Source: Escherichia coli O157 typing phage 15. Taken from it: a stretch of DNA of 64,000 nucleotides. The number at the start of each line of letters is the position of its first letter. Within the stretch, counting starts at the first letter, position 1. This document shows positions 1-64,000 of the stretch, one piece after another. A program made the translations under genes and the position numbers. The DNA lies in sequence record KP869113; one strand, 5' to 3'. Under the pieces are notes generated by a model, which was not told where the DNA came from, searched no databases, and saw only the letters and a list, made by a program, of their open reading frames with translations.

Positions 1-299
1 TCTCTTCCTAATACATGGTAAGAGAAGTTATAAGCTTTGTTTCTCCAGAGCCATCCAACTCTCTGCATGTAGACACCAAGCTTACCAATCTTTCTAATCT
101 TAGCCCATCGTTTGATATGACCTGCATCACCATCAATTGGGTTGTCATAAGTCTCCATCCATCTGAACCCGAAAGGTAAGTGTCCTTTCTTCTCACTGTA
201 GAATGGAACTACAAAAGGTGCTAAGATAACTGCTAAGATTGCTGCAAATGGCTCTAACAAAGCTAAGAAAATCCATGAAGCATACTTTAAGTATCTCAT
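1..299 (-). CDS. Membrane protein, 3' end runs off window; same gene as 29027..29362
   Basis: ATG at 299..297; hand translation MRYLKYASWIFLALLEPFAAILAVILAPFVV... has an N-terminal hydrophobic helix; window 1-76 is identical to 29286-29362, where the frame continues into ORF 29027..29353. Confidence 0.45.
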   Translation of the reverse strand, partial: MRYLKYASWIFLALLEPFAAILAVILAPFVVPFYSEKKGHLPFGFRWMETYDNPIDGDAGHIKRWAKIRKIGKLGVYMQRVGWLWRNKAYNFSYHVLGR

Positions 300-538
300 T
301 GTCTAATCCTCGTAAGGAGGTAAATGTTATTATTCGTTTCTAAACCTTCTGGTAAAACTGTCTCAAAAATAACACTCTTCAGATGTCTACCACCAAAACA
401 ATCACGTATAAAGCTTTCTACTCTAGCGGGGTCACATAAGTATCCCACTTTTAAGAAAATGTGGTGTTCAACACCAATGACCCTGACAAACTCAATACTC
501 TCACAGTTTTCATGTTCAACTACTGTTAATGTTTGCAT
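296..538 (-). CDS. Hypothetical protein (80 aa)
   Basis: Complete ORF in supplied track, same strand as and abutting the membrane-protein gene; no recognisable motif. Confidence 0.35.
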   Translation of the reverse strand: MQTLTVVEHENCESIEFVRVIGVEHHIFLKVGYLCDPARVESFIRDCFGGRHLKSVIFETVLPEGLETNNNIYLLTRIRQ

Positions 539-555
539 AGTATCACCTTTTTATC

Positions 556-631
556 TGGCGCAGGATAAGGGATTCGAACCCCTATTAACAGCTTCGTAGA
601 CTGTTGCTCTTTCCATTTGAACTAATCCTGC
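556..631 (-). tRNA. tRNA-Arg (anticodon ACG)
   Basis: Hand-folded cloverleaf: 7-bp acceptor, T-arm GGGGTTCGAATCCC, anticodon stem ACAGT/GCTGT, loop CTACGAA, encoded CCA. Confidence 0.7.
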
Positions 632-636
632 AAAAT

Positions 637-715
637 TGGTGTTCCAAGACGGATTCGAACCGTCACTAATACAAGGTTTGAGCTTGCATCCTCTGCCAAT
701 TGGGATACTGGAACA
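637..715 (-). tRNA. tRNA-Leu (anticodon CAA), tentative; short variable arm
   Basis: Acceptor GTTCCAG/TTGGAAC, T-arm GACGGTTCGAATCCGTC, anticodon loop CTCAAAC; only 78-79 nt, no long extra arm. Confidence 0.5.
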
Positions 716-790
716 TGGTACTCACTAAAGGACTTGAACCTTTTTCTTCATCTTGTAAGGGTGATGTTTTACCATATAAACTAAGCGAGT
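716..790 (-). tRNA. tRNA-Val (anticodon UAC)
   Basis: Acceptor ACTCGCT/AGTGAGT, T-arm AAAGGTTCAAGTCCTTT, anticodon loop CTTACAA, CCA encoded; a 3'-truncated copy lies at 30083..30151. Confidence 0.6.
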
Positions 791-797
791 ATGAAAG

Positions 798-897
798 NNN
801 NNNNNNNNNNNNNNNNNNNNNNNNNNNNNNNNNNNNNNNNNNNNNNNNNNNNNNNNNNNNNNNNNNNNNNNNNNNNNNNNNNNNNNNNNNNNNNNNN
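798..897. other. Assembly gap (100 N)
   Basis: Run of N. Confidence 0.99.
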
Positions 898-1425
898 TTC
901 TAACAAGCCTTCTTAACAACCTATACAATCACCTTAACCATCTCTCTATACGCTCTTAGAAGCCTCTATACACCCCTTAATCTCTATGTCAGCTATGATA
1001 CTCTCTATAGGTGTTCACTAGGCACTACTAAGCCTCTATATAGACTGTTTTAACAAACTTAACAGGAATATCTTTACAGACCTTATCTCACAAGGTCTAA
1101 CACGGTACTAACAAGGTATCTTATAAGCCTGTTTCTACCTGTATTTTTAAAAGACTGTATAAGTAATTATTCAGAATTTTAAAATTTTTATAAAATAAGA
1201 CTGTCAAGTCATTTTTTAGGGTCTTTGAAGGAACTCAAAAATATCTGTAGAAGATGTATATCTGCTTGGTAGCCCTTAACAGCTCCCTTACAAGTACTTT
1301 GCAAAATTTTAAAATATCCTTAACAACATCTTAACAACTCTCTCAAGCTCTTAACATCTCTTCAAAGGTCTTAACAGTTTCTTAACAGAACTAACAAGGA
1401 TGTAACAGTTTCTTAACAGTTGATA

Positions 1426-1525
1426 NNNNNNNNNNNNNNNNNNNNNNNNNNNNNNNNNNNNNNNNNNNNNNNNNNNNNNNNNNNNNNNNNNNNNNNNNNN
1501 NNNNNNNNNNNNNNNNNNNNNNNNN
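1426..1525. other. Assembly gap (100 N) flanked by identical sequence
   Basis: About 78 bp TCTTAACATCTCTTCAAAGGTCTTAACAG... occurs immediately before and after the N run. Confidence 0.95.
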
Positions 1526-1907
1526 TCTTAACATCTCTTCAAAGGTCTTAACAGTTTCTTAACAGAACTAACAAGGATGTAACAGTTTCTTAACAGTTGA
1601 TACATAGACTTTACAGAATCTTAACAGATGACTAACAAGAGCTAACAAGTTAATTTTAAAGAGTTATTTTGTAGGGATTGGTAACAATACCAATTAAGAT
1701 AATTAACAAGTTCCTAACAAGTGTTTAATCTTTTTAACAAGCTATTAACATGGTCACTATCTCTTTTCTTATCGTTCCCTTTCTCTCTTAGTGATTCTCT
1801 AAACATACCTCTTAAAAGCTCTCTATAACTCTTTATAAGCTCTTTTAAGCCTCTTCCTAGTATTTACCCCTCAACTGTATGGATAGCTCTTTATAGGGCT
1901 TTACAGG

Positions 1908-2007
1908 NNNNNNNNNNNNNNNNNNNNNNNNNNNNNNNNNNNNNNNNNNNNNNNNNNNNNNNNNNNNNNNNNNNNNNNNNNNNNNNNNNNNNNNNNNNNN
2001 NNNNNNN
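1908..2007. other. Assembly gap (100 N) flanked by identical sequence
   Basis: About 80 bp CTTTATAAGCTCTTTTAAGCCTCTTCCTAG... occurs on both sides. Confidence 0.95.
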
Positions 2008-2733
2008 CTTTATAAGCTCTTTTAAGCCTCTTCCTAGTATTTACCCCTCAACTGTATGGATAGCTCTTTATAGGGCTTTACAGGAGCTTTTAAGGCTATG
2101 TCAAAGGTTCTTACAAGGCTTTTACGTGGTCTTAACAGAGATTTAACAAGGGGCTAACAAGTTGCTAACAAGTGCCTTAAAAGCATAACTATGTAGGGAT
2201 TGTTAAGAAATTGTTAAGAAAATGTTAAGGGGGCTAGCATTTACGTAACTTTTAAGCTACTTCAAAGTAACTTTATAGCCCCTATAACATACTTTTAAGA
2301 CACTAACAAGCCCTTTTTAGTAGTTCACAAGATAGCTAACGAGATGATAAAGCTCACACCCTTATAAGATTCTTTTAAGGCTCTAGAAAGCTCTATAAAG
2401 GGCTTTTTAGAGTGGGTTAATATGATTGCTTAAGTTAGGTTGATAAGGCTGTTATAGGGCTTTATAGAGCGTTTAAATGGTTGCCCTTCCCTTTCGGGTT
2501 ATGGGCTTATATTTAAGTTGATTTGATAAGGGGTTATAGAGTAAGCTATAGAGTTATTGCTTTTAAGGTACGGGATAGATTCTAGGAAGGAAAGGAAAGG
2601 GATTGTATAGAGTCTCTTTATAGACGTAAAAAAGCCCCTATGAGAAGGAGCTTTTCAGGTATCTGGGGCTATTTAGCCCCGCTGCGTCGATTAGTTGTAA
2701 CCTTGTTTGCTGTAGTACAGAGAGACAATCAAG

Positions 2734-2833
2734 NNNNNNNNNNNNNNNNNNNNNNNNNNNNNNNNNNNNNNNNNNNNNNNNNNNNNNNNNNNNNNNNNNN
2801 NNNNNNNNNNNNNNNNNNNNNNNNNNNNNNNNN
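2734..2833. other. Assembly gap (100 N) inside the thymidylate synthase gene
   Basis: Run of N; the ThyA-like frame is open from the first base after the gap. Confidence 0.95.
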
Positions 2834-3496
2834 ACTTGGGGTGAAAATGATGGGGAACGCTGGACTATCTGGTCAGATGATTTTAAACGCTGGTTAAGTT
2901 CTAATTATTCTTCTGAACAAGATTGGTTAGAAGATGCAGGTGGGAGAATCTATGGGGTTCAGTGGAGAAACTTTGAAGGTCATAATGGTTGTGTTGTAGA
3001 CCAGCTAGAGGCCTTAGTAACGAAGATGAAGGGTGATATCACAGACCGTTACATGCTTGTTAATGCTTGGAATGCAGCAGATATTGCAGCAAACTCAATG
3101 GCTTTAGCACCTTGTCATGTTCTGTTTCAGATTTATATCACTAATGAGGGTGAAGTTGACTTACAGTGGTATCAACGTTCAGTAGACACCTTTTTAGGAC
3201 TTCCGTTTAATATTGCGTCTTATGGTTTCATCTTAGAAGTTCTTTGTAAGATGACTGGATACACTCCACGGTACTTGATAGGTGTCTTTGGAGATACTCA
3301 GATTTATCAGAACCATATGAAACAGGTTTATGAACTGATGAACAATGAAGAGTTCCATGCACCTACTTTTGAGATTGGTGTACAGCTTAACACCCTGAGT
3401 GACCTGAAACATCTTACTGCAAGTGATTTTATTGGTGGTATTAACAACTACCAACATGCAGGGAAGATTGAAGCACCTCTGTCAGTAGGTAAGTAA
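2834..3496 (+). CDS. thyA: Thymidylate synthase family protein (ThyA-like), 5' end lost in gap
   Basis: Translation carries ThyA hallmarks: YGVQWR, AWN, ALAPCH (catalytic Cys), QRSVDTFLGLPFNIASY, GDTQIY-NH; frame open from 2834; about 80 N-terminal residues missing. Confidence 0.8.
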   Translation, partial: TWGENDGERWTIWSDDFKRWLSSNYSSEQDWLEDAGGRIYGVQWRNFEGHNGCVVDQLEALVTKMKGDITDRYMLVNAWNAADIAANSMALAPCHVLFQIYITNEGEVDLQWYQRSVDTFLGLPFNIASYGFILEVLCKMTGYTPRYLIGVFGDTQIYQNHMKQVYELMNNEEFHAPTFEIGVQLNTLSDLKHLTASDFIGGINNYQHAGKIEAPLSVGK

Positions 3497-3504
3497 AAAC
3501 AAAA

Positions 3505-3540
3505 AAGGCTCCTTTTTACGGGAGCCTTAAATTTTATTTT
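3505..3540. terminator. Bidirectional rho-independent terminator between convergent thyA and the late operon
   Basis: GGCTCC-loop-GGAGCC hairpin flanked by A-run upstream and T-run downstream. Confidence 0.6.
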
Positions 3541-3905
3541 TCAGTATTCTTTGTGTTCTTTTCAGTAATAGCTTGCAAGGCTGATACTGATTGAGCCAGA
3601 TTGTTCACACTGTCAGAGAATTTATCAAGGGTTTTGGTAAGTTTTGCGTTTTCACCCTTAACATTCTCTAACTGAACTTTCTGGTTCTCCATCCCTAGCT
3701 GAATCAATCTCATGTCAGACTGTAAATCACGAATAGCTGAATAGTTACTTTTGGAATAATTATCTAGCTGCTGTAACTTTGTTGTGACAGACACTTCCTG
3801 CTTACCACTTGAGACTTGCATAGTGGTATACATCCCAATAACACTAAAAATACCAACTACAATTGCACCAATATTATTTTTAAAAGCTTCCTCTAGCCAC
3901 TTCAT
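3534..3905 (-). CDS. Membrane-anchored coiled-coil protein (123 aa)
   Basis: N-terminal hydrophobic helix IGAIVVGIFSVIGMY, then Q/K/E-rich helical region; last gene of the tail operon. Confidence 0.45.
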   Translation of the reverse strand: MKWLEEAFKNNIGAIVVGIFSVIGMYTTMQVSSGKQEVSVTTKLQQLDNYSKSNYSAIRDLQSDMRLIQLGMENQKVQLENVKGENAKLTKTLDKFSDSVNNLAQSVSALQAITEKNTKNTEK

Positions 3906-4100
3906 TTATTTCTCCCCCTTAAAAGCTTTTTCTAAGTTATCTACGAACTCATCATCAATAGGTGTATCTGTTTTACTCGCAAGGTATCTTGCAAGCTTAA
4001 AGAACACTTTCTCAATCATGTATTCACTTAGAAGGGATAAAATGAGTTTCCAGAAGAAGCTACCTAGATTTTTTAGAAGAATTGCTAGGATTGTAGACAT
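3906..4100 (-). CDS. Small membrane protein (64 aa), possible holin-like
   Basis: Hydrophobic segment ILAILLKNLGSFFWKLILSLL with charged C-terminus; function not established. Confidence 0.35.
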   Translation of the reverse strand: MSTILAILLKNLGSFFWKLILSLLSEYMIEKVFFKLARYLASKTDTPIDDEFVDNLEKAFKGEK

Positions 4101-4179
4101 TTAATCACCTCATCAGCCAAGATGGTGAGAATACCCATAAAGAATATTAACACCATCTTAACAATCAGTCAACAAGGGA

Positions 4180-6795
4180 TTAAGCAGTTCTTACCCAAGC
4201 CATTAACTTATAGAACTGGTTAGTAACACTAAATGCAGAACCAGAACCAGTACCACCTGTGTTACCGCTAACTGTGTGGCTGTGAGCACCAATATCAACA
4301 GTGTGGCTGTGGTTACCTGTTGTATTCGTTACACCAGACCAGTTTCTTGATGCGTTGAAGTTGACAGGGATACCATTAGTAAAGTTGTTACCAGTATACC
4401 CTTTAGAACCTGCCTGACTACCGAGGTAGAATGCACCACTTGCTGTGTAGAAGCTACTAGCGTCACTTCTGAAGTAACCAAATGAACCAGTAATCTCCAT
4501 AGTACCTCTGTTGTGGTTGTGGTTACCAGTTGTGCTAGAAGTCTTAGTACCATAGTCAAATGATGAAGTAGTAGCAGAGAAGCTGTGCGTGTGTGAAGGT
4601 AAGTTACCAACAGACAACGTTACAGAGTCTGAACCACCAGTTGTAGCAACATCTGAACCGTTTGCTGCTGCAATTCTAATAGTTCTACCAACACCATTAT
4701 TCAGGTACGTCCAAGTTAACCCAGGAAGTGCTGTGTTTGGGTTGACATTACTGTTAAACCACGTCACAATACCTACTGGATAGATTTTATTCAGGTCTGT
4801 AGAGTCACTAATTGCTTCTGCAATCTTCTGGTCAGTCTCTGCTTTAGTGTATGCACCAATATCTGAAGGGGTTGGTTTTTGCAAACTTGTGTAGTATTTT
4901 GCAATTGTACCCTTCACAATACCTTGTGGAGCATCATCAAATGTCTGTGGGACTTCAAACAACTGTACACTTGCATTACTAGAAGACTGAACCCTTGTCG
5001 TTGTGCTGTTTTGATACGTACCAGCAAGATAGTAAATATCATAGGTGTCTCCAGAAGTATTCACATAACCAATATCCCTGACAATGGTGTTCTCTGATGT
5101 TCTCCAAGCAACAACATTTAAGCCCTTTGGATTGTTATTTGAAGTTCGCAGAACAATTTCACATTTACCTGCTTGGTTTGGTGTATTAATATTAAAACCT
5201 GACCCACCAAATACCTCAATAACAGCAGTGGATGCTGATTGTGGCATCACAACAGTGGCAATTTTAGCCCACTTATCAGTGTTTCCCACATTGAAGCTAG
5301 TGCTTCTGATTCTTAGGTATCTACTATCACTAGCACTTTGCGTAAAGTATCTAGCATCTAAGTTAGAGAAATCTGAAGGTTGAACTTGTCCAGCAATAGT
5401 CAATGTTTTGTTAATGTATGATGTTGTATTCCCGAGAACCAATTGGGTTCCAGAATAACTGTTATTTAGGGTAACATCATTCGTGTCAGCACCACCAACA
5501 CCAATCCACCATCTTGATACATTAGTAGTGTCCACACCACGAATATATAATGGTCTATTCTGAGTAGAGTTTTTAACAATCAGACCTTCATTATCCGTAA
5601 CAACTGTCTGTACACCATTAAAAGTATTCCTTGCATTAGTTCTTGCAATCGTACTTAATGTTGCTACCGGAATATATCTAGAGTCAATGTTAGCCCAATC
5701 TGAAGGTTGGACTTGTCCAGTGATTTGCACAGTTTTATTGATACCAATAGTAGTACCTAGTGAAACCTGTGAACCTGTAAGGTAGTTATAAATGTTTAGA
5801 CGTGTCTCGTCAGAATCTGTACCAACATACCATTTATTTGTTCCATCAGACTTCTTACCGAGAATGTAAAGTGCTGTATTTGCATCAGTATTCTGCAAAG
5901 TAATGGCATTAGCATTCTTCTTAGCAACAAGGTTAGTGAAAGTGTTAGCACCTGTAAAAGTATTATTGCCAGCTAACTGTGCAAATCTCTGATTAGCTGC
6001 CGTCTGAGTAAAGTATCTAGCATCTAAGTTAGAGAAATCAGAAGGCTGAACTTGACCAGTGATTGCTAAAGACTTATTAACAGAGATATTACTTGCAACA
6101 GTCAAGACTGAGTTGTATTTGCTATTGTACAGCTTTACTTCGTCAGAGCCATTACTACCAATACCAACCCACCATCTAGCCGAACCATCTAGGTTTACAC
6201 CTTCAATATATTGTGCATTATTTGCATTTTGGTTTCTAAGGCGAAGTAAGTTAGCATCACCTTGAATGTTCTGAGTCCCAGAGAATGTGTTTGTGATAGC
6301 AAGTCTTGCATATCTTGCGTCATTCTCTTCATTAGTTCTCATACCAAGCTCATTAGGACTTGGCTTATTCAGAGTATGATAAACAGTTGCTGACCTTGAA
6401 GCATCTGCAATAGTTAGTTTAAGACCACTTGCGTTAAGTTTAAAAGTCTTTAAAACATCCCCAATAGTAATCTCAGAAGAACCTGTAGGGTCAAATACTG
6501 CCTTACCACCGTAAAGTAACTTGACAATACCTAAATCCCCCGTCATAGTGCTTCCAGCAATCTGAACAAACCTTTCTAGTTTGAAGGAAGCTAAGAAGTC
6601 TTGATAGGTCATTCTACGGTCTTCGTCACCCAACATTTCAGGTCTTTTCTTAACTCTGATGTGCAATAGGTCTTCTGAACGAATTGTGTCGATTGAGTTT
6701 AACTGACTCAATTTGTAATCTGCCATTATGAATTTTCCTCTTAAAAGGGGCTTTATAGCCCCTGTAAAGAAATTAAGCTGTTCTCTGCCACACAT
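4180..6795 (-). CDS. Long tail fibre protein (871 aa) with internal repeats and HxH tip
   Basis: Three about 100-aa repeats (NKxLxITGQVQPSDFSNLDARYFTQ); C-terminal HTHS/HSHT motifs (GNHSHTVDIGAHSHTV); C-terminus shared with the 6773..7948 protein. Confidence 0.7.
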   Translation of the reverse strand: MCGREQLNFFTGAIKPLLRGKFIMADYKLSQLNSIDTIRSEDLLHIRVKKRPEMLGDEDRRMTYQDFLASFKLERFVQIAGSTMTGDLGIVKLLYGGKAVFDPTGSSEITIGDVLKTFKLNASGLKLTIADASRSATVYHTLNKPSPNELGMRTNEENDARYARLAITNTFSGTQNIQGDANLLRLRNQNANNAQYIEGVNLDGSARWWVGIGSNGSDEVKLYNSKYNSVLTVASNISVNKSLAITGQVQPSDFSNLDARYFTQTAANQRFAQLAGNNTFTGANTFTNLVAKKNANAITLQNTDANTALYILGKKSDGTNKWYVGTDSDETRLNIYNYLTGSQVSLGTTIGINKTVQITGQVQPSDWANIDSRYIPVATLSTIARTNARNTFNGVQTVVTDNEGLIVKNSTQNRPLYIRGVDTTNVSRWWIGVGGADTNDVTLNNSYSGTQLVLGNTTSYINKTLTIAGQVQPSDFSNLDARYFTQSASDSRYLRIRSTSFNVGNTDKWAKIATVVMPQSASTAVIEVFGGSGFNINTPNQAGKCEIVLRTSNNNPKGLNVVAWRTSENTIVRDIGYVNTSGDTYDIYYLAGTYQNSTTTRVQSSSNASVQLFEVPQTFDDAPQGIVKGTIAKYYTSLQKPTPSDIGAYTKAETDQKIAEAISDSTDLNKIYPVGIVTWFNSNVNPNTALPGLTWTYLNNGVGRTIRIAAANGSDVATTGGSDSVTLSVGNLPSHTHSFSATTSSFDYGTKTSSTTGNHNHNRGTMEITGSFGYFRSDASSFYTASGAFYLGSQAGSKGYTGNNFTNGIPVNFNASRNWSGVTNTTGNHSHTVDIGAHSHTVSGNTGGTGSGSAFSVTNQFYKLMAWVRTA

Positions 6796-7948
6796 ACACT
6801 ACAAAAGATGGCTGCTCAACACTGAAAGCTTGACCACCACCAACAGAACCAGATGTCCCTGAGTGTGTATGCTCAGAGCTAGAAACAGTAACAGTGCCTG
6901 TATGACTGTGCGAACCAATATTAACAGTGTGGCTGTGAGCACCAATTGCGACAGTATGGCTATGAGCACCAGATGATGCAGTTGTACCTGAGAAGCTATG
7001 GGTGTGAGCACCAGCTAAATCAGTATACATAGCATTACCAACACCAGCATCAGCAGATGCAGTAATAGCGTTTGTGCCACCCCTATCATTACCCCTCATA
7101 GGGACTCTATGGTTGTGGTTACCAGCATTACTTGTTGTGCCACTAAACGTGTGAGTGTGAGCACCAGCACTATTAGTCGTTTTTGTACCGTAATCAAAAG
7201 TTGATGTACTTTTTGAACCATAATCAAAACTAGAGATAGATACACTTGCAGAGTGTGTATGACCACCACCTGTTAGATAGATAGAGTGAGTATGTGCTGG
7301 TAAATTATTATTTGTTAATGCTACAGTCTGAGAACCAAACGTTGAACCAACAGGTCTAGAATCTGTATCATAACCAACTAGTGCTCTACCTTTAGAAACT
7401 AACTCCCAAGTACCTCCACAAAGCAAGTAAGTGGATGGGTTAGCAGAGTTAACAGATAGATGAATAGTCCCTACTGGATATGACGCTTGGATAGCTTTGT
7501 ATAAATTATTAACTGCTTTCGCGGTAGCATACTTATCAGCATCTTCATTGTACAGATTAGATGTTGTCCAGTTCTGAACATTACTTAAACCAACCTGTGC
7601 TTTCGTTGTATTGTGTGGGTTACTTTTGTCGTCAATATGTTGCTGAATTAAGTTATTCACTTCCTCTGACGACATAATTTGTAGATTTGCTCTTGCCTCA
7701 GCAACACTTACAATATCTGACAAGTTATTAGCTGCAACTAATTGAAGAGAGTTAATAACATTATCAAGACCTACTTGTGATTTAGTTACACCATGAGGGT
7801 TATTCCTCAAAGATGCGTGAGGTGCTAACAACTGCTCAAGCGTACATCTTTTATCCTCAACACCTTGCTTAAGGTGGAAGATATCACTCAAATCAACTGG
7901 TAAGGCCGCTTGTGGCAAGGCACTAATTTGAATTTCACCTACTGCCAT
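6773..7948 (-). CDS. Tail fibre protein (391 aa) with fibre repeats, collar-like domain and HxH repeats
   Basis: NPHGVTKSQVGLDNV / NPHNTTKAQVGLSNV repeats; YPVG...LLCGGT collar-like motif; many AHTHS/AHSHT repeats; C-terminus ...YVWQRTA parallels the 871-aa fibre. Confidence 0.7.
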   Translation of the reverse strand: MAVGEIQISALPQAALPVDLSDIFHLKQGVEDKRCTLEQLLAPHASLRNNPHGVTKSQVGLDNVINSLQLVAANNLSDIVSVAEARANLQIMSSEEVNNLIQQHIDDKSNPHNTTKAQVGLSNVQNWTTSNLYNEDADKYATAKAVNNLYKAIQASYPVGTIHLSVNSANPSTYLLCGGTWELVSKGRALVGYDTDSRPVGSTFGSQTVALTNNNLPAHTHSIYLTGGGHTHSASVSISSFDYGSKSTSTFDYGTKTTNSAGAHTHTFSGTTSNAGNHNHRVPMRGNDRGGTNAITASADAGVGNAMYTDLAGAHTHSFSGTTASSGAHSHTVAIGAHSHTVNIGSHSHTGTVTVSSSEHTHSGTSGSVGGGQAFSVEQPSFVVYVWQRTA

Positions 7949-7950
7949 TA

Positions 7951-8253
7951 TTAAGCTCCTACATATTCATATGTGTAAAGGTTTCTTGTACTTGTTGATG
8001 CAGTCCCTGTCTCAGACTTAATGAGATTCCAGCCATTAGCCACTAAATCTGGTTGCTCAGTTGCATATGAACGAACTTCACCAACAGTGCCATTTACTTT
8101 ATTCAGCAGGTAGTTGATAATATAGTTGAACCACTGTCTACCCATAGGCTCACCCTTTAAAAGACCTGTCTCTTGAACTTCCGGTGGTGGTAAAACTTTT
8201 AACTGATTACCATCAGTATCTACTTCGTTTGTAGACCAATTTAGAACTGCCAT
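7951..8253 (-). CDS. Tail fibre / baseplate-associated protein (100 aa)
   Basis: Position between baseplate genes and fibre; translationally coupled. Confidence 0.4.
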
Positions 8254-9107
8254 TAAGAATTTCCTTCTTGTTGTGATTTATCTTTTCTGCCTTTGACAAT
8301 TTGTGCAACCTCAGCCATGATTCCATATGCACCACCTGCAATAGCTTCTTTACCAGCAATGAAATAGCCACTATTATTAGACCTATCTACAGTCATATAA
8401 TCATCGCTCTGTGGGTTTGCTGTTCTGTCAACCTTAAAGTAACCATCAATAACACCAGCATCTGCAAGACTCCCTACTAGGTTGGACTCCAGAGAGCCAC
8501 CAGTGTTATTTGTTACCAGACCCCTGTTAGCATCAGTTACAAACCAGTTCTCTTTATCATCAACAATAGCAAGTGATGAATCAGCAACCTCTACAGGTGT
8601 CCAAGCAGTCCCATTTAAAGTAACATCTCTTAAGATAACAGCGGAACCAGTGGTTGTTGCAGAAATCTTTGACAGTGTATATGCAGCATCAAGAACGCTT
8701 TTTCTAGTATTAATACGGATAACGATACCACCAGTCTTAGGAGTAATATGCTCAAAAATCTGAGAGAAAGTTGCACCATACAATGTCATAATTGCTTTTT
8801 GCAAGAATGTTGGAGTAGTATCAGAACGTCTTAGGAAGATTTGGATATAAAGCATAGCTCTGTATGTTTCATCATCAGCACCTAAAGGTCTAGGAACTTT
8901 AATCAGTGAGCCAATATTATCAAGTTGTTGACCTACTGACGTCCTGATATTTCTCTCTGTGTGCATCTGCCAGCAAACATCCTCTAGTGTTTGTAGCTCA
9001 TCAGTGATTGCTTTCAAGATACTTGTATAGATAAATTTATCTTTAAACTGTGTTACAGTCCTTTCATCAAGTGTTTTATAATAAACACTATCAATCTTTT
9101 CAAACAT
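8253..9107 (-). CDS. Baseplate wedge protein (gpI / Mu gp48-like), by position
   Basis: 284 aa immediately downstream of the J-like baseplate gene. Confidence 0.45.
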
Positions 9108-9109
9108 TA

Positions 9110-10578
9110 TTACTCCTTAGTGATGGTATACTGGCTACTTTCCCAAACAGTATATTGGTCACCGTCAACAGTAATTCTTGCTGTAGTATATTGTCCGTCA
9201 CTAGGTGGAACTGATTGGCTGTTTGATAATGCTACTTTCACCTCATTAATCTCAATACCTTTGATTACGTCATAGATGTACCCATAAATTCTGTTAGGGA
9301 TAACATCATTACCAACCTTAAGAGTTCTTCCGTAGGCGTTAATACCTTGCACAATACTATCTCTGATATCTTCTTCAGGGATTGTCAAACTTTCTTCGTC
9401 ATATAATGAGTAAGACACCTTAACAAATGCGTATTTTGGTGTTGGTCTGCTAAAATAGATATTATGTGCCAGACCACCTAAATCATAGGCTGTACCAAAA
9501 ATTGAGCCATAAGCCCTGATACCAGCAGGTTTTGTATCCCAGATTGCTTGAGCAACATTATCATTTTGACCACCAACTACAACAATCTTAAAAGATTTTG
9601 GTGGAAGACCTTCTGAGTTTGTCTCTTCAGTATCATTTTCAACACCTGAAGCATCTGAGACACCTTGAACTCTTTTAACAGCAGCTACAATTGCATCCAA
9701 AGTCCCTACACCAGTAACTGCTAAGGATTCTAAATATCTCTGTCTAAGTTCTGTGTCAGTTTCTTCGTTTCTACCAGTCGTTAAGTCATACCTGTTATAG
9801 ATGCTGTCAAGACCATCAACAGTTGTCTCAATCTCAATAAGAGTTCCAGCTAAAGCAGGAATAGCACCAACCTCTTCAGCTACTACATCTGAGATAGTTG
9901 TAATCTTTGTAAAGGTCAGAAACGTTGTCGCAGTGACAACCATAGGATTTGTTCTTGCAATGATATCACCCTCATCTTTATAGACTCTTAATGCGGCTCC
10001 ATCATTGATAACTTCTGCTTTTGCTACAATACCACCATTAATAGCCTCTGCTAATTTAGTTAGGAGTGTGGTAATTGTGTCTGATGAGGTTGGTTTATAT
10101 GAGAAAATAACGTTATCAATAATAATAACATAATCTGCATCAGTTCGTAAAGAGTTAACTTCAAGAACAGCTTCAACACAATATGATGGGGTAAGGGTAA
10201 TATTGTTAACTGGATAAAAGATATTTCCAGCAGTACTTCTCAATCTTGTTGTTGAAGAGATGGTAGCACCAGTTGTTCCAGTGAACTCAACCTGACCCCT
10301 TGTTGCCTGAGCAACATATCTGTATACAGCATTCAAAGCTGTAATATCATCAAGGTTAAATCCTTCAGCCTTGTCAATTGTCCCGCCGTCATAGATTTCT
10401 GATAGAATCTCGTGTGTATCTGCTAAAGACCTTGCAATTGAAGCTAGGAAGAGACCTAATTGGCTATCTTCAGAGACGTCAAGGTTTGGTGAAATATCTC
10501 TAAGAAGTCTTGATTTGATATTATCAAAAATTTCCTGATATCTTAGAGTTTGTAATCCTGTTGTAGTTAATCCTGCCA

Positions 10579-10579
<1 letters not shown>
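9110..10579 (-). CDS. Baseplate J-like protein (Mu gp47 / P2 gpJ-like)
   Basis: 489 aa, synteny after gpW-like and gpV-like genes. Confidence 0.5.
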
Positions 10580-15963
<5,384 letters not shown>

Positions 15964-15964
<1 letters not shown>

Positions 15965-16203
15965 TACATTTTTCCTGCTCTTCTAAGTTCGTTGTAAGCA
16001 ATTTCCTCTTTATACGACCTCTGAATCTCAAGAAATTGTCTCAATGATAATAAATCAGAGAATGTCATAGCAAAGAGTTGGTCAAGTGTTTCTTTACACC
16101 CTTCCATACCATAAATAGCAAGCACAAATTTCATCTCGTCTGCTTCTTCATAGGTTGCCTCTACAGCAGCATCAGTTAGTGGTGTCTGTAGAGTGTTACC
16201 CAT
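15964..16203 (-). CDS. Tail assembly chaperone, downstream (frameshift-extension) part
   Basis: 79 aa in the -1 frame relative to the upstream chaperone; that frame stays open back to the slippery site. Confidence 0.55.
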
Positions 16204-16205
16204 GT

Positions 16206-16604
16206 TTACTGAGAAGTTAGGCTTTTGAAAATGCTTGCTTCGAAAAAACTTCCGAAGTTTGCCTCCAGCGCAAATGCTAAGTAATCAATAAACTCACCGT
16301 AGTTTGCTTGGAAGTACGTATCAATATTAAGTGGGAAGTCATCGACAGTTGCCCCTTGAAATAGTAATGTAGCCATTTCTTCAAGGTTAATTTCTTCAAT
16401 TCTGTCAAAACAAGCTTCAACAAGTTCTTTAAATGGAACCATTGGAGCTTCTTTCTTGTCTTTATCAGTCAGACTTGACAGCATCTGTGCAAAGGTTGGA
16501 ACAACAATTTTACCCAACTTCATAGACATCTTAATACCATCTCTCGCCCCAAGCAGAACGATATTTACTTTCTTACCATTAATTACTCTAGATTCTGTTT
16601 TCAT
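16206..16604 (-). CDS. Tail assembly chaperone (G-like)
   Basis: 132 aa between tube and tape measure; contains the slippery site near its 3' end. Confidence 0.55.
   Translation of the reverse strand: MKTESRVINGKKVNIVLLGARDGIKMSMKLGKIVVPTFAQMLSSLTDKDKKEAPMVPFKELVEACFDRIEEINLEEMATLLFQGATVDDFPLNIDTYFQANYGEFIDYLAFALEANFGSFFEASIFKSLTSQ
16242..16248 (-). other. Candidate -1 programmed ribosomal frameshift slippery heptamer (U UUU UUC)
   Basis: Minus-strand ..AGT TTT TTC GAA.. about 13 codons before the stop; the -1 frame reads FFRSKHFQKPNFSVNMGNTLQ into ORF 15964..16203 with no stop. Confidence 0.5.
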
Positions 16605-16619
16605 TGTGATTCCTTAATA

Positions 16620-16665
16620 CTTTTAAAAGAAACAAAAAAGGGGAAGACCTTTTAAAGTCTCCCCC
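16620..16665 (-). terminator. Rho-independent terminator after the tail tube gene
   Basis: Minus-strand hairpin AAGGGGGAGAC..GTCTTCCCCTT followed by TTTTTTGTTTC. Confidence 0.55.
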
Positions 16666-16677
16666 TTATAGGATTTA

Positions 16678-17124
16678 TTAAACACTTGACGCTGGAATTG
16701 TAGAAGTGTAGTCTAGCTTCTCACAACCAAAAATCCAAGTTTTAGAGTTCTGGTCACGACCAAGTTCAATCTGTGGTAATTCCTGCAACCAAGCATTAAT
16801 ACCAGTTGCCAGAACAGAGCCTGATGGGTCGTAGATTACGAAGTTAGAAGAGATATCTTCTTCAAGTTCCATATTGTCTTGTTTAGCTTGAATTGCAGAA
16901 AGCATCTGGTTAGAGAGAGAAGTCTGCATTAGCTCAATCTCAATAGTACCTGTCTTGTCTGCATTTCTTGTCAGAGCAACTTGACCACCTGCACCTACAA
17001 CTGGTGTCACAAGTGGTGATGTTCTCTGTAGACGTAAGAATGAGTCTGGGGCAAAGCCTTCAATGGCAATACCATTCCAGCTACACACAACGTCTTTAGG
17101 GGAATATTGCTGATACATAGCCAT
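16678..17124 (-). CDS. Tail tube protein
   Basis: 148 aa directly downstream of the sheath gene, followed by a terminator. Confidence 0.5.
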   Translation of the reverse strand: MAMYQQYSPKDVVCSWNGIAIEGFAPDSFLRLQRTSPLVTPVVGAGGQVALTRNADKTGTIEIELMQTSLSNQMLSAIQAKQDNMELEEDISSNFVIYDPSGSVLATGINAWLQELPQIELGRDQNSKTWIFGCEKLDYTSTIPASSV

Positions 17125-17139
17125 TCCAATTTACCTCTA

Positions 17140-18492
17140 TTATTCGTAAGCCACTGTACCTTTCAAGTCAACATCCAAGATAGCCCCTGCTAAGATACCT
17201 GAGAAGGTAACGTCTTTCAGGATACGAGCTTTCTTGTCTGCCAAAGCAACTTGAGAGGCTTTAGGAACATTAACTGTGTAAGATGACAGGAAGTTTCTGT
17301 TGACTGCTCTTTGCAGAGAGGTTTCAATGACTTGACGAATACGGGTAATACCAGTATCATCATAAGTAATCTTACCACCCTTCTGGTTAATTAGCAAGTC
17401 TCTCAGAGAAGTTTTCAGGTCTGATTCTAACCAGTCAACACCACGGATGATATCAATCCATTCCCCACCAGAAGTAATCCCTCTACGAACCACTGGAACA
17501 CCACCATCAAGGTCAATAAAGTTACAGTGACGTGCATCTAAAGCTGACTTCTGAATACTTGTCAGAGGTCTCTGATTAGATGGCTGTAGAGAAGCAGCTA
17601 CGCCAGTTAACTGTGCGTTACCCCAAGCAATTGAACCTGCATCATACGGAGCGCCATAAGCAATGTATGCCATTTCTGGATAGTCTTCTGCTGCTGTGTG
17701 ATGCCACAAGCAAACGGTACGAGTGTACTGACTCTTAGCAAGCTGTGCTGGAACATCATTTGCACTGGCTAATTCTGTACCTTGTAGGGCTGTTACATCA
17801 GAGTTAGCTGTAAAGAAAATCTTCTTACGAGCTTGAATCTCAGAAGCCATTGCTAAGACAAACTGTTGAGTTCTATCTTCTGCTGCAATGAAATACCAGT
17901 CAGTTGAATAAGCCTCAATAGCTGCCAGAGCAGTCGATGCTGTGTCAGCAGTTGTACTTGCAATTGACACTGTTTGTGCTGTAGTGGTAACCTTCACGAA
18001 GTCATTGTCACCCGCTTTGGTGATTACCATTGTTGCTGAACCACCAGCACCAGTTACATTGACGGTAACAAGGTCTTTTACAGAAGGCTCTGCTTCAATC
18101 TGAGTTTTAAGCTGCTGTAGCACCTTCTCAGCAGTATCTTCTGACTGTGAAGTGTACTGGAATGGCTGAGAAACTCCACCGCTCACAGCTACAGTTAAAG
18201 AATAGTCGGTGCTCTCAGTAACCTCATCAGGAATTGATACAGTGTACTGCATAGCACGTCTACCAATATAAAGCTGAGTTACTTTAGGAGTCTGACTCCA
18301 AAGTTGTTTAGCAGCCTTATATGCAGCAGAGTTTTCATCGAAATCTTCAGCAACTTCAGTTAAGGAAGTGTAACCACGGACTCTTTCTTCAAAGTTATCT
18401 GTTGAAGCTAAAAATAGTGGTAGCCCAAAACCTTCTCTTGTAGTTCCTGCGGTGTTCAATGTAATATCTACATTAACAATTGGATTCCACAT
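17140..18492 (-). CDS. Tail sheath protein
   Basis: 450 aa preceding the tube gene in a module that also has V/W/J-like baseplate genes. Confidence 0.5.
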   Translation of the reverse strand: MWNPIVNVDITLNTAGTTREGFGLPLFLASTDNFEERVRGYTSLTEVAEDFDENSAAYKAAKQLWSQTPKVTQLYIGRRAMQYTVSIPDEVTESTDYSLTVAVSGGVSQPFQYTSQSEDTAEKVLQQLKTQIEAEPSVKDLVTVNVTGAGGSATMVITKAGDNDFVKVTTTAQTVSIASTTADTASTALAAIEAYSTDWYFIAAEDRTQQFVLAMASEIQARKKIFFTANSDVTALQGTELASANDVPAQLAKSQYTRTVCLWHHTAAEDYPEMAYIAYGAPYDAGSIAWGNAQLTGVAASLQPSNQRPLTSIQKSALDARHCNFIDLDGGVPVVRRGITSGGEWIDIIRGVDWLESDLKTSLRDLLINQKGGKITYDDTGITRIRQVIETSLQRAVNRNFLSSYTVNVPKASQVALADKKARILKDVTFSGILAGAILDVDLKGTVAYE

Positions 18493-19092
18493 TTATTTTA
18501 CCCCTTTGGAGTCTACATCTAGATGGATAGTATATTCTGGTGGCTCTTGTCCTTCTTCGTAAACTAATTCACCATCAACAATGACACGTTCAATAATTCC
18601 CCCACGTTCATCTTTCAGGACTGAATTTTTTACAAGAGTTACAACAAGAGGCGCAGAATTTTCGAAATCTGTATTGAGATAGGTATAGTCATTCGGGATA
18701 GCTCCAGTGTCTAAAACTGTAGCTCCTGTCTCTTCAAGAATTAAATCTCTGACTGAACTCATCTCTAATCGTTGTTTAAGCTCAAGCATAATACTGTGAG
18801 CACCTTTACCATTTACCGTAATTAATACTGGAATCTGAAAAGCAATTCTGTAGCAAACTACATCATCCTCAACAAACTTATCAAGAACCCAACCATAAGG
18901 TGTTGCAGCATCTTGACAATATACGGTAATAAATGGCTGGTCAGGTTTTAAACCTTTGTCATTTGAGTTATCAGAAGGGTAAGCTCTAATTACATTTGGT
19001 CTATTATTTTTATCACGAGCTAGTCTGTGACCAATAACATCCACTAAGGTTCTAACTAGACCTTTTTCAAGTTCTGCTGTTTCTAACTGCAT
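18493..19092 (-). CDS. Neck / tail completion protein (199 aa)
   Basis: Position between head and tail modules. Confidence 0.35.
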   Translation of the reverse strand: MQLETAELEKGLVRTLVDVIGHRLARDKNNRPNVIRAYPSDNSNDKGLKPDQPFITVYCQDAATPYGWVLDKFVEDDVVCYRIAFQIPVLITVNGKGAHSIMLELKQRLEMSSVRDLILEETGATVLDTGAIPNDYTYLNTDFENSAPLVVTLVKNSVLKDERGGIIERVIVDGELVYEEGQEPPEYTIHLDVDSKGVK

Positions 19093-19468
19093 TCATTTTA
19101 TCCCTTCTAATAATGATATATTCATAATGGGACGTATGGGCTAATTGCTGTGACCAATCCATAGTCATAAATACTTCATACTCATGACCATCAATCATAA
19201 CAATGTCAGACTCATTCCACTCTACATCATCTGAAGTTCTAAGTTTATATGTAGTATACAGGATTCTTGTATCGGTAAGCCTGATACCTTCCGGTAAAGC
19301 AATCTGTGTACCGTTCTTTACAGAACCTTTGATATATGGCTGGATATTACCTTTGCAGTTAACCTCTACAATATCTTGTGAAGCTACCCAATCACCATCA
19401 TCATTGTAATAACCGTCTTCAGAGACTTTACGCTTTACTACAAAGCTGTGTCTGTTTAAGAGTCTCAT
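19067..19468 (-). CDS. Neck / head-tail joining protein (133 aa)
   Basis: Position. Confidence 0.35.
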   Translation of the reverse strand: MRLLNRHSFVVKRKVSEDGYYNDDGDWVASQDIVEVNCKGNIQPYIKGSVKNGTQIALPEGIRLTDTRILYTTYKLRTSDDVEWNESDIVMIDGHEYEVFMTMDWSQQLAHTSHYEYIIIRRDKMNAVRNSRT

Positions 19469-19947
19469 TTCTTAATACCCTTCTTAGTAGAAATTTTATA
19501 AGCAAGGTTATCTCTTAAGTCACCTGTCTCAACAAGAGGTGCGTTAAAGCCTTTTTTCTTGACTGTGGAAGGTGCGTTAGGAGGGAGGATAGCAGAATTA
19601 CCAAAACCCCTTTTAATTGCCTTCTGAGCATTCTTTGCAAATGCTTCTAAAGTATTTGAAGGGTCTGTGTTGAGACTGCTAAGTTGCTTATAGAGATTCT
19701 TCTTAGTCTGCTCTAACAAGGTCTGTCTGTTTAGCATCATAGTGATTTCAAACAACCTACGATATACTTTACCAGAAGCTGAAGGAACCCCAATAACTTC
19801 TTGTAAATACATTAAAGCAGGATAAGAAAAACCAGAGCTATGTTGACCTTGTTCTTGAAAATACCCAACTTGAGCATTAGCCGTTTGCAAGTTCTTCATA
19901 GCCCCGACTAATTTTGCTCTAGCGGGGTGAATAACCCTTTTAACCAT
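19465..19947 (-). CDS. Head-tail connector protein (160 aa)
   Basis: Position. Confidence 0.35.
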   Translation of the reverse strand: MVKRVIHPARAKLVGAMKNLQTANAQVGYFQEQGQHSSGFSYPALMYLQEVIGVPSASGKVYRRLFEITMMLNRQTLLEQTKKNLYKQLSSLNTDPSNTLEAFAKNAQKAIKRGFGNSAILPPNAPSTVKKKGFNAPLVETGDLRDNLAYKISTKKGIKK

Positions 19948-20396
19948 TATTCATCTCGCTCGATAATAAATACGCCATTAACACGGTTGCAGTAATCTCT
20001 GCCTTCGTATCTGGCAGCATCACCATATTCTGTGTATTTCTTGACAGAGCAAGGATTTTGACGACGCATATCAATGTCGCACTGATTAATACCACCTGCA
20101 TAGGGTAGTCCTGAAACAGAGCTTTTAACAAGGTCGTCATAAACAGCTTTCAGAGATTTGAATCTGGAAGAGTTACGTAAATAAACACCACCAACCTTCT
20201 CATCTCCCATCTTGGCTACTTGAAAGAGTAAATATTTAAGAGCTTTGATGGCTGCTTTCTTTTCATCCTTTCCAGATTCTAGATAGAACCACTCTAGCAC
20301 AGACTGCTCAATAAGAATTTCATCATTATTGGTGTCTGTGCAGAGGATTCTTACTCTATCAAGAGGGTTATTGGCTGGGTCGCCTGTATAGCACAT
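19947..20396 (-). CDS. Head completion protein (149 aa)
   Basis: Position just downstream of the major capsid gene. Confidence 0.35.
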   Translation of the reverse strand: MCYTGDPANNPLDRVRILCTDTNNDEILIEQSVLEWFYLESGKDEKKAAIKALKYLLFQVAKMGDEKVGGVYLRNSSRFKSLKAVYDDLVKSSVSGLPYAGGINQCDIDMRRQNPCSVKKYTEYGDAARYEGRDYCNRVNGVFIIERDE

Positions 20397-20417
20397 TCAT
20401 AACCCTCCTTAAGAATA

Positions 20418-21524
20418 TTAGTCTGGTTTAGCGTCAGAACGAACGTCTACCAGCAACTGAGGACGTGTGCAGTATGGCAGCATGTAAGAGTGAGCTTCAA
20501 AGTCAATACCTTCGTCACGGTCTTTTTCGTATTCGAATACGTACAGTTCCTGACCAAGTGTATTTGCATAACCCATCTTAGGGCATGGACCATATGCCAC
20601 TTCGAAGATGTTGTTAGCTTCACCCAGCATAGAAACGTTAGGGAAAGCATGACCTACACCAACAGTTGCTGCTACACTATCAATGCTCACCAGAGTGTGA
20701 ACCTTACCACGCTTGTCTTTGAACTTACCGTTGTACTGGACAAACTTAACACCACCGTAGTAGAAAGTGTTCATGTGAGCCTGAACGCCGTCAGTACCAC
20801 CAGTTCTCAGAGAACCAGTAATCTGTTGCCAAGCCAGCGGAGTCTGCTGTGCAAGATAAGCGTCACGAATCTTAGGGTGTTTAACCAGTTTGCTGAAGAA
20901 TAAGCGGTCAACAACTACGTGAATTTCTTCACCGTTGATTACAGTGCCAGTCTTAGCTTCGTCTTCCATGTGCATACGCAGTTCTTCAATAGCAGCGTCA
21001 ATGTCAGCATTAGGGTTGTCAAGGTCGAAGTAAACAGTCTTCTTCTCAACGTCGAACTGCTTGTACAGGTCAGCATACAGAGTACCACGAGCATCAACAA
21101 CTTTACCCTTCAGAGCTTGCATAAACAGGAACTCACGAGTAATATCGAACTTGGTACGAATCTTCATCAGCTTCTTAGCACGTACTACAGCTTCAGTAGT
21201 CAGTTCGTTTGCAGTTCCTGGCTGACGTACACCCTGAATCTCATCAGGAGTAATGCTTTCAACTTCTTTGAAGTACATCATTGGGAAGCTGATTTGACGA
21301 ACACGCTCAGGTGCGCTAGTCTCTGCTTTACGGCTATCGCGGTCTACCGCATCAAGCAAGCTAACATCCCAATCAGTCAAGTCCATAAGGAAAGTAGTTT
21401 GGGTGATTGGTGCTGAACGGAACAGACCTAAGTTGGAAATATACCCATAAGTATTTGGGATAGACTGGACTTCACCAGTAAGGTCAGCAAGGAAAAATCT
21501 GCTTTTTTCAGAATTAGTCAACAT
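20418..21524 (-). CDS. Major capsid protein (lambda gpE-like family)
   Basis: 368 aa; preceded by decoration-like and S49 protease genes in lambda-like order; C-terminal region resembles gpE-family capsids from memory. Confidence 0.65.
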   Translation of the reverse strand: MLTNSEKSRFFLADLTGEVQSIPNTYGYISNLGLFRSAPITQTTFLMDLTDWDVSLLDAVDRDSRKAETSAPERVRQISFPMMYFKEVESITPDEIQGVRQPGTANELTTEAVVRAKKLMKIRTKFDITREFLFMQALKGKVVDARGTLYADLYKQFDVEKKTVYFDLDNPNADIDAAIEELRMHMEDEAKTGTVINGEEIHVVVDRLFFSKLVKHPKIRDAYLAQQTPLAWQQITGSLRTGGTDGVQAHMNTFYYGGVKFVQYNGKFKDKRGKVHTLVSIDSVAATVGVGHAFPNVSMLGEANNIFEVAYGPCPKMGYANTLGQELYVFEYEKDRDEGIDFEAHSYMLPYCTRPQLLVDVRSDAKPD

Positions 21525-21557
21525 TGTAAAATTCTCCAGAATGTCTTATTATTGTTA

Positions 21558-21935
21558 TTACAGGCCAGTTGGTACGAAATCAATACCTTTAGCAGCCAGA
21601 GCTGTCTTGACGGCAGCAGCATCAACGCTCGCTTCAAGAGTAAGCAGGTCTTTCAGTTCTGCATCACGGTGGATACCTACCACTTTCAACTGACCATGAT
21701 AAGACAGTTGCAGGTCTGCGTAGAAATTAACGATACATACAGAGTCTGCTTGGGCTTCTTCTCCAGCTTGTACCTTAGTACCATCTGCTTTCATAACTTC
21801 ACCTACACGGTATTCTGTTGAAGCAACTGGAGTGTACTCTTTACGAGAGTGGCCTGTTGGGGTAATCTGTTCCCAAAGAATGATATCATTCAGAGGTTCT
21901 CTGTTACCTAACTTAGTAAAACCTTGATATGCCAT
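21558..21935 (-). CDS. Head decoration protein (gpD-like)
   Basis: 125 aa between protease/scaffold and major capsid. Confidence 0.5.
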   Translation of the reverse strand: MAYQGFTKLGNREPLNDIILWEQITPTGHSRKEYTPVASTEYRVGEVMKADGTKVQAGEEAQADSVCIVNFYADLQLSYHGQLKVVGIHRDAELKDLLTLEASVDAAAVKTALAAKGIDFVPTGL

Positions 21936-21946
21936 TATTGTGTTCC

Positions 21947-23293
21947 TTATTTGATAAGAGATTTTAGAGCATTCTGGAGAGCCAGTTTGCGTTGTTCAGC
22001 GGTGTCTTCGGAAGCATTCTTAGCTGGTTCTTTTTCTTCTTCAACCAAATCAGCTTCACCGTTATTACCCATTTCTTCCATAGCATTAGAATGCTCAAGA
22101 ACAGCACCAGCAGTTTCTTTCAGCTTGGTAATTTCTGATTCTTTTTCTTCCATTGCAGAAGCATGGGACGCGATAGTTTCATTAAGTTTCTGGTTAGCAC
22201 CTTCCATAGCATTCATAAACAGAACACTCAGAGGGTTATCAAGACCAGCACCTAAAATAGTCGTTGCAGCTTCTTTTGCATCAAATCCAAAAGCTTCAGC
22301 AGAAGCAGAAATCTTATTAGTCAAATCTGACAAAGCAGCTTCCTGTTCTTTGGCTTTCATTTGAGCAACCTGAAGACGCAAAGCCTCTAGTTCTTGCTTT
22401 TCTTGTTCAGTCATTTCTTCACCTGAATTGTTAACGTTTAAACTTACAGGAGCCTCTTCAGAACCTTGTAAGTAATTTAAGAAATCATCTTGAGACATGA
22501 TTGAGTTAATTAAACCAAGTTCAAGAGCTTCCTGAGCAGAATAAACATTCGCCTCAGTATTCTTTACAGCTTCTTCAGAGAGATTACGAGATTCGGCTAC
22601 AAAACCTGTAAAGGTTGCGTAGGTATCATTAATTCTCTTTTGAAGTCTTTCTTTGCTTTCTTCTGAGAGTGCTTGGAATGGTGAACCCATACCTTTAAAC
22701 TCACCAGCTTTGATGACGTTAATTGTTACGCCATTCTTTTCAAATGCCTTAGTTAATTCCTGATGAACCATGATTACACCAATAGAACCAACATCTGCAT
22801 CTGGTGATGCAATAATTTCTTCAGCAGAAGATGCAAGAGCGTATGCAGCGGAACAAGCGAACTCATCTACATAAGCAATAATTTTCTTTTGGCCTCTTGA
22901 AGCCATAATGTGACGTGCTAATTCAAAGCAACCTGAAGCTTCACCACCACCAGAATCAATATGCAGAACAATAGTCTTGATTGACTCATCTGCTAAAGCT
23001 TCGTCAAAGCCTCTACGTAAACCCTCATAAGAGCTTAATCCACCTGTACACATTGCATCAATGAACGTCATACGATGAGTTAAACCACCCATAATAGGGA
23101 TAATAGCAATGTCATCTTTTACTTTTAAAAGACTTCTTGCGTCACCTTTGGGTTTATCAAAGTTTACTGCTGCTTGGACATCACCCAGCAATCTGTTATT
23201 CACATAAGTTGCTGCTGAGTGAGCTAATGATTCAGTGGCTAGTAAAGGTTGGTTGAATAATCTATCAGCAAGTCTGAAGATATTCGAACTCAT
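21947..23293 (-). CDS. Prohead protease / scaffold (S49 ClpP/SppA-like, lambda gpC-like)
   Basis: S49-like core (GGxxSG...IIAYVDEFACSAAYALASSA...SIGV), then long acidic coiled-coil C-terminal region. Confidence 0.65.
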   Translation of the reverse strand: MSSNIFRLADRLFNQPLLATESLAHSAATYVNNRLLGDVQAAVNFDKPKGDARSLLKVKDDIAIIPIMGGLTHRMTFIDAMCTGGLSSYEGLRRGFDEALADESIKTIVLHIDSGGGEASGCFELARHIMASRGQKKIIAYVDEFACSAAYALASSAEEIIASPDADVGSIGVIMVHQELTKAFEKNGVTINVIKAGEFKGMGSPFQALSEESKERLQKRINDTYATFTGFVAESRNLSEEAVKNTEANVYSAQEALELGLINSIMSQDDFLNYLQGSEEAPVSLNVNNSGEEMTEQEKQELEALRLQVAQMKAKEQEAALSDLTNKISASAEAFGFDAKEAATTILGAGLDNPLSVLFMNAMEGANQKLNETIASHASAMEEKESEITKLKETAGAVLEHSNAMEEMGNNGEADLVEEEKEPAKNASEDTAEQRKLALQNALKSLIK

Positions 23294-23304
23294 TTTTACT
23301 CACC

Positions 23305-23637
23305 CTATTTGTTTAAATCTACAGAGACTGAAGAGATAACATAAATACCTTCTTCAGCAAAGAATTGAGGTTTGCTAAGAGCACCAGTTGCCACGCATTT
23401 ATCGTTAGCATCCCACAAGCTATAGTGTGAGACCGTTGCAGAAGCTGGAACAGTAATATTAACTGTGTCTTCTGAGGCAATTAAGCCGTTATCCGGTTCA
23501 GAAAAATAAATAGCCACTGGCTGAGTAACCTTATTTGCTGTAGGGTCTGCCGTTGGGTCTACATTGTGTAAAATAATAGTCGTTGGGGTTAGCGTGGCGA
23601 GGATTTTATTCTTACCATCAATAGTTAATGTTCCCAT
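23305..23637 (-). CDS. Hypothetical protein (110 aa) inserted in head module
   Basis: ORF between portal and protease genes. Confidence 0.35.
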   Translation of the reverse strand: MGTLTIDGKNKILATLTPTTIILHNVDPTADPTANKVTQPVAIYFSEPDNGLIASEDTVNITVPASATVSHYSLWDANDKCVATGALSKPQFFAEEGIYVISSVSVDLNK

Positions 23638-24137
23638 TAATTAAACCTTACTTTTTGTTTAAGGACTGTTGAATGGTTACCAGATTCATCTACCACATTT
23701 ACAATCATATCATATACTTTACCTTTGACAAGTACTTTGTAATCATTTTGTGAAAAAATGTATTCAAGTCTGTTTGTTTCTTTATTAACTGTCATTGGAG
23801 ATTGAAATGCAGTGTCGAGGGTAATGAAAGCGGCTTCAATGCTATTAACATTGATACGTTTATTCTCGCAGTTATATAACTTTACACCCAAAAGGCATGA
23901 ACTGTCAAATGGAATTTTAACAATTTCACTACAATTTCCTGAAATAAACGGTTTCCCACTCATTGGAGCATCAAGTAACCTGCAAATAGTGAAAACGTCA
24001 GAGGTTTCACCATCACTTACATAACCTGAAAGGCTGACCCTTGAGCCAACCTCTACAGATAATTTGTCAGTGATAATAAGAACACCTCTATACGAATGCA
24101 CTCGTGTAGCATTTGAAATAGAGATAACTTCAGCCAT
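23637..24137 (-). CDS. Hypothetical protein (166 aa) inserted in head module
   Basis: ORF between portal and protease genes, coupled to portal stop. Confidence 0.35.
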   Translation of the reverse strand: MAEVISISNATRVHSYRGVLIITDKLSVEVGSRVSLSGYVSDGETSDVFTICRLLDAPMSGKPFISGNCSEIVKIPFDSSCLLGVKLYNCENKRINVNSIEAAFITLDTAFQSPMTVNKETNRLEYIFSQNDYKVLVKGKVYDMIVNVVDESGNHSTVLKQKVRFN

Positions 24138-25612
24138 TATTTATTTGCCTTATTTGCTGTGCTTGGGTCTTTCGCTGAAGGTGTCTTTGCAGTACCTTCT
24201 CCAGCGGTCTTATAACCATCTCCTGAACGGCTTTGGCTATTTGGAGAAAGCTTTTCAGATACTGGCTGAGACTCATCAGCAGGAGGAAGACCAATATGCT
24301 CTCTAAGCTTGTTAGATAGCTCTTTGTCAACTTCCAAAGCACCTACTGCAACAGTCTTCTGAATATAAGAACCAATTGCTTCAAGGTCTGGAGTTTCGAT
24401 ATCATCATATGTGATTTGTACATGTTCTTCATCATCCCACATATTAAGAGCATAAGTCTGTGCAACTAAGTCACGGTTAATTACGTTCTTAATTTGCTTC
24501 AGCAGAATATCTACTGACATCGCTAATAAGCTTGTCTTAGAATCTGCAAGAGAGAATGAACCGTATTTTGACTGACCCATAGCAAGAACATCTGACATAA
24601 ATGCCATCATAATCTGCTTGGAGTATCTGTCAATAATAGAACCTGTATCGTATGCTTTAGCACCCTGTCTAGAAACTAATGAGAACTCGAAAATATCCTC
24701 TTTAGTATCTGGGTCGATATATCTAGGCCAGATTAAACCTGCTCTGTCATTAGCAATCATATCGTTGACAACAGTTTTGCAGTATTGTACGAAAGCTTTC
24801 TTTTCAGGTTCTGCATTTTCATCCAGATAATCTGGTGGTAAACCAATCTTTGGCATACCTACCAAGTCTCTTGAAACACCAACAGCTTCATACTCTTCAA
24901 TCTGTACTTTATACTTCCACGGTACATAAGCATTAAGTAATGGTGAACGACCTTCTGGATTTCCATATTCATCGTCATACTTGAACAGCATGAATTTAGC
25001 TCGTGGAAGTTTTCTTGTTAGTGGTCTTTCTCCGAGATTAATTGCTCCAGCAATATGTGAAACATTTCTCAGATTCTGCCTAACACCTGTAACTTTTCTA
25101 AAGTCTTCGTCAAAATACCACTTATCAAGTGTTGATTGGTTTCTGATTGGTAATTTAGCCCATCCAATTAGACCATCATCAAATTTAGACTGGTACTTTC
25201 CTTTTTTACCCTGACGCTTCTTATAAACTTTCTCGTTAACACAGAACCCATAAGTGCAGAATGACATTACAGAATTAATAAAATCTGCCCAATCATGCTC
25301 CATGTCATCCATTAAAGAATTAAAGAAGTCTGCTCTTTCAAGCATTTTAGGGTCTTGCTCTTTTCCCTTTGGAGGTACGAATCTCCAGTTGACTTTTCTG
25401 ACAAACATCTTAATAATATTTACAGATGCTGCTACAGCAGGGTCACGCATCATTAATTGGAAAGTTTTAATACTTTCAGGGAACCTTAGTGCCTGACGAG
25501 GTTCTTCATAGATTCTTCCATTCTTAACCTTCAGACCCAAAGAACCTACTTCACCCATTCTAAATGGTGGTAAGCTTTCTTGTGTTTCTGTAATATCTGC
25601 CATTCTTCTCAC
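24137..25612 (-). CDS. Portal protein
   Basis: 491 aa immediately downstream of large terminase; acidic C-terminus. Confidence 0.65.
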   Translation of the reverse strand: MRRMADITETQESLPPFRMGEVGSLGLKVKNGRIYEEPRQALRFPESIKTFQLMMRDPAVAASVNIIKMFVRKVNWRFVPPKGKEQDPKMLERADFFNSLMDDMEHDWADFINSVMSFCTYGFCVNEKVYKKRQGKKGKYQSKFDDGLIGWAKLPIRNQSTLDKWYFDEDFRKVTGVRQNLRNVSHIAGAINLGERPLTRKLPRAKFMLFKYDDEYGNPEGRSPLLNAYVPWKYKVQIEEYEAVGVSRDLVGMPKIGLPPDYLDENAEPEKKAFVQYCKTVVNDMIANDRAGLIWPRYIDPDTKEDIFEFSLVSRQGAKAYDTGSIIDRYSKQIMMAFMSDVLAMGQSKYGSFSLADSKTSLLAMSVDILLKQIKNVINRDLVAQTYALNMWDDEEHVQITYDDIETPDLEAIGSYIQKTVAVGALEVDKELSNKLREHIGLPPADESQPVSEKLSPNSQSRSGDGYKTAGEGTAKTPSAKDPSTANKANK

Positions 25613-25619
25613 CTAGCTA

Positions 25620-27236
25620 TCAACGTCTAAGCCCCTCATATGGGTTTCCTCTCACTAAATCTGTGTGAGCACCCATTGATGGTGGCTTGAATAATTTAAC
25701 TTCGTTAAGACTGTTGAAAGCATCACTGGTAGCATCCACTTGGTCATCTTTAGTTTTACCATCACCACAAAAGCCTTCAAGCTCTTGAAAGTAAGCTTCA
25801 TTCCAACTACCTCTCAAGACTTTTACAAGTCCAGCTTCAGAAGCAGCAGAAAATCCCGCAAAGCGGGTAACTTTATCTTTATTTGTTGGTTTGGCTCTTG
25901 CACGATAACCTTTCTCGGCAAGTTTCCTGATGAGGGATGTTGCGTAGGATTTACCAGCAGCGCCTGGGTCTTGAGGGATAAAAATACCAGTTCGCTTACC
26001 GTCACTTTCAGCAGTCAAATTAATTTGTGTTTCGACTCCAGAGGGTCTATCTCTAAATCTTACTACATCAATGATATAATAGCAACCGTCTTTTTTAGAT
26101 TTACCCATCTTAACACCTGCTGTCCAGTCTGGATTAGGGTTAATCTCAGATGGTAAAGTTGCTGCTAAGTCCCATGCTCTAACATCAAATACATCTTCTG
26201 GTAGTGAATCAACAATTTCACACCATTGTCTTTGCCAATAGTTTGAACCTTCTGCACGAGCCTTCCAGTTACCGAAACGAAGTCTTGCAACGTTTACAGG
26301 GGTGTTGTTTTCCAACTTACCACGGTACTTAGGCTCTAAGAAGTCAAGGATTGGGTTATCATCAATCGTACCAGAGATAAAGGTGTATGTTTGAGGAATC
26401 TCAAGAGGGAACATTTCAAGAATCTTGTCTCTCTCCCAATCAGAAACCATCACACCATCGTTCATTACATACCAACGAATACGACCACACTTTTCAGGGT
26501 CTGGATAACCTTCTTCATCTAAGAATGGCTCTACCCAATCGTAAATAAAGTGGTCTCTGTCTGGGTTCATAGAAATCTTCATGTATGAATCACCTTCAGC
26601 ACCAGAACGTAGACGGGTTTGTAGGTATGAAATCTGTGAAGCAGAGAAGTGTGTACCTTCGTCAAAGTAAATAGCTGAGTATTCAATACCCTGATGACCT
26701 TCAGCGTGCTTTTCAAGTTCTAGGTAGGTAAACTTGATAGTTGCCCCAGAAGGGAATGTGATAGTCATTTTCTGCTCGTGAGGAATCCCACCAAACTTAC
26801 CAAATAGTTTCTTTGCAGCAGGCCATAAACCACCTTGTAGCTGTGTTGTATTTCGACGGAAATATACAGCATTATAGTTAGGGTCTTCAATAAATCTTAA
26901 AGAGTCCATTAACAATGCAGCAGTTTTACCAGCACCAGCAGCACCACCATAAAGAACCAAGTCAGCATTAGTGTTTAAAAAGACCTCTTGAGAACCCGGC
27001 TGAGGGGCTACATAATTCTTATCAGTCATCAATTTAAAGATAAGGCGAACTTGGTCTGGTGTGTATCTTAATAAAGTCAGAATTTGAGTTGGAAGGAATT
27101 TAGAGGGGTCTTTACCGAATGATTTGATAATTTCTTTTACTTCATCAGAAAGCCCCAACTCTCCAGCTAGGACTTTCCTAACATCTTCCACTCGCTTCTG
27201 CTTAACAGCATTTAAGTCCATTAAGCACCTCCGCAA
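25620..27236 (-). CDS. Terminase large subunit
   Basis: Walker A VLYGGAAGAGKT near N-terminus; 538 aa; first large gene of late operon. Confidence 0.8.
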   Translation of the reverse strand: MRRCLMDLNAVKQKRVEDVRKVLAGELGLSDEVKEIIKSFGKDPSKFLPTQILTLLRYTPDQVRLIFKLMTDKNYVAPQPGSQEVFLNTNADLVLYGGAAGAGKTAALLMDSLRFIEDPNYNAVYFRRNTTQLQGGLWPAAKKLFGKFGGIPHEQKMTITFPSGATIKFTYLELEKHAEGHQGIEYSAIYFDEGTHFSASQISYLQTRLRSGAEGDSYMKISMNPDRDHFIYDWVEPFLDEEGYPDPEKCGRIRWYVMNDGVMVSDWERDKILEMFPLEIPQTYTFISGTIDDNPILDFLEPKYRGKLENNTPVNVARLRFGNWKARAEGSNYWQRQWCEIVDSLPEDVFDVRAWDLAATLPSEINPNPDWTAGVKMGKSKKDGCYYIIDVVRFRDRPSGVETQINLTAESDGKRTGIFIPQDPGAAGKSYATSLIRKLAEKGYRARAKPTNKDKVTRFAGFSAASEAGLVKVLRGSWNEAYFQELEGFCGDGKTKDDQVDATSDAFNSLNEVKLFKPPSMGAHTDLVRGNPYEGLRR

Positions 27237-27242
27237 ATAGAA

Positions 27243-27443
27243 TTATTCAGAGTCTGTAGCAGTCTCTTCTTTCTTAACTTCGAACTTTGCATCAACAGCA
27301 TCAAGAAGTGCATCCATAGATGCTTCTTTAATATCAATACCTGTTGCTACAGACAATCTGTCTGCAATTGCCATGATAGTATTCTGCATAAATTCTAGCT
27401 TTTTATTAGCTTCATAAAGTTCTTTATAAACGGTCTCGCTCAT
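27243..27443 (-). CDS. Small protein upstream of terminase (66 aa), possible small terminase subunit or head protein
   Basis: ORF with GGAGA RBS; helical, acidic C-terminus. Confidence 0.35.
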   Translation of the reverse strand: MSETVYKELYEANKKLEFMQNTIMAIADRLSVATGIDIKEASMDALLDAVDAKFEVKKEETATDSE

Positions 27444-27479
27444 TATGTTTTCTCCAAATAGTTAACCATGTTTCCCCTT

Positions 27480-27503
27480 AAAAAAGACGGCACAGAGACC
27501 GTC
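27480..27503 (-). terminator. Rho-independent terminator between tRNA array and late operon
   Basis: Minus-strand GACGGTCTCTGTGCCGTC followed by TTTTTT. Confidence 0.55.
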
Positions 27504-27562
27504 AAGGAGAAACCACAATGTACGTCAGAGACATACTGTATAAGTCTTCCTATAAAGTATAA

Positions 27563-27625
27563 CTCTGTAAAAAAGCCCTGTCTAAAAATACTCTTCGGTA
27601 GCGAAAGGAAGAATACTTATAGCAG
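27563..27625 (-). terminator. Long hairpin terminator at the 3' end of the tRNA array
   Basis: Minus-strand GCCCTGCTATAAGTATTCTTCC...GAAGAGTATTTTTAGACAGGGC followed by TTTTTT. Confidence 0.5.
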
Positions 27626-27665
27626 GGCATTATTATTATTTTAATTGAGAGAGAGTAAAATAACT

Positions 27666-27741
27666 TGGAGAATCCGAAGGGACTCGAACCCTTATAAACC
27701 TGTTTTGCAGACAGGCACATAGCCGTTTCTGTCACGGATTC
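27666..27741 (-). tRNA. tRNA-Cys (anticodon GCA)
   Basis: Acceptor GAATCCG/CGGATTC, T-arm GGGTTCGAGTCCC, anticodon stem CCTGT/ACAGG loop CTGCAAA, CCA encoded. Confidence 0.7.
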
Positions 27742-27745
27742 AAAT

Positions 27746-27838
27746 TGGAGGAAGATACCAGACTTGAACTGGTACACCGATTTCTCAGCTACTGGCAGTT
27801 TAGCAAACTGCTCCCTTACCTTTTAGGGTTAATCTTCC
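27746..27838 (-). tRNA. tRNA-Ser (anticodon GCU), long variable arm
   Basis: 93 nt; acceptor GGAAGAT/ATCTTCC, anticodon stem GCAGT/ACTGC loop TTGCTAA, T-arm CCAGTTCAAGTCTGG. Confidence 0.7.
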
Positions 27839-27840
27839 AT

Positions 27841-28575
27841 TTATTTCTGTAATGCGTTCTTCATTTCTGGTGTTGCAATAGTGTCAATTACACCAGTTTT
27901 ACAAGCATCATCAAACCAGTCTGGTAAGATACCTGCTAAGAACCCATTGATATTCGTTTTAAGGTACTCTGCAATAAGAGCAGCTTCTTCTTCAATCATC
28001 TGCACAACTTCATCTGCATAAGCTGTAATTTTTGAAATACCTTCATTAATCTTACTAACAGCTTGCTCAGCTAAATCAGAAATAGTATCAAGACCTTTGT
28101 CAATAGCATCTTGTAAGTCACTTAACACACCATTAACACTATCTAGTGCACTGTTAATCGTATCAATAGCTTTTTGACCATACTCTGTAGCAACACCCAT
28201 AATACCACTAAATGGTGTACAGCCAACTTGTTCACCTGCTGCACCCATAACATTAGAGTAACCTTTTGCTACCTGCATACGTGATGAAAACTCATCAATG
28301 GACTTTTGACCGTAATCTGTTAGTGTTTTGGTAGTTGATGTAGTGCTTGTCAGACTCGTGGTAAAGCTGTTAAGCAGAACTGTTGTAAGTCCAGCAGCAA
28401 CAATCTTATCCTTTACTGTAGGGTCTGATACAGAACTAATAGAGCTTACAAGTGATGTAGAGGCAGCTACGGTTCCACCGAGAACTGCTGCACCAGTAAT
28501 AAGGGGGTTAGAAAACCCTTTACCGGTTTTTAAGAGATTGAAAATCTCCTTACCTTGTTCTGTCATCTCTTTCAT
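27841..28575 (-). CDS. Hypothetical protein embedded in the tRNA array (about 244 aa)
   Basis: Track ORF 27841..28638 overlaps tRNA-Phe at its 5' end, so start moved to an internal ATG (28575 or 28566); Ser/Thr-rich, no recognised motif. Confidence 0.4.
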   Translation of the reverse strand: MKEMTEQGKEIFNLLKTGKGFSNPLITGAAVLGGTVAASTSLVSSISSVSDPTVKDKIVAAGLTTVLLNSFTTSLTSTTSTTKTLTDYGQKSIDEFSSRMQVAKGYSNVMGAAGEQVGCTPFSGIMGVATEYGQKAIDTINSALDSVNGVLSDLQDAIDKGLDTISDLAEQAVSKINEGISKITAYADEVVQMIEEEAALIAEYLKTNINGFLAGILPDWFDDACKTGVIDTIATPEMKNALQK

Positions 28576-28591
28576 TAAGCACCTTTGAAAT

Positions 28592-28667
28592 TGGTAGTCC
28601 AGTGGGATTTGAACCCTCTTCTCATGTTTTTCAGACACGCGCTTTAACCATATAAGCTACTTGGACT
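28592..28667 (-). tRNA. tRNA-Phe (anticodon GAA)
   Basis: T-arm GGGTTCAAATCCC, anticodon stem CGTGT/ACATG loop CTGAAAA. Confidence 0.6.
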
Positions 28668-28673
28668 ATAAAT

Positions 28674-28749
28674 TGGGGTGACCTACGGGATTTGAACCCG
28701 TATAGACCATGTTCACAGCATGGGTCATTACCATTTATGATAAGGCCAC
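28674..28749 (-). tRNA. tRNA-His (anticodon GUG)
   Basis: Acceptor GTGGCCT/AGGTCAC, T-arm ACGGGTTCAAATCCCGT, anticodon stem CCATG/CATGG loop CTGTGAA, CCA encoded. Confidence 0.65.
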
Positions 28750-28780
28750 ATTTAAGGACTCTCGTAAGAATCCTTAGAAG

Positions 28781-28856
28781 TGGCAGCGGCATAAGGATTT
28801 GAACCTTAATAGGACAGCTTCAGAGACTGCTGCATTGCCAGTTATGCTATACCGCT
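28781..28856 (-). tRNA. tRNA-Gln (anticodon CUG)
   Basis: Acceptor AGCGGTA/TGCCGCT, D-stem GCAT/ATGC, anticodon loop CTCTGAA, T-arm TAAGGTTCAAATCCTTA, CCA. Confidence 0.65.
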
Positions 28857-28861
28857 AAATT

Positions 28862-28940
28862 TGGTACTCCATATCGGATTCGAACCGATACATAACACAG
28901 ATTTTAAGTCTGGCCTCTCTGCCAATTGGAGTAATGGAGC
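28862..28940 (-). tRNA. tRNA-Leu (anticodon UAA), tentative; short variable arm
   Basis: Acceptor GCTCCAT/ATGGAGT, T-arm ATCGGTTCGAATCCGAT, anticodon loop CTTAAAA; D-arm CCAATTGGCAGAG as in the other Leu-type tRNAs. Confidence 0.5.
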
Positions 28941-28942
28941 AT

Positions 28943-29018
28943 TGGCGGGGGATGTTGGAATTGAACCAACTTCTTCGATTTCAAAGACCGAGGTTTTAAC
29001 CTTGTAAACTAATCCCCT
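28943..29018 (-). tRNA. tRNA-Gln (anticodon UUG)
   Basis: T-arm GTTGGTTCAATTCCAAC, anticodon stem TCGGT/ATCGA loop CTTTGAA, CCA encoded; possible 1-72 mismatch. Confidence 0.6.
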
Positions 29019-29026
29019 TTAAATCT

Positions 29027-29362
29027 TTACTTTCTTAGTGGATGAATAAAGAATGCCAACATAACTCTTTCCCTTGAAAATGCTCTTTCTTCTGGGACAA
29101 CACTTTTAAGTTTCCACCCAACATAAATTCTCCAGTAAAATTGTTTACCAAAGATTTTGATTGACGGCACAAAAGCGAATAATCCCCAAGCATTACTGTT
29201 CCACATTAGGAGATAACCAGTCTGATTATCTTCAGGGTTAGAACTTACGTTGATATTACCTTTCCACTTAGTAACATCTTTTACATCTCTTCCTAATACA
29301 TGGTAAGAGAAGTTATAAGCTTTGTTTCTCCAGAGCCATCCAACTCTCTGCATGTAGACACC
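29027..29362 (-). CDS. Membrane protein, 5' part lost in N gap (same gene as window 1..299)
   Basis: ORF 29027..29353 is the C-terminal part; 29286-29362 is identical to window 1-77. Confidence 0.45.
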   Translation of the reverse strand, partial: GVYMQRVGWLWRNKAYNFSYHVLGRDVKDVTKWKGNINVSSNPEDNQTGYLLMWNSNAWGLFAFVPSIKIFGKQFYWRIYVGWKLKSVVPEERAFSRERVMLAFFIHPLRK

Positions 29363-30082
29363 NNNNNNNNNNNNNNNNNNNNNNNNNNNNNNNNNNNNNN
29401 NNNNNNNNNNNNNNNNNNNNNNNNNNNNNNNNNNNNNNNNNNNNNNNNNNNNNNNNNNNNNNNNNNNNNNNNNNNNNNNNNNNNNNNNNNNNNNNNNNNN
29501 NNNNNNNNNNNNNNNNNNNNNNNNNNNNNNNNNNNNNNNNNNNNNNNNNNNNNNNNNNNNNNNNNNNNNNNNNNNNNNNNNNNNNNNNNNNNNNNNNNNN
29601 NNNNNNNNNNNNNNNNNNNNNNNNNNNNNNNNNNNNNNNNNNNNNNNNNNNNNNNNNNNNNNNNNNNNNNNNNNNNNNNNNNNNNNNNNNNNNNNNNNNN
29701 NNNNNNNNNNNNNNNNNNNNNNNNNNNNNNNNNNNNNNNNNNNNNNNNNNNNNNNNNNNNNNNNNNNNNNNNNNNNNNNNNNNNNNNNNNNNNNNNNNNN
29801 NNNNNNNNNNNNNNNNNNNNNNNNNNNNNNNNNNNNNNNNNNNNNNNNNNNNNNNNNNNNNNNNNNNNNNNNNNNNNNNNNNNNNNNNNNNNNNNNNNNN
29901 NNNNNNNNNNNNNNNNNNNNNNNNNNNNNNNNNNNNNNNNNNNNNNNNNNNNNNNNNNNNNNNNNNNNNNNNNNNNNNNNNNNNNNNNNNNNNNNNNNNN
30001 NNNNNNNNNNNNNNNNNNNNNNNNNNNNNNNNNNNNNNNNNNNNNNNNNNNNNNNNNNNNNNNNNNNNNNNNNNNNNNNNNN
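29363..30082. other. Assembly gap (720 N); true content is probably represented by window 77-721
   Basis: N run; flanks 29286-29362 and 30083-30160 match window 1-77 and 722-797. Confidence 0.9.
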
Positions 30083-30151
30083 CTCACTAAAGGACTTGAA
30101 CCTTTTTCTTCATCTTGTAAGGGTGATGTTTTACCATATAAACTAAGCGAG
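30083..30151 (-). tRNA. tRNA-Val (UAC), 3'-truncated duplicate of 716..790
   Basis: Identical to window 722-790; 3' end lies in the gap. Confidence 0.5.
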
Positions 30152-30248
30152 TATGAAAGAGGTCTGAAGTTGTGCCGCTAACTCAACTTCGTGGAATTTG
30201 TTACGGTCTTCAGTTGACTCAAAGCGGTCTTTCACTTGACCTCTGAAT

Positions 30249-30324
30249 TGGTGCTCCCACAAGGACTCGAACCCTGATAAGTTGCTTACAAGGCAACCGT
30301 AATAACCAATTATACGATAGGAGC
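30249..30324 (-). tRNA. tRNA-Thr (anticodon UGU)
   Basis: Acceptor GCTCCTA/TGGGAGC, T-arm CAGGGTTCGAGTCCTTG, anticodon stem GTTGC/GCAAC loop CTTGTAA, CCA. Confidence 0.7.
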
Positions 30325-30331
30325 ATTAATT

Positions 30332-30406
30332 TGGAGCATCCAGAGGGAATCGAACCCTCAACCTCAGTTTGGAAGACTGTAATTTTCCCGTTTAAACTAT
30401 GGATGC
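30332..30406 (-). tRNA. tRNA-Gly (anticodon UCC)
   Basis: 75 nt; acceptor GCATCCA/TGGATGC, T-arm GAGGGTTCGATTCCCTC, anticodon loop CTTCCAA. Confidence 0.65.
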
Positions 30407-30412
30407 ACTAAT

Positions 30413-30488
30413 TGGTGGAGTCACTGAGAATTGAACTCAGTTCCCAAGTTTGCAAAACTCGAATTTTAACCATATAAACTATGACCCC
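30413..30488 (-). tRNA. tRNA-Ala (anticodon UGC)
   Basis: Acceptor GGGGTCA/TGACTCC with G3-U70 wobble (Ala identity element), anticodon stem CGAGT/ACTTG loop TTTGCAA, T-arm CTGAGTTCAATTCTCAG, CCA. Confidence 0.7.
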
Positions 30489-30494
30489 ATTGTT

Positions 30495-30570
30495 TGGTAC
30501 AGGTGGAGGGAATTGAACCCATCGTCTTACTGATTAAGAGTCAGCCGCATAACCATTTTGCTACACCTGC
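30495..30570 (-). tRNA. tRNA-Lys (anticodon CUU); atypical T-stem
   Basis: Acceptor GCAGGTG/CACCTGT, anticodon stem GCTGA/TCAGT loop CTCTTAA; T-arm ATGGGTTCAATTCCCTC pairs only 3 bp canonically. Confidence 0.5.
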
Positions 30571-30577
30571 ATTAATT

Positions 30578-30654
30578 TGGTACACCTAGAGAGATTCGAA
30601 CTCACACTGAGCAGATTCTAAGTCTGCTGCCTCTACCAGTTGGGCTATAGGTGC
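30578..30654 (-). tRNA. tRNA-Leu (anticodon UAG), tentative; short variable arm
   Basis: 77 nt; acceptor GCACCTA/TAGGTGT, anticodon stem GCAGA/TCTGC loop CTTAGAA, T-loop TTCGAAT, CCA; D-arm CCCAACTGGTAGAGG. Confidence 0.5.
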
Positions 30655-30912
30655 ATTAAATCTTTTTAGAGAACTTCTAAGAACCTGAGCAACAAGGTTC
30701 CACAACAAGCGACTAATAACCTTAGAAGCCCTCTAAAAAGACCTAAATAGGTCTTTGCATAGTCTTGTTTAATCCGGTGACTAGAACCTTTGGAGAGCTT
30801 GATATTATCTCTTCTCCGTGACACCTACTAGGTGTTTTATCAGTGTGTACAACAATACACGCGGTATACCAAAGCAACATCCGAATGAAGCTTGGCTTTA
30901 AATCTTATTAGG
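30655..30912 (-). ncRNA. Structured spacer in tRNA array (candidate stable small RNA)
   Basis: 258 nt with no tRNA and no ORF of 60 aa or more; four local hairpins (GAACC..GGTTC, GACCT-AAAT-AGGTC, CACCT-ACT-AGGTG, GTGTA..TACAC). Confidence 0.3.
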
Positions 30913-31000
30913 CGGTAAGTAAAGGAGTCGAACCCTCACCGTATCTCTACAGTGGCAACTGTTTTCAAGACAGTTTGGCTACCATTAGCCGCTACCTACC
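30913..31000 (-). tRNA. tRNA-Ser (anticodon UGA), long variable arm; CCA not encoded
   Basis: 88 nt; acceptor GGTAGGT/ACTTACC, anticodon stem ACTGT/ACAGT loop CTTGAAA, T-loop TTCGACT. Confidence 0.6.
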
Positions 31001-31013
31001 CCTAATAAGACTG

Positions 31014-31418
31014 CTAAATACTTAACAGTCCTGCATGAACTTTCCTATGACAGTTTGAGCAAAGCACAACACACTTACGAACTTCACGCTTAATAGTTCC
31101 CCTAGAGTAAGTCTTAAGATTGCTTGGAGCAAAATCTTTCTCTTTAGGGTCTAAGTGATGAAAATCTAAAGCTACTGGCTCGGATTCACCACATATTCTG
31201 CATTTGCAAAACTTTTTATATCTACTAAGGAACTCTCTGTTTCTCTTTTTGTCATATTTTGCTCTAACTTTCCTTTTTGCTTTATAAGTAGGGTCTTCTT
31301 TGTATCTCTTTGCTGAGTACTTAGCTTTACAATCTTTGCAAGCAGACTGATAGCCATTCCCTCTTTTATGAAAGCAACTTAAAGGCTTCTCTTGAGAACA
31401 TTTTCTACAAAGTTTCAT
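31014..31418 (-). CDS. HNH homing endonuclease inserted in the tRNA array
   Basis: N-terminal CxxC...CxxC zinc ribbon; C-terminal HNH motif DFHHLDP...LCSNCHRKVH; lies between tRNA-Ser and tRNA-Trp. Confidence 0.75.
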   Translation of the reverse strand: MKLCRKCSQEKPLSCFHKRGNGYQSACKDCKAKYSAKRYKEDPTYKAKRKVRAKYDKKRNREFLSRYKKFCKCRICGESEPVALDFHHLDPKEKDFAPSNLKTYSRGTIKREVRKCVVLCSNCHRKVHAGLLSI

Positions 31419-31432
31419 ACAAGCACCTTTTC

Positions 31433-31503
31433 TGGCAGGGGTGTAGAGATTCGAACTCTAATCAAGAATTTTGGAGACTCTATTGCTGCCATAGCTCACC
31501 CCT
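31433..31503 (-). tRNA. tRNA-Trp (anticodon CCA), compact (71 nt)
   Basis: Acceptor AGGGGTG/CACCCCT, T-arm TAGAGTTCGAATCTCTA, anticodon stem AGAGT/ATTCT loop CTCCAAA, CCA encoded; short D-arm. Confidence 0.55.
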
Positions 31504-31651
31504 ATTAAAACTATAATTCGAAGCTTACCGTATTATCTCAACACTGTAAAGCCCCTTCTCAGATTATTTACATGTTCTGGAAAACATGAGATACAGACCA
31601 CCTCCCTACAGGAAGACCCGCTTAGGTCGTCTAAGTAATCTGCTAACTAAT
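31504..31651 (-). ncRNA. Structured spacer without canonical tRNA (candidate small RNA or degenerate tRNA)
   Basis: 148 nt; hairpin CTTAG-GTCGT-CTAAG; contains ATTCGAAG but no pairable T-stem or acceptor. Confidence 0.25.
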
Positions 31652-31728
31652 TGGCACACCCTACAGGATTCGAACCTGTAACTAACGATTTAGAAGACCG
31701 TTGCTCTATCCAATTGAACTAAGGGTGC
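31652..31728 (-). tRNA. tRNA-Arg (anticodon UCU)
   Basis: Acceptor GCACCCT/AGGGTGT, D-stem GTTC/GAGC, anticodon stem ACGGT/ATCGT loop CTTCTAA, T-arm ACAGGTTCGAATCCTGT, CCA. Confidence 0.7.
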
Positions 31729-32003
31729 ATTAACATTTTAAAGGGTACTCATTGCATTTAAGCCAAGCCCCATAAGGGATACCCTTTAGAATGTTGCCCA
31801 CCTTATTAATCATACCGTGGGCTAGTACGCCAAATTCTTTGATGAGGGATTGGAAGACCTCACTGGTGTTTAGCCTATCAAGCTACTGCCAGAAAAACAT
31901 TGTCGTTTGCATTTATTTTAAATTTGCAAAATAGACGCTACGCAACGAAAACTAAGGTTACTATAAAGTAGTCACATCTCAATGTCAACAACTTTATTGA
32001 AAT
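31729..32003 (-). ncRNA. Structured 275-nt spacer in tRNA array (candidate small RNA and/or internal promoter)
   Basis: No tRNA, no long ORF; hairpins AAGGGTA..TACCCTT and TTTGCA..TGCAAA. Confidence 0.25.
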
Positions 32004-32079
32004 TGGTACTGGTAGGTGGAATCGAACCACCGATGTTCCCTTATCAGGGGAGTGTTATAACCTTCTTAACTATACCAGC
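32004..32079 (-). tRNA. tRNA-Ile (anticodon GAU)
   Basis: Acceptor GCTGGTA/TACCAGT, T-arm GGTGGTTCGATTCCACC, anticodon loop CTGATAA, CCA. Confidence 0.65.
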
Positions 32080-32080
32080 T

Positions 32081-32157
32081 TGGAGGTTCAGATGGGAATC
32101 GAACCCACATTCATAGGGCTTATGAGACCCTTGCATTACCTTATCTGCGACTGAACC
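32081..32157 (-). tRNA. tRNA with anticodon CAU (Met, or Ile2 if lysidinylated)
   Basis: Acceptor GGTTCAG/CTGAACC, T-arm GTGGGTTCGATTCCCAT, anticodon stem AGGGT/GCCCT loop CTCATAA, CCA. Confidence 0.6.
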
Positions 32158-32235
32158 AGAATAAGTACCCTAGTTAGAGAAACTGTTGAGTGGGTGTTTC
32201 CAGCCGCGCAGGTGTTTCTTAGTTAAGGGTGAATT

Positions 32236-32311
32236 TGGTAGAAGTGGAGGGATTCGAACCCATCGCCTGTCAGATTAAAAGTCTGCCGCATCACCATTCT
32301 GCTACACTTCC
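32236..32311 (-). tRNA. tRNA-Lys (anticodon UUU); atypical T-stem, paralog of 30495..30570
   Basis: Acceptor GGAAGTG/CACTTCT, anticodon loop CTTTTAA, T-arm ATGGGTTCGAATCCCTC with only 3 canonical pairs. Confidence 0.5.
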
Positions 32312-32317
32312 ATTAAA

Positions 32318-32457
32318 TTATCTTTGTAGATAAGCTACCCAGACTTGCTTAAGGTCTGTAGCGATGTGCCTTTTTGGGTTTAAATCTAGAATTTACCCTT
32401 TCACCCTTTGTGGTCGCATACTCACAGGTAAGCTTAATAACTTATCTACAAAGATAA
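32318..32457. repeat. 17-bp perfect inverted repeat (TTATCTTTGTAGATAAG / CTTATCTACAAAGATAA) enclosing a 106-nt core
   Basis: Arms at 32318-32334 and 32441-32457; core has no tRNA and no ORF. Confidence 0.6.
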
Positions 32458-32511
32458 TTACCAGACCGTTGTTTATCATCTTAAGTGCTACCATTACACC
32501 AACTCGACATC

Positions 32512-32536
32512 TGCCGAGTGAAGGAATCGAACCTTC
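32512..32536 (-). pseudogene. tRNA-like 3' fragment (T-arm plus acceptor 3' strand) with no identifiable 5' half
   Basis: Canonical T-arm GAAGGTTCGATTCCTTC followed by ACTCGGC, but no complementary acceptor strand, D-arm or anticodon arm upstream. Confidence 0.3.
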
Positions 32537-32740
32537 GCCTTTTCTTTACCGGAGAAATAGATTGTTTAAGTTTTGCTGTAAACGGTCTTCTGTAAATTTG
32601 TTGAGCCAGACCAAGTTTTAAATTTTTCAAAATTAAATTGGCTTGAAATTTTAAATAACTTGCTGTATTTGGTCTTCTGCTCCTTTAAAGAATACTCGTA
32701 AGAACCCTTTAAGGGAGGGGCTAAATAGCCCTCTCAAAAT

Positions 32741-32818
32741 TGGCGGTTACGAAGGGATTTGAACCCTCATCATCTCCCGTGACAGGGGAGTATTTTAACC
32801 AAATTAAACTACATAACC
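32741..32818 (-). tRNA. tRNA-Asp (anticodon GUC)
   Basis: Acceptor GGTTATG/CGTAACC, anticodon stem CTCCC/GGGAG loop CTGTCAC, T-arm GAGGGTTCAAATCCCTT, CCA. Confidence 0.7.
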
Positions 32819-32823
32819 TTTAT

Positions 32824-32911
32824 TGGTGTGCCGTGTAGGAGTCGAACCTACCGAGTCTCAATGACAAGGGATTTACAGTCCCCACCGCTACCATCTACGG
32901 GATAACGACAC
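32824..32911 (-). tRNA. tRNA-Tyr (anticodon GUA), long variable arm
   Basis: 88 nt; acceptor GTGTCGT/ACGGCAC, anticodon stem GGGGA/TCCCT loop CTGTAAA, T-arm GTAGGTTCGACTCCTAC, CCA. Confidence 0.7.
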
Positions 32912-32980
32912 ATTTAATTTCTATTCAGGCTAAGGACTTGTACCTTACAAATCGGTGAGCAATCGCTTCTCTCCTAAATT

Positions 32981-33057
32981 TGGCGGTTAGTCAGGGATTC
33001 GAACCCTGTGCCATTCGCTTAACAGGCGACCGCACATACCTTATGTGCTTCCTAACC
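32981..33057 (-). tRNA. tRNA-Asn (anticodon GUU)
   Basis: D-stem GCAC/GTGC, anticodon loop CTGTTAA, T-arm CAGGGTTCGAATCCCTG, CCA. Confidence 0.65.
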
Positions 33058-33141
33058 ATGTTTAGTATTACCAGACCGTATATTTCAATTTTTTCCGCTA
33101 AAAATTTAATAAATATTGCTGTAAACGGTCTTCTGTAAATT
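33058..33141 (-). repeat. Inter-tRNA spacer hairpin element (ACCAGACCGT ... ACGGTCTTCTG family)
   Basis: Stem arms AGACCGT/ACGGTCT around an AT-rich loop; minus strand also reads TTTACAGAAGACC (-35-like). Confidence 0.5.
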
Positions 33142-33218
33142 TGGAGGCGGGTGCAGGAGTCGAACCTGCCGATACCATGCTAATGAGACATGTGAGACGC
33201 CCTTTCTCTATACCCGCA
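33142..33218 (-). tRNA. tRNA with anticodon CAU (Met / initiator / Ile2 candidate), non-canonical features
   Basis: T-arm GCAGGTTCGACTCCTGC, anticodon stem CATGT/GCATG loop CTCATTA, CCA encoded; position 1-72 apparently unpaired. Confidence 0.5.
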
Positions 33219-33308
33219 ATTCTTAATGACCAGACCAAATATCTTCTTTGTCCGATTAACTTTCAGATGAGTAGATTAAGTTTGCTGTAATTGGTCTTCT
33301 GTCAAAAC
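33219..33308 (-). repeat. Inter-tRNA spacer hairpin element, second copy with compensatory changes
   Basis: Arms AGACCAA/TTGGTCT replace AGACCGT/ACGGTCT of the first copy, preserving pairing; minus strand reads TTGACAGAAGACC. Confidence 0.5.
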
Positions 33309-33386
33309 TGGCGTTCCAGAAGGGATTTGAACCCTCAAATATCCACTTTGAAAGAGTGGTGACTTTACCATTTTGTCTACTGGAAC
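33309..33386 (-). tRNA. tRNA-Glu (anticodon UUC)
   Basis: Acceptor GTTCCAG/CTGGAAC, anticodon stem CCACT/AGTGG loop CTTTCAA, T-arm GAGGGTTCAAATCCCTT, CCA. Confidence 0.7.
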
Positions 33387-33393
33387 ATTAATT

Positions 33394-33473
33394 TGGTCTC
33401 CGTTGAAGGATTTGAACCCTCGACCCCTTGCTCCCAAAGCAAGTGCTGCTAAACCAGACTGAGCTAAACGGAG
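33394..33473 (-). tRNA. tRNA-Pro (anticodon UGG)
   Basis: Acceptor CTCCGTT/AACGGAG, anticodon stem CTTGC/GCAAG loop TTTGGGA, T-arm GAGGGTTCAAATCCTTC, CCA. Confidence 0.7.
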
Positions 33474-33489
33474 ATAAACTTTTCAAACT

Positions 33490-33560
33490 TTATGTAACCA
33501 CTTTAACATTATTTTTTAGTGGTTGTCAAGAACTTTTTTAAAATATTTTTCAGCATCTTA
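33490..33560 (-). promoter_or_regulatory. Putative sigma70-like promoter for the tRNA array
   Basis: Minus strand reads TTGACA-17 nt-TTAAAG just upstream of the first tRNA; the -10 is weak. Confidence 0.3.
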
Positions 33561-33597
33561 GAAAAGCTCTCATTTCGTTTCTATGTAGAACATATTA

Positions 33598-33635
33598 AAG
33601 GGTATTAAACACATTGTCAATACCCTTTTTAAAAC
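33598..33635. terminator. Hairpin terminator downstream of the vWA gene
   Basis: AAGGGTATT-12 nt-AATACCCTT followed by T-rich tract. Confidence 0.5.
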
Positions 33636-33638
33636 TTT

Positions 33639-35054
33639 TTACCAGATATAACGGTCAATCATTACTGCTTTGAGCATTACACTGATTGGGTCAAACTTCT
33701 CACCACCAAGCAGAGCTTTTAAAGTGGCTGGAGAGAACCCTGATACCATTGCTACACCGTTATCCTTAACAGATACTTCGCAAGTACCATTACGGTTTGC
33801 TAAGTACCAGAATACCAGTTGTGGCATCTCATATCCAGCTTTTTTGTACTTACTCTGAATTGCTTCAAAGTTTGTACGACCGTTAGCTCCATCAACCTGA
33901 TTAAACTCCATATCGGAGAAGATGATAAGCTTACTTGGCATATCTTTCTGAGTCAAGTTGTTTCTTTTACCTGTTTCAAGAATGCGGTCAAAAGCTGCTT
34001 GTAAGTTAGTTGAGCCATATTCAACGTGTCGCATCACCTGACGATGACGGTTTCGTAAATCACCACTCAGTTCGATGAAGTGAGGGTTTGTTGAATAAAC
34101 CATCAACTCATTCTTAAAGCAACCTGTATTGCGTTCTGCTACATACAAGGCAAGTGATACACCAATATCCAGAGCAGTAATGGAGCCAAAATTCACCCAA
34201 GACATTGAACTTGATACATCAGACATACACAAGATGTTTTCACCTTCTGCCATCCAGTTTGGTAGTGCTTTCCACTGCTCATTAGCAACATCTGCATTAC
34301 CATACTTGACAGATTTAATCACATCGTATGGGTAAACAGCACCAGCGTTAATCTTAGTCTCACCTTTTGATAAGGACTCGATGTAAGCTTTGTAACGCTC
34401 TCCATCTTTACGGTTAAACAGTTTTTGGTAACGTGCAGCAGCAAGTGAAGGAATCTTACTGTAGTCAATCTTACCAAACTCATTAGCAGAGATTTTTTGC
34501 TCAACTGTATCAGATAGTGCAGACAACAGTGTGCGGTACTCTTTCTCACTCAAGTTGGCAAACTTGCAGAAACGTTTTACAAACTGCTTATGACGTGGTT
34601 TGACTCGTGGTAACCACTTAGCCGCCAAACCTGCTGTTGCAGGGTCTAGTAATGCTGCTTCTAAATGTTTGAAGGCATCTGTCTCGAAACGAGTACCTAC
34701 GAAGATTTTGAAGTCATCAAAACGACCAAGTTCTGCAATCTTATCCATAATGCGAAGAACCTGCGTAGACTCTAAAACTTTGTCTTCAATCGCTTGAAGT
34801 AAAACAGCTCTGAAGGCTTTACGCTCACCCATACCTTCTCGTACATCTCGCATATGCAGTAAAATACGAACTGCAACATCAACATCCTCACGCAAAGCTT
34901 TGTAGAACAGGTCTGGTAAGATTTCTACATTGCTACGGCTTGAACCAGCAGCTTTGTAAAAGTCTACAAGAGCAGACATTGATGAAGTATGGTTTACAGC
35001 ACCATTTTCAGTTCGACCTGCATGAAGGTGCGCATGTTTAAATAACTCGCTCAT
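33639..35054 (-). CDS. vWA-domain protein with MIDAS motif and about 270-aa helical N-terminal domain (possibly Ro60/TROVE-like)
   Basis: C-terminal half has DxSxS MIDAS motif (MSDVSSSM) followed by hydrophobic strand typical of vWA fold; N-terminal half is helix-rich; immediately upstream of the tRNA array on the same strand. Confidence 0.55.
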   Translation of the reverse strand: MSELFKHAHLHAGRTENGAVNHTSSMSALVDFYKAAGSSRSNVEILPDLFYKALREDVDVAVRILLHMRDVREGMGERKAFRAVLLQAIEDKVLESTQVLRIMDKIAELGRFDDFKIFVGTRFETDAFKHLEAALLDPATAGLAAKWLPRVKPRHKQFVKRFCKFANLSEKEYRTLLSALSDTVEQKISANEFGKIDYSKIPSLAAARYQKLFNRKDGERYKAYIESLSKGETKINAGAVYPYDVIKSVKYGNADVANEQWKALPNWMAEGENILCMSDVSSSMSWVNFGSITALDIGVSLALYVAERNTGCFKNELMVYSTNPHFIELSGDLRNRHRQVMRHVEYGSTNLQAAFDRILETGKRNNLTQKDMPSKLIIFSDMEFNQVDGANGRTNFEAIQSKYKKAGYEMPQLVFWYLANRNGTCEVSVKDNGVAMVSGFSPATLKALLGGEKFDPISVMLKAVMIDRYIW

Positions 35055-35135
35055 ATTTTACTCTCTTCTCTCATTTGTTGTTTGATGTGACAGACTTTAG
35101 AGCAACTTTATAGAGTCTGTCAACATCTTTTAAAA

Positions 35136-35507
35136 TTATTTTTTAAGGGTTGCAACAGCAGAGAACGTTGGTTTGTTATCTGTCTGAGACTGACCACCGT
35201 TATCAGGAGTCTTCTTAGTGTCTGCTGCAATTGCTTTCATCTCACCTGCTGAGTGGGTCATGATAGTTTTACCGACTTCAATCATGCTCTTGATGGTTAC
35301 ATCGTCTGTGTTTAACCCGAACTCTGCAAGCTTAGCAGCGTCCCTTGTAACAATCGCCTCAAACAACTTTGCAGCAAACTCAGCAGAATTATCAATGGTC
35401 AGTTGAGCTTTTACAAGTGAGCTTTTGTTACGAGAGCCTTTTGGTCTTCCAGATGGGTTTCCAGACTGGCCTTTTTTAAACTGGCCTTTGTTTGTTCTGT
35501 TTTTCAT
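35136..35507 (-). CDS. Hypothetical basic protein (123 aa)
   Basis: ORF with KGQSGNPSGRPKG motif common in small phage proteins. Confidence 0.4.
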   Translation of the reverse strand: MKNRTNKGQFKKGQSGNPSGRPKGSRNKSSLVKAQLTIDNSAEFAAKLFEAIVTRDAAKLAEFGLNTDDVTIKSMIEVGKTIMTHSAGEMKAIAADTKKTPDNGGQSQTDNKPTFSAVATLKK

Positions 35508-35756
35508 TGGTATGCCTCTTATAAGACCTCTTAAAAGGCTTTTAAGATAAAAGATAGATATCCAGAAAGATATCTGTTTAAATAGCCTTTTTAGAGGAAC
35601 CTTTTAAGTTATCTTCTAAGTATTTATAAGCCTACACCTTGTCAAGTACTTTGTCAACAACTTTTTTAACTTGCAATAGTTCTTGACTTGTTGTATGGAT
35701 TACTGTACCATCTTACTTAAAGCTGTAGGTCTGCCTTGTTCTACAAAGGAGACTTA
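35508..35756. promoter_or_regulatory. Divergent intergenic control region
   Basis: Several TTGACA/TTGACT-like hexamers and palindrome AGATATC..GATATCT between divergently oriented gene blocks. Confidence 0.35.
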
Positions 35757-35918
35757 ATGAGAAAATCAAATAAACCGAAGAAAGGTAAGAATACCAATCA
35801 CTGTAAGGAATCCAAAAGGGTAGAGTTAATCTACTATTCATCCTCTGAAATTGGTCTGTACCTGTTCTTTCAAAATTACAGAAGACAAGAGGATTATCTA
35901 TGTGTAGTTCCCAATTAG
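35757..35918 (+). CDS. Small hypothetical protein (about 53 aa)
   Basis: ATG at 35757 preceded by AAGGAGA; track ORF 35736..35918 trimmed to the RBS-supported start. Confidence 0.35.
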   Translation: MRKSNKPKKGKNTNHCKESKRVELIYYSSSEIGLYLFFQNYRRQEDYLCVVPN

Positions 35919-36133
35919 AAATCGCAGATATTATAGATTTATATCAAACTGCAAAGAGTCATGGCTATATAACCTCAATTGGAAAGAATAGTCACTATGA
36001 TGCTTTGACTGGAATGTATTTCAGGGCAATGGCTCAATCTAGTGAACAACACTTAATGGTTTCTTCCAGTGAGTTTACTTCGTTTCTCTATTGCAGCAAA
36101 ATTATAAATCGCAGGAGAACTGAAAAATGCTAA
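35900..36133 (+). CDS. Hypothetical protein (77 aa)
   Basis: Track ORF in co-directional gene array. Confidence 0.35.
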   Translation: MCSSQLEIADIIDLYQTAKSHGYITSIGKNSHYDALTGMYFRAMAQSSEQHLMVSSSEFTSFLYCSKIINRRRTEKC

Positions 36134-36717
36134 CAGTAAGTTTTAATTACAATAGTGATGGCTCTGTATCAATTAATTCACCATATGCAAATGACCTACT
36201 TAAAGAGCTAGTCAATCAGTGTGATAGAGGTCTTCACTATGTTCAAAATTCTTTTAAACAGAAGACTATTGCTAATAACTTGATGCGTGTAACAGTAACG
36301 GCATCGAATCCAAATTATGACTTTGATAGTGAAAGTCCGTACTCATTAGTTGCGCTTGGAGAGAGCAGCCAATTCAAACTTGTTTGCCACGACTCAGAAA
36401 CATTCCTTAAGGTCTTTTCCAACCTTATCCATAATAATAAGTACAGCTACGTTGATGGTAGTGTAAATTTCTATCCAGCAAACTATACATGTTTGTTGGT
36501 TGATAATATGAGAAAAAGTAAGCAAGAGCCTACGGAAATTTCATTTGATGTGAACTCTAGTCCAGACGCAGAAACAAGTAAGAACTTTGATATGAGTTAC
36601 GCATTGTCACTTAGTAAGAAATCCGAGTTCATTGATTATGTCAATGGATTTGGTTTTAAGTTTGATGAGAGTATGAATCTTAAAAAACTTAAGAACCTAC
36701 TTAAGACCAAAGCTTAA
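36127..36717 (+). CDS. Hypothetical protein (196 aa)
   Basis: Track ORF, no recognised motif. Confidence 0.4.
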   Translation: MLTVSFNYNSDGSVSINSPYANDLLKELVNQCDRGLHYVQNSFKQKTIANNLMRVTVTASNPNYDFDSESPYSLVALGESSQFKLVCHDSETFLKVFSNLIHNNKYSYVDGSVNFYPANYTCLLVDNMRKSKQEPTEISFDVNSSPDAETSKNFDMSYALSLSKKSEFIDYVNGFGFKFDESMNLKKLKNLLKTKA

Positions 36718-36764
36718 GTGTGAATAGGGGCTGATGCCCCTTTAACTATTTATAAGGATATTTA

Positions 36765-37136
36765 ATGAAAGCTAAGAGTGCAAAAGACTTTTATTGCTTC
36801 CTACAATCCTATATCAATTCCGTGCAAAATGGTGAAAGGTACAACCTTAATGATGTTATCCCAACACCTTTGACATGGAGACTCAGTAAATGGCCTGAAG
36901 AAGATATTACACCAACAATCGAACAATGCACCTACAAACCCGAAATCAATATTCCAGACTCTGAGAATCTATTATATCCAATGTTCCATATTGTTGGTCT
37001 TGGAAGATTCCTTATGGATATCCAGTATATAATTGGTAAAGGTTATAAGGTTAAAGGTATTGTTGTTGGTGATGTATCTCCGAATCACAAAGGTTATTTT
37101 AGGCTAAACGCACATTTAGAGGCTGAAAAGAAATGA
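36765..37136 (+). CDS. Hypothetical protein (123 aa), paralog of N-terminal domain of next gene
   Basis: Shares the pattern W-PEEDI / YKPE / LLY / FxMDxQY with the first about 125 residues of the 37133..38014 protein. Confidence 0.5.
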   Translation: MKAKSAKDFYCFLQSYINSVQNGERYNLNDVIPTPLTWRLSKWPEEDITPTIEQCTYKPEINIPDSENLLYPMFHIVGLGRFLMDIQYIIGKGYKVKGIVVGDVSPNHKGYFRLNAHLEAEKK

Positions 37137-38014
37137 TTAAAGCAAAGACTTACCCAGACTTCAAAGAGTTTGTGAAGGGCTTCATTGCAAACGTAAAGGC
37201 TGGTAAGAGGTATGATTTTAGAACATATCAAGAGGCTATTTTACCACTTACCTATAGCTCGTATTGGCCTGAAGCTGATATTGCAGAAGTTGAGAAGTTT
37301 GACTATAAACCAGACTATAAAGTCCCATTTAGTGATGAGTTGCTTTACAGTGTTGGTGCTCAAATGAGAACTTCTGACTTCTTCATGGACTTACAATATG
37401 CAATTATCAATGGTAAAGACGTTGATACAGTTTATTGTGAATGGCTGGCAAGAGTTAAACCATTCTCAATGTTGAATGCTAAGTTGAAGGACGCTATCAA
37501 GCCACCATCAATCACTCAGCAACCAACCAATCAAACAGTAAATGAAGGTGGTACACTTACCCTAAGCGTTATTGCAACTAATGCCACTGGATATCAATGG
37601 AAAAAGGATGGTGAGGATATCACTAGCGCCACATCTGCAACCTACACAAAACAGTCTGTAGAACCTTCTGATGCAGGTTCATACACTTGCGTTGTAACAG
37701 GTGCAGGTGGTTCTGTCACTTCTAGCCCTGCAACGGTTACTGTTAACGCACTTCCGGTAATCACTCAACAGCCAACCAATCAAGAAATCAATGAAGGTGA
37801 GACCTTAACGCTGAATGTTGTGGCAACAGGTGCGACAGGTTACCAGTGGAAGAAAGGTGAGGAAGACATCCTTGATGCAACTACTGCAACTTACACCAAA
37901 GAAGGTGCGACCGCTGCTGATGCAGGAAGCTACACCTGTGTAGTTACTGGTGCAGGTGGCTCTGTAACATCCAATGCAGCAACAGTTACAGTTAACCCAG
38001 CAGGGGAGGCGTAA
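37133..38014 (+). CDS. Protein with paralogous N-domain plus two tandem Ig-like repeats
   Basis: Two about 80-aa repeats ITQQPTNQ..NEG.TLTL.V.ATGATGYQWKK.....ATYTK....DAGSYTCVVTGAGGSVTS..ATVTVN; stop overlaps endolysin start. Confidence 0.55.
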   Translation: MIKAKTYPDFKEFVKGFIANVKAGKRYDFRTYQEAILPLTYSSYWPEADIAEVEKFDYKPDYKVPFSDELLYSVGAQMRTSDFFMDLQYAIINGKDVDTVYCEWLARVKPFSMLNAKLKDAIKPPSITQQPTNQTVNEGGTLTLSVIATNATGYQWKKDGEDITSATSATYTKQSVEPSDAGSYTCVVTGAGGSVTSSPATVTVNALPVITQQPTNQEINEGETLTLNVVATGATGYQWKKGEEDILDATTATYTKEGATAADAGSYTCVVTGAGGSVTSNAATVTVNPAGEA

Positions 38015-38478
38015 TGCAACTCTCAAGAAAAGGTTTAGATGCTATTAAGTTCTTCGAAGGTCTGGAGTTAGAGGCTTACGAAGATTCTGCCGGAATCCCA
38101 ACAATCGGGTATGGGACAATCCGTATTGACGGAAAACCTGTTAAGATGGGTATGAAAATTACTGCTGAACAAGCTGAACAGTATCTTCTCGCGGATGTTG
38201 AGAAGTTTGTTGCAGCAGTGAACAAAGCTATCAAGGTTCCAACTACTCAGAATGAGTTCGATGCACTTGTAAGTGAAACATACAACATCGGTATCACAGC
38301 TATGCAGGATTCCACATTTATCAAGCGCCACAATGCTGGTAATAAGGTAGGTTGTGCAGAAGCTATGCAGTGGTGGAACAAGGTTACAGTCAAAGGTAAG
38401 AAGGTCACTTCAAACGGTCTGAAAAACAGACGTAGAATGGAAGCTGACATTTATCTTGACAGTGTATACCCAAAGTAA
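38014..38478 (+). CDS. Endolysin, GH24 phage lysozyme family
   Basis: N-terminal catalytic motif FEGLELEAYEDSAGIPTIGYGT characteristic of T4/lambda-type lysozymes; 154 aa; followed by terminator. Confidence 0.8.
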   Translation: MQLSRKGLDAIKFFEGLELEAYEDSAGIPTIGYGTIRIDGKPVKMGMKITAEQAEQYLLADVEKFVAAVNKAIKVPTTQNEFDALVSETYNIGITAMQDSTFIKRHNAGNKVGCAEAMQWWNKVTVKGKKVTSNGLKNRRRMEADIYLDSVYPK

Positions 38479-38487
38479 TATCTTCAT

Positions 38488-38515
38488 AGGCTCCTTCGGG
38501 AGCCTTTTTTATTTT
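38488..38515 (+). terminator. Rho-independent terminator after endolysin
   Basis: AGGCTCC-TTCG-GGAGCCT followed by TTTTTTATTTT. Confidence 0.7.
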
Positions 38516-38529
38516 CTAAGGAGAAAGCT

Positions 38530-38928
38530 ATGAAACTTTGGGCTAGTGACTTTGGAACTTTTAAGTACACTCGTAATGGCTCGCTTGTACGCATTGTCGG
38601 GAACAATGTGGTTTCAAGAGGTGACAAGGTATATACACGGTTTACTGTAGAGCTTGTTGAGCTGTCACCTATTGAGTCTGTGAACAATGGCCTGTTCAAG
38701 TTTGAGACTTACAATGTCAACGAACATGGACAATTCAACCCTCTTGGTGAAAGTGGACTTGATATTATTTCAGAGCACCCATTGACAAAAGAGCAACTCG
38801 CAAGTTATTATAAAACTGTTCTGGAAAGGCAGTTAGCAACACATGAACAAGAAGCTAACTATCATTTACAACATTGCGAAGCTTTAAGAGCAAAAATAGA
38901 ACAAGCAGAGAGAGGTTTTTATGAATAA
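38530..38928 (+). CDS. Hypothetical protein (132 aa)
   Basis: ATG preceded by AAGGAGAAAG. Confidence 0.45.
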   Translation: MKLWASDFGTFKYTRNGSLVRIVGNNVVSRGDKVYTRFTVELVELSPIESVNNGLFKFETYNVNEHGQFNPLGESGLDIISEHPLTKEQLASYYKTVLERQLATHEQEANYHLQHCEALRAKIEQAERGFYE

Positions 38929-39310
38929 AGAGATTCAAGTAAAAGTTGACACCTTTGGCCATGATGGTCGAGAAGATGCTGGACTTGCTGACGCAGTGAT
39001 TTTTGAGTGTAATGGAAATATTAGTCTTCGCTTTACAGGCTCAGGTAGCACCCTTCGCAGAATGCGAGATGATGCAGATGGTTGCCCTGTATTTGGCTGG
39101 TATGACATGGAGTTTCCTCTTTACGCCATCCATTATCCAGATGGTGGAGAAGACTGGACAACTCAATCAATCCGCGATGAGCTTAATGGCATTCCAGTTG
39201 AGCAAGAAGAGCAAGAGCCTGTTGAACTCACATTCACTTTTATCAAAGAAGAGAAAGTTGGTGATTTGTCTGTAACTGAAGCAATTCAAGTCTCACAGGT
39301 TATTCGTTAA
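38921..39310 (+). CDS. Hypothetical protein (129 aa)
   Basis: Track ORF, coupled. Confidence 0.4.
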   Translation: MNKEIQVKVDTFGHDGREDAGLADAVIFECNGNISLRFTGSGSTLRRMRDDADGCPVFGWYDMEFPLYAIHYPDGGEDWTTQSIRDELNGIPVEQEEQEPVELTFTFIKEEKVGDLSVTEAIQVSQVIR

Positions 39311-39603
39311 TGAGTAAAGTACAGGTTGTTTTCCCTATTTGTGACTTCTCACTAGAGCGTGAACTTGACCTGTACGAAGAAATTACTGACGAAATTATCT
39401 GGTCTGTTGTAGAAGAGGCTATCAAGAAGCTGTATGGTGGCCTCTTAAATCCATCAAGTAAGAAGTTAAGCACTAAGCAAGTAGCTGACCCATATGTTTC
39501 ATACGATGCCTACAACAAGCCTTTTGAAAATACCTGCTTTGACCTTATGGTAGGTAATAACAAAGTCAACTATTTCTTCGTCAGAGAGTTTAACGATGAG
39601 TAA
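39310..39603 (+). CDS. Hypothetical protein (97 aa)
   Basis: Track ORF, coupled. Confidence 0.4.
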   Translation: MSKVQVVFPICDFSLERELDLYEEITDEIIWSVVEEAIKKLYGGLLNPSSKKLSTKQVADPYVSYDAYNKPFENTCFDLMVGNNKVNYFFVREFNDE

Positions 39604-39940
39604 GCTCCATGTCACAGTTTACAAAAACTTCTCAGATATCAAAGAGTCTTTAACAAATAAGCTTGACTTACAACGTAAAAGACTCTTTTTAATGTATGAC
39701 ATAGACAACTACAACCATCCTAAAGAGTTTAACTACAAAGATGGTACAAAGGTTGTTGAGTTTGAAGATTCTGTGACGGTGTATGTCAAGCATGACTTAC
39801 CAGCAAAGTATATAGGGATGTTAGAGTACTACATATTCAAACATACTGGTATGCGTGGTGAATCTGTTAAGATATCTTCTATAGAAGTTTTTGAGAAACC
39901 TAACACACAACTTAAAAAGTATTTAATGAGGAAACTGTAA
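39596..39940 (+). CDS. Hypothetical protein (114 aa)
   Basis: Track ORF, coupled. Confidence 0.4.
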   Translation: MSKLHVTVYKNFSDIKESLTNKLDLQRKRLFLMYDIDNYNHPKEFNYKDGTKVVEFEDSVTVYVKHDLPAKYIGMLEYYIFKHTGMRGESVKISSIEVFEKPNTQLKKYLMRKL

Positions 39941-40521
39941 TGTCAGAAGAACATGAGCATATCCAACCAGAAGTTACATTAGTAAAACATTTCGGAAATG
40001 TAGAAGGCTGTGTAGCACTTTTTCAGACTAACATCAATTCTCCAGTCAAACTGTGCAAATTGACGATAAACACTAACAACATCAGTGTATGCGTGAATGA
40101 AGAAGTACAATACTTCAAATTCAATGATAAAGAGGTTGATGCTGCACTACTGAAATACAGAGCAAATCTTGAAAAAGATATTGACCATAAAGAGGTTGTG
40201 AGTCTCTTTGCAGACCTACATAAGCTTCTTGATAAGGTTGAAAAAAGAACATACTACATGAATAATGGCTCTATCATTACCACTATGATTTCACCATGTA
40301 TCTCTGAGCCAATCTTCACAGATGATGGTGCTTATTATATTGTAGCTTCGGCAGTGTCTGATTGGTGGTTAAAAAATAACGCCCTGAAAACAGTGATTGA
40401 TGCTATCAGAGAACACATCCCTACATTTAGTCCGTGGAAGGGTAAAGGTGATGAATTTATCGCACTGTTGAGTGAAGAGAGTAACAAGCGCAGTGCATTA
40501 CTGCCTAAAAAATACTCTTGA
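39940..40521 (+). CDS. Hypothetical protein (193 aa)
   Basis: Track ORF. Confidence 0.4.
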   Translation: MSEEHEHIQPEVTLVKHFGNVEGCVALFQTNINSPVKLCKLTINTNNISVCVNEEVQYFKFNDKEVDAALLKYRANLEKDIDHKEVVSLFADLHKLLDKVEKRTYYMNNGSIITTMISPCISEPIFTDDGAYYIVASAVSDWWLKNNALKTVIDAIREHIPTFSPWKGKGDEFIALLSEESNKRSALLPKKYS

Positions 40522-40593
40522 CCGAGTATACAATATTGATTATGATGGGAGCTATCGAGAGGTAGTTCCCTTTTTAGTTTCTGGAGAATAGAT

Positions 40594-41139
40594 ATGGCTA
40601 AAGTGAAAGAACACGATAAAATTATTTTGTATGTTAAACAGAATCCTTCAAAGAGTGTTGAGGCTGTTGTAACACACATCTCACACAATGGAACAGTTTA
40701 TTTTCAACCACTGAAGAACTTAGACTTTGACACAACACCAAACCACACATTTAGTACTTCTGCAAGACTGTGTGCTGGAACTGTATACTCGACTGCTGAG
40801 ATTGAGTCCTTATCTTTCACAGGTGCTTACAAAAACTTTATAGGGATTGCTTTAAAGGACTCTGAGGAATCTTTTAAATTCTTCATGGAGACCAATAAAG
40901 GCTGTTATGCACATGTTATGCCAGTCTATAAGAAAGTTGACACAGAACTTACAAGCAAGTGCGAAGAGATTAGCAGCGACCTGAAGGAGCGTAAAACAGC
41001 TATTCAGAATGCTATTTACATCATTGAGAGGGACCACTTAGAAGTTCTTTTCAGAGATATGCTAAAAGCAGGGTTTACCCCAAACGAAATTACAAGAGAA
41101 ACACAACGCCAGTTCAGAAACGCTATGGTGAAAGAATGA
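40594..41139 (+). CDS. Hypothetical protein (181 aa)
   Basis: Track ORF. Confidence 0.4.
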   Translation: MAKVKEHDKIILYVKQNPSKSVEAVVTHISHNGTVYFQPLKNLDFDTTPNHTFSTSARLCAGTVYSTAEIESLSFTGAYKNFIGIALKDSEESFKFFMETNKGCYAHVMPVYKKVDTELTSKCEEISSDLKERKTAIQNAIYIIERDHLEVLFRDMLKAGFTPNEITRETQRQFRNAMVKE

Positions 41140-41354
41140 AAAAACTAACTACAGTTGAAGATTACTACAAACTGTCCTTGTTAGAACAGTATCGCAGAAG
41201 CCAGAATATCAGAAAATGCTATGGTAAACACGCTGAAGGTGACTTTTACCATTGTTACGATGCAGATTTAAAAGGTGTAACACCTAGAGGAAAAGTTCTG
41301 CAAAGATTTGTTGACCTTGAATGGAACAAGAGATTGAGAGGGGTTGGAAAATGA
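41136..41354 (+). CDS. Hypothetical protein (72 aa)
   Basis: Track ORF, coupled. Confidence 0.35.
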   Translation: MKKLTTVEDYYKLSLLEQYRRSQNIRKCYGKHAEGDFYHCYDADLKGVTPRGKVLQRFVDLEWNKRLRGVGK

Positions 41355-41854
41355 TTTACGAAGAAAGATATAAGATAGATTACCAGAAGACTGGTCATCA
41401 TGTCTCTTTAAGAGTAACCAAACCAAATGGAGATACCGGTATCATAGCACATTTTGGTGGTGATTATTGGTATGGTACAGGTTGCTTTGAAGGCTACACT
41501 CAAGAATACTTGAAAGCTTTCTACAGAGACTTTACAAACGACTACAACAGGGTTGTTGACGAAAAGAATAAGTGCATTAAGCATGAATACCATGCCAGAG
41601 GTTGTCTGAATATTGTTATGATACTGGCTTTCTTCTTAGCAATGTTACTGGCAGTATCAGCAATTAGCTGCATAGCTCAAGATTTGACAATTACACAGAT
41701 TACTGCAAAGCTACATGATATCTGGTACTTGTATACTGTTCCTTTAGCTGGTATTATCATCTCACTAATAAGATTCAGAGTTCATAAGAAACGACTTAAG
41801 GATTCCGAGGTTAAACTTGAAGAGGTAAGTAAAGAATGCAACCTACAATTATAG
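41321..41854 (+). CDS. Membrane protein (177 aa) with two C-terminal transmembrane helices
   Basis: Hydrophobic segments LNIVMILAFFLAMLLAVSAISCI and YLYTVPLAGIIISLI. Confidence 0.4.
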   Translation: MEQEIERGWKMIYEERYKIDYQKTGHHVSLRVTKPNGDTGIIAHFGGDYWYGTGCFEGYTQEYLKAFYRDFTNDYNRVVDEKNKCIKHEYHARGCLNIVMILAFFLAMLLAVSAISCIAQDLTITQITAKLHDIWYLYTVPLAGIIISLIRFRVHKKRLKDSEVKLEEVSKECNLQL

Positions 41855-41930
41855 CTGTATGTGTTCGTTTTGCAATCGCTGAAATGATTAACAAGGCAAT
41901 CTTAAAAGATGCCTATGGAGAGACTAAGTA

Positions 41931-42155
41931 ATGATTAAGACGCCTGTACCAATTTTTGGATTTCCTTCTATAGAAGAGTTCAAAGTTTACCTTGACAAAA
42001 ACTTCTACAACGAGCAACCTGTTACTTTGCTGAAGAGTGACTTATCAGAGCTTCTTGATATGGTTATCAAGGCAACTTCTGAGAAGGAACCTGAACAGAA
42101 AGCTGAGAAGAAGACTAGTAAGAAATCCGATAAGAAGACTGAAAAGTCTGAGTAG
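41931..42155 (+). CDS. Small protein with K/E-rich tail (74 aa)
   Basis: Track ORF. Confidence 0.35.
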   Translation: MIKTPVPIFGFPSIEEFKVYLDKNFYNEQPVTLLKSDLSELLDMVIKATSEKEPEQKAEKKTSKKSDKKTEKSE

Positions 42156-42207
42156 TAGCTTGAGGGGTTACTTGATAGCCCCTTTGTAGAACTTAGAAGG
42201 TAGCGAA

Positions 42208-42630
42208 ATGAAAGAGCTTATTGGTAAAAGATTGACAGTTTACTGCTCTAAAACAAAGAAACCACTTACTTCTGTGAAGGTCTTTGATGTTGACACCACT
42301 GGTGTAGAGTACCCAATCCAATGCACAATAATTACTCCATTCCATGCAGATGATATGGATTTTAAAGAGTGTGAAGTGATATCTTTTAATGCTGATGGGT
42401 ATTGGAGAGGTAAGTTAAACAAGCAATCAGAAGATTTTGATATGCAAATCATTATCAATGAAGGCTATATCGGTGTAAAAGATATCCTCGTAGAAGCCTA
42501 TGAAGAAGGTATAATTGATATTGTGCATGATGTTGAAAAAGCTTTAAAGCTTGTTATGCCGCATTTAGAATCTGGAAAGCTGACTTTAGAGATGCTTAAT
42601 AGGATTATTCGGAGAGCTTATGAAAATTAA
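42208..42630 (+). CDS. Hypothetical protein (140 aa)
   Basis: Track ORF. Confidence 0.4.
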   Translation: MKELIGKRLTVYCSKTKKPLTSVKVFDVDTTGVEYPIQCTIITPFHADDMDFKECEVISFNADGYWRGKLNKQSEDFDMQIIINEGYIGVKDILVEAYEEGIIDIVHDVEKALKLVMPHLESGKLTLEMLNRIIRRAYEN

Positions 42631-43084
42631 AGAAGTAGTGCAAAGAGCAATGCTTGATAATTCTACTAAAGATGAGATGTACACAGAAATTTGTGATAAG
42701 TTGAACTGCTCAAGACATGCTGCTAAGGTTCTTGTACATTGTTTTATTTGGGAATGCTCAGAAGCCTATATGAAACACGTAGCTTTTGAGAGTTCTCATT
42801 TACTCGGTGATGTAAAAATAGGTGTAGCACTAAAAGAGCCTGAGATGAAAACAGTACCTAAGGTCGGTAATGTGTATAAACTAAAAAATTTTATTACAGG
42901 CGAGATTGTTGCAGAAGGTGAAGTGCAACAGGTTTATCATGATGGTAAATATCTGTTTAAGATATTCGAGTATGATAGTCGTTACAGACACTTATGTGGT
43001 ATTACATTTTTAGTTTCAGAGGATGACCTCATCAAGAACAATAGTAATAAATTCGCAGTACCAGAATATCAAGTTTTACGATAA
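42620..43084 (+). CDS. Hypothetical protein (154 aa)
   Basis: Track ORF. Confidence 0.4.
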   Translation: MKIKEVVQRAMLDNSTKDEMYTEICDKLNCSRHAAKVLVHCFIWECSEAYMKHVAFESSHLLGDVKIGVALKEPEMKTVPKVGNVYKLKNFITGEIVAEGEVQQVYHDGKYLFKIFEYDSRYRHLCGITFLVSEDDLIKNNSNKFAVPEYQVLR

Positions 43085-43097
43085 TGGTGTGATAGAT

Positions 43098-43646
43098 ATG
43101 GAAAAAGATAACTTAAAAGATGTTGAAGGTAACTATCTAGTCCTTGACTGGAAGGATGTTCGGGAAGCACTCTCCGAAGAAAATCTTGACTGGTTCGAAC
43201 AAATTATCTTTGCAGTACGGCATAACCGAGAAGTTGAAAATGGTAAAGAGCCACTTGAAGGAATCTTTGTAGATAGGTCTTATCCATTCTATGAAGACAC
43301 TTTGCAGAAAGTTAAGATGTACTTTAGACAGAAGAACCGTAAAGTGGTCACTATGGTATCTCTTGGTGGACAGAATATGTCTGTGATGGAAGATATTAAT
43401 CCTAAGAGACCGAGTAAAGGTATCTGTATAAAAATCACAGGACATGAAGAGTATATCTCAGTGGATGACTTTAGTGCATTCTGTAATGGCTCTTGTGTCT
43501 TTAATGGTTTTCACTATGATATCCGAGTGTACCCAATCAAGGGAGATGATATCATGATGCAGGTATTCGATAATAACAACGGCTTTACTCATTTTTATCA
43601 GACAACCAAGTCATCACTAAAAACAGTTCTGGAAACACTGATTTAA
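43098..43646 (+). CDS. Hypothetical protein (about 182 aa)
   Basis: Track ORF 43023..43646 trimmed to the ATG at 43098 to remove overlap with the upstream gene. Confidence 0.4.
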   Translation: MEKDNLKDVEGNYLVLDWKDVREALSEENLDWFEQIIFAVRHNREVENGKEPLEGIFVDRSYPFYEDTLQKVKMYFRQKNRKVVTMVSLGGQNMSVMEDINPKRPSKGICIKITGHEEYISVDDFSAFCNGSCVFNGFHYDIRVYPIKGDDIMMQVFDNNNGFTHFYQTTKSSLKTVLETLI

Positions 43647-43656
43647 AATATCTTAA

Positions 43657-43690
43657 GAGCCTCCTTAATTGGGGGCTTTTTTTAATTTTT
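43657..43690. terminator. Bidirectional terminator at convergence of plus and minus gene blocks
   Basis: AGCCTCC-TTAATT-GGGGGCT followed by TTTTTTT. Confidence 0.6.
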
Positions 43691-43699
43691 ATAAAAATT

Positions 43700-43965
43700 T
43701 TATCGGTTGTTCCAACCTCTGGGTCACCATCATATGTGAATAAAATATCTATCCTTCTTAACAACCTTCTTAATCTTACTCTCTATATATAGTTATATAG
43801 TACTATATAGTGTCTTAGTAACTATCTAGTGGTCTTAATAGCCCCTCTGTATAACCCTTCTAAATAGCCCTCTAAACACTCTTCTAACAAGCCTTCTTAA
43901 CAACCTATACAATCACCTTAACCATCTCTCTATACGCTCTTAGAAGCCTCTATACACCTCACCCC
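43700..43965. repeat. Pyrimidine-rich CTTAACAA-type repeat region; 43881-43957 identical to 898-974
   Basis: Same word family as 898-2733; 77-bp exact match. Confidence 0.6.
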
Positions 43966-44164
43966 AATAATGGTAGTGAGATTCCTCGTTTATGGCTTCT
44001 TTTACGGCATCTTTCCAGAAGTCATCAGTAGGGTTATAATCTGGTATCACCTGCTGAATCAGCATTTTGATAAGGTCAAAGGTATTATCTGTTCCACCGA
44101 TATCGAATTTTGCATCAAGTTGGTGGCAGCCATAAGCATTAACAGTTACGCGGATAGTTGACAT
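43940..44164 (-). CDS. Small early protein (74 aa)
   Basis: ORF immediately downstream of a promoter/hairpin/RBS cassette. Confidence 0.45.
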   Translation of the reverse strand: MSTIRVTVNAYGCHQLDAKFDIGGTDNTFDLIKMLIQQVIPDYNPTDDFWKDAVKEAINEESHYHYWGEVYRGF

Positions 44165-44230
44165 AATTTAGAATCTCCAGTTTAGGACTTTATTTAGTGG
44201 GGAAGGTCATTCCCTCCCCGTTGTTTAGTA
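44165..44230 (-). promoter_or_regulatory. Early-gene leader cassette, family 1
   Basis: Coding-strand consensus CAACGGGGAGGGAATGACCTTCCCCACTAA(G/A)TAAAGTCCTTAAACT(A/G)GAGATTC then ATG. Confidence 0.55.
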
Positions 44231-44232
44231 AT

Positions 44233-44496
44233 TTACTGCATATTGGCGTAGGTTGCAAGCCTTTTTTCGTTGTATTTTGTCAGAATTTCACAAGATAGAA
44301 CATCGTACATTGTAACCGCTTTGCTTTTGTCGAGGTCAAAAAAGCCAAATGCTTTACCATCTTTGAATCCGACAACTTCGTAAGATTCTTTAATGATTTC
44401 ACCATTGAACAAATCACTTTCGATACGGTGAAACAACGCTACGTCTTCTTTGTCAGTTGCAATCTGCAATAGTGTGGTTAATTCTACGTGTTCCAT
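44233..44496 (-). CDS. Small early protein (about 87 aa)
   Basis: Track ORF 44233..44601 trimmed to the ATG at 44496 that directly follows the cassette RBS. Confidence 0.45.
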   Translation of the reverse strand: MEHVELTTLLQIATDKEDVALFHRIESDLFNGEIIKESYEVVGFKDGKAFGFFDLDKSKAVTMYDVLSCEILTKYNEKRLATYANMQ

Positions 44497-44570
44497 TTTT
44501 GAATCTCCTAGTTTAAGGACTTTACTTAGTGGGAAGGTTAATCCCTCCCCGTTGATTGACAATTTACAGA
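44497..44570 (-). promoter_or_regulatory. Early-gene leader cassette, family 1
   Basis: Same consensus; upstream minus strand reads TTGACG-17 nt-TAAATT. Confidence 0.55.
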
Positions 44571-45094
44571 CTTTTGATTGTCTCGTCAATATCTTTTTCA
44601 ATATCTTTTAAAGTTTTTTCTAAGTTCTTGATATTGAAGGATAAGCCTTCACCGAGAGTCTTAGAATAACTGCTAGGACGTAAATCATAAAGGCCAATTT
44701 GTTCTACATTGGAGAGGTTGACCATTTCACCGCTTACATCATAAGCTATTGATACGGTGTTTTCAGGGGCTTTATAGAACTTGTTAAGATTCTTGATAGA
44801 ACGTTCATAAGCCATTTTATAACCATTTAAAAGGTCTTTAACGTGGTTGCGAACGTTTTTACACTCATCTAAGTAAATACCTAAGAATAGCGGTAACAGT
44901 TCTGCTACAGCTTGCATAAAGTGAGATACTACAACAGTAGAAACATTACGACGATGTATATAATAAGCCCCGTTTTCTGATTTAGTGATAGTTGCAAAGT
45001 GTACACCGTTGCAACGAAATTCGAAGGTATCTTTAACGGGTTTAGTCATAACGTTAGATGAGCGAATGTAGTTGATAGCTTGAAACTTGTTCAT
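44564..45094 (-). CDS. Hypothetical early protein (176 aa)
   Basis: ORF following cassette. Confidence 0.45.
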   Translation of the reverse strand: MNKFQAINYIRSSNVMTKPVKDTFEFRCNGVHFATITKSENGAYYIHRRNVSTVVVSHFMQAVAELLPLFLGIYLDECKNVRNHVKDLLNGYKMAYERSIKNLNKFYKAPENTVSIAYDVSGEMVNLSNVEQIGLYDLRPSSYSKTLGEGLSFNIKNLEKTLKDIEKDIDETIKSL

Positions 45095-45165
45095 TTTGAA
45101 TCTCCTAGTTTAAGGACTTTACTTAGTGGGGAAGGTCATTCCCTCCCCGTTGATTAGTACTATAC
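45095..45165 (-). promoter_or_regulatory. Early-gene leader cassette, family 1
   Basis: Same consensus; minus strand reads TTGCAA..TATAGT upstream of hairpin. Confidence 0.55.
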
Positions 45166-45315
45166 TTGTTTTGATTTGCCTTTGCAAGCAATTTTTTAAG
45201 TTTATCTATAAAGAATCTATTAAGTGAATCCCTTTTAGATAACCCCCTCGAACAAAGTTACCAATGTCAATGGGTATTGTCAACACTTTTTTAAAAGTTT
45301 TTTGTAAGTTATTGA

Positions 45316-45657
45316 TTAACTTATGAAGATTTTTTCAGGCTTTACATAGCTGATACGCTGACTTTTTAGCAGGTCATCCCAGATTAAAGCGGCAATATGT
45401 GCATAACCGGATTCACGTAAAAGCTTCATTGTTTTACTTCTCGTTTCAAAACGGCTTGCGTAGTATTCACTGTTCAAGGTCGTTTTATTCCCTTCGTTAT
45501 CTGTATGGATGATTTGCATCACTTGAAAGGGGCTTACACCCTCGCCTTTGTTCCACTGTTCAAAGTATTTTAGGCACTGCATAGGTGACATCTTATCACT
45601 TACTTGAGTTGACCAAGATGAGCCAGCTTTATCGGTAATTACGGTTACATAAGCCAT
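45316..45657 (-). CDS. Hypothetical early protein (113 aa)
   Basis: ORF following family-2 cassette. Confidence 0.45.
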   Translation of the reverse strand: MAYVTVITDKAGSSWSTQVSDKMSPMQCLKYFEQWNKGEGVSPFQVMQIIHTDNEGNKTTLNSEYYASRFETRSKTMKLLRESGYAHIAALIWDDLLKSQRISYVKPEKIFIS

Positions 45658-45742
45658 TTTAGAATCTCCAGTTTAGGATTGAGTGGTAAAGCTCTTTATC
45701 TGGGGCTTACTATACAGACTAATAAGCCCCATGTAAAGTACT
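45658..45742 (-). promoter_or_regulatory. Early-gene leader cassette, family 2
   Basis: Coding-strand palindrome GGGGCTTA-N13-TAAGCCCC, then AGATAAAGAGCTTTACCACTCAATCCTAAACTGGAGATTC and ATG. Confidence 0.55.
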
Positions 45743-45991
45743 TTAAGCGTCTTTATATTCTATCTCTGTGCACTCACCTTTTACTAGCTCAAAGGTCCAA
45801 ATAATTCGTTTATACTCAATCACTACTACAGTAACAAGGTCAGTCCTCTTCTCATTGGTTTTAAAGTCTATTGTGTGGGTATACTCATAACTAGTCTTAT
45901 CCTTAATTTCCCCGTAGCGTCTACACTCTTTATAGACTTCATCCATTAAGCCATTGCTAACCATGTTTTTTAGTTGAGTTTTAGTATACAT
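45743..45991 (-). CDS. Small early protein (82 aa)
   Basis: ORF following cassette. Confidence 0.45.
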   Translation of the reverse strand: MYTKTQLKNMVSNGLMDEVYKECRRYGEIKDKTSYEYTHTIDFKTNEKRTDLVTVVVIEYKRIIWTFELVKGECTEIEYKDA

Positions 45992-46084
45992 TTTTTGGAA
46001 TCTCCTAGTTTAAGGACTTTACTTAGTGGGGAAGGTCATTCCCTCCCCGTTGATTGATAATTTACAGACTTTTATCAGGCTTGT
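45992..46084 (-). promoter_or_regulatory. Early-gene leader cassette, family 1
   Basis: Consensus plus upstream TAGACA..TAAATT promoter-like hexamers. Confidence 0.55.
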
Positions 46085-46318
46085 CTAGTCTTTTTCAATG
46101 ATAATTTCATATTGACCATCGACACTGTCGAAATAGATTCCTTCGTCATCTTCTGTCTTAAAGTAACATTGTATATCATCACTGGCGGGGTAGTCTTGTC
46201 TTGCTATCTGGCAAACTTGAATAGCATTTTCTTTACTTCCTGTAAACTCTTCAAGCCCTTTAAAGTCACATGAATGGCCGTTACAAATGGAAAGGATGAG
46301 ATAAATGGTTGTAAGCAT
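46085..46318 (-). CDS. Small secreted protein (77 aa)
   Basis: N-terminal signal-like hydrophobic segment MLTTIYLILSICNG; several Cys. Confidence 0.4.
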   Translation of the reverse strand: MLTTIYLILSICNGHSCDFKGLEEFTGSKENAIQVCQIARQDYPASDDIQCYFKTEDDEGIYFDSVDGQYEIIIEKD

Positions 46319-46324
46319 GATTTA

Positions 46325-46370
46325 AGCCCTCTAAAAGCCCCTGTAAGGGGTTAATCAGTGTTTATAAGGT
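46325..46370 (-). terminator. Hairpin terminator after gene 46385..46927
   Basis: Minus-strand CCCCTTACAGGGG followed by CTTTTAG. Confidence 0.4.
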
Positions 46371-46384
46371 GAATGTATAGGTTT

Positions 46385-46927
46385 TTAGAAAAAGACCTTT
46401 AAATCACTCTCTACAATGTTTTCTGTCAGTGTATCCATGATGTCACAAAAAACCTGAATACTGTCGGATTGTTGGATACTTTTAGCAAGTAGCTCCAATG
46501 TTTCATCAAGATAATTTAAATTTGGGTTATCCAGTGAAGGGAGACAAAAAGGTGAATACATAGCGTTGAACTCTGTTGTATAGACCTTTTTAATCCAATT
46601 TACATCAAAGTACTCTGTAAAGCTTGCTATATTTGACATGTTATCACAAGAATAATCATCATTTAGCTCATCCTCTGGAATGTCAAGTTCTAAGATAACA
46701 ATATTTTGAGTTTTCATCTGAAAAGCTGCCGTGATAGTGGCATTTCCTAGAGCTTGCTGGATACCTTCCGATGCTATCTCTTCCTCATCATCACCATAGA
46801 GTTTATTTTCTGGGTACACGTAAAAATTGCCGTCCATATCCGAACAATTCCATACACCTGATGGTTTATCACCGTTATTAATCAGGTTGATAAAGTTTTC
46901 TTGAGTAGTACCGTGAAAGCATTTCAT
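46385..46927 (-). CDS. Hypothetical protein (180 aa) with N-terminal HGT motif (speculative ADP-ribosyltransferase or 2'-phosphotransferase-like)
   Basis: MKCFHGTT at N-terminus, aromatic-rich segment NFYVYPENKLYG, acidic central region; motif-level resemblance only. Confidence 0.4.
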   Translation of the reverse strand: MKCFHGTTQENFINLINNGDKPSGVWNCSDMDGNFYVYPENKLYGDDEEEIASEGIQQALGNATITAAFQMKTQNIVILELDIPEDELNDDYSCDNMSNIASFTEYFDVNWIKKVYTTEFNAMYSPFCLPSLDNPNLNYLDETLELLAKSIQQSDSIQVFCDIMDTLTENIVESDLKVFF

Positions 46928-47020
46928 TTTGAATCTCCTAGTTTAAGGATTTAGTGGTAAAGCTCTTTATCTGGGGCTTACTTTATCGAACTATAAGCCC
47001 CTTGTAAAGTACTTTATCAG
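46928..47020 (-). promoter_or_regulatory. Early-gene leader cassette, family 2
   Basis: GGGGCTTA..TAAGCCCC palindrome plus conserved RBS segment. Confidence 0.55.
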
Positions 47021-47218
47021 TTAATTTTTGACAACTTTTAAAACTGCAAGATAACCTAAGCAATAAGAATCACCGAAGAGAGTTCTACCCATGAAAGAAT
47101 CATCTTTGATATCCTTTGCAGTGACTGTTTTTTCTACGCCGTGGGAAAGAACTACATCACCAACTTTAATGTCTTTGATGTGCGTGGTTTCAATGGTTAA
47201 ACCGTTGATAATAGCCAT
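47021..47218 (-). CDS. Small early protein (65 aa)
   Basis: ORF following cassette. Confidence 0.4.
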   Translation of the reverse strand: MAIINGLTIETTHIKDIKVGDVVLSHGVEKTVTAKDIKDDSFMGRTLFGDSYCLGYLAVLKVVKN

Positions 47219-47319
47219 TTTGAATCTCCTAGTTTAAGGACTTTACTTAGTGGGGAAGGTCATTCCCTCCCCGTTGATGTGTAATTTAATCTATCTAAAA
47301 ATCAGTGTCAATAAAATTT
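47219..47319 (-). promoter_or_regulatory. Early-gene leader cassette, family 1
   Basis: Consensus hairpin plus RBS. Confidence 0.55.
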
Positions 47320-47724
47320 TTAGAGTTCTGCATAAATTGCGTCGCAGATGTCACGAAAGTCATGATTTGCCAAATTACGTTGTAACCAAGTGGCAAAGAA
47401 ATCAGCGATTGCAAAATTAGCATCATACTCAACAGATAGCCACACTTTCACGGCAAATCTAAACATTTTCAAGTCTAACTCTTTATTCATTACCTTAGAT
47501 TTGCCTAACATGTCGACCATTTCATATTGTGCACCGTCTAGCGTGATACCTGCTGCAACGTCAGCCAATGAGTTTTTTACGTTTTCAACGTCTAAGATAA
47601 CGCTTTGAATCTTTCCGATAATGTTGTGCAATGTTTCATCCGGTGCTGATGATGTAATAACATTGATTCGATTAACGGTTAAACGTGCTTTTAAGATTGA
47701 CAACTCACGATTATTAATAGCCAT
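47320..47724 (-). CDS. Hypothetical early protein (134 aa)
   Basis: ORF following cassette. Confidence 0.45.
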   Translation of the reverse strand: MAINNRELSILKARLTVNRINVITSSAPDETLHNIIGKIQSVILDVENVKNSLADVAAGITLDGAQYEMVDMLGKSKVMNKELDLKMFRFAVKVWLSVEYDANFAIADFFATWLQRNLANHDFRDICDAIYAEL

Positions 47725-47809
47725 TTTAGAATCTCCAATTTAGGATTGAGTGGTAAAGCTCTTTATCTGGGGCTTACTGTACAGACTAATAAGCCCCCTG
47801 TAAAGTACT
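47725..47809 (-). promoter_or_regulatory. Early-gene leader cassette, family 2
   Basis: Palindrome GGGGCTTA..TAAGCCCC; TTTACA-17 nt-TACAGT overlaps the palindrome. Confidence 0.55.
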
Positions 47810-48082
47810 TTATACTAAATGCAGTTTTTTACCTTTTACTATGATGTAACTTGATGTGCTATTGCTACATACATCCTGATAAATTCTGCGCAAACGTCCT
47901 TCATAGTATACTTTCCAGCTAGTTGGAATCTTTTTGCCGTATCCGGTAGCAGTTTTTTGGAGTCCTGCGACTTGCCAATCTAAGATATGTTGCTCAGCCT
48001 GTAAATCCTCAAAGTGCATCACACCGTCTACATAGTGACGTAGAGTGACATTTAAAGTGCGACCGTTGTTAGTAGTATACAT
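47810..48082 (-). CDS. Small early protein (90 aa)
   Basis: ORF following cassette. Confidence 0.45.
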   Translation of the reverse strand: MYTTNNGRTLNVTLRHYVDGVMHFEDLQAEQHILDWQVAGLQKTATGYGKKIPTSWKVYYEGRLRRIYQDVCSNSTSSYIIVKGKKLHLV

Positions 48083-48171
48083 TTTAGAATCTCCTAGTTT
48101 AAGGACTTTATTTAGTGGGGTGTTTATTGCCTCCCCGTTGATGTGTAATTTAATCTATCTAAAAATCAGTG
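48083..48171 (-). promoter_or_regulatory. Early-gene leader cassette, family 1 variant
   Basis: Variant hairpin GGGGAGGCAATAAACACCCC with conserved RBS segment. Confidence 0.5.
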
Positions 48172-48504
48172 TCAACAGTTTTGTTTTCGTTTGCTCAACT
48201 CTTGAACAATTACAGTATGATAGTCTTTTAAGTCACTAATATTTAAAGCATTTATCAGAGAATTATAATCATCGACTAATTGAAAATCATCTTTGAAAAT
48301 GTCGCTGATTTGATAAGTTCTCGCCCTGAATCTGAAGCTCATTTCTAACCGCTTTAATTGTTCATCGCTCAACCGCTCTAGAAAGCTCATTACAAGGCTA
48401 TTGCTAACCTGTTGTGTGATTGCCTTATTTGCTAGATTATAGGCTTTATATGCCTTATAGAGCGCGAAAATGGCAATGATTGCAGTGATACCAGTCATTA
48501 ACAT
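48172..48504 (-). CDS. Small membrane-anchored protein (110 aa)
   Basis: N-terminal hydrophobic helix MLMTGITAIIAIFALYKAY. Confidence 0.4.
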   Translation of the reverse strand: MLMTGITAIIAIFALYKAYKAYNLANKAITQQVSNSLVMSFLERLSDEQLKRLEMSFRFRARTYQISDIFKDDFQLVDDYNSLINALNISDLKDYHTVIVQELSKRKQNC

Positions 48505-48794
48505 GGTGCTTCCTCTTTACGTGATACTTTGCCATTTACAGTTATCTCATAAGAATCTAGTAAATCGCTTTTAGATTTGACAGGACTTTTAAGAGTATCA
48601 TCATAGATATTAACTTGCAATACAGGTTTTTTATACTCCCTGCAACTATTCCATAAGCAAATCACTACACGACGACCTTTTATTTTGCCGTGTAACCATT
48701 CCATAACATCATGGCTATTTCTTGATGTTTCAATGAAATCAATTTTGTTGAGTAATTTGCTTAGATTTTCACGAACTTTATTTGATAATTTCAT
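48498..48794 (-). CDS. Hypothetical early protein (98 aa)
   Basis: ORF following cassette. Confidence 0.45.
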   Translation of the reverse strand: MKLSNKVRENLSKLLNKIDFIETSRNSHDVMEWLHGKIKGRRVVICLWNSCREYKKPVLQVNIYDDTLKSPVKSKSDLLDSYEITVNGKVSRKEEAPC

Positions 48795-48882
48795 TTTTGA
48801 ATCTCCAGTTTAGGATTGAGTGGTAAAGCTCTTTATCTGGGGCTTAAGATACCAACTTTTAAGCCCCTTGTAAAGTACTTTA
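48795..48882 (-). promoter_or_regulatory. Early-gene leader cassette, family 2
   Basis: Palindrome plus RBS segment. Confidence 0.55.
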
Positions 48883-49173
48883 TCAGTTAATTTTCAGCTT
48901 TGCATAACCTCTCATTGTACGAATTGGAGATGTTAAGGCTACGCGTCTAATATATGCCTTTTTCGTGTATACATTTGTCTTTCCGATAGTGTTTACACAT
49001 GTAAAAAGATTTATTGGTGAATTTTTTAACTTCAACTGTTTATCAGCCTTCACACCCCATCTTACAGCAGATTGTTTTCCGTTGTCAACCACTTTCCCGC
49101 CTAACTTTTTCGCCATGATGCGAGCGTCATCACGAGTTTTTACAGGAATTACAACGTTTTTGATAGTAGCCAT
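48883..49173 (-). CDS. Small basic protein (96 aa)
   Basis: ORF following cassette. Confidence 0.45.
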   Translation of the reverse strand: MATIKNVVIPVKTRDDARIMAKKLGGKVVDNGKQSAVRWGVKADKQLKLKNSPINLFTCVNTIGKTNVYTKKAYIRRVALTSPIRTMRGYAKLKIN

Positions 49174-49261
49174 TTTTGAATCTCCAATTTAGGATTTAGT
49201 GGTAAAGCTCTTTATCTGGGGCTTACTTTATCGAACTATAAGCCCCTTGTAAAGTACTTTA
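49174..49261 (-). promoter_or_regulatory. Early-gene leader cassette, family 2
   Basis: Palindrome plus RBS segment. Confidence 0.55.
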
Positions 49262-49642
49262 TCAGTTAATTTTGAAGATTGTTACATAACCATCACTACC
49301 GATTATTTGAGACACTCCAGCTTTTTCTACTTGATAGCCCATATTTTCAAGATGATAAACAGCATCATCGTAACCATATGCGCCACCCTGATAACGTCTC
49401 TTATCGCATCTTATCAGGTTTTTACCACGTCCAGCAAGTGCATGTAAAATGGCTTTTTCACTTGAAAGAGTACCATCTAGCATTGTCGCCGTGTAATGGT
49501 TAATTTTATTCCCATTGATATCATACTTAAAATTAAACGAGTGAACAACAATAACGTTACCTTTAAAATTCTCATCAAGTGACTTCTCCAGTGCGTTGCG
49601 AAAGTTGTCTTTGTTGATGAATTTAGGTGCACGATATGCCAT
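49262..49642 (-). CDS. Hypothetical early protein (126 aa)
   Basis: ORF following cassette. Confidence 0.45.
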   Translation of the reverse strand: MAYRAPKFINKDNFRNALEKSLDENFKGNVIVVHSFNFKYDINGNKINHYTATMLDGTLSSEKAILHALAGRGKNLIRCDKRRYQGGAYGYDDAVYHLENMGYQVEKAGVSQIIGSDGYVTIFKIN

Positions 49643-49733
49643 TTTTGAATCTCCTAGTTTAAGGGTTGATTTGGTAAAGCTCTTTATCTGGGGCTTAAGA
49701 TATCAGCTTTTAAGCCCCTTGTAAAGTACTTTA
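49643..49733 (-). promoter_or_regulatory. Early-gene leader cassette, family 2
   Basis: Palindrome plus RBS segment. Confidence 0.55.
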
Positions 49734-49940
49734 TTAGGCATCGTAGTAATAAACTGCTGTCTGTCTTATGTACTTTCTTGTATTTCTTGTAAGGTAGCAA
49801 TTAGAGTTTATAGCTGTTTCTACATAGTTGCAATAGTCAGCCTCTGATATTCTAGACCATGCGCCACATACTTGCATGTAAAAACGTTTTACCTTTGTGT
49901 TAACGTTAGTTGTAACCATCAATTCACGACTATAAAGCAT
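49734..49940 (-). CDS. Small early protein (68 aa)
   Basis: First ORF of the small-gene array, preceded by a cassette-like RBS segment. Confidence 0.4.
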   Translation of the reverse strand: MLYSRELMVTTNVNTKVKRFYMQVCGAWSRISEADYCNYVETAINSNCYLTRNTRKYIRQTAVYYYDA

Positions 49941-50138
49941 TTTCGATTCTCCAGTTTAGGAAGTGGGCTTGCTTGCCCGTCTGATGCAAATAGTACGTAA
50001 ACTTGTTTGGCGTGTCAACGGTTTTTATTAAATATTTTTTGTAAGGTTGGGAAATGAACGGGCGCGCACGACTACCACAAAACAGAACACAAATCAAGAA
50101 TTATTTTTCAACCCGCTACAAATTTTTCTCTTGACTTT

Positions 50139-50175
50139 TGGGGAGAGGTGGAGTAAGAGGGGGAGAGGGGTTGGT
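50139..50175. other. Purine (G)-rich tract GGGGAGAGGTGGAGTAAGAGGGGGAGAGGGGTTGG
   Basis: Conspicuous G-run cluster in an otherwise AT-rich non-coding region. Confidence 0.6.
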
Positions 50176-50194
50176 CTGGCTCTCTATAAAAACC

Positions 50195-50385
50195 TACCTG
50201 CACGATTCTAAAATGATTTTTCTTGCCCGACCTGAGCGGGGTCTGCACGTTTTGAAAATGAAAAAGCTCTTTGGAGATTACCTGCACAGTTTGAAAATGA
50301 ATTTTCTCTTTGGAGTTCAAAATTCTCTCTACAGATTTCTCTACAGAACTCTACCTGCACAATCCTGAAATGAAAAAGCCCTCCT
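50195..50385. repeat. Four direct iteron-like repeats (C)CTGCAC-N2-(T/C)-N3-TGAAA(A)TGA(A/T)
   Basis: Copies at about 50195, 50243, 50280 and 50354 inside a 500-bp non-coding region. Confidence 0.55.
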
Positions 50386-50446
50386 TACCTGAAAAATTTA
50401 CCAGATAAAGAAGGCTTAGTCTATTGTGAATATTATACAGAGTTTC

Positions 50447-51232
50447 TTAGTTCTTTGCGTCTAAGAAGGTAACTTCTGGTGAAGAGAAGACCGTCTCGAT
50501 ATCCTCATCAGTTCTTGCATAAATATATGTATCTGCATCACTGCCAAATGTTACGGCTATCCTGTGATTGCTCTTCGACAGGTGGGTAACTAGAGCGTTA
50601 CTTAGAGACATCTTCTCAACCGGAGGGTTACTTTGATGTATCTTACCTTTTCTTCGTCTGAAGAGGGTAACTGTATCATCTTTGAACGTTACTACACCTG
50701 CAAAGTATTCTGGTTCACAGTAGTTATTCCAACCTGAGCGTAACTTGTGGTACATCTCTCCTTCGTAGACATACAGATAAACATCTACACTCTTCATCAC
50801 CTGATTAATGATAACTGTGACGGCTTGAGGGTCAAGTCCACCGATACCTGCACCAATCATAGGTAAACCAACCTTCTTCAACTGATTAACTTCACAGTAT
50901 CTGTTAAGCTGTTTCAAAGATGACTCTAAAGCACTGTATCGGGCATCTTTACCAGTCTTAAGCTGAGTGTAAAGGTTAGCTATACGACCTTGTTTTAAAC
51001 GTGCTACAGAGAAATTACCCAGTAAATTTTCACAGGGTTTGTGTCCTATACCACCTGCATACAGATAAACTTCTGTATCGGTCTCATATGCTTTTGGGTA
51101 AAGTTTAGAAATCTTGTCAGCGATACCTGCACCCATTAAATTCATACAGTTGCAACCGTGACCGATGATGTCAAACTTACCTTTATCAAATGCGGCAAAG
51201 ATATCACCATTAATTATTTTTACAATACCCAT
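50447..51232 (-). CDS. Macro-domain protein (TARG1/OARD1-like ADP-ribose-processing family), 261 aa
   Basis: N-terminal NGDIF...IIGHGCNCMNLMGAGIA and internal GLPMIGAGIGGL resemble the GDLF...HCIS.D..MGAGIA and P.IGCGLD motifs of TARG1-type macrodomains (from memory). Confidence 0.55.
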   Translation of the reverse strand: MGIVKIINGDIFAAFDKGKFDIIGHGCNCMNLMGAGIADKISKLYPKAYETDTEVYLYAGGIGHKPCENLLGNFSVARLKQGRIANLYTQLKTGKDARYSALESSLKQLNRYCEVNQLKKVGLPMIGAGIGGLDPQAVTVIINQVMKSVDVYLYVYEGEMYHKLRSGWNNYCEPEYFAGVVTFKDDTVTLFRRRKGKIHQSNPPVEKMSLSNALVTHLSKSNHRIAVTFGSDADTYIYARTDEDIETVFSSPEVTFLDAKN

Positions 51233-51433
51233 TTAACATCTCTCCCAAGATTCTTTGTCTTCTGAAGGTTTTACACGTTGTCCTTCGTGGTCTACCCAGA
51301 TGCACCCACAACCTTCACAGATTACTGGCATTGCATAACCAGCTTTAAAGTCATCTTCAGTGATAAGACCTTTTAAGTCACCTGTATCACGTCCGAACAT
51401 TTCGATAGAACAGTCTTTGCAGAAGTCAGCCAT
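51233..51433 (-). CDS. Small zinc-ribbon protein (about 66 aa)
   Basis: CxxC...CxGC motifs (CKDC, CEGCGC); track ORF trimmed to an internal ATG to avoid overlap. Confidence 0.4.
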   Translation of the reverse strand: MADFCKDCSIEMFGRDTGDLKGLITEDDFKAGYAMPVICEGCGCIWVDHEGQRVKPSEDKESWERC

Positions 51434-51653
51434 TGATAATTGCCTCTTGAATGATGATACCTTTACCACAACGGCTTTTAAAATCTTCCAACGGTTGGGA
51501 GATGAAGCCACGCAAGCAATCACTAAACACTAAGTTTTTCCTGTAGGCTATCACATCGTTTGCTGTAAACGGGATGACTTCATTTCTTCCAATGAATACT
51601 GCTGACCGGATGAGTTTCCGTGTCTTTTTATCTCTGGCTAGAATTACTCTCAT
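51426..51653 (-). CDS. Hypothetical protein (75 aa)
   Basis: Track ORF. Confidence 0.35.
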   Translation of the reverse strand: MRVILARDKKTRKLIRSAVFIGRNEVIPFTANDVIAYRKNLVFSDCLRGFISQPLEDFKSRCGKGIIIQEAIING

Positions 51654-51993
51654 AGTTTACCTTCTCAGTTAGCTCATATAAATCAACATGCTCAATACTA
51701 TCAATGTTGATATCAATCTTTTTGAAGCGTTCTATCACTTCGTTGTCAGTCATCCATATCAGACACCAATGATTCTGAATGGATTCTTCAAGAAGGTCAA
51801 CACAATCTTTAAAAGTTTTTGTATCACTTCTCGTTCCAACTACTGCGATTGTTCCATATAGCCACCCACCATTGCCATAAGATACTTGCGCTACGCCAAC
51901 TTCTTTACCTTTCTCGTAGTAAACGGCTACAAAGTCTCTTCCATTAATCTGCATTTGTAAGTTCCTCTGTTGGTAATTCACCATTTTCAGCAA
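51628..51993 (-). CDS. Hypothetical protein (121 aa)
   Basis: Track ORF; start uncertain. Confidence 0.35.
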   Translation of the reverse strand: MLKMVNYQQRNLQMQINGRDFVAVYYEKGKEVGVAQVSYGNGGWLYGTIAVVGTRSDTKTFKDCVDLLEESIQNHWCLIWMTDNEVIERFKKIDINIDSIEHVDLYELTEKVNYESNSSQR

Positions 51994-52258
51994 AGTATTG
52001 AAGGTACGGCAACAACTCTTTTACCTGTTCTTGATTGAGCTTCATTCTTTGATTACCTATAAAATCTTTACCAACTAATGCTGGGATATCAAGTGTTTTC
52101 CAGCCATTATCTAGGTACTGAACAGAGACCTCTTTAGCACCTAACCAGATACATGGTTCGTATGATGAACTCTCTTGTAAAGTACAAATTTCCCCTTTAG
52201 CATCTTTAAATTCTGCATAAGAAAATCCACGATTTGTTGGCTGGAATTGCATAATCAT
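51944..52258 (-). CDS. Hypothetical protein (104 aa)
   Basis: Track ORF; start uncertain. Confidence 0.35.
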   Translation of the reverse strand: MIMQFQPTNRGFSYAEFKDAKGEICTLQESSSYEPCIWLGAKEVSVQYLDNGWKTLDIPALVGKDFIGNQRMKLNQEQVKELLPYLQYFAENGELPTEELTNAD

Positions 52259-52527
52259 TTCCTCGTTTTAAGAACTGCTAAGATTTCTTTAGAGTCTGGT
52301 AGGAACCATGTGTAGTGATTCTCTTTGATTTCTGGATGAGTGTCAACCTTTATTTTGCACTCTTTACCAACATGCTTAAGCTGTGCTGTGATACCTTGCA
52401 TAAAGATGTGACACATTACATTATCCATAATCGTAGGTAAGAAATCAATCCTCATGTAAGTATCTTTCGGTCTCGGTAGAAGTAAGTAACCTTCTGTGTA
52501 GAAAGTTTCATCATTACTTTGTGTCAT
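52255..52527 (-). CDS. Hypothetical protein (90 aa)
   Basis: Track ORF, coupled. Confidence 0.4.
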   Translation of the reverse strand: MTQSNDETFYTEGYLLLPRPKDTYMRIDFLPTIMDNVMCHIFMQGITAQLKHVGKECKIKVDTHPEIKENHYTWFLPDSKEILAVLKTRK

Positions 52528-52793
52528 TACTGCTTATTCCCTAATAAAATCATATCAATCAAGTTGTTAGCTTTCATAGTACACTGATAGTACCCGTCAC
52601 GATAAAACTCAAGGGCTTCTGATAAGTCTGCACCAGTGTTACCTTTGACAGCATATCTTACATCTTCCTGAGTGTACTTATCACTTTCACTTACTTGGGA
52701 GTTTTTGAATGTATTGCTCACTTTGTTCGTTGAACACCCTGACATAGTTATCAGTAACACAAACATTATAAAACTCTGGCTTAGTCTTTTCAT
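52527..52793 (-). CDS. Outer-membrane lipoprotein spanin (o-spanin, Rz1-like), overlapped
   Basis: Signal peptide with lipobox LLITMSGC; 88 aa; gene starts inside the 3' part of the i-spanin gene in another frame. Confidence 0.6.
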   Translation of the reverse strand: MKRLSQSFIMFVLLITMSGCSTNKVSNTFKNSQVSESDKYTQEDVRYAVKGNTGADLSEALEFYRDGYYQCTMKANNLIDMILLGNKQ

Positions 52794-53034
52794 ATGTCAG
52801 TACCTCTTTTGTGTGCTTATTCTTAGCAAGCACGTCTTTCAAATCATTTTTGTAATTGGTGCTCAGTGTAGCTAATCCTTCCTGATAAGCATCTTTAGCA
52901 ACACTTATTAGCTTCTGGTTGTTTAGCTCAGTTTCAGCAACTTGGTAGTCTCTGTAAGAGTATCCTCCCCAGACACCTGCCCCAACTAAGAAAACAATTA
53001 TGAAAGTAGCTTGACAGAACTCTTTAAATGTCAT
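52687..53034 (-). CDS. Inner-membrane spanin (i-spanin, Rz-like)
   Basis: N-terminal transmembrane anchor FIIVFLVGAGVWGGYSY then charged helical periplasmic domain; classic overlapped Rz/Rz1 layout. Confidence 0.6.
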   Translation of the reverse strand: MTFKEFCQATFIIVFLVGAGVWGGYSYRDYQVAETELNNQKLISVAKDAYQEGLATLSTNYKNDLKDVLAKNKHTKEVLTYEKTKPEFYNVCVTDNYVRVFNEQSEQYIQKLPSK

Positions 53035-53086
53035 TTAACAATCTCCTGAAATGAAAAAGGCTCCCGAAGGAGCCTGTATCTTAACC

Positions 53087-53566
53087 TTAACCGAGGACTT
53101 TAGCAAGGATATTTGCAGCCATCGAAGAAGCTTTTGCAGCAGCAACTACGCCAGCTTTGACAGTGCTATCCTTAATAGCAGATACCGTTGCAGCATCAGT
53201 AAAGAGATAAGTGATTGTTTTGGAACCACTTGTAAAGGAAAGCATAAGGGTAGTTTCCAGATTGAAAGAGCGATACGGAGCACCTTCTTTAACGATACCT
53301 TCAGCACCTAACTCTGAAGCCTTACCCATATCATAGATAGTCATCAGGTTTTCTTTGTGTGCAGTCGTTGAACCAACACCTTTTACGTGCTTCTTAACGT
53401 TCAACAATGCACGATATTCACGAATGCTACCATCAGCTTTTACATTAACAGCACGGAAAATTTTACCTTCAAAGTTACCTTGAATCATTTTACGAACTAC
53501 TTCAGATTTGTTTGCCGTATCGTCCAGTGCTACCGTAATGATATTGTTCATAAGTTCTTCTCTCAA
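53087..53566 (-). CDS. Hypothetical protein (159 aa)
   Basis: Track ORF with RBS. Confidence 0.4.
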   Translation of the reverse strand: MREELMNNIITVALDDTANKSEVVRKMIQGNFEGKIFRAVNVKADGSIREYRALLNVKKHVKGVGSTTAHKENLMTIYDMGKASELGAEGIVKEGAPYRSFNLETTLMLSFTSGSKTITYLFTDAATVSAIKDSTVKAGVVAAAKASSMAANILAKVLG

Positions 53567-54258
53567 TGTTTAACTAACATGGTTTTAATGTGTGGAAGGA
53601 TTCTGTTTACCTTCTGAACATTCTTCTCTGTATCTTCTATAAAGCATACTATATTAAAGTAAGGAAGAATGCAAGACTGAATCATCCTCACTTTCAAACT
53701 TTCTGCACTTATAGAGTTAGTTCCAAAACCACGCATAAAAAGCAAGTAATCATGCTCTATATTGTGCCTTAAAAACATCTCAGTAGGTATTCTCTGAGAT
53801 TCACCTCTTGCTGTCAAGAGTCCAACTGCTGCATGATTTGCAATTGCATCAATAATGTTGAAAACATATGTTGGTTTTGCTCTTACAGAATCAAGAAGAT
53901 TAGTGTACTGTGAGAATGACCCATCAGTCAATTCCGTTGAGCAATCTTCGTGATTAAAATTTGTAAGAACACCATCAATATCTGCTAAGATGAGGTTACC
54001 TTTTTCTACAAGGTCTTTATTGACTATCACTAAACTATCACGCCTTACACCTATAGTTTGTCCAGTCTCTTTGTCCACAACGTTCACAATGGGTTCTGAT
54101 GTGTGGAACTCTTCAAGTGAACATACAACCTCTCTTGCAGTGTCTTCAAAATCTCTGCACTGTTCTGGAGTCCATACACAGGAATCAAGACCTAACTCAT
54201 GAGGATGCAAGTCATAAGCGTGGCACAGGACTTCATCAGACTTTCTTAATTTTTTCAT
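53563..54258 (-). CDS. HAD-superfamily phosphatase-like protein (231 aa)
   Basis: HAD motif I DxDGV (LILADIDGVLTNF), downstream GLLTARGE (motif II-like) and C-terminal acidic motif. Confidence 0.5.
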   Translation of the reverse strand: MKKLRKSDEVLCHAYDLHPHELGLDSCVWTPEQCRDFEDTAREVVCSLEEFHTSEPIVNVVDKETGQTIGVRRDSLVIVNKDLVEKGNLILADIDGVLTNFNHEDCSTELTDGSFSQYTNLLDSVRAKPTYVFNIIDAIANHAAVGLLTARGESQRIPTEMFLRHNIEHDYLLFMRGFGTNSISAESLKVRMIQSCILPYFNIVCFIEDTEKNVQKVNRILPHIKTMLVKH

Positions 54259-54784
54259 GATTTACCTTAGAAATGTTTGTTGCAAATTCACATTGAGCGA
54301 TAACTTTCATATTGTTATAGACATCTTGAGAGTATTTCTTAGCTTTAGGGATTCTGTACGAATACCCAGCATTATATGATGCTAAAACTTTTTGTAAAGT
54401 CTTCTTTGACTTTGGGTGACCATGCACCTTCGTCCAAAACTCAAGCTCTTTATGTGTTTCTTTTGCGGCATAGTCAAAATCTTTTAAGAGTTTCTTTTTA
54501 GCAACATTAGGACTAATTTTGTTACGCTTTACAACAGTCTTCAAGTGATTCTGGAAGATACCATAGTCATGGGTCTTTTTATTTTCTACCTTCAGACCTA
54601 ACTCTGACTCTTGTAAGGCTATAGCTGCTAGAGTGATACCCCAACCTTTACCCATGTTATTCTCACCATACTGGTAAGCTTTTAACATGTTCACTTTTTG
54701 GCTAATTGATAGCTCTGGGCAGTCAACTGCATAAGATAAGTGTGCTGTAAACATTAAGCACAAACCTAGAATCAATTTCTTCAT
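54236..54784 (-). CDS. Secreted lytic-transglycosylase-domain (SLT-like) protein
   Basis: Signal peptide MKKLILGLCLMFTAHLSYA; catalytic-type ALQESELG motif and ASYNAGYSY motif typical of SLT domains. Confidence 0.5.
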   Translation of the reverse strand: MKKLILGLCLMFTAHLSYAVDCPELSISQKVNMLKAYQYGENNMGKGWGITLAAIALQESELGLKVENKKTHDYGIFQNHLKTVVKRNKISPNVAKKKLLKDFDYAAKETHKELEFWTKVHGHPKSKKTLQKVLASYNAGYSYRIPKAKKYSQDVYNNMKVIAQCEFATNISKVNHEKIKKV

Positions 54785-54884
54785 TGGTTCTCCTGTTTAG
54801 TTTATCGTGACAACAATTATACAGCACTCTGCACAAAATACAAATAAAAAAGGCCGCCGAAGCAGCCTTTTAAGAAATTACTTA

Positions 54885-55994
54885 TTAGATTTCACGTTTA
54901 CGTTGAGAGATGAGTTCACCAGCAGTGCCAACGATGACATGCAAAGCTTCAGTCTTACCATCCCATGCTTCCAGCACTTTACGTTGATTATCAACGATTG
55001 CTGCAACTTCATAACGAGAGGAACGCATCTTCATATCGTTGTAATCAGTTGGAACAGATACAACATCTCGTGGATGTACGCGAACCTTCAGGATTGTATC
55101 ACCTGAGAAGCAACGAACATAATCCCAAGCACCAACATGAAGACCTTGAGAGCAAGTTACGTTACGGTTATTATCAACCATCCAACGTGGCATTTCTACA
55201 ATGTTACCCAAATCATTAGGCACTTTGTAGGTGTGAGAGTCAACCAGCTTGCCTTCACGAGTAGAGACTTTCTTCCAACCAATGATGTAGCCTTCTTCAT
55301 CAATTTCAACATCAAGGTGAGATACAAATCCCCAAAGTTGTTCTACAGAATCTTTAGATGGGTTTTCCATCAGTTTTTCGAAGAACATTACAAGTCGTTC
55401 AAAACCTTTATCGCCAGTTTTCATCATGTGAAGAATACGGTCAACCAGAGTAGAACGCATCTCAACAGCACCGTAGAATAGCTTGTCACCTTTGATTGTG
55501 ATAGCACCCTGAGTGAAGTTTTCGATAGACTTACGAATGTTCATCAGTTCAAATGCTTTCTTGAACTCACCTTTCACAACATGAACTACAATCTCTTGAT
55601 AGTTCGGATGAGTAGACTCAACAATTTCAGATTCTGAACCATAAGTCATAATTACAGAATCACCAGTAATCATGTACTCAATCTTGTCATCTTTCTGCAT
55701 AGCTTCGTGCAGTTTATTTACTGGAGCTTTCTGTACAGTGTCTTTAACGACCTTTTCAACTGGTTTGCCAGCTTTCTTTTTAAAAGTCTTAGCAAATTGT
55801 TTCAAAGTCTTCGTAGCTGGTGTAGAAGTTGCCTTCTTCTTGCCTTTTAAGGTTGCTTCATGACGCTCTACAGCACGACCAACTGAACGGGTTGAAGTAT
55901 TGAACTTCTGTGCAATAGCTGTTTTAGTCAGCTTACCTTCTTTAACCAGTTTGTAAATTTCTGCGTCAATCTGTGCTTTAGTTTTAGTAGTCAT
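54885..55994 (-). CDS. rIIB: rIIB-like protein (369 aa)
   Basis: Immediately downstream of the rIIA-like gene on the same strand, in the T4-type rIIA-rIIB arrangement; basic N-terminus. Confidence 0.5.
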   Translation of the reverse strand: MTTKTKAQIDAEIYKLVKEGKLTKTAIAQKFNTSTRSVGRAVERHEATLKGKKKATSTPATKTLKQFAKTFKKKAGKPVEKVVKDTVQKAPVNKLHEAMQKDDKIEYMITGDSVIMTYGSESEIVESTHPNYQEIVVHVVKGEFKKAFELMNIRKSIENFTQGAITIKGDKLFYGAVEMRSTLVDRILHMMKTGDKGFERLVMFFEKLMENPSKDSVEQLWGFVSHLDVEIDEEGYIIGWKKVSTREGKLVDSHTYKVPNDLGNIVEMPRWMVDNNRNVTCSQGLHVGAWDYVRCFSGDTILKVRVHPRDVVSVPTDYNDMKMRSSRYEVAAIVDNQRKVLEAWDGKTEALHVIVGTAGELISQRKREI

Positions 55995-56073
55995 CTTATT
56001 ACTCTCTCTTGTTAGTTAATCAATCAATTTGTGAGGCTATTCTAAGGGGCTTCAAAGCCCCTTGTCAAACACT

Positions 56074-58440
56074 TTAATCGTAAATTGTTGTACCTTCTGG
56101 AACACATTTCACATTAAAGCCTAAAAACTTACTCACTTCGATAGGTGATACTTTATTCCAATCTAAGTGTGAAAGCAAGAAGTTTTCTTGTTTTCTTTTT
56201 GAAAGATAGTTTGTCAGCTTGATAACCATGCGGTCACCTGCTTTCTTAATCTTTTTGTACAGTTTTGTGTCATTATCAAGGCATGTCTTCAAATCCTGAA
56301 GAACACTGATAGTGTAAGTGTATGCAAACGGTGCAGCCACATACTGAATCTTACCAAACATTGCCTCAACAGCATCTTCATTCCCTTCTAAGAAGATTGT
56401 CTTAATAGTATCCCTTGAATAACAATACCCGCGAGAAATCTTCCTGTTATTGAACGTAAAGTTTCTGGCAATAATCCAACTGCTTGTAAGGTCGAGGACA
56501 CCATCCATGTAGATGCGTGTCATATACCTGTTATGGTTAATCCAATGAACATCAGTTAAGCTGTCGTTCAAGAGCTTCTCATCTACTTCAATCCAGTCTT
56601 CTGGTATCTTTTTCCAATTTGCTTTTCGGAAAACATAGACTGTCTTGCCTGTAACATTAGCAACTGACTTAGCTACATCCTCTGGAGATGAGCAAAAACA
56701 TCTACCATCAACTGTGTCACCTACTGCCTTAATATAAAGCTGAGGCTCTTCAATTGTGTCTAAGTCTTCTGACACCTCTTTGTATGAAGCTTTAGTTTCT
56801 GCTGGAACAGCTTTCCAGAGTTTTACAACACCCCTTACAGCTTCTTTACGCTGATAGTGGTGTTCCTTATCAGACATCTTCACAATCTTTAACAAGCTTT
56901 TATCAAGTTTGTGTAGATTGATTAAATCATCTAACTCTTTTTCAGTCGAGAATACAAAGACAATACCATTGTATCTGTGAAACAGATTTGACTCACTGGC
57001 GTAGTCTCGACATGCACCACGCAAAATTTGATTGCGTCCTACAGTCTTCTCAGTACCGTTTTTATTGCGACGGTCATTAATCACGAACAAAAACTGTTCA
57101 ATTTGGCTTTTACGCATTGCACCAAAGATATTGAACATACTTGCCTCTTGAGTGTAGGAAAGTGCTGTTGCACGAATCTTACTCTCTAAAGAGTTGAACT
57201 TGACATAAGCAACTGGGTCATAAAGATAATCTACTTTAGGGATATTGTTCCCGTTCCTATCAACCTTAATATTGCCTTTACCGTCACGTTCATAAATGAC
57301 TGAGCCGTCTTCTGCGTAGATAATTCCACGACGAATGTTTAACAATTCTTCTTCCAGAGAATCAAGCTTAATGCCTCCCCACTCTAGCTTTGGACACACA
57401 GCATTAAACATCTCTCGTGAGTTCAAACGTAGCTCTGCATAAGCCTGTGCAGCATCCATGAGTGTAGGTTGGCTATTAACTTTCTTGATAACATCCTTTG
57501 TAATTGCTTCAGTTATCTTTTTGGTAGCCTCGATGATAACATTTTTTGTCGTATCATTCATCTGCAATGCTTCACGAGAAGCTGCTATAGCAACTGAACC
57601 AATAGGCATGTAGATGTTTACAAGGTCTACGCTCCTACGGAAAAACTCTGGCAAGACTTTGAAGAAATCATCACCAAGTAATGCTTCCATGTTCACTGGA
57701 TAGGCAATATTACCCATCACCACATTAAACTCTGTCCTGTTACCACTAGAACGCCAGCTTTGCTTATGAATCATGGCATCATAAACACCTTCTTCACGGG
57801 CAATGACGTTCATATCTGCTAATACATCGTCGTACTCAATATTACTTTCTGGTTTTACAGTGAAGTATGAGTACACATTTCCAGCTTCTTCAAAGAACTT
57901 TGAGATACGGTGGTCAGCAACTGCCACACGTACAGCTAAACCATTAGGTTCTTTTGTTGGGTTAGTGGTCAGCTTAGTTACTTGAGGGATACCATTCTCA
58001 AGATAAACAGAGTACTTATTAACAACACCATCAACATAGCTAGATACTGTGAATGACTGAGCAATTGCAAATGGGGATTTTGAGCCGATACCCATTGCAC
58101 CAATGTAGTCATTAGAGTCATTCTTCGTAGAAGCCCCGTAGTTTAGGTACAAACTCATAACTTTATCATGAGTCAATCCAGTTCCAAAATCACGAACTTC
58201 AAAGTAAGGCTCAAAACGAGTAGGTAAATGCACATGGAACGGGATGTTCTCTTTTCCAGCTTCTTTCTGAGCATCTACTGCGTTACATGACAGTTCACGA
58301 ATCACTGCCCTTTCTTTAAAGGTATATACACCAGAACTCAAAAGGCTGAACATCTCAGGTGTCATTGTAATCTGTGCTTGAGACGTCTCTAAAGAAGTTG
58401 AACTCTTAATCACTTCTGCGTGGTCATTTACCATGCGCAT
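56074..58440 (-). CDS. rIIA: rIIA-like protein with N-terminal GHKL (Bergerat) ATPase fold (788 aa)
   Basis: N-terminal motifs RELSCNAVDAQ (N-box), RDFGTGL (G1), GAMGIGSKS (G2) as in rIIA-family HATPase domains; size matches. Confidence 0.65.
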   Translation of the reverse strand: MRMVNDHAEVIKSSTSLETSQAQITMTPEMFSLLSSGVYTFKERAVIRELSCNAVDAQKEAGKENIPFHVHLPTRFEPYFEVRDFGTGLTHDKVMSLYLNYGASTKNDSNDYIGAMGIGSKSPFAIAQSFTVSSYVDGVVNKYSVYLENGIPQVTKLTTNPTKEPNGLAVRVAVADHRISKFFEEAGNVYSYFTVKPESNIEYDDVLADMNVIAREEGVYDAMIHKQSWRSSGNRTEFNVVMGNIAYPVNMEALLGDDFFKVLPEFFRRSVDLVNIYMPIGSVAIAASREALQMNDTTKNVIIEATKKITEAITKDVIKKVNSQPTLMDAAQAYAELRLNSREMFNAVCPKLEWGGIKLDSLEEELLNIRRGIIYAEDGSVIYERDGKGNIKVDRNGNNIPKVDYLYDPVAYVKFNSLESKIRATALSYTQEASMFNIFGAMRKSQIEQFLFVINDRRNKNGTEKTVGRNQILRGACRDYASESNLFHRYNGIVFVFSTEKELDDLINLHKLDKSLLKIVKMSDKEHHYQRKEAVRGVVKLWKAVPAETKASYKEVSEDLDTIEEPQLYIKAVGDTVDGRCFCSSPEDVAKSVANVTGKTVYVFRKANWKKIPEDWIEVDEKLLNDSLTDVHWINHNRYMTRIYMDGVLDLTSSWIIARNFTFNNRKISRGYCYSRDTIKTIFLEGNEDAVEAMFGKIQYVAAPFAYTYTISVLQDLKTCLDNDTKLYKKIKKAGDRMVIKLTNYLSKRKQENFLLSHLDWNKVSPIEVSKFLGFNVKCVPEGTTIYD

Positions 58441-58468
58441 AATACTTTCCTCTTAGTTTACTGTTAAA

Positions 58469-58645
58469 TTACTTATTAAACATTTTACCAGAACCACCAC
58501 ACATAGGGCAACAACCTGCTCTTGTATACCCTTCTCCGTTACAGTAGTCACACTTCTTGTGTTCTGCAAAGTACTTACAAAGAAGATAAACAAGGACTGC
58601 TACACTACCAAGTGACAGTAAAATTTCTACCCAATATGCTTGCAT
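58469..58645 (-). CDS. Small membrane protein with DnaJ-type CxxCxGxG zinc finger (58 aa)
   Basis: Hand-translated MQAYWVEILLSLGSVAVLVYLLCKYFAEHKKCDYCNGEGYTRAGCCPMCGGSGKMFNK; below the 60-aa track cutoff. Confidence 0.35.
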   Translation of the reverse strand: MQAYWVEILLSLGSVAVLVYLLCKYFAEHKKCDYCNGEGYTRAGCCPMCGGSGKMFNK

Positions 58646-58974
58646 GACTCACCCCTCATGTTTTTGTAAAGGATAAAGCTTCTGTCATGGACGATACTTG
58701 TAGATACTGCAAAGTTACTTTCAAGCATCTGTTTGTTTGGATTGTAGAAGCTTTTTTTAAACTCGTCAAGTGCAAATTGGTGATGGTCTGGAAGACCTTT
58801 TACACAAACTTTTATTGTGATTGCTGCTGCAATCTTGCCAGTCAGTTCTTCTTTAGCTGCTACTAAAATTTTGTTAAGGAACTTTTTACCATCTTCAGGT
58901 TTCTTAATGTTCTCCCAACGTTCTTCTAAGATAATGTTGATGTTCATCTCTTTGATTTTCATAGTTTTCACCAA
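58627..58974 (-). CDS. Hypothetical protein (115 aa)
   Basis: Track ORF. Confidence 0.4.
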   Translation of the reverse strand: MVKTMKIKEMNINIILEERWENIKKPEDGKKFLNKILVAAKEELTGKIAAAITIKVCVKGLPDHHQFALDEFKKSFYNPNKQMLESNFAVSTSIVHDRSFILYKNMRGESCKHIG

Positions 58975-59312
58975 GTCCAGTTAATGAGTATGCCATCGAA
59001 ACCTTTTGCTAAAGGTACACCCTCATGTTCATAAAATTCAGGATTAACTTCGAATCCACGATTTTCAATATACTCTATCATGTATTTCATTACAAAGCTA
59101 ATCTCTTCGTAGTCATCTGGGTCTCTGCCAAAGAACTGTTCTATGACAAACATACCTTCTTTTGTAGCAAATTGGCAGTGGTGATTGTAGATACCTTCAC
59201 AAAACTTTTCAAACTTTTCTTTACCGAGAACTTTAAGGATGTCTGTATAGGCAACTTGTAAGTATTTCGGTTGTACAGGTTTATTGTTAAACCATATGGA
59301 AAGGTTGTCCAT
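58968..59312 (-). CDS. Hypothetical protein (114 aa)
   Basis: Track ORF. Confidence 0.4.
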   Translation of the reverse strand: MDNLSIWFNNKPVQPKYLQVAYTDILKVLGKEKFEKFCEGIYNHHCQFATKEGMFVIEQFFGRDPDDYEEISFVMKYMIEYIENRGFEVNPEFYEHEGVPLAKGFDGILINWTW

Positions 59313-59365
59313 AGCATTCTCCAGAAATTAAAAAGGCTCCCGTAGGAGCCTCTTATCATATACTT

Positions 59366-61147
59366 TTAAAGCTGCTTGTCAATATTATTTCGAATATCAC
59401 CAAGAGTTGTGTAACCGTACTGCTCAGAGTCGCTAAAGACTAAACGTAAAGCACAAGCTGGATGTTCAAGTGCATCTGCAAAGCTCTGGAATCCATAGCC
59501 ATCTACAGCTTTCAAATTCTCACCATCCCACATAGGTGCTACACCACCAAAGGCAGATTTCTTAACACCACTATCTGTTTTAGGGTCTTTTGCAAGCATA
59601 ATCTCTTTGCCACCAATGCTTGCAAGAGTTGCTTTGACAGCAAATGCAAAGGTGTCACGAGTCATGTACTGGTAAGTGTAAGAGCCTACACCAAACACCA
59701 CGTTAGAGCTTGCAAACCCCATTTCATACAGACGCTTCAGGATTTCGTTTGCACGTTCCAACGTGATAGAGTCGCCATAGATAAGTCCAATGTGCTCATC
59801 CAGTACCTTAAAACCTTTAGAGTTGATAGTTCCTCCAAAGATGTTATACAAGGTCTTAATAGCTCCATCAATCTCTGCTACAGGGCGTGTTACAACGTTT
59901 GCAGAACCAACCATATAAGCGTTCTTCAACATCACTGTATCAGCAACTTCAAAGTCTTCTCTGTCAACAACCATTTCGTAGCCTTCTGACAGTAGCCATC
60001 CAGCAATACCATAGTTGATGTTTTCAAGCTTCATGTTAAGAACAGCATTCAACATTGTGTCACTGACTTCCAGCTTGCTTAGGTGCTCGTAATAAGCCTT
60101 CTTAGCACATTCTAAGTGGATTGCTTTATAACCTGTGACAATATGTACAGGGTCTCCAGAGTCAGGGCGAATTACCAGTTTGCCATCACGTTCCATAATT
60201 TCTTTACGAAGTGCTGGTAAGATTTCTGACACAGTTCTCCAGAAGTTATAAGTATCTGAAACAATACTTGCAATACCTGTTGGGTAAGTTTCTGTTAAGA
60301 AACGACGGAAGGTTTGTAACTCACCTTTAAAGCGTCTTTCTTCTTCAATCAACTCATTACCACCTTCCCAAGCAATGTTTGCACACATTACAGAGTGCTC
60401 AGTGGCTGGTACAGAGCTACCAATATCAGAGATTGGGTAGGACTGTCCATAGATTCGTTTAGCCGTGTATACAGCAGGGAAGCTATCAGTCCCTTTAAAG
60501 CTGGTTAAGTGACCTACAGCGTTAAATGCGTCATCAGTAAAGCCGGACATACCACGCATAGCAAAATCATGGCACTGATAAGGTAAATGTAAGTCATTGT
60601 CACAAGTAAGGTCAGCCCACTTCTTACAGATGCGTTTGTAATGCAATGCAATAGTTGCAATGGTGCAAGCCTTCCAAATTTCAGCAGAGAAAGCATCTTC
60701 CAGATAACCTGCTACCCAATGAAAACCTGAAACAGTGTTCTGAAAGACAATCATCGGGACACGCATTGGAACAACTGTGCCTTCTTCTACAGCGTATACT
60801 TCAACTGGTAGATAACCTAAGTCGTGAAGTGCTTCCCAATGCTCTCGACCGATAGCATCTTTACCCAGAACACCATTCATGACTTCTAAGATTTCATCAA
60901 TGGCTTCTTTTTTATCACGTTCAAAGAAAGTGGCATTCCAGTGGTCTATCAAGTAATCTTTAACAAAACGTTGAATACCAAAAGCCACTACACCGTCAAT
61001 TGCTAAAGGGCTGTTAAACCATTTATCACTACGTGGTGTCAGGTTGAACATCAAGTATTCTGTTGCACTAGGATACTGGTAAACATGACCAGATTTGTAA
61101 GCATCTGCATTTAAACCTGCTGGTACTGCATAAAGTGATTTAGTCAT
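59366..61147 (-). CDS. Nicotinamide phosphoribosyltransferase family protein (Nampt/NadV-like; candidate Namat)
   Basis: Conserved Nampt motifs DAYKSGH, HDFAMRG, SFKGTDS, VPATEHSV, VSDTYN, IRPDSGDP; 593 aa with C-terminal extension relative to about 490-aa NadV. Confidence 0.85.
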   Translation of the reverse strand: MTKSLYAVPAGLNADAYKSGHVYQYPSATEYLMFNLTPRSDKWFNSPLAIDGVVAFGIQRFVKDYLIDHWNATFFERDKKEAIDEILEVMNGVLGKDAIGREHWEALHDLGYLPVEVYAVEEGTVVPMRVPMIVFQNTVSGFHWVAGYLEDAFSAEIWKACTIATIALHYKRICKKWADLTCDNDLHLPYQCHDFAMRGMSGFTDDAFNAVGHLTSFKGTDSFPAVYTAKRIYGQSYPISDIGSSVPATEHSVMCANIAWEGGNELIEEERRFKGELQTFRRFLTETYPTGIASIVSDTYNFWRTVSEILPALRKEIMERDGKLVIRPDSGDPVHIVTGYKAIHLECAKKAYYEHLSKLEVSDTMLNAVLNMKLENINYGIAGWLLSEGYEMVVDREDFEVADTVMLKNAYMVGSANVVTRPVAEIDGAIKTLYNIFGGTINSKGFKVLDEHIGLIYGDSITLERANEILKRLYEMGFASSNVVFGVGSYTYQYMTRDTFAFAVKATLASIGGKEIMLAKDPKTDSGVKKSAFGGVAPMWDGENLKAVDGYGFQSFADALEHPACALRLVFSDSEQYGYTTLGDIRNNIDKQL

Positions 61148-61192
61148 CTTTTAATCTCTCTCAAAATGGGGCTTTTAAGCCCCTATAAAGTT

Positions 61193-62089
61193 TCAATCAA
61201 GGTTTGCTACAGTAACTTGACCATAATGTGTTAAGCCACGGTCTTTAGCTTCCCCTAAAGAGTTTGTAGTGTAGATATGGTCAATACCATTGTCAAGAAG
61301 GTTTTCAACATCTTTAGAGAAGATACCATGTGTTACATAGAGTTCCACACGTTTTGTACCTGCTTCACGGAGATGCTTAGCTGCTTCTATGAAGGTTCGA
61401 CCACCATCACAGATATCATCCAGAATCATGACGGTTTTATCTGTCAAATCAACATCATCAAGGATTCGCATACCAGTAATTTCACCAGTCTTAAGGTTAC
61501 GCACCTTAGACATTGTGATATATGGTTTATCCACCTCTTTAGCGGTCTCTGCAACCTTCTTAGCAGCACCTGCATCTGGGGCTACTAAGTAATCAACCAG
61601 TGGGTCATTTGCATAGTGGACTGCAATCTCCTTTTGAGGAATACTCTGGAAGCAGTTAAACAGGTTATCTGGTACATAGCTGTGAGGGTCAACTGCACAG
61701 ACTGCGCCAAATCCCATTGCATTAATCTGTTTAGCAAAAACCTTTAAAGCTGCTGCGTCACCTTTAAACATGTGACGGTCATATCGTGCATTTGGTAAGT
61801 AGTAAAAGATGACAGTCTTTAAAGCATAATCATGAGGAATTAAATCATCAATTGCTTCTTTAGCAAGTGCCACAGCAAACAATGTGTCCTTGTCATAACC
61901 TTTTACAATCATAATCACATTGTTGATGGATGATGCTGCATAAGCAGTAAAATCAACAAACTCTGGCGAAAAGTGTCCACCAATCTCACCAGAAGGGAAT
62001 TGGACGATGTTAAACTCTTCTTCATGAGTCCCTTTAGTTGGTGAATGAACTGTAACACGGATAGATGTTTTCATAGTTTTCTCTCTCAA
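61193..62089 (-). CDS. Ribose-phosphate pyrophosphokinase family protein (Prs-like; candidate ADP-ribose pyrophosphokinase Adps)
   Basis: PRPP-binding loop VMILDDICDGGRT and overall about 300-aa Prs-like architecture; stop overlaps upstream gene start. Confidence 0.7.
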   Translation of the reverse strand: MREKTMKTSIRVTVHSPTKGTHEEEFNIVQFPSGEIGGHFSPEFVDFTAYAASSINNVIMIVKGYDKDTLFAVALAKEAIDDLIPHDYALKTVIFYYLPNARYDRHMFKGDAAALKVFAKQINAMGFGAVCAVDPHSYVPDNLFNCFQSIPQKEIAVHYANDPLVDYLVAPDAGAAKKVAETAKEVDKPYITMSKVRNLKTGEITGMRILDDVDLTDKTVMILDDICDGGRTFIEAAKHLREAGTKRVELYVTHGIFSKDVENLLDNGIDHIYTTNSLGEAKDRGLTHYGQVTVANLD

Positions 62090-62364
62090 TCAAAAGTTAC
62101 GTTTGTTACTGCCATTGCAGATTTGCATTTTGCAGGGTCTACAACGTGATAAAGTACACTACAGTTACCTGTGCTGTCTGGTACAGGTTTAACCCATTGT
62201 TGCTTGACAGTTGGTTCGCCTAAGTCTTTGTAAGAACCATCTGTAAAGTTGTTTACCATCTCAAGTGCAATTGGCTCTGGAACATGACCACGTATCATGT
62301 ACATTTCACAACCATTACCTCCTTCACTGACTAATGGTAAAATCTCCCACTTTTCTTTAGTCAT
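62086..62364 (-). CDS. Hypothetical protein (92 aa) co-transcribed with the Prs-like/Nampt-like pair
   Basis: ORF coupled at both ends (overlapping start/stop codons). Confidence 0.4.
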   Translation of the reverse strand: MTKEKWEILPLVSEGGNGCEMYMIRGHVPEPIALEMVNNFTDGSYKDLGEPTVKQQWVKPVPDSTGNCSVLYHVVDPAKCKSAMAVTNVTFD

Positions 62365-62872
62365 TATAAGTTGCCCTATAAACTGTCTCGAACTTCAACA
62401 GGAGAGATATTGCCAAATCTGTATAGTTGTTGTCAAGCACATCTGGCATATTATTTTTGATATATTTCTCTTGCTCTTCATAGGTCATCTTAGGGATACT
62501 TAGGAGGCTATCTCCTTGCTTCTGGTTATCAGCTTTAGTTTGGATAAACCAGTTTGCACAGTGATGTTCACCACCTTTTGTAACAGGTTTGTGATGACCT
62601 AATGTAAATATTTGCTTACCCGTATACCTGCAAAGATTGTTCAGTGTTGCAATGGTGTTCTTCACAACACACCATTCATACAGGTTATCTATTGTGTAGT
62701 GTGGGTAATAACGGACAAGTGCTCTTTCACGTAAGTTACCACGATTCCAAAGAACCATGTGATTAGAATTTGAAGGGTCATATTTGTGGGAGTCTATAAA
62801 CTCTTGACGCTCATCAAAGCTGAGTCTTAGAACTGACATTGCAACCGAACGTTTCAGGTTTGACAGATACAT
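62357..62872 (-). CDS. HNH endonuclease (171 aa)
   Basis: HNH motif GHHKPVTKGGEHHCANWFIQTKADNQKQGD. Confidence 0.65.
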   Translation of the reverse strand: MYLSNLKRSVAMSVLRLSFDERQEFIDSHKYDPSNSNHMVLWNRGNLRERALVRYYPHYTIDNLYEWCVVKNTIATLNNLCRYTGKQIFTLGHHKPVTKGGEHHCANWFIQTKADNQKQGDSLLSIPKMTYEEQEKYIKNNMPDVLDNNYTDLAISLLLKFETVYRATYND

Positions 62873-62923
62873 TTTACCTCCAAAATAAAAAGGGAACCTT
62901 TACAGTCCCCTTATAGTATCTGT

Positions 62924-63244
62924 TTACTGAGCTACTTTCAAGATTCTTGTGAATGGAATTTCACTTTCTTCCATTAACTCTTTAGTTTCTTTGGTAACTT
63001 TCACAAAGTTATCTAGGCAGATAATCTTCTTATCTTTCTTACTATAGGTTAATTTAACCTTTTCAATATCTTTCTCAGAGCTTTTCTCTTCATTGAAGAG
63101 TTTTACAGCCTCTTTGAATGGGAGATATGAGCCATCATTATCACTAATGAATCCTGTACCACAATAGTAGGAGTTATGTTCTCTAGCCATAAACTGGCAC
63201 AGTAAGAAAATCTGTAATTTACGAGTGTTATAAACTTTGCTCAT
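62924..63244 (-). CDS. Hypothetical protein (106 aa)
   Basis: Track ORF. Confidence 0.4.
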   Translation of the reverse strand: MSKVYNTRKLQIFLLCQFMAREHNSYYCGTGFISDNDGSYLPFKEAVKLFNEEKSSEKDIEKVKLTYSKKDKKIICLDNFVKVTKETKELMEESEIPFTRILKVAQ

Positions 63245-63246
63245 GA

Positions 63247-63510
63247 TTATTTAGCCTTCTTATTACGTTTACGGTTACGGTTACGAGCTTTCTTAGCTGC
63301 GCGTTTAATTGCTGCTGCACCAGTCGGACGATGGGCTTGCTTCTTACCACCTTTGCCACGGCCTACATAGATGCTTTTCATAATCTCATTAGCCAGTTTC
63401 TCATCCATCTTGAAGTTCTGCATAAGATGAGTCACATCAACACCAGTGAGCATACCTAATGAAGCTAGTGCTGCTTTCACTTTTGATTTAAAACTATTCC
63501 AGAGTCCCAT
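63247..63510 (-). CDS. Small protein with highly basic C-terminus (87 aa)
   Basis: C-terminal KRAAKKARNRNRKRNKKAK tail, nucleic-acid-binding character. Confidence 0.4.
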   Translation of the reverse strand: MGLWNSFKSKVKAALASLGMLTGVDVTHLMQNFKMDEKLANEIMKSIYVGRGKGGKKQAHRPTGAAAIKRAAKKARNRNRKRNKKAK

Positions 63511-63634
63511 TTCATATCTCTCTCAATCTTTTCACAAAATGTTTTAAGTTCTTCTTCAGTGATACCAACGGTTAAGTTTGTTCTGTAGAACATTGTAAAG
63601 TGGCTTTTACCGATAACCTACTTTATAACGAGAT

Positions 63635-64000
63635 TTACTCTGCTCTCCACTGACAATCACCTTGCCATCCGTACTCTTTTCTCCAGAGGTTTTGGTTATC
63701 TGAACCACGATACGGTTTAACTGTTGGTTTAGATGAATCATACTTACCATCAATCACCACGTCAACATATTTCATCACATCAAGGTGAATTTTTTCATGT
63801 AACTGAAAACCTGTCCAGAGCCAGATAGATTTTTCTGGGTAAACGGTTTTAATACGTTTGCATATGTTGGTAACCTCTTGAATATTTCTATCATCTAGAG
63901 GTTCTCCACCAAGTATTGACAGCCCACTGATGGCATTATCATCCATTAACTTAATGATGCCATAAAGGTTTGCATAAGTGAACTCTTTACCAGCATTAAA
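63635..64000 (-). CDS. nrdG: Anaerobic ribonucleotide reductase activating protein NrdG, C-terminal part (5' end beyond window)
   Basis: Matches NrdG C-terminal motifs LSILGGEPL, IWLWTGF, VVIDGKY, YRGSDNQ; N-terminal radical-SAM Cys cluster would lie past position 64000. Confidence 0.7.
   Translation of the reverse strand, partial: FNAGKEFTYANLYGIIKLMDDNAISGLSILGGEPLDDRNIQEVTNICKRIKTVYPEKSIWLWTGFQLHEKIHLDVMKYVDVVIDGKYDSSKPTVKPYRGSDNQNLWRKEYGWQGDCQWRAE

Follow-up and report, generated by a model that had tools for sequence, protein, structure and literature searches.

In this O157 typing phage, 12 of 15 consecutive small genes are preceded by a repeated cassette. We consider it likely that each cassette is a self-contained module for early expression and recombination of its gene, and that the two cassette families differ in placement and role of a hairpin. 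The window, i.e. the whole analysed stretch of 64 kb, comes from a Felixounavirus and is 99.9% identical to typing phage 1 of E. coli O157.

Profile HMMs derived from the cassette copies and run against the window recovered 12 full-length cassettes, six of family 1 (E-values 1e-27 to 5e-32, n=6) and six of family 2 (1e-28 to 5e-33, n=6). All of them map to minus-strand positions 44162-49754, with none elsewhere in the 64 kb; repeat finding and self-BLAST of the window also recovered both families. The HMM matches coincide with the cassette limits given below, except that they end at 48081, 45994, 44495 and 44165 in four family 1 copies and at 46927 in one family 2 copy. The copies are near-identical, about 85-110 bp long, and each has the ATG of a minus-strand ORF as its 3´ limit (12/12). 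From 5´ to 3´ they carry an A-rich tract, sigma70-type -35 and -10 hexamers separated by 17 bp, a G/C hairpin, a leader that is conserved, then SD and ATG. The RBS segment AAACT(A)GGAGATTCnAAAATG is common to both families. The 15 genes of the array are mutually unrelated; their proteins (n=15) match no Pfam family, and among PHROGs only families of unknown function. The features, all on the minus strand, are as follows.

50376..50417, minus strand: canonical intrinsic terminator (17-bp stem and T-run), which is Felix O1 terminator t13; lies shortly before the array and closes an operon upstream that has no cassettes
50018-49990, minus strand: array entry promoter TTGACA-17-TACTAT, separate from the 12 cassettes
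49957-49945, minus strand: thirteenth copy, consisting only of the RBS part of the 3´ segment (AAACTGGAGAATC); precedes the first small gene (49940-49734)
43940..49940, minus strand: small-gene array, 15 genes of 65-180 aa, 12 with a cassette in front
49640..49754, minus strand: family 2, 126-aa gene; -35 TTTACA 49725-49720, -10 TATCTT 49702-49697, hairpin 49718-49690, ATG 49642-49640
49171..49278, minus strand: family 2, 96-aa gene; -35 49253-49248, -10 TAAAGT 49230-49225, hairpin 49246-49218, SD 49185-49182, ATG 49173-49171
48792..48901, minus strand: family 2, 98-aa gene; -35 48874-48869, -10 TATCTT 48851-48846, hairpin 48867-48839, ATG 48794-48792; extended hairpin of ~20 bp when folded as read-through RNA
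47722..47825, minus strand: family 2, 134-aa gene; -35 47804-47799, -10 TACAGT 47781-47776, hairpin 47797-47769, ATG 47724-47722
46925..47034, minus strand: family 2, 180-aa gene; -35 47008-47003, -10 TAAAGT 46985-46980, hairpin 47001-46973, ATG 46927-46925
45655..45764, minus strand: family 2, 113-aa gene; -35 45737-45732, -10 TATAGT 45714-45709, hairpin 45730-45702, ATG 45657-45655
48080..48190, minus strand: family 1, 90-aa gene; -35 TTGACA 48175-48170 (contains the TGA stop codon of the upstream gene), -10 TAAATT 48152-48147, decayed hairpin 48136-48117, ATG 48082-48080
47216..47327, minus strand: family 1, 65-aa gene; -35 TTGACA 47311-47306, -10 TAAATT 47288-47283, hairpin GGGGAGGGAATGACCTTCCCC 47272-47252, ATG 47218-47216
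45989..46103, minus strand: family 1, 82-aa gene; -35 TAGACA 46087-46082 (the TAG ends the preceding ORF), -10 TAAATT 46064-46059, hairpin 46048-46028, ATG 45991-45989
45092..45202, minus strand: family 1, 176-aa gene; -35 TTGCAA 45187-45182, -10 TATAGT 45164-45159, hairpin 45148-45128, ATG 45094-45092
44494..44604, minus strand: family 1, 87-aa gene; -35 TTGACG 44589-44584 (still within the preceding ORF), -10 TAAATT 44566-44561 (the TAA ends that ORF), hairpin 44550-44531, ATG 44496-44494
44162..44274, minus strand: family 1, last (74-aa) gene; -35 TTGCAA 44258-44253, -10 TAAATT 44235-44230 (the TAA ends the preceding ORF), hairpin 44219-44199, ATG 44164-44162

The sequence-only reading had claimed at least 12 such copies at 44165-49735, a hairpin in one family, a palindrome with variable centre in the other, and a shared RBS segment. 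All of this holds except the start of the span, as the first cassette begins already at about 49754 and the separate entry promoter lies further upstream. The family 1 hairpin is perfect in four of six copies, one base short at 44550-44531 and decayed at 48136-48117. The family 2 palindrome, GGGGCTTA-N13-TAAGCCCC, is found in 6/6 copies of the window.

The cassettes probably carry working promoters. Spacing between -35 and -10 is 17 bp in all 12, with A-rich sequence upstream of the -35. A consensus promoter scan recovers 11 of them; the twelfth, TTGCAA-17-TAAATT at 44258-44230, was read directly from the sequence. Across related genomes, each of 40 family 1 copies has a TTGACA-like hexamer, a 17-nt spacer and TAAATT, TAAAGT, TATAGT, TAATAT or TAGTAT, and this pattern is held although the -35 often falls within the end of the preceding gene's coding sequence, which is unrelated. 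Likewise, TTTACA-N17-TAnnnT is present in 50/50 family 2 copies from nine genomes. The literature we searched contains no transcript 5´ ends, reporter or RNA-decay data for any Felix O1-type phage. RT-PCR of Felix O1 placed the peak of ORFs 16, 20, 21 and 22 at 5 min; ORFs 17, 19 and 23, likewise cassette-driven, were placed at 25 min, so that not every cassette-driven gene behaves as immediate-early.

Hexamers resembling sigma70 sites had been noted just upstream of the palindrome or overlapping it. They are there in all 12 cassettes, and the overlap in family 2 is greater than was thought: the arms flank the -10, which lies inside the variable centre, i.e. in the loop. In a set of 38 distinct 46-nt cores, nothing within or at the edge of this 13-nt centre is invariant except T25, A26 and T30, which correspond to -12, -11 and -7. 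Such an arrangement might be that of a DNA operator, where binding of a dimeric phage or host protein to the dyad would either activate the promoters or shut them off early. The dyad has the -10 at its centre and covers the polymerase-binding region, its arms are conserved around a variable centre, a symmetric two-arm change in Erwinia phages would also suit co-evolution with a protein, and Erwinia phage Prophecy has a third, different palindrome again around the -10. We nevertheless find an operator quite improbable. Asymmetries between the arms are nearly all transitions after which the sense strand, but not the other, can still pair by G·U (UG in 16 of the 38 cores at one pair and in 28 of 31 sequences at a pair of the extended structure), and departures of the A·C type do not occur; this is the pattern expected of RNA pairing, not of a double-stranded half-site. 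Further, no DNA-binding domain could be recognised in any of the 15 array proteins, and the family 1 promoters of the same array have no dyad over them.

The stems themselves are maintained through compensatory changes. In the family 2 core, 99.7% of cells are paired, and none of 500 shuffles matches the observed pairing score. Pair 3 changes from GC to UA in Erwinia phages, and the extended structure (98.8% paired) adds another compensatory change, again from GC to UA, in 4 sequences, though probably few evolutionary events stand behind these changes. Wherever only one arm of the core has changed, the sense strand keeps a G·U pair (16 UG, 1 GU and 2 GU), which points to a role at the RNA level. 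Folds are stronger for sense than for antisense, -12.4 vs -10.1 kcal/mol in family 2 and -12.2 vs -9.6 kcal/mol in family 1, and fold z-scores of cassettes are -2.6 to -3.6. In family 1, 21 of 22 distinct hairpins fold stably, and one-base losses are coordinated between both arms. Classical intrinsic termination by these hairpins is unlikely, because neither family has a U-run after the hairpin and none scored as terminator-like in the terminator listing of the window.

If the family 2 hairpin acts as RNA, it might be a processing site of RNase III type: the read-through inverted repeat of ~57 nt would be cut as between T7 early genes, splitting the cistrons, and the upstream message would keep a hairpin that protects its 3´ end. 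The modelled read-through fold is an interrupted helix of ~20 bp, made of 6+5+9 bp and an internal loop of 3x3 (MFE -24.6 kcal/mol, z -3.56; 0/200 shuffles fold equally well), and the 3´ side of this loop is where the cassette's own transcript is predicted to start. RNAalifold finds the lower stems retained over 31 distinct copies with one compensatory pair, but these stems are made up of the -35 region and of the region transcribed first, conserved for other reasons. With a helix at the short end of the range for RNase III, no extension in the third (Erwinia) family or in family 1, and no matching Rfam family, we regard such processing as unlikely.

Cassettes were found across the Ounavirinae (about 250-290 phage records). 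We compared the window phage with eight related genomes, and the modular gene shuffling proposed earlier is supported. In the gene-order table, differences in gene content are without exception whole gene-plus-cassette units, which are inserted, deleted, duplicated or replaced. One orthologue has a family 1 cassette in some genomes and a family 2 cassette in others. Michonne carries a 427-bp tandem duplication of one unit, 100% identical, and a deletion junction was located within the RBS segment that the families share. Cassettes make up 24.8% of the array and contain 42 of 45 BLAST alignment breakpoints, although these counts are not independent across genomes and BLAST alignments tend to stop within shared repeats anyway.

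A sceptic could hold that strong promoter/RBS units are homogenised by gene conversion and that the palindromes are functionless, merely hitch-hiking or promoting recombination. Copies within a genome are indeed closer than orthologous coding sequence, as in concerted evolution, and one gene was retained when its hairpin decayed; the loss in this window copy means that the family 1 hairpin is not indispensable. However, compensatory and wobble changes keep the pairing in four genera, three unrelated arm sequences hold the same position relative to the -10, and RB49 shows the same design. Lack of function is thus very hard to believe.

The module we favour builds on what is directly visible, namely anatomy, conservation pattern, strand-specific pairing and breakpoints at cassettes; from these we infer promoter activity, start sites and hairpin function. 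Each cassette would supply an A-rich UP-like tract, a sigma70 promoter for host RNA polymerase, an RNA-acting hairpin, a leader, a strong SD and the ATG. The family 1 hairpin starts 10 nt after the -10 and thus about 2-4 nt past the predicted start site, near the 5´ end of the cassette's own mRNA, where it most likely shields the message from 5´-end-dependent decay. In family 2, the -10 lies in the loop between the arms, so transcripts from its own promoter lack the hairpin. It would arise solely in read-through RNA from the upstream gene. There it would most likely attenuate read-through, serve as a processing site, or cap the upstream message at its 3´ end; attenuation is suggested by analogy with RB49. 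Because the cassettes are near-identical and share the 3´ RBS segment, they also offer portable homology for recombination, which would move gene-plus-cassette units. Related phages gain, lose and swap small early genes at cassettes, and nearly every such gene of this phage has one.

For family 1, a close parallel exists in the 5´-terminal stem-loop mRNA stabilisers of E. coli, reportedly described by Emory, Bouvet and Belasco in 1992 for the ompA 5´ UTR. As in those, the family 1 hairpin is a stem rich in stable G/C pairs (-12 to -15 kcal/mol for family 1), predicted to start some 2-4 nt behind the 5´ end, with an unstructured leader and the SD after it; unlike there, the family 1 start site is predicted and the hairpin is also internal in read-through RNA. 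The read-through fold of family 2 recalls the hairpins that RNase III processes in the early region of phage T7, between genes; Dunn and Studier are said to have described these in 1983. Both are intercistronic interrupted helices (~20 bp here) between consecutive small early genes read by host polymerase. Unlike in T7, the element embeds a promoter for each gene, the helix is shorter and cleavage is putative.

The same sequences are known as direct repeats of Felix O1 (Whichard et al. 2010, PMC3185647) and as DR_n features of the wV8 GenBank record. The 57-bp repeat CTTTACATGGGGCTTA...CTTTACCACT of Felix O1 is the family 2 core and its 39-bp repeat TTGACACTGG...ACACATCAAC a family 1 promoter. 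There they were reported as repeats only, with no promoter, hairpin or recombination role, and the cassette promoters are absent from the promoter list of that study (PMC3185647). The organisation has already been described for T4-type phages, but apparently not for the Felix O1 group. Promoter-early stem-loop cassettes (PeSLs) occur in RB49/phi1, T4/PST and KVP40/nt-1 (Arbiol et al. 2010, PMC2839356; Comeau et al. 2014, PMC4122927); in RB49, promoter and terminator (stem-loop) activity was measured and mini-circles were shown (PMC2839356; PMC4122927), whereas such activities of the cassettes here are putative. The sequence-only reading had pointed to PeSLs, and every feature of them that can be read from sequence is present: a sigma70 consensus promoter downstream of an AT-rich tract, a stem-loop in which a G-run faces a C-run and G·T pairs occur, SD and ATG, dense clustering before ORFans, indels and replacements that end at cassettes, and crossovers between -10 and ATG. 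In RB49 ORF204, the -10 (TAAGAT) even lies in the loop with the right arm immediately after, as in family 2. The hairpin of most RB49 PeSLs lies within the 17-bp spacer, whereas in family 1 it is downstream of the predicted start site and in family 2 it encloses the -10 and extends over -35 and +1 to +17. Homology to RB49 PeSLs is not significant (nhmmer E 0.016 and 0.14), and only a short RBS string is common to both. The likeness is therefore one of architecture and behaviour, found here in a different phage subfamily, in an Ounavirinae myovirus of about 88 kb.

Twelve of the 15 small minus-strand genes of the array are preceded by a full copy of a repeated cassette. The cassettes fall into two families of six copies each, and every copy ends at the ATG of its gene. 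Minus-strand reading, regular expressions, repeat finding, self-BLAST and a whole-window profile search all agree on the copies. Two such families had been proposed from sequence alone, with at least 12 copies before consecutive small genes; the count is now exactly 12 full copies within 5.6 kb, and the profile search found no full copy elsewhere in the 64 kb. The 6 kb around the array are 99.9% identical to and collinear with Escherichia coli O157 typing phage 1 (KP869100) and 99.6% identical to wV8, both members of Felixounavirus, subfamily Ounavirinae. The array is set between a cassette-free block and a convergent plus-strand unit, which its 3´ end faces.

Features of the array and its upstream flank
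50447-51232, minus strand: macro-domain phosphatase gene, last gene of a tightly packed cassette-free block
50417-50376, minus strand: canonical terminator after the phosphatase gene, equal to Felix O1 t13
50018-49990, minus strand: promoter between the terminator and the first small gene
49957-49945, minus strand: RBS-only copy of the shared segment, before a thirteenth gene, the first small one of the array
49940 to 43940, minus strand: the 15 small genes, downstream of the promoter at 50018-49990

The 15 array proteins are mutually unrelated by protein clustering. None of them has a Pfam family match or a recognised DNA-binding domain, and their PHROG matches are solely to families of unknown function; these searches thus pointed to neither a regulator nor a function. 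Against Rfam, with E<=1 as threshold, 43400-50700 yielded two chance matches, neither of them on a cassette.

Two other places in the array deserve mention. Between the 113-aa and 176-aa genes there is a 221-nt gap without ORF (45095-45315, minus strand), which carries an additional consensus-like promoter, TTGACA-17-TAACTT, upstream of a family 1 cassette; a gap of similar length recurs in every Felixounavirus locus compared and could hold a small RNA or a regulatory region. Just 3´ of the 180-aa gene, CCCCTTACAGGGG forms a small hairpin that resembles a terminator and continues into CTTTT (46350-46333, minus strand); it precedes the 77-aa gene, the sole mid-array gene without a cassette.

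All 12 window cassettes contain sigma70-type hexamers, as the sequence-only reading had supposed, which form a consensus promoter with -35 and -10 about 17 bp apart, and a Shine-Dalgarno GGAG or AGGAG 7-10 nt 5´ of the ATG; a consensus promoter scan lists 11 of the 12. The promoter pattern extends to all 50 family 2 and all 40 family 1 copies collected from nine genomes, those with the family 2 copies spanning four genera. Directly 5´ of the -35, both family alignments have an AT-rich tract of A-runs (GAAAAAG, TAAAAAT, TGATAAAG), and stop codons of upstream genes lie in or adjoin the promoter hexamers.

Family 2 aligns as (stop)TAAAGTAC-TTTACA-a-GGGGCTTA-N8-TAnnn-TAAGCCCC-AGATAAAGAGCTTTACC-N-CCTAAACTGGAGATTCAAAAATG. 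Counting from TTTACA over the 17-nt spacer leads to TATCTT, TAAAGT, TACAGT or TATAGT, and thus places the -10 inside what had been described as the variable centre of a palindrome. The hexamers had been thought to sit just upstream of the palindrome or to overlap it; their closeness holds, and the relation goes beyond mere overlap, the final T of the -10 being the first base of the right palindrome arm. Within the 13-nt centre and its edge, the sole invariant columns among 38 distinct 46-nt cores are T25, A26 and T30, which correspond to -12, -11 and -7 of the promoter, the positions most needed by sigma70. A resemblance of GGGGCTTA to the MotA box of T4 middle promoters was considered and dropped, because every copy has a good -35, TTTACA, with the correct spacing of 17 bp.

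Family 1 consists of an A-tract, a TTGACA-like hexamer, N17, TAAATT (or TATAGT etc.), 10 nt (ACTAATCAAC), GGGGAGGGAATGACCTTCCCC and ACTAAGTAAAGTCCTTAAACTAGGAGATTCAAAATG. The repeat proper begins near the -10; farther upstream the sequence differs between copies, and in several of them it is the coding end of the preceding gene, whose stop codon forms part of a promoter hexamer in four window copies. Despite this divergence, a -35-like hexamer is found at exactly 17 nt in 40 of 40 copies. Anything but promoter function would hardly explain such fixed spacing in divergent sequence.

Each family has its own hairpin, with cassette stem-loop energies of -10 to -16 kcal/mol and with stem pairing maintained through compensatory and wobble changes. 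In family 2 the stem GGGGCTTA/TAAGCCCC encloses the -10, and 99.7% of cells in the core stem are paired. At pair 3, most copies have GC and those of Erwinia phages have UA; one-sided variation, seen at three pairs, is always by G·U. The flanks pair as well (AAAGTAC-CTTTA with TAAAG-AGCTTT, by RNAalifold and pair counts), so that the whole forms an imperfect inverted repeat of ~57 nt, from about -44 to +17. This extended repeat is 98.8% paired; a second pair with compensatory change occurs in it, and 28 of 31 sequences have U·G at one pair. Read-through RNA of family 2 folds at -24.6 kcal/mol (z -3.56), with ~20 bp and a 3x3 loop predicted and kept in 31 copies. An RNase III processing site, for comparison, has about two turns of interrupted duplex RNA with an internal loop. 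The family 1 stem, GGGGAGGG/CCTTCCCC, lies 10 nt 3´ of the -10; 21 of its 22 distinct hairpin versions are stable, one-base losses are coordinated in both arms and a G·U pair is constant. Alignment of all copies, proposed earlier as a check, thus yields fixed promoter spacing and conserved pairing in both families.

What molecule the pairing serves can be approached through its strand preference. Both families fold better on the sense than on the antisense strand, a G·U on the former being an A·C on the latter. This asymmetry argues for pairing that would take place in RNA or in a non-template single strand; a cruciform, or a protein site in double-stranded DNA, is disfavoured by it. For an operator, family 2 does offer a dyad, and its asymmetries are of the G·U type and on one strand only. 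Intrinsic (Rho-independent) termination was also weighed and rejected, because the hairpins of both families are without a following U-run (tails AGAUAAAGAG in family 2 and ACUAAGUAAAG in family 1). The list of terminator-like hairpins holds none of the cassette hairpins, though it includes the terminator at 50417-50376.

The usual distance from a -10 to the transcription start is 6-8 nt. In family 2, transcripts would start at about the A of CCCC-A-GATAAAG, and the hairpin would then be present solely in RNA arriving from upstream. In family 1 the hairpin begins 10 nt after the -10 hexamer in 40 of 40 copies, so that initiation 6-8 nt after the -10 would put it at about +2 to +4. A hairpin 2-4 nt from the 5´ end is the geometry of known 5´-terminal stabilisers. 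We infer start sites and hairpin placement in each RNA from these distances.

A more far-reaching proposal, which we consider improbable, combines two ideas. The first is dual use of family 2. As DNA, the ~57-bp imperfect inverted repeat may carry the -10 of a sigma70 promoter as its loop; in read-through RNA, the same repeat may form a hairpin that attenuates or is of RNase III type. If transcripts are cleaved or terminated at this hairpin, the 5´ end of the downstream message may coincide with that made by promoter initiation, and each gene would then have a uniform monocistronic mRNA regardless of the promoter used. The second idea is that the cassette design, with a near-identical RBS string, may be common to unrelated phage families infecting the same hosts, in which case they could act as a currency for gene exchange between families.

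Exchange of genes at the cassettes is apparent among relatives. We called genes in nine loci, clustered their proteins and compared gene order. The cassette-free upstream block is constant, and array differences comprise whole units in every case. A 170-aa gene is present in some loci and absent in others, presence of the 82-aa and 87-aa genes varies, one slot holds alternative genes in different loci, and two orthologues carry a family 2 cassette in some genomes and a family 1 cassette in others. BLAST breakpoints fall in cassettes in 42 of 45 cases versus 24.8% expected from array coverage (binomial p about 2e-22, a value which overstates independence because events are common to several genomes and alignments tend to end in repeats). 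Where the 82-aa gene is deleted, the junction falls inside the ~20-nt shared RBS segment. In the Citrobacter phage Michonne locus (L003), one cassette and its 85-aa gene are duplicated as a 427-bp, 100% identical tandem copy (7011-7437 and 7441-7867), either by very recent unequal crossover between cassettes or as an assembly artefact.

Searches with the family 2 cassette matched 1380 places in 288 phage records, of Felixounavirus, Mooglevirus, Suspvirus and Erwinia phages; those with family 1 matched 1234 places in 247 records. In Erwinia phage Prophecy (L005), family 2 is present with changed arms, and a third family consists of TTGCAA/CTTTACA, then GGGGTTAcggttatgaGACTATAACCCC, then gtcgaaacaaacaaccc, then the RBS, upstream of genes at 8720, 11217 and 11619. 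Its palindrome differs in sequence and again brackets a -10-like hexamer. An IMG/VR scan for CTTTACA-N29-31-GATAAAGAG gave at least 120 matches, mostly single chance ones among the matches listed, from which filtering retained extra Ounavirinae variants; a scan for the RBS string AACT-N0-1-GGAGAWTCAAAA likewise gave at least 120, again mostly single chance ones among those listed.

Some records call for caution. A Felix O1-type cassette is found in MG065664 (Campylobacter phage A132) at 70606-70693, with 88.6% identity over 85% of the query, and another in one Staphylococcus-labelled phage record; both records, whose labels name phages of unrelated hosts, may be contaminated, chimeric or mislabelled. 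The window itself contains duplicates of exactly 77 nt and 100% identity, five pairs in all, located in 1-2600, 29286-30159 and 43882-43958.

Pairs of 77-nt duplicates in the window
1-77 = 29286-29362
721-797 = 30083-30159
898-974 = 43882-43958
1349-1425 = 1526-1602
1831-1907 = 2008-2084

These look like k=77 assembly-graph joins, and the window start may be mis-joined; the array region is unaffected, since it is collinear with KP869100. The tRNA-Arg, Leu and Val genes at 556-790 duplicate part of the tRNA cluster, and 898-2600 matches the non-coding stretch of KP869100 directly adjoining the last array gene. Within it, non-coding repeats at 177-bp spacing (1349-1633 and 1831-2084), rich in TCTTAACAG-like motifs, lie in a stretch that corresponds to the ~1.6 kb unannotated region beside the array in KP869100; this stretch could serve as an origin, in packaging or as a terminal repeat.

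Felix O1-type phages are widely used in Salmonella and E. coli typing, biocontrol and therapy. If the cassettes are early promoters, they define an early regulon of ~12 promoters per genome in roughly 250-290 sequenced relatives, explain why no part of these genomes is as mosaic as the "hypothetical protein" block beside the macro-domain phosphatase gene, and offer engineers compact modules for strong expression as well as safe points for insertion. In the Felix O1 paper, 57-bp and 39-bp units were given as direct repeats and omitted from the promoter list, and temporal regulation of transcription was stated to be unknown (PMC3185647). RT-PCR of Felix O1 gave peaks at 5 min for ORFs 16, 20, 21 and 22; for ORFs 17, 19 and 23 the time was 25 min. 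The wV8 record annotates the units as DR features; the wV8 genome paper mentions neither repeats nor promoters, and the Felixounavirus comparative paper and the Sf14 tRNA paper are silent on these repeats. Literature searches turned up neither a mapping of transcripts in phages of the Felix O1 type nor a paper interpreting the repeats or linking them to the promoter-early stem-loop cassettes (PeSLs) of T4-type phages.

PeSLs combine a sigma70 promoter and an AT-rich tract with a Shine-Dalgarno sequence, ATG and a stem-loop with G-run/C-run arms, which takes any of five positions relative to the promoter; they occur in clusters ahead of ORFans in hyperplastic regions and delimit indels, and their promoter and terminator activity and mini-circles have been demonstrated (PMC2839356, PMC4122927). 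The likeness noticed at first sight is borne out on all of these architectural points: the present cassettes share the parts, cluster in a variable region before small ORFan genes, and bound insertions, deletions and replacements between relatives. Read directly, the PeSLs of the RB49 hyperplastic region have the same design, and one subclass (ORF192, ORF204) has its -10 in the loop, like family 2. Unlike PeSLs, the cassettes reside in a Felixounavirus genome, not a T4-type one, and profile searches (nhmmer) in both directions with RB49 PeSLs gave non-significant E values of 0.016 and 0.14. The papers on PeSLs group those of different T4-type phages by architecture (PMC2839356, PMC4122927), so missing sequence homology bears on lineage and not on mechanism. 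A short RBS string, AACTGGAGAATCAAAAATG, is common to RB49 ORF193 and the SUSP1/Michonne cassettes. The leader of RB49 ORF207 (caatcattGGGAGGGGtaatactCTCCCAc) is similar to the hairpin of family 1 with its flanks. Such likenesses of RB49 leaders, below profile-search significance, may reflect convergence or ancient exchange.

Taken together, the cassettes are a PeSL-type system in a second, unrelated phage lineage, with predicted promoter and hairpin functions. To the first description, the alignments add a -10 placed in the putative loop, an inverted repeat longer than the core palindrome, strand-specific predicted pairing and a third family in Erwinia phages. PeSL-type modular shuffling is thereby extended beyond T4-type phages, which suggests that virulent enterobacterial phages have a general solution for trying out small genes of host takeover or anti-defence.

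Follow-up and report, generated by a model that had tools for sequence, protein, structure and literature searches.

A conserved array of four direct repeats in a gene-free early-region stretch of Felix O1-like phages, a possible origin or early control region

At the border between two early transcription units of the phage DNA analysed here lies a gene-free stretch, 49941-50446, which carries four direct repeats and which, judged from its sequence, appears to be functional. The window (the whole stretch of DNA analysed, 64,000 nucleotides) matches Escherichia typing phage 1 (TP1; Felixounavirus), a Felix O1-like phage, Felix O1 and its relatives being classical typing and biocontrol phages. 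Because the repeats are deeply conserved, there is good support for the view that they are under selection, whether acting in cis or as RNA, and the array would appear to be the best conserved non-coding feature of the early region in Felix O1 and its relatives. Tentatively, the stretch may be a conserved cis-acting DNA control region, in which an iteron-like, protein-binding array marks an origin or an early control region; a + strand RNA would account for the data about as well as an origin does. The Felix O1 genome paper describes temporal regulation as not understood and leaves the repeat array unmentioned, and a literature search on Felix O1-like phages found no paper describing the repeats, an origin or a transcriptome.

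The repeats and their setting

The four repeats lie exactly where an earlier note on this DNA had located them: its pattern, at two mismatches or fewer, matches four times in the 64 kb against 0.61 expected, and four or more matches arose in 0 of 100 shuffles. While the positions given in that note hold, the unit is longer than it described, consisting of a conserved core of ~22 bp plus an A/T tract (conserved span 18-22 bp) within units of 39-73 bp (Table 1). On the gene (-) strand the motif reads TCATTTY-N6-GTGCA, equivalent to TGCAC-N6-RAAATGA on the + strand, with all four copies in the same orientation. The refined core TCATTTYNNNNNNGTGCAKR has four exact matches on the - strand, and no further site at one mismatch or fewer was found in the 64 kb together with 25 kb more of the reference genome (~88 kb). 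Pairwise identity among the four repeats is only 65-82%, and the A/T tract beside TCATTTT is either A5 or T5, depending on the copy. As the earlier note had held, the stretch is non-coding: it is free of genes in the reference annotation, and no conserved ORF was found in it. The neighbouring genes all lie on the - strand, and among the proteins of the ten flanking genes, all function-unassigned, no DNA-binding, initiator-like or Rep-like family was found.

Table 1. Features in and around the gene-free stretch (positions in the window)
Feature	Position	Strand	Details
Small gene bordering the gene-free stretch	49734-49940	-	Reference annotation
Sigma-70-type promoter serving the downstream small early-gene array	49990-50018	-	TTGACA-17-TACTAT; scan 10/12
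Most conserved spacer block, AT-rich	50088-50139		Inverted repeat TCAAGA-N29-TCTTGA, ...AATCAAGAATTATTTTTCAAcCCGCTACAAATTTTTCTcTTGACTTTT; near-invariant columns
Candidate promoter facing the repeats	50131-50159	+	TTGACT (50131-50136), 17 nt, TAAGAG (50154-50159); read from sequence
G-rich purine tract	50140-50174	+	GGGGAGAGGTGGAGTAAGAGGGGGAGAGGGGTTGG; 23 G, 0 C in 35 nt
Repeat 1	50197-50216	-	TCATTTTAGAATCGTGCAGG; exact core match; + strand CTGCAC-N-RAAATGA copy 50198-50216
Repeat 2	50242-50261	-	TCATTTTCAAAACGTGCAGA; exact core match; + strand copy 50243-50261
Repeat 3	50281-50300	-	TCATTTTCAAACTGTGCAGG; exact core match, preceded by ACTCCAAAGAG and an A/T tract; + strand copy 50282-50300
Short sequence TCTCTACAGA in two direct copies	50326-50335 and 50338-50347	+	Within the long gap separating repeat 3 from repeat 4; conservation across the aligned genomes is partial
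Repeat 4	50354-50373	-	TCATTTCAGGATTGTGCAGG; exact core match; + strand copy 50355-50373
Intrinsic terminator hairpin, end of the rIIA...macro-domain operon	50376-50417	-	17 pairs, then TTTCATTTCA
Macro-domain 'phosphatase' gene	50447-51232	-	Reference annotation

Two promoters stand back to back in the stretch. That on the - strand is conserved as TTGAC...TA.TATTTGCATCA. The candidate on the + strand has an invariant TTGACT -35 hexamer (AAAAGTCAA in the alignment) and scores 8/12; in TP1 its -10 hexamer has no key final T, and the consensus scan did not call it. In 'type B' relatives this -10 reads TGGTAGCCT, resembling an extended -10, and in Kolesnikvirus a sigma-70 promoter (TTGACG-18-TATACT, 10/12) faces the repeats. 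In the AT-rich block, 0.77 of the columns are identical in 8/8 genomes; its AT content of ~70% against ~61% for the genome is not striking, nor is that of 50001-50040 at 72-75%. The T-tract of the terminator hairpin extends into repeat 4. The hairpin is annotated as a terminator in AYO145A, and its stem persists, built from different sequences, in Mooglevirus and Suspvirus; on the + strand, where its U-tract is weak, it would close a transcript running through the repeats.

The striking purine run singled out by the earlier note proved to exceed every other 35-nt segment of the 64 kb, on either strand, in G content, the runner-up count for either base being 16. It lies upstream of the repeats, as had been said, in + strand terms, but not for the neighbouring genes with their - strand orientation. 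Most close relatives carry GGGGAGAGGGGGAGTAAGAGGGGGAGAGGGG at this tract, a canonical G-quadruplex pattern, and a pattern scan found no canonical G4 in the 64-kb sequence's own tract. In about half of the Felixounavirus variants the tract is replaced by an unrelated module that is G-rich on the other strand, and in Mooglevirus, Suspvirus and Kolesnikvirus the corresponding tract is C-rich on the - strand.

Conservation across related phages

Immediately past the macro-domain gene, the array is present in Felixounavirus, Mooglevirus, Suspvirus and Kolesnikvirus, and in two unclassified contigs of 85-88 kb. The earlier note had regarded a lack of conservation in related genomes as telling against its reading; in fact, copy number, order, orientation and position are kept across at least four genera while the flanks diverge, being ~73% identical between genera or unalignable, and the cores are as well conserved as the adjoining coding DNA. 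Start-to-start spacings are 45/39/73 bp in Felixounavirus, 45/41/75 bp in Mooglevirus and Suspvirus and 37/37/39 bp in Kolesnikvirus, so that across these four genera the spacing is neither constant nor helically phased. Within repeat 4, TCATTT and GTGCAGG are invariant in the 11 genomes aligned, and repeat 1 with its flank GGTCGGGCAAGAAAAATCATTTT is still recognisable in the Erwinia phage Ea_Tu10. Repeat 3 is deleted in some phages, the three-copy variants being BPSELC-1, finno and others.

Reading the array as iteron-like DNA

The proposed model is that the four repeats serve as same-orientation iterons for one sequence-specific factor, probably phage-encoded, which would read a two-part site made up of the A/T-tract with TCATTTT and then GTGCA one helical turn off. 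DNA-shape readout would fit an A5 or T5 tract next to TCATTTT better than would single-stranded RNA recognition. The most likely task of such an array would be the assembly of a nucleoprotein complex that leads to the start of DNA replication, and transcription from the adjacent promoter may assist the replisome by opening or priming the DNA; the repeats would thereby be presumed to bind protein, with replication initiation rather than pure transcription control as the presumed outcome. The replisome of the phage is T7-like, with a primase-helicase (Toprim plus DnaB_C) and a DNA polymerase both annotated in the record, although the primase-helicase has Toprim and DnaB_C only and no origin-binding domain. 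T7-like replisomes start at promoter-linked origins, and gene-free early regions with several direct repeats have the classical look of a phage origin (lambda ori, T4 oriE, lactococcal phage ori/per). Where an origin reading looks for at least three direct repeats of about 17-22 bp in the same orientation at one locus, four cores spanning 18-22 bp were found, beside a genome-unique, structure-prone G/C tract, a conserved AT-rich block and back-to-back promoters. The locus resembles iteron origins (lambda ori with four O-protein sites by an AT-rich tract, plasmid theta origins, T4 oriE) in having four same-orientation direct repeats of ~20 bp, unique in the genome, in a gene-free stretch next to a strand-asymmetric purine tract and an AT-rich block that is conserved. 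It differs from them in that its spacing is 37-75 bp and unphased, against about 22 bp for iterons, and in its asymmetric two-part site; further, no initiator gene is recognised, and there are neither DnaA/IHF sites nor a skew signal.

These differences bear on the earlier note, which had suggested either an origin of replication or a regulatory region with several sites: that the element is under selection, acting in cis or as RNA, stands, while the origin finds no support in skew, DnaA/IHF sites, initiator or phasing. GC skew, which that note had put forward as a check, has no inflection at the array; its global minimum falls at the primase-helicase / DNA polymerase divergence, near 63 kb of the record, and skew in this genome follows gene strand. 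A site scan found no enrichment of DnaA and IHF sites at the array. Also against an origin are the modest AT content of the AT-rich block and the swapping of the G-rich tract among Felixounavirus variants. Some origins need no repeats, as at the T7 primary origin, the R-loop origins T4 oriF/oriG and mitochondrial LSP-CSBII. With these transcription-primed systems the phage locus shares a T7-like replisome, a promoter leading into a G-rich tract (with the canonical G-quadruplex pattern in most type A relatives) and a position at an early-unit border, but its G-rich strand is not conserved (type B having it on the other strand) and the TP1 promoter is weak by consensus. Among host-factor sites considered for the motif, those of Fis, CRP, Fur, LexA and CsrA (GGA) gave no fit by eye, nor did Type I restriction sites such as that of EcoKI; a relaxed DnaA box is similar to the Kolesnikvirus copies (TGTGCATAG) and not to those of Felixounavirus. 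If the array is an origin, engineering and origin-titration resistance could both make use of it.

RNA, regulatory and other explanations

As the main alternative, possible though somewhat doubtful, the same stretch may give rise to a + strand non-coding RNA of ~250 nt, which would begin at the TTGACT promoter and end with the shared hairpin, and whose four UGCAC-N6-RAAAUGA modules would be bound or cleaved by an RNA-binding protein or endoribonuclease. The layout of promoter, repeats and hairpin agrees with such a transcript, as do the invariant -35 and UP-like block that face the repeats, the stronger promoter of Kolesnikvirus in that direction and the retention of the hairpin by compensatory sequence; however, the candidate promoter of TP1, with its weak -10, escaped the scan. 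In its sharpest form this RNA would be a type III antitoxin-like decoy that titrates an abortive-infection RNase of the ToxN family, as with the pseudo-ToxI of PhiTE. ToxN-family enzymes cleave at AA^AU (ToxN of Pectobacterium), and AAAU is present in the + sense in every copy of every genus examined, as a putative cleavage site. Units of 37-45 nt in four copies fall within the type III range, although one unit measures 73 nt, and a place in the early region suits an anti-defence role. A phage RNA that mimics ToxI is documented (PMC3475682), and ToxI arrays and the PhiTE pseudo-ToxI (PMC3475682, PMC5086642) likewise comprise a promoter, 2-5.5 direct repeats of 34-45 nt, a hairpin and one A-rich AAAU site per unit. 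In contrast to these arrays, the phage units are of unequal length, show no recognisable pseudoknot, are followed by no toxin gene, and are universal in the subfamily rather than sporadic; they are also only 65-82% alike, against 88-99% in true ToxI arrays. When the phage two-part motif was used as a search pattern over a 596-Gb genome set, two toxIN loci of Lachnospiraceae (L052, L059) were retrieved, in which a ToxN gene (Pfam E = 5e-47 and 5e-50) is immediately preceded by ToxI repeats of 37 nt that share the 11-nt motif, UGCAC-N7-AAAUGA, with the same spacing and sense. However, past the 11 nt set by the search pattern the similarity is at chance level, and the chance of such a match is estimated at ~5%; apart from this one toxIN family, the matches of the genome and metagenome motif scan were mostly unrelated tandem repeats (21-bp arrays, coding repeats). 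Enterobacterial ToxI units have in common UGC-N5-8-GAAAU and a CUACC element, yet a profile of seven of them (nhmmer) found no match in the phage region in either sense. An RNA fold signal is absent (z = -0.33 and +0.46), a result that is weak for pseudoknots since the folding tools do not model them; the consensus fold of the alignment of relatives has an energy of -8.5 kcal/mol, to which covariation contributes 0, and by inspection UGCAC has no pseudoknot partner and the units have no interleaved helices in common. As for described structured RNAs, an Rfam search of 49000-51500 at E<=10 gave two sub-threshold chance matches, none inside 49941-50446, and Rfam evidently holds no ToxI model, because genuine toxI, too, goes undetected by it. 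No toxin gene lies downstream, where the + strand is antisense of the macro-domain gene; a ToxN homologue was found in none of the Ounavirinae records, and blastn against plasmids and 5,426 E. coli genomes returned nothing similar. The motif is moreover invariant in phages of Escherichia, Salmonella, Citrobacter, Shigella and Erwinia, a better fit to a constant partner than to the sporadic and variable toxIN. It is improbable that all Ounavirinae carry a constitutive early non-coding RNA whose four UGCAC-N6-AAAUGA modules act as decoys or antitoxin mimics for a ToxN-type or another conserved RNase. Were it so, such a decoy would be the first natural, fixed antitoxin-like RNA mimicry across a whole phage subfamily, and its anti-defence effect a fixed subfamily-wide trait as against the laboratory escape in PhiTE.

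A rather unlikely explanation within DNA-based control is that the repeats form an operator or enhancer array through which a phage early protein or host factor switches, insulates or shuts off the back-to-back promoters, or blocks rIIA-macro read-through. In favour of this, the array has a strong terminator on one side and divergent promoters on the other, where two early units meet; the promoter-proximal block is conserved along with the repeats, and one or more HTH_3 regulators are encoded by the phage. In type A, the C-rich tract of the - strand RNA resembles a Rho-loading site, as would suit an insulator. However, the repeats stand 180-350 bp away from the - strand promoter, whose first gene is genus-specific where the repeats are constant, and HTH_3 dimers usually read palindromes rather than asymmetric direct repeats. 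By inspection the motif fits no sigma-70, sigma-54 or extended -10 layout, nor a MotA-box-like promoter, as its invariant bases would fall in spacers, and it is missing from all other promoters of the genome and is therefore no general signal for early, middle or late transcription. It is very improbable that the array is instead a genome-end signal, namely a pause in DNA ejection, as proposed for the T5 first-step-transfer boundary, or a packaging aid. In a relative whose ends have been mapped, the array lies ~7.5% from the right terminus with only small early genes beyond, and in contig L030 the repeats adjoin a TTAACA-rich tract resembling that of the terminal region. The T5 boundary, or 'injection stop signal', is likewise a gene-free, repeat-rich stretch ~8% from the end with small early 'takeover' genes between, but T5 has a terminal repeat of 10 kb against ~0.6 kb in Felix O1-like phages, in which stepwise entry or ejection of DNA is not known. 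Packaging signals of terminal-repeat phages, moreover, lie at the ends and not 6 kb inside. The distance from array to end also changes with the mosaic gene array, and the terminal-repeat-like sequence of the 64 kb is at 898-2733, away from the array. Terminal repeats of 608 bp are experimentally supported in UAB_Phi87 (PMC4837284), and Pr103Blw, deposited with 581-bp terminal repeats (PMC8303462), has its macro gene at 80693-81478, the spacer at 81479-81999, the small-gene array at 82000-87383 and the right repeat at 87841-88421. Four contigs of one metagenome stop 300-415 nt past the macro gene, for which assembly breaks at a conserved/variable border are a better explanation than a terminus.

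Two further possibilities have next to no probability. The repeats may be functionless leftovers of a tandem duplication of the 3' half of the terminator, given that the first half of repeat 4 is at the same time the T-tract (GGGCTTTTTCATTTCAGG) of the real terminator, and that repeats 2 and 3 hold degenerate copies of its stem arm (AAAAAGCTCTTTGGAG vs AAAAAGCCCTCCTTACC). However, four invariant cores persist across genera amid diverged flanks, where neutral DNA would have decayed, and this conservation disfavours the leftover reading; terminator duplication may account for the origin of the repeats, not for their retention. No more probable is a small protein, or more than one, encoded on the + strand, where an ORF at 50138-50368 (76 aa with a TTG start, 51 aa with an ATG start) crosses repeats 1-3 in frame, the 45- and 39-nt spacings holding three ATGs in that frame. 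ORFs are annotated at the array in Mordin, Sf13, JLBYU28, Meda and Pr103Blw, but they vary in strand, frame and length, and no frame is open across genera. The frame is not kept, as follows from the spacings of 37/37/39 in Kolesnikvirus and 41 in Mooglevirus; the ATGs have no preceding Shine-Dalgarno, and block replacement turns PERGLHV into PDFSLHV. The finding flags such spurious ORF annotations at the array in many public records.

Anatomy and gene setting of the spacer

A 1-kb query around the spacer at 49941-50446 matches 224 phage records, among them Escherichia typing phage 1 (Felixounavirus TP1, NC_041979.1) at 100% identity and Salmonella phage Felix O1 at 94%. The spacer extends over 506 bp without an annotated gene in the reference, and all flanking genes lie on the - strand: transcriptionally upstream, an operon that includes rIIA, rIIB and polynucleotide kinase and ends with the macro-domain 'phosphatase' gene (50447-51232; the macro gene), and downstream an array of small genes of unassigned function, the first at 49734-49940. 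The earlier note had described four repeat copies and a striking G-rich purine tract here, and both are borne out. The repeat pattern given in the note has 4 matches against 0.61 expected (0 of 100 shuffles reach 4). The gene-strand core, TCATTTY-N6-GTGCA(G/T)(G/A), follows a stretch of A or T four to five bases long; it has four exact matches, and across the window plus a further 25 kb of reference genome no other site lies within one mismatch. The 35-nt tract at 50140-50174 contains 23 G and lacks C altogether, the highest G content among all 35-nt windows on either strand of the 64 kb. Spacers of the small early genes (44150-49740) contain repeated modules of 60-115 bp with mutual identity of 82-98%, presumably promoter and terminator cassettes, in line with reports of 57-bp and 39-bp repeats in Felix O1.

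Parts of the spacer in gene (- strand) direction, from the macro gene stop codon onward; repeats are numbered by rising + strand position
Feature	Coordinates	Strand	Remarks
Terminator hairpin	50417-50376	-	17 pairs; its T-tract forms the first half of repeat 4
Repeat 4			directly after the terminator hairpin
73-bp unit			between repeats 4 and 3; contains two TCTCTACAGA copies
Repeats 3, 2, 1			in that order after the 73-bp unit
C-rich tract			after repeat 1; G-rich on the + strand
AT-rich block			after the C-rich tract; nearly invariant; TTGACT inside, on the + strand
GC-rich stretch			between the AT-rich block and the sigma-70-type promoter
Sigma-70-type promoter	50018-49990	-	TTGACA-17-TACTAT; then ribosome-binding site and first small gene

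Conservation among relatives

A spacer length of ~505 bp and much of the sequence are kept in Felixounavirus, Suspvirus (phiSUSP1) and Mooglevirus (Mordin, Sf13), and in an 11-genome alignment neither TCATTT nor GTGCAG varies in any of the four copies. Hardly anything else in Erwinia phage Ea_Tu10 (Kolesnikvirus) can be aligned, yet the architecture is retained: macro gene, terminator, four copies of TTTTTCATTTT-N6-GTGCATAG spaced at 37, 37 and 39 bp, then a C-rich tract. Two unclassified contigs of 85-88 kb (L030, L193) carry five copies each, directly after a shorter macro-domain gene. When IMG/VR was scanned for two adjacent motif copies, the matches were almost exclusively contigs of Ounavirinae (Felix O1-like phage) size with fixed spacings of 73/39/45, 75/41/45 or 37/37/39; three-copy arrays occurred in a few. 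In a comparison of eight genomes from three genera, all share the same base at 70-87% of repeat-window columns, which at least equals the conservation of the macro gene, and the downstream gene array is mosaic. The earlier note had named lack of conservation in relatives as what would undo its reading; the repeats are clearly conserved across genera, and that refutation therefore fails. The repeat element is under selection.

The macro-domain gene is invariably the immediate upstream neighbor of the repeats (50447-51232 here, 1170-1616 in L030); its product is 261 aa long in Felixounavirus, where it has an additional C-terminal half, and 148 aa in L030, and this ADP-ribose-binding protein may be functionally linked to the repeats. 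Four long Felixounavirus contigs of metagenome 3300045988 (L174, L175, L177, L181) stop inside the spacer, 300-415 nt past the macro gene, likely as assembly breaks between the conserved region and the variable module plus gene array in mixed strains.

Candidate functions of the repeat array

The repeats would act at the DNA level, as a putative array of binding sites, a reading that accounts for their uniqueness, fixed orientation and universal retention, for a two-part core with halves about one helical turn apart, and for the A5/T5 interchange beside it. The neighborhood is origin-like: divergent promoters and a conserved AT-rich block accompany a structure-prone G/C tract found nowhere else in the genome. 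The phage has a T7-like replisome, and such replisomes start at promoter-linked origins. On these grounds an iteron-like origin or control region ranks first, as a tentative reading; a purely transcriptional operator array seems unlikely. The origin-or-regulatory-region proposal of the earlier note stands in so far as the element is conserved and under selection, but its origin half gains nothing from GC skew, which has no inflection at the locus, or from DnaA and IHF sites, which lack enrichment at the spacer. Cumulative GC skew reaches its global minimum near the divergence of the primase-helicase and DNA polymerase genes and tracks gene strand throughout the genome. Outside this array the genome lacks the motif, and a general promoter class was rejected.

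Coding is a minor alternative: a + strand ORF (50138-50368) crosses repeats 1-3 in frame, but frame, strand and length vary between genera and the frame is lost at spacings of 37 or 41 bp, and the reading was rejected. 'Hypothetical protein' ORFs placed within the spacer in public records have mutually inconsistent strands and frames (L003 1722-1910, L007 1722-2000, L002 2612-3009, L011 1701-1883, L014 5715-5873) and are probably artefacts of stop-free repeats. A structured RNA was likewise rejected, as folding is no better than in shuffles on either strand (z = -0.33, +0.46); the consensus fold has no covariation except in the terminator, and Rfam has no match within 49941-50446, while 49000-51500 holds two sub-threshold chance hits, both in flanking genes.

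The main rival, that the spacer yields a + strand RNA, possibly an antitoxin-like decoy, is somewhat doubtful. Its layout would be a -35 facing the repeats, the repeats, and a closing hairpin. At its end, the best-conserved portion of the spacer reads CTACAAATTTTTCT(C/G)TTGACTTTT, which combines an A/T-rich stretch with a perfect-class -35 hexamer directed at the repeats. From there to repeat 1, over ~60 bp, close relatives carry one of two unrelated versions. In type A this is the G-rich tract, which in most relatives has the sequence GGGGAGAGGGGGAGTAAGAGGGGGAGAGGGG, matching a canonical G-quadruplex pattern, and TAAGAG lies 17 nt past the -35; type B has at the same distance TGGTAGCCT, which resembles an extended -10. 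Kolesnikvirus has a 10/12 consensus promoter (TTGACG-18-TATACT) facing the repeats from ~140 bp off. The hairpin would end a + strand transcript, but the U-tract on that side is poor. A promoter scan of Kolesnikvirus returned 3 promoter-like sites against 2.5 expected, the TP1 + strand candidate was not called, and + strand promoter matches alone are not statistically compelling. The swap is a clean one within a conserved spacer and covers 50137-50196 (columns ~265-320 of alignment A1), between invariant TTGACTTTT and repeat 1; type B carries GGTGGGTGCAGGTGGGG on the opposite strand, in contrast to G-rich type A, and one relative (L122) has an additional GGGGGAGTAAGA unit.

The likeness to type III antitoxins in unit length (37-45 nt), copy number and promoter-repeats-hairpin layout prompted a scan of 596 Gb of bacterial genomes for TCATTT-N7-GTGCA in two adjacent copies. 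Unrelated tandem repeats make up most of the 42 hits, but two Lachnospiraceae contigs (L052, L059) have 37-nt repeat arrays with promoter, terminator and then a gene for the toxin ToxN (Pfam PF13958, E = 5e-47 and 5e-50). The two-part motif lies there in the same sense, in the antitoxin RNA repeats (ToxI) upstream of ToxN, the antitoxin sense matching the window + strand (UGCACAGCCCUAAAAUGA vs UGCACAGUUUGAAAAUGA), and a phage RNA mimicking ToxI is documented in PhiTE (PMC3475682). Against this, the match beyond the 11 nt fixed by the search pattern is at chance level, with a roughly estimated 5% chance of such a hit, and a profile built from seven enterobacterial ToxI units gives no match in the phage region. 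Enterobacterial toxIN plasmids have ToxI units of AGGUGA..GCUACC..AAGUGC-N5-7-GAAAU, with which the phage units share only UGC-N-GAAAAU and UACC just before UGCAC (3/4 phage copies). The phage units are only 65-82% alike and of unequal lengths, and in them a pseudoknot, one of the defining features of type III antitoxins, was not found; nor was a ToxN homologue in Ounavirinae, or similar sequence in plasmids, E. coli genomes or metagenomes. Invariance of the motif in phages of five host genera favors a constant partner over sporadic toxIN variants, and the type III antitoxin version of the RNA reading is quite improbable. The element fits neither family, departing from iteron origins in spacing and initiator and from type III antitoxins in unit identity and pseudoknot. 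The Felix O1 genome paper gives other direct repeats but not these four and states temporal control as not known, and the literature searched holds no description of an origin, transcript map or repeat element for Ounavirinae.

The Lachnospiraceae MAG contigs carry complete toxIN loci (L052 7040-7260, -; L059 480-670, +) with about two 37-nt ToxI repeats, whose unit, AGGUGAUGCACAGCCYUWAAAUGAGCGAGU..., departs from the enterobacterial consensus. Tandem 21-bp units of TCATTT-N7-GTGCA-N3 in Bacteroidota, Clostridia, Ignavibacteria and Chloroflexi MAGs (L055, L064, L072, L085, L088, L112, L136 and others), some at contig ends and others encoding repeats of 7 residues in long ORFs, probably have no connection with the phage element. 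The same core motif also occurs in a small viral contig of 10,229 bp (L022 / L130) that is otherwise unrelated: two 50-bp tandem units at ~6254-6321, each with AATCATTTTAACATAGTGCAG, precede a TATAAT-type promoter and gene by ~40-90 bp, a match that may reflect either chance or a shared binding factor.

Position relative to genome ends

Felixounaviruses have short direct terminal repeats, of 581 bp in Pr103Blw (PhageTerm; PMC8303462) and 608 bp in UAB_Phi87 (Bal31; PMC4837284). The Pr103Blw spacer occupies the interval 6.4-6.9 kb from the right end, and past it comes only the small-gene array; this distance may differ in the window phage. Here the homologue of the 581-bp repeat and its flanks lies at 898-2733, beside tRNA genes; in Pr103Blw (L013, L014 comparison) the terminal region separates the small-gene array from the next gene block, whereas in the window both blocks abut at 43959/43960, and the distance from element to end is therefore uncertain. 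The difference reflects either a paralogous region, a rearrangement or an assembly effect. End-linked functions, like junk, are minor alternatives. The region at 898-2733 holds dozens of CTTGTTAAGA-like short repeats. Throughout the 64-kb window GATC is absent, against ~200 expected by a rough estimate from base composition, a complete avoidance of Dam / MboI-type sites.

Follow-up and report, generated by a model that had tools for sequence, protein, structure and literature searches.

NARP1 (NAD+ reconstitution pathway 1) came to light when genes 79-80 were deleted from the Felixounavirus Bas63, a loss that sensitised the phage to SIR2-HerA; the deletion phenotype was shown for phage Fado too (Osterman et al., bioRxiv 10.1101/2024.02.11.579819). 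ADPR-PP was seen only with wild type Bas63 in combination with the defence, and the effect of Bas63 NARP1 is independent of host pncC and nadR. Since the Bas63 proteins did not purify, the enzymology comes entirely from homologs, which are about 30% (Adps) and roughly 50% (Namat) identical. Pyrophosphorylation of ADP-ribose (ADPR) was shown for the Adps proteins of SPbetaL1 and ICP1 (ICP1: PMC13586617) and deduced for Bas63 from ADPR-PP present in vivo; the preference for ADPR-PP over PRPP and direct NAD+ synthesis were shown for SPbetaL1 Namat only (PMC12774641). In the proposed mechanism, a host defence (e.g., SIR2-HerA/Nezha, DSR, type I Thoeris, SEFIR or Kongming) would split NAD+ into ADP-ribose and nicotinamide, and Adps would use ATP to place pyrophosphate onto ADP-ribose, at its distal ribose, to form ADPR-PP. 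Namat would then replace this pyrophosphate by nicotinamide and yield NAD+ directly, a step that would bypass NMN, host NadR and PncC.

The window analyzed here is a stretch of 64,000 nucleotides from Escherichia coli O157 typing phage 15 (KP869113), which is 100% identical to Escherichia typing phage 1 (KP869100), a Felixounavirus. Because of orthology and synteny with Bas63 and the conserved catalytic and specificity residues, we assign the locus to NARP1, as an Adps and Namat operon of a Felixounavirus, with a probability of about 0.93. The system is not new, as NARP1 has already been described in Felixounavirus with near-identical genes; KP869100_00095 (Namat) is listed in Table S2 of Osterman et al. 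as "Adps-associated" and KP869100_00096 (Adps) in their Table S1 with "Namat within 10 genes: Yes". The features of the locus are as follows.

62890..62912, minus strand: terminator-like hairpin with T-run (pattern scan; predicted fold -14.1 kcal/mol)
62357..62872, minus strand: HNH-like protein, 171 aa, first gene of the unit (ORF list; PHROG 3500, unknown function)
62086..62364, minus strand: orphan ORF, 92 aa (ORF list; PHROG 4726)
61193..62074, minus strand: putative Adps (ADP-ribose pyrophosphate synthetase, Prs-like), 293 aa (ORF, profiles, homology to Bas63 gp79)
61600..62074, minus strand: mosaic 5' part of adps, N-terminal ~155 aa (nucleotide identity to Bas63; tblastn)
61168..61183, minus strand: GC-rich 6-bp hairpin GGGGCT-TAAA-AGCCCC in the adps-namat spacer (sequence; predicted fold)
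59366..61147, minus strand: putative Namat (nicotinamide ADP-ribose transferase, Nampt-like), 593 aa (ORF, profiles, homology to Bas63 gp80)
59867..60097, minus strand: inserted domain of Namat, aa ~351-427 (modelled: aa 338-430; alignment, predicted structure)
59331..59354, minus strand: terminator-like hairpin of 10 bp, then TTTTTAATTT (pattern scan; predicted fold -16.6 kcal/mol)
50447..51232, minus strand: Macro-domain protein, 261 aa (Pfam Macro; Adpp alignment)

Four ORFs, encoding the HNH-like, 92-aa, Prs-like and Nampt-like proteins and all on the minus strand, are flanked by two terminator-like hairpins. The hairpin at 62890..62912 lies directly upstream of a GGAGG ribosome-binding site and the ATG of the HNH-like gene and is likely the 5' boundary of the transcription unit; that at 59331..59354 sits just past the namat stop codon and is likely the 3' boundary. 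The adps and namat genes are separated by 45 nt on the same strand. Within this spacer the hairpin at 61168..61183 precedes ATTTTG and the ribosome-binding site GAGAGAG; its predicted fold is kept in Bas63 with one loop difference, and the terminator pattern scan did not flag it as a terminator. Judged from this layout, adps and namat appear to be transcribed together with the HNH-like and 92-aa genes as one hairpin-bounded unit. A promoter-like TTGACA-16-TATGAT site overlaps the hairpin at 59331..59354.

An earlier note on this DNA, made without database searches, had described an adjacent, co-directional pair of Nampt-like and Prs-like genes, long annotated as NAD+ salvage, as a candidate NARP1-type module. 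Both ORFs and every motif quoted for the two proteins were recovered, nearly all GenBank records indeed name the pair prs and nadV/Nampt, and the NARP1 reading is borne out by the Bas63 ortholog, full synteny, residue signatures and the entries in the Osterman tables. In profile searches the Nampt-like protein matched PHROG 448 (E=1.7e-202) and NCBIfam PRK09198 (469 bits, cutoff 405), and the Prs-like protein matched PHROG 619 (E=2.4e-96). These family assignments are far beyond chance.

The Prs-like ORF can start at TTG 62089 (298 aa) or at ATG 62074 (293 aa), with its stop side at 61193; both the Bas63 record and the Osterman table begin the protein at the ATG (MKTSIRV...). The subfamily model TIGR01251 (120.5 bits, cutoff 113) was the only Prs model that the protein passed, whereas it stayed far below the cutoff of all equivalog Prs HMMs (e.g., 102.9 vs. 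296 and 61.7 vs. 438 bits). Where the protein ends, at its C-terminus, the Prs HMM matches have reached profile position ~290-296 of 309-316. Such a profile pattern argues that Adps is not a bona fide Prs and that it has probably lost the C-terminal alpha11-alpha12 regulatory module.

The PRPP-loop motif VMILDDICDGGRT is located at aa 215-227 of Adps. The catalytic Lys of Adps proteins lies on a beta-hairpin (ICP1 K185, PMC13586617; SPbetaL1 K162; Gary K192, 10.64898/2026.01.28.702374), and mutagenesis of it has been described; K190 of the window protein (in SKVRNLKTGEI) aligns with ICP1 K185 and SPbetaL1 K162. The acceptor groove of ICP1 Adps is built by Arg87, His121, Asp161, Asp212, Asp213 and Asp216 (PMC13586617), to which correspond R97, H131, D167, D219, D220 and D223 in the window protein, all identical in Bas63. 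ICP1 Adps has a remodelled PP loop, Cys215-Ser220 (CDGAAS), which is conserved among Adps homologs (PMC13586617); the window protein reads CDGGRT (aa 222-227) within DDICDGGRT. DDICDG is common to the window protein, ICP1 Adps and a Pseudomonas phage Adps, phage eugene has DDLCDG, and archaeal Prs structures carry DDIISTGGT at this site. Since the biochemically validated SPbetaL1 Adps has DDLSSFGGT, the PP loop varies across the Adps family. In ICP1 Adps the adenine is contacted by Phe18', Arg87 and Phe92 (PMC13586617). The Arg is conserved in the window protein, and the equivalents of F18 and F92 are not cleanly aligned by MAFFT in the divergent N-terminal region: F18 is set opposite E18, while the FSDxxE/FPSGE motif points to F26 (QFPSGE) as the probable counterpart, and F92 aligns to M102, with F103 adjoining. 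By analogy with these homologs, we infer that the window Adps would pyrophosphorylate ADPR and not ribose-5-phosphate.

Adps of the window is only 77% identical to Bas63 gp79, owing to an N-terminal stretch of ~155 aa that represents a second allele class. The 5' part of the gene (61600..62074) shows 60-82% nucleotide identity to Bas63, with 60-66% in its most divergent part, compared to 92-98% in the flanks; aa 1-180 are ~57-73% identical, and the codon differences from Bas63 comprise 51 synonymous and 53 non-synonymous changes. Identities obtained with tblastn are bimodal (at least 90% in 151 records, 60-80% in 97 and 80-90% in only four). The N-terminal ~155 aa look recombinant relative to Bas63 and FelixO1, and the divergent region includes the part that provides the adenine contacts in ICP1 Adps. 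Based on the conserved residues, the window's own proteins, including this second-class N-terminal allele, would act as NARP1 enzymes.

The Nampt-like protein is identical to Bas63 gp80 in 583 of 593 residues (98%), and none of the ten differences falls on a catalytic or clamp residue. It contains the motifs DAYKSGH (aa 15-21), HDFAMRG (193-199), SFKGTDS (216-222), VPATEHSV (246-253) and IRPDSGDP (326-333). In a phmmer search its best PDB matches were 9w5w/9w5x (E=5.7e-128), which we take as SPbetaL1 Namat structures because the residue numbering fits, followed by 9ke8 (E=6e-104) and 7yqo (E=8e-52). Mammalian Nampt chains, here the entries with the name "Nicotinamide phosphoribosyltransferase" that agree with mammalian ones given in the literature, reached about 7e-41 or weaker. 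By sequence, the window protein is thus much closer to the solved Namat chains than to mammalian Nampt.

The Nampt-like core of SPbetaL1 Namat comprises Asp13', Tyr15', Phe189, Arg192, Asp215, the catalytic His, Arg306, Asp308 and Gly360/Asp361 (PMC12774641); in the alignment the window protein has D15, Y17, F195, R198, D221, H251, R327, D329 and G458/D459. Namat proteins are distinguished from Nampt by a selectivity-clamp helix (SCH) motif, GSX-phi1-X-phi2-X-phi3-TRD, in which aromatic X residues stack on the adenine and which Nampt lacks (PMC12774641). The window sequence GSYTYQYMTRD (aa 488-498) fits this Namat-specific motif. In the selectivity-clamp loop (SCL, beta1-beta2) the third residue is Arg, Lys or Tyr; with Lys or Tyr, stacking falls to the residue that follows (PMC12774641). 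The window SCL, TPRSDKWFNSPLAIDG (aa 37-52), aligns K42-W43 to R40-V41 of SPbetaL1 and is identical to that of Bas63, the published example of the Lys type (Lys then Trp). The neighbouring gene is of the Adps clade. By analogy with SPbetaL1, the window Namat is expected to prefer ADPR-PP over PRPP and to yield NAD+ directly.

The residues and the Bas63 data bear on the conventional reading of the pair, in which the Prs-like protein converts ribose-5-phosphate to PRPP, the Nampt-like protein combines PRPP and nicotinamide into NMN, and NadR/PncC of the host finish the pathway. The family names in Pfam, NCBIfam and PHROG follow this reading, as do almost all GenBank records (prs and nadV/Nampt); moreover, the Prs-like protein exceeds the subfamily-level TIGR01251 cutoff and SPbetaL1 Namat makes some NMN from PRPP in vitro (PMC12774641). 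However, the Bas63 operon (98%/77% identical) acts in counter-defence independently of pncC/nadR, and infected cells contained ADPR-PP. In a canonical Prs assay no PRPP-type product was obtained with SPbetaL1 Adps, yet this enzyme pyrophosphorylated ADPR, and SPbetaL1 Namat given both substrates made NAD+ as sole product; the window Namat carries the Namat-specific adenine clamp and the window Adps scores far below all equivalog Prs models. Conventional salvage is largely refuted already for the Bas63 ortholog and is very unlikely here, although PRPP to NMN activity may make a minor contribution of this kind. A route of the NARP2 type, in which NMN from the Nampt-like protein is adenylated to NAD+ by a phage Nmnat, would draw on the homology of NARP2 Nampt proteins to Namat. 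NARP2 occurs in phages without Adps and with Nmnat, whereas here an Adps gene adjoins the Nampt-like gene, the Osterman table gives the class "Adps-associated", not "Nmnat-associated", the adenine-clamp motif is present, and the scan of neighbouring ORFs gave no Nmnat-type domain. This route has hardly any probability, and we retain NARP1.

The earlier note had also found the Nampt-like protein about 100 aa longer than canonical NadV, which agrees with 593 aa compared to 491-496 aa in the solved Namat chains. The extra length is made up mainly of a ~78-aa insertion (aa 351-427), together with a 15-aa insertion at about aa 258-272 and a beta1-beta2 loop longer by 4 aa. The ~78-aa domain is placed between the IRPDSGDP loop and the next helix, has a confident predicted fold and is confined to Ounavirinae, Bas63 Namat carrying the same domain; a PDB search with it found no relative.

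Translational coupling of an HNH gene and a 92-aa ORF upstream of the pair, with an implied part of both in the module, was likewise proposed in that note. Coupling is plausible for the HNH-like and 92-aa genes, which overlap by 8 nt (ATGACTAA). Between the 92-aa ORF and the Prs-like gene the choice of start decides: from the TTG, the Prs-like gene would overlap the stop of the 92-aa ORF, whereas the ATG leaves an 11-nt purine-rich spacer between the two. A 171-aa ORF is present at the HNH position. It matches PHROG 3500 (E=1.7e-92) and, weakly, the HNH family PHROG 2214 (E=7.5e-6 over aa 58-124), but the Pfam HNH search gave nothing even at E<=10, and a PDB sequence search found no relative. 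Its homologs at 38-45% identity share an invariant core, GH[HY]xPxxKGGxH...NW[FI]IQTxxDN, and an H93...N107...N116 core of the H-N-N type is invariant in distant homologs. The HNH label is a weak one.

As to the part of both genes in the module, only lineage-specific synteny was found. The HNH-like protein is 89% identical to bas63_0077 and the 92-aa ORF 98% identical to its Bas63 counterpart. If these proteins were NARP1 accessories, as Adpp and RyDEP are elsewhere, the module would be larger; such accessory genes do sit inside other NARP1 operons, both genes here share the hairpin-bounded unit in tight packing (8-nt overlap, 11-nt spacer), and even the Erwinia phage phiEa21-4 has the genes in the order HNH-like, small ORF, adps, namat. 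In that phage, however, an unrelated ORF replaces the 92-aa ORF, which is found only in Ounavirinae and for which searches gave no domain or fold related to NAD/ADPR, be it Macro, RyR, Nudix or another. An HNH-like homolog in a phAPEC8-like phage does not adjoin NARP1, PADLOC models match neither protein, and the Bas63 phenotype arose on deletion of genes 79-80 only. A larger module is therefore unlikely. The 92-aa ORF is best described as a lineage-restricted orphan, its apparent link to NARP1 being this lineage-specific synteny, and the HNH-like protein is probably not part of NARP1; we consider both genes lineage passengers and not components of the pathway.

About 8 kb downstream of namat, on the same strand, lies the gene for a 261-aa Macro protein, an ortholog of bas63_0095 ("putative phosphatase"). 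It scores 32.3 bits with Pfam Macro (cutoff 22) and aligns end to end with the validated Adpp of Gary (27% identity, E=2e-13) and with the Macro protein of the PN09 NARP1 operon (34%, E=1e-17). H25 is the conserved equivalent of the essential Adpp H24, and the protein has an extra C-terminal region of ~100 aa compared to Adpp. The family is very broad in phages and common in T4-like phages too. From these alignments it is possible that the protein is a distal Adpp-like accessory of NARP1. The Macro domain search of the unit's four genes found none, which sets the unit apart from a NARP1-AP operon.

Compared with known systems, the locus shares with canonical Prs and Nampt/NadV the folds, the pyrophosphoryl transfer from ATP and the displacement of pyrophosphate by nicotinamide. 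It differs in the predicted acceptor of Adps (ADPR, not ribose-5-phosphate), which lies below the equivalog Prs thresholds, and in the predicted donor of Namat (ADPR-PP, not PRPP), with an adenine clamp that is absent from Nampt. NARP2 (Nampt and Nmnat, Vibrio phage KVP40) and NARP3 (PnuC-like and NadR-like, Bas30; PMC13464706) serve the same purpose, NAD+ restoration under NAD+-depleting immunity, but with other substrates and partners; the partner at the window locus is Adps, not Nmnat, PnuC or NadR. NARP1-AP (Adps-Adpp-Namat, Vibrio phage Gary; bioRxiv 10.64898/2026.01.28.702374) has the same core enzymes, with the Adpp Macro gene inside the operon, whereas the Macro gene of the window lies outside, ~8 kb off; the window phage is not listed in the table of that paper.

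SPbetaL1, for whose Namat there are crystal structures (NAR 2026, PMC12774641), and Vibrio phage ICP1 (NAR 2026, PMC13586617) have the same two-gene adps-namat arrangement of NARP1. The window Adps is ~30% identical to either Adps and shares the catalytic Lys and the acceptor Arg, His and Asp residues with them; the DDICDG loop is shared with ICP1 only of the two, SPbetaL1 Adps having DDLSSFGGT instead of DDICDGGRT. With SPbetaL1 Namat the window protein has the catalytic core, the SCH motif and the SCL logic in common, but it uses Lys-Trp in place of Arg40 and carries the ~78-aa domain and the 15-aa insertion, both of which SPbetaL1 Namat lacks. The closest system is the founding example, Bas63/JohannRWettstein NARP1 (bas63_0079-0080), from the same genus and with the same gene order from the HNH-like gene through rIIA. 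Identity amounts to 98% for Namat, its inserted domain included, 98% for the 92-aa ORF and 89% for the HNH-like protein, and the two phages agree in every catalytic and clamp residue and both keep the intergenic hairpin; the difference lies in Adps, which is just 77% identical.

Region 59366-62872 contains four open reading frames in a tight array, all on the minus strand, and terminator-like hairpins are located at both flanks of this unit:

62912-62890: terminator-like hairpin, one flank of the four-gene unit
62872..62357, minus strand: HNH-like ORF, 171 aa
62364..62086, minus strand: 92-aa ORF
62089 (TTG) or 62074 (ATG)..61193, minus strand: Prs-like ORF (Adps)
61147..59366, minus strand: Nampt-like ORF (Namat), 593 aa
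59354-59331: terminator-like hairpin, other flank of the four-gene unit

Downstream of the unit, three small ORFs are followed by rIIA. The motifs quoted in the earlier note were all found at the expected places in the proteins, and profile searches assigned the Nampt-like protein to PHROG 448 (E=1.7e-202) and NCBIfam PRK09198 (469 bits) and the Prs-like protein to PHROG 619 (E=2.4e-96) and TIGR01251 (120.5 bits). Both family assignments are unambiguous. The 45 nt spacer between adps and namat contains a GC-rich 6-bp hairpin (61168-61183, minus strand), which is also present in the Felixounavirus Bas63 (comparison record MZ501086) with one loop change; this predicted hairpin may act as an attenuator, or as an RNA stability or processing element. 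The best sigma70-like promoter match of the region (TTGACA-16-TATGAT, 11/12; 59355-59382, minus strand) overlaps the final namat codons; the terminator hairpin follows closely, and the next small ORFs lie downstream of this site.

NAD+ reconstitution pathway 1 (NARP1), in which Adps makes ADPR-PP and Namat joins it with nicotinamide to yield NAD+, was first defined in Felixounavirus itself (Osterman et al., bioRxiv 10.1101/2024.02.11.579819). Bas63 without genes 79-80 (adps-namat) is sensitive to SIR2-HerA, ADPR-PP builds up only when wild-type Bas63 and the defence system are combined, and the host genes pncC and nadR are not required for the rescue by Bas63 NARP1 (bioRxiv 10.1101/2024.02.11.579819). 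The SPbetaL1 Adps ('Prs') pyrophosphorylates ADP-ribose, and the SPbetaL1 Namat ('Nampt') converts nicotinamide and ADPR-PP to NAD+ (bioRxiv 10.1101/2024.02.11.579819). NARP3 (PnuC and NadR) was also considered as a match and was dropped, since its proteins are unrelated.

The structure study of SPbetaL1 Namat sets three features, the catalytic core, the clamp helix motif and the clamp loop (PMC12774641). The comparison with characterised Namat proposed in the earlier note was carried out, and all three features are matched in the window protein. In the alignment, the catalytic core is represented by D15, Y17, F195, R198, D221, H251, R327, D329 and G458/D459, the clamp helix motif GSX-phi-X-phi-X-phi-TRD by GSYTYQYMTRD (aa 488-498), and the clamp loop by K42-W43. 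The latter is of the Lys type, for which Bas63 is given as an example (PMC12774641). None of the ten differences between the Namat proteins of the window and Bas63 is located at a core or clamp site. Sequence searches matched the window Namat to solved Namat chains with E~6e-128, compared to E~7e-41 or weaker for mammalian Nampt chains. Chromosomal genes for 496-aa proteins annotated as 'nicotinate phosphoribosyltransferase' (proteins P0083-P0130), found in Klebsiella, Cronobacter, Kosakonia, Phytobacter and Erwinia, show 46-48% identity to the N-terminal part of phage Namat; they may represent a bacterial NARP1, copies carried by prophages or genuine NadV.

For Adps, structures of the ICP1 enzyme assigned catalysis to Lys185 and acceptor binding to R87, H121, D161, D212, D213 and D216, and showed that the PP loop is remodelled (PMC13586617). 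A solved Adps structure was sought in the PDB copy searched and none was found, the top match being an archaeal Prs; residues were therefore mapped via the ICP1 sequence, which was taken together with that of SPbetaL1 from the Osterman table and aligned to the window Adps. The catalytic lysine, acceptor residues and loop are all matched (K190; R97, H131, D167, D219, D220 and D223; DDICDGGRT) and are the same in Bas63. Likely counterparts of the aromatic ICP1 adenine contacts F18 and F92 are F26, and M102 beside F103, a placement in which the alignment is not confident. The window Adps scores far under every equivalog-level Prs model.

Translational coupling had been claimed for the two upstream genes. 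The HNH-like and 92-aa genes share 8 nt, which agrees with this claim, but the 92-aa stop is separated from the Adps ATG by 11 nt, and a 4-nt overlap exists only if TTG is the start codon. The 92-aa protein is an orphan confined to Ounavirinae; its structure model has moderate confidence, and a fold search with it returned no informative match. In a distant member of the Ounavirinae this slot is filled by an unrelated ORF, for which no similarity to the 92-aa ORF was detected:

Erwinia phage phiEa21-4 (locus L008), 5479-5775: 98-aa ORF between the HNH-like gene and adps, counterpart of window 62086-62364

Occupied by unrelated small ORFs in different Ounavirinae genera, this slot looks like a variable cargo position in an otherwise conserved unit. 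A 261-aa 'phage protein' of Escherichia phage VpaE1_ev78 (BFVD A0A653G1G4) matches the 92-aa ORF with 100% identity across 90 columns. Since its length is about the sum of the 171-aa and 92-aa proteins, it may be a frameshift fusion of the two or the product of merged annotation in that phage variant.

No Pfam HNH match was found for the 171-aa protein and its PHROG HNH match is weak; the H...N...N core is invariant in homologs. Homologs with ~40% identity occur in phAPEC8-like phages of 145-150 kb, where the core GH[HY]xPxxKGGxH..NW.IQT..DN is invariant, for instance:

Escherichia phage VivaForever (locus L007), 5983-6498: HNH-like homolog, surrounded by hypothetical genes, helicase nearby

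A tie between the HNH-like gene and NARP1 across lineages was rejected, since the phAPEC8-like homolog is located away from NARP1. These searches gave no support for a role of the 92-aa or the 171-aa gene in NARP1.

The extra length reported for the Nampt-like protein could be accounted for. Against solved Namat, the clamp loop of the window protein is longer by 4 aa, and there are two insertions, one of 15 aa at aa ~258-272 and one of ~78 aa at aa 351-427, the latter located between the ribose-binding IRPDSGDP loop and the following helix. This large insertion is restricted to Ounavirinae-type genomes (253 phage records), in which the long-form proteins are 43-99% identical; in a set of 22 long forms it is much more variable than the Namat core. 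Modelled alone with the 22-sequence alignment, it forms a compact alpha/beta domain (pLDDT 94.9, pTM 0.84). A structural search for PDB relatives of this domain of ~80-90 aa found none, and the word 'insertion' is absent from the entire main text of the Namat structure paper (PMC12774641). Bas63 Namat has the same insertion, which is therefore compatible with NARP1 function. The insertion might serve in oligomerisation, in channelling substrate from Adps or in escape from a host inhibitor.

Comparison with Bas63 also revealed a mosaic patch in adps:

61600-62074, minus strand: 5' ~470 nt of adps, drop of identity to Bas63

Identity is 60-82% in the patch versus 92-98% in both flanks, and the boundaries are sharp. 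Across relatives the N-terminal identity of Adps is bimodal (at least 90% in 151 records, 60-80% in 97 and between these in 4), and FelixO1 and Bas63 belong to the other allele class than the window. Positive selection as the cause of the divergence was rejected, as codon changes are split about evenly between synonymous and non-synonymous and the patch has sharp edges; this pattern points to an old second allele that was brought in through recombination. The two allele classes could be selected by host factors targeting Adps. A second patch divergent from Bas63 (63300-63699; 54-79% identity with gaps, with indels) lies upstream of the unit among small ORFs adjoining nrdG.

A further gene is encoded on the same strand, ~8 kb downstream of NARP1:

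50447-51232, minus strand: Macro-domain protein, 261 aa

It is the ortholog of bas63_0095, a 'putative phosphatase'. Over its first ~160 aa the protein can be aligned end to end with the Macro protein of the PN09 NARP1 operon and with Adpp of phage Gary, the validated ADPR-1''-phosphate phosphatase of a NARP1-AP operon (NARP1 with Adpp), and the essential histidine of Adpp is kept (Gary H24, window H25). No Pfam match was found for the additional ~100-aa C-terminal region. The family is found in 2,847 phage records, T4-like phages among them; T4 itself is not known to carry NARP1. TARG1/OARD1 ranked over Poa1p in the PDB sequence search. With this breadth and ranking a NARP1-specific link was not upheld, and a distal Adpp role is therefore treated as hypothetical: the Macro protein could be a distal NARP1 accessory against aRES, dephosphorylating ADPR-1''-phosphate. 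If true, a split, 'in trans' NARP1-AP would guard a large phage group from aRES-type defence. That NARP1 of Ounavirinae exceeds the two-gene core, with the inserted Namat domain, an Adpp-like Macro protein acting in trans and host-selected Adps alleles, appears unlikely (roughly one chance in five).

Over 59000-63300 the window matches Escherichia typing phage 1 (KP869100/NC_041979) at 100% identity; more than 200 FelixO1-like phages, with hosts in Escherichia, Salmonella, Shigella and Citrobacter, match at 92-97%. Records assigned to the Campylobacter phages A126 (MG065668) and A132 (MG065664) and the Staphylococcus phage SA1 (GU169904) contain sequences with 97-99% identity to the Felixounavirus locus; these are probably mislabelled or contaminated assemblies and not real host jumps. 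GenBank/RefSeq entries of the window phage and ~250 relatives label the genes prs and nadV/NAPRTase, which conceals their counter-defence function. Correct annotation as NARP1 would help to predict host range and to choose therapeutic Felixounavirus phages against hosts with SIR2, TIR, DSR or Thoeris. With NARP1 defined in this genus and the window genes catalogued, the discovery value is small, and the orphan inserted domain, the two Adps alleles and the distal Macro protein are left as small extensions of interest.

The NARP1 locus of Bas63 and that of the window are identical in gene set, gene order and gene lengths. Between the two phages, Namat is identical at 583/593 positions, Adps at 227/293, the product of the small ORF at 90/92 and the HNH-like protein at 152/170. 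KP869100_00095 is present in the supplementary table of Namat homologs of Osterman et al. as 'Adps-associated', and KP869100_00096 in their table of Prs/Adps homologs, where it is marked 'Namat within 10 genes: Yes'; the finding is therefore the correct recognition of a catalogued system. Taken together, the orthologous Bas63 locus, these table entries and the residue signatures support the proposed module of Adps and Namat, and identify the window operon as the already known NARP1 of the same phage genus.
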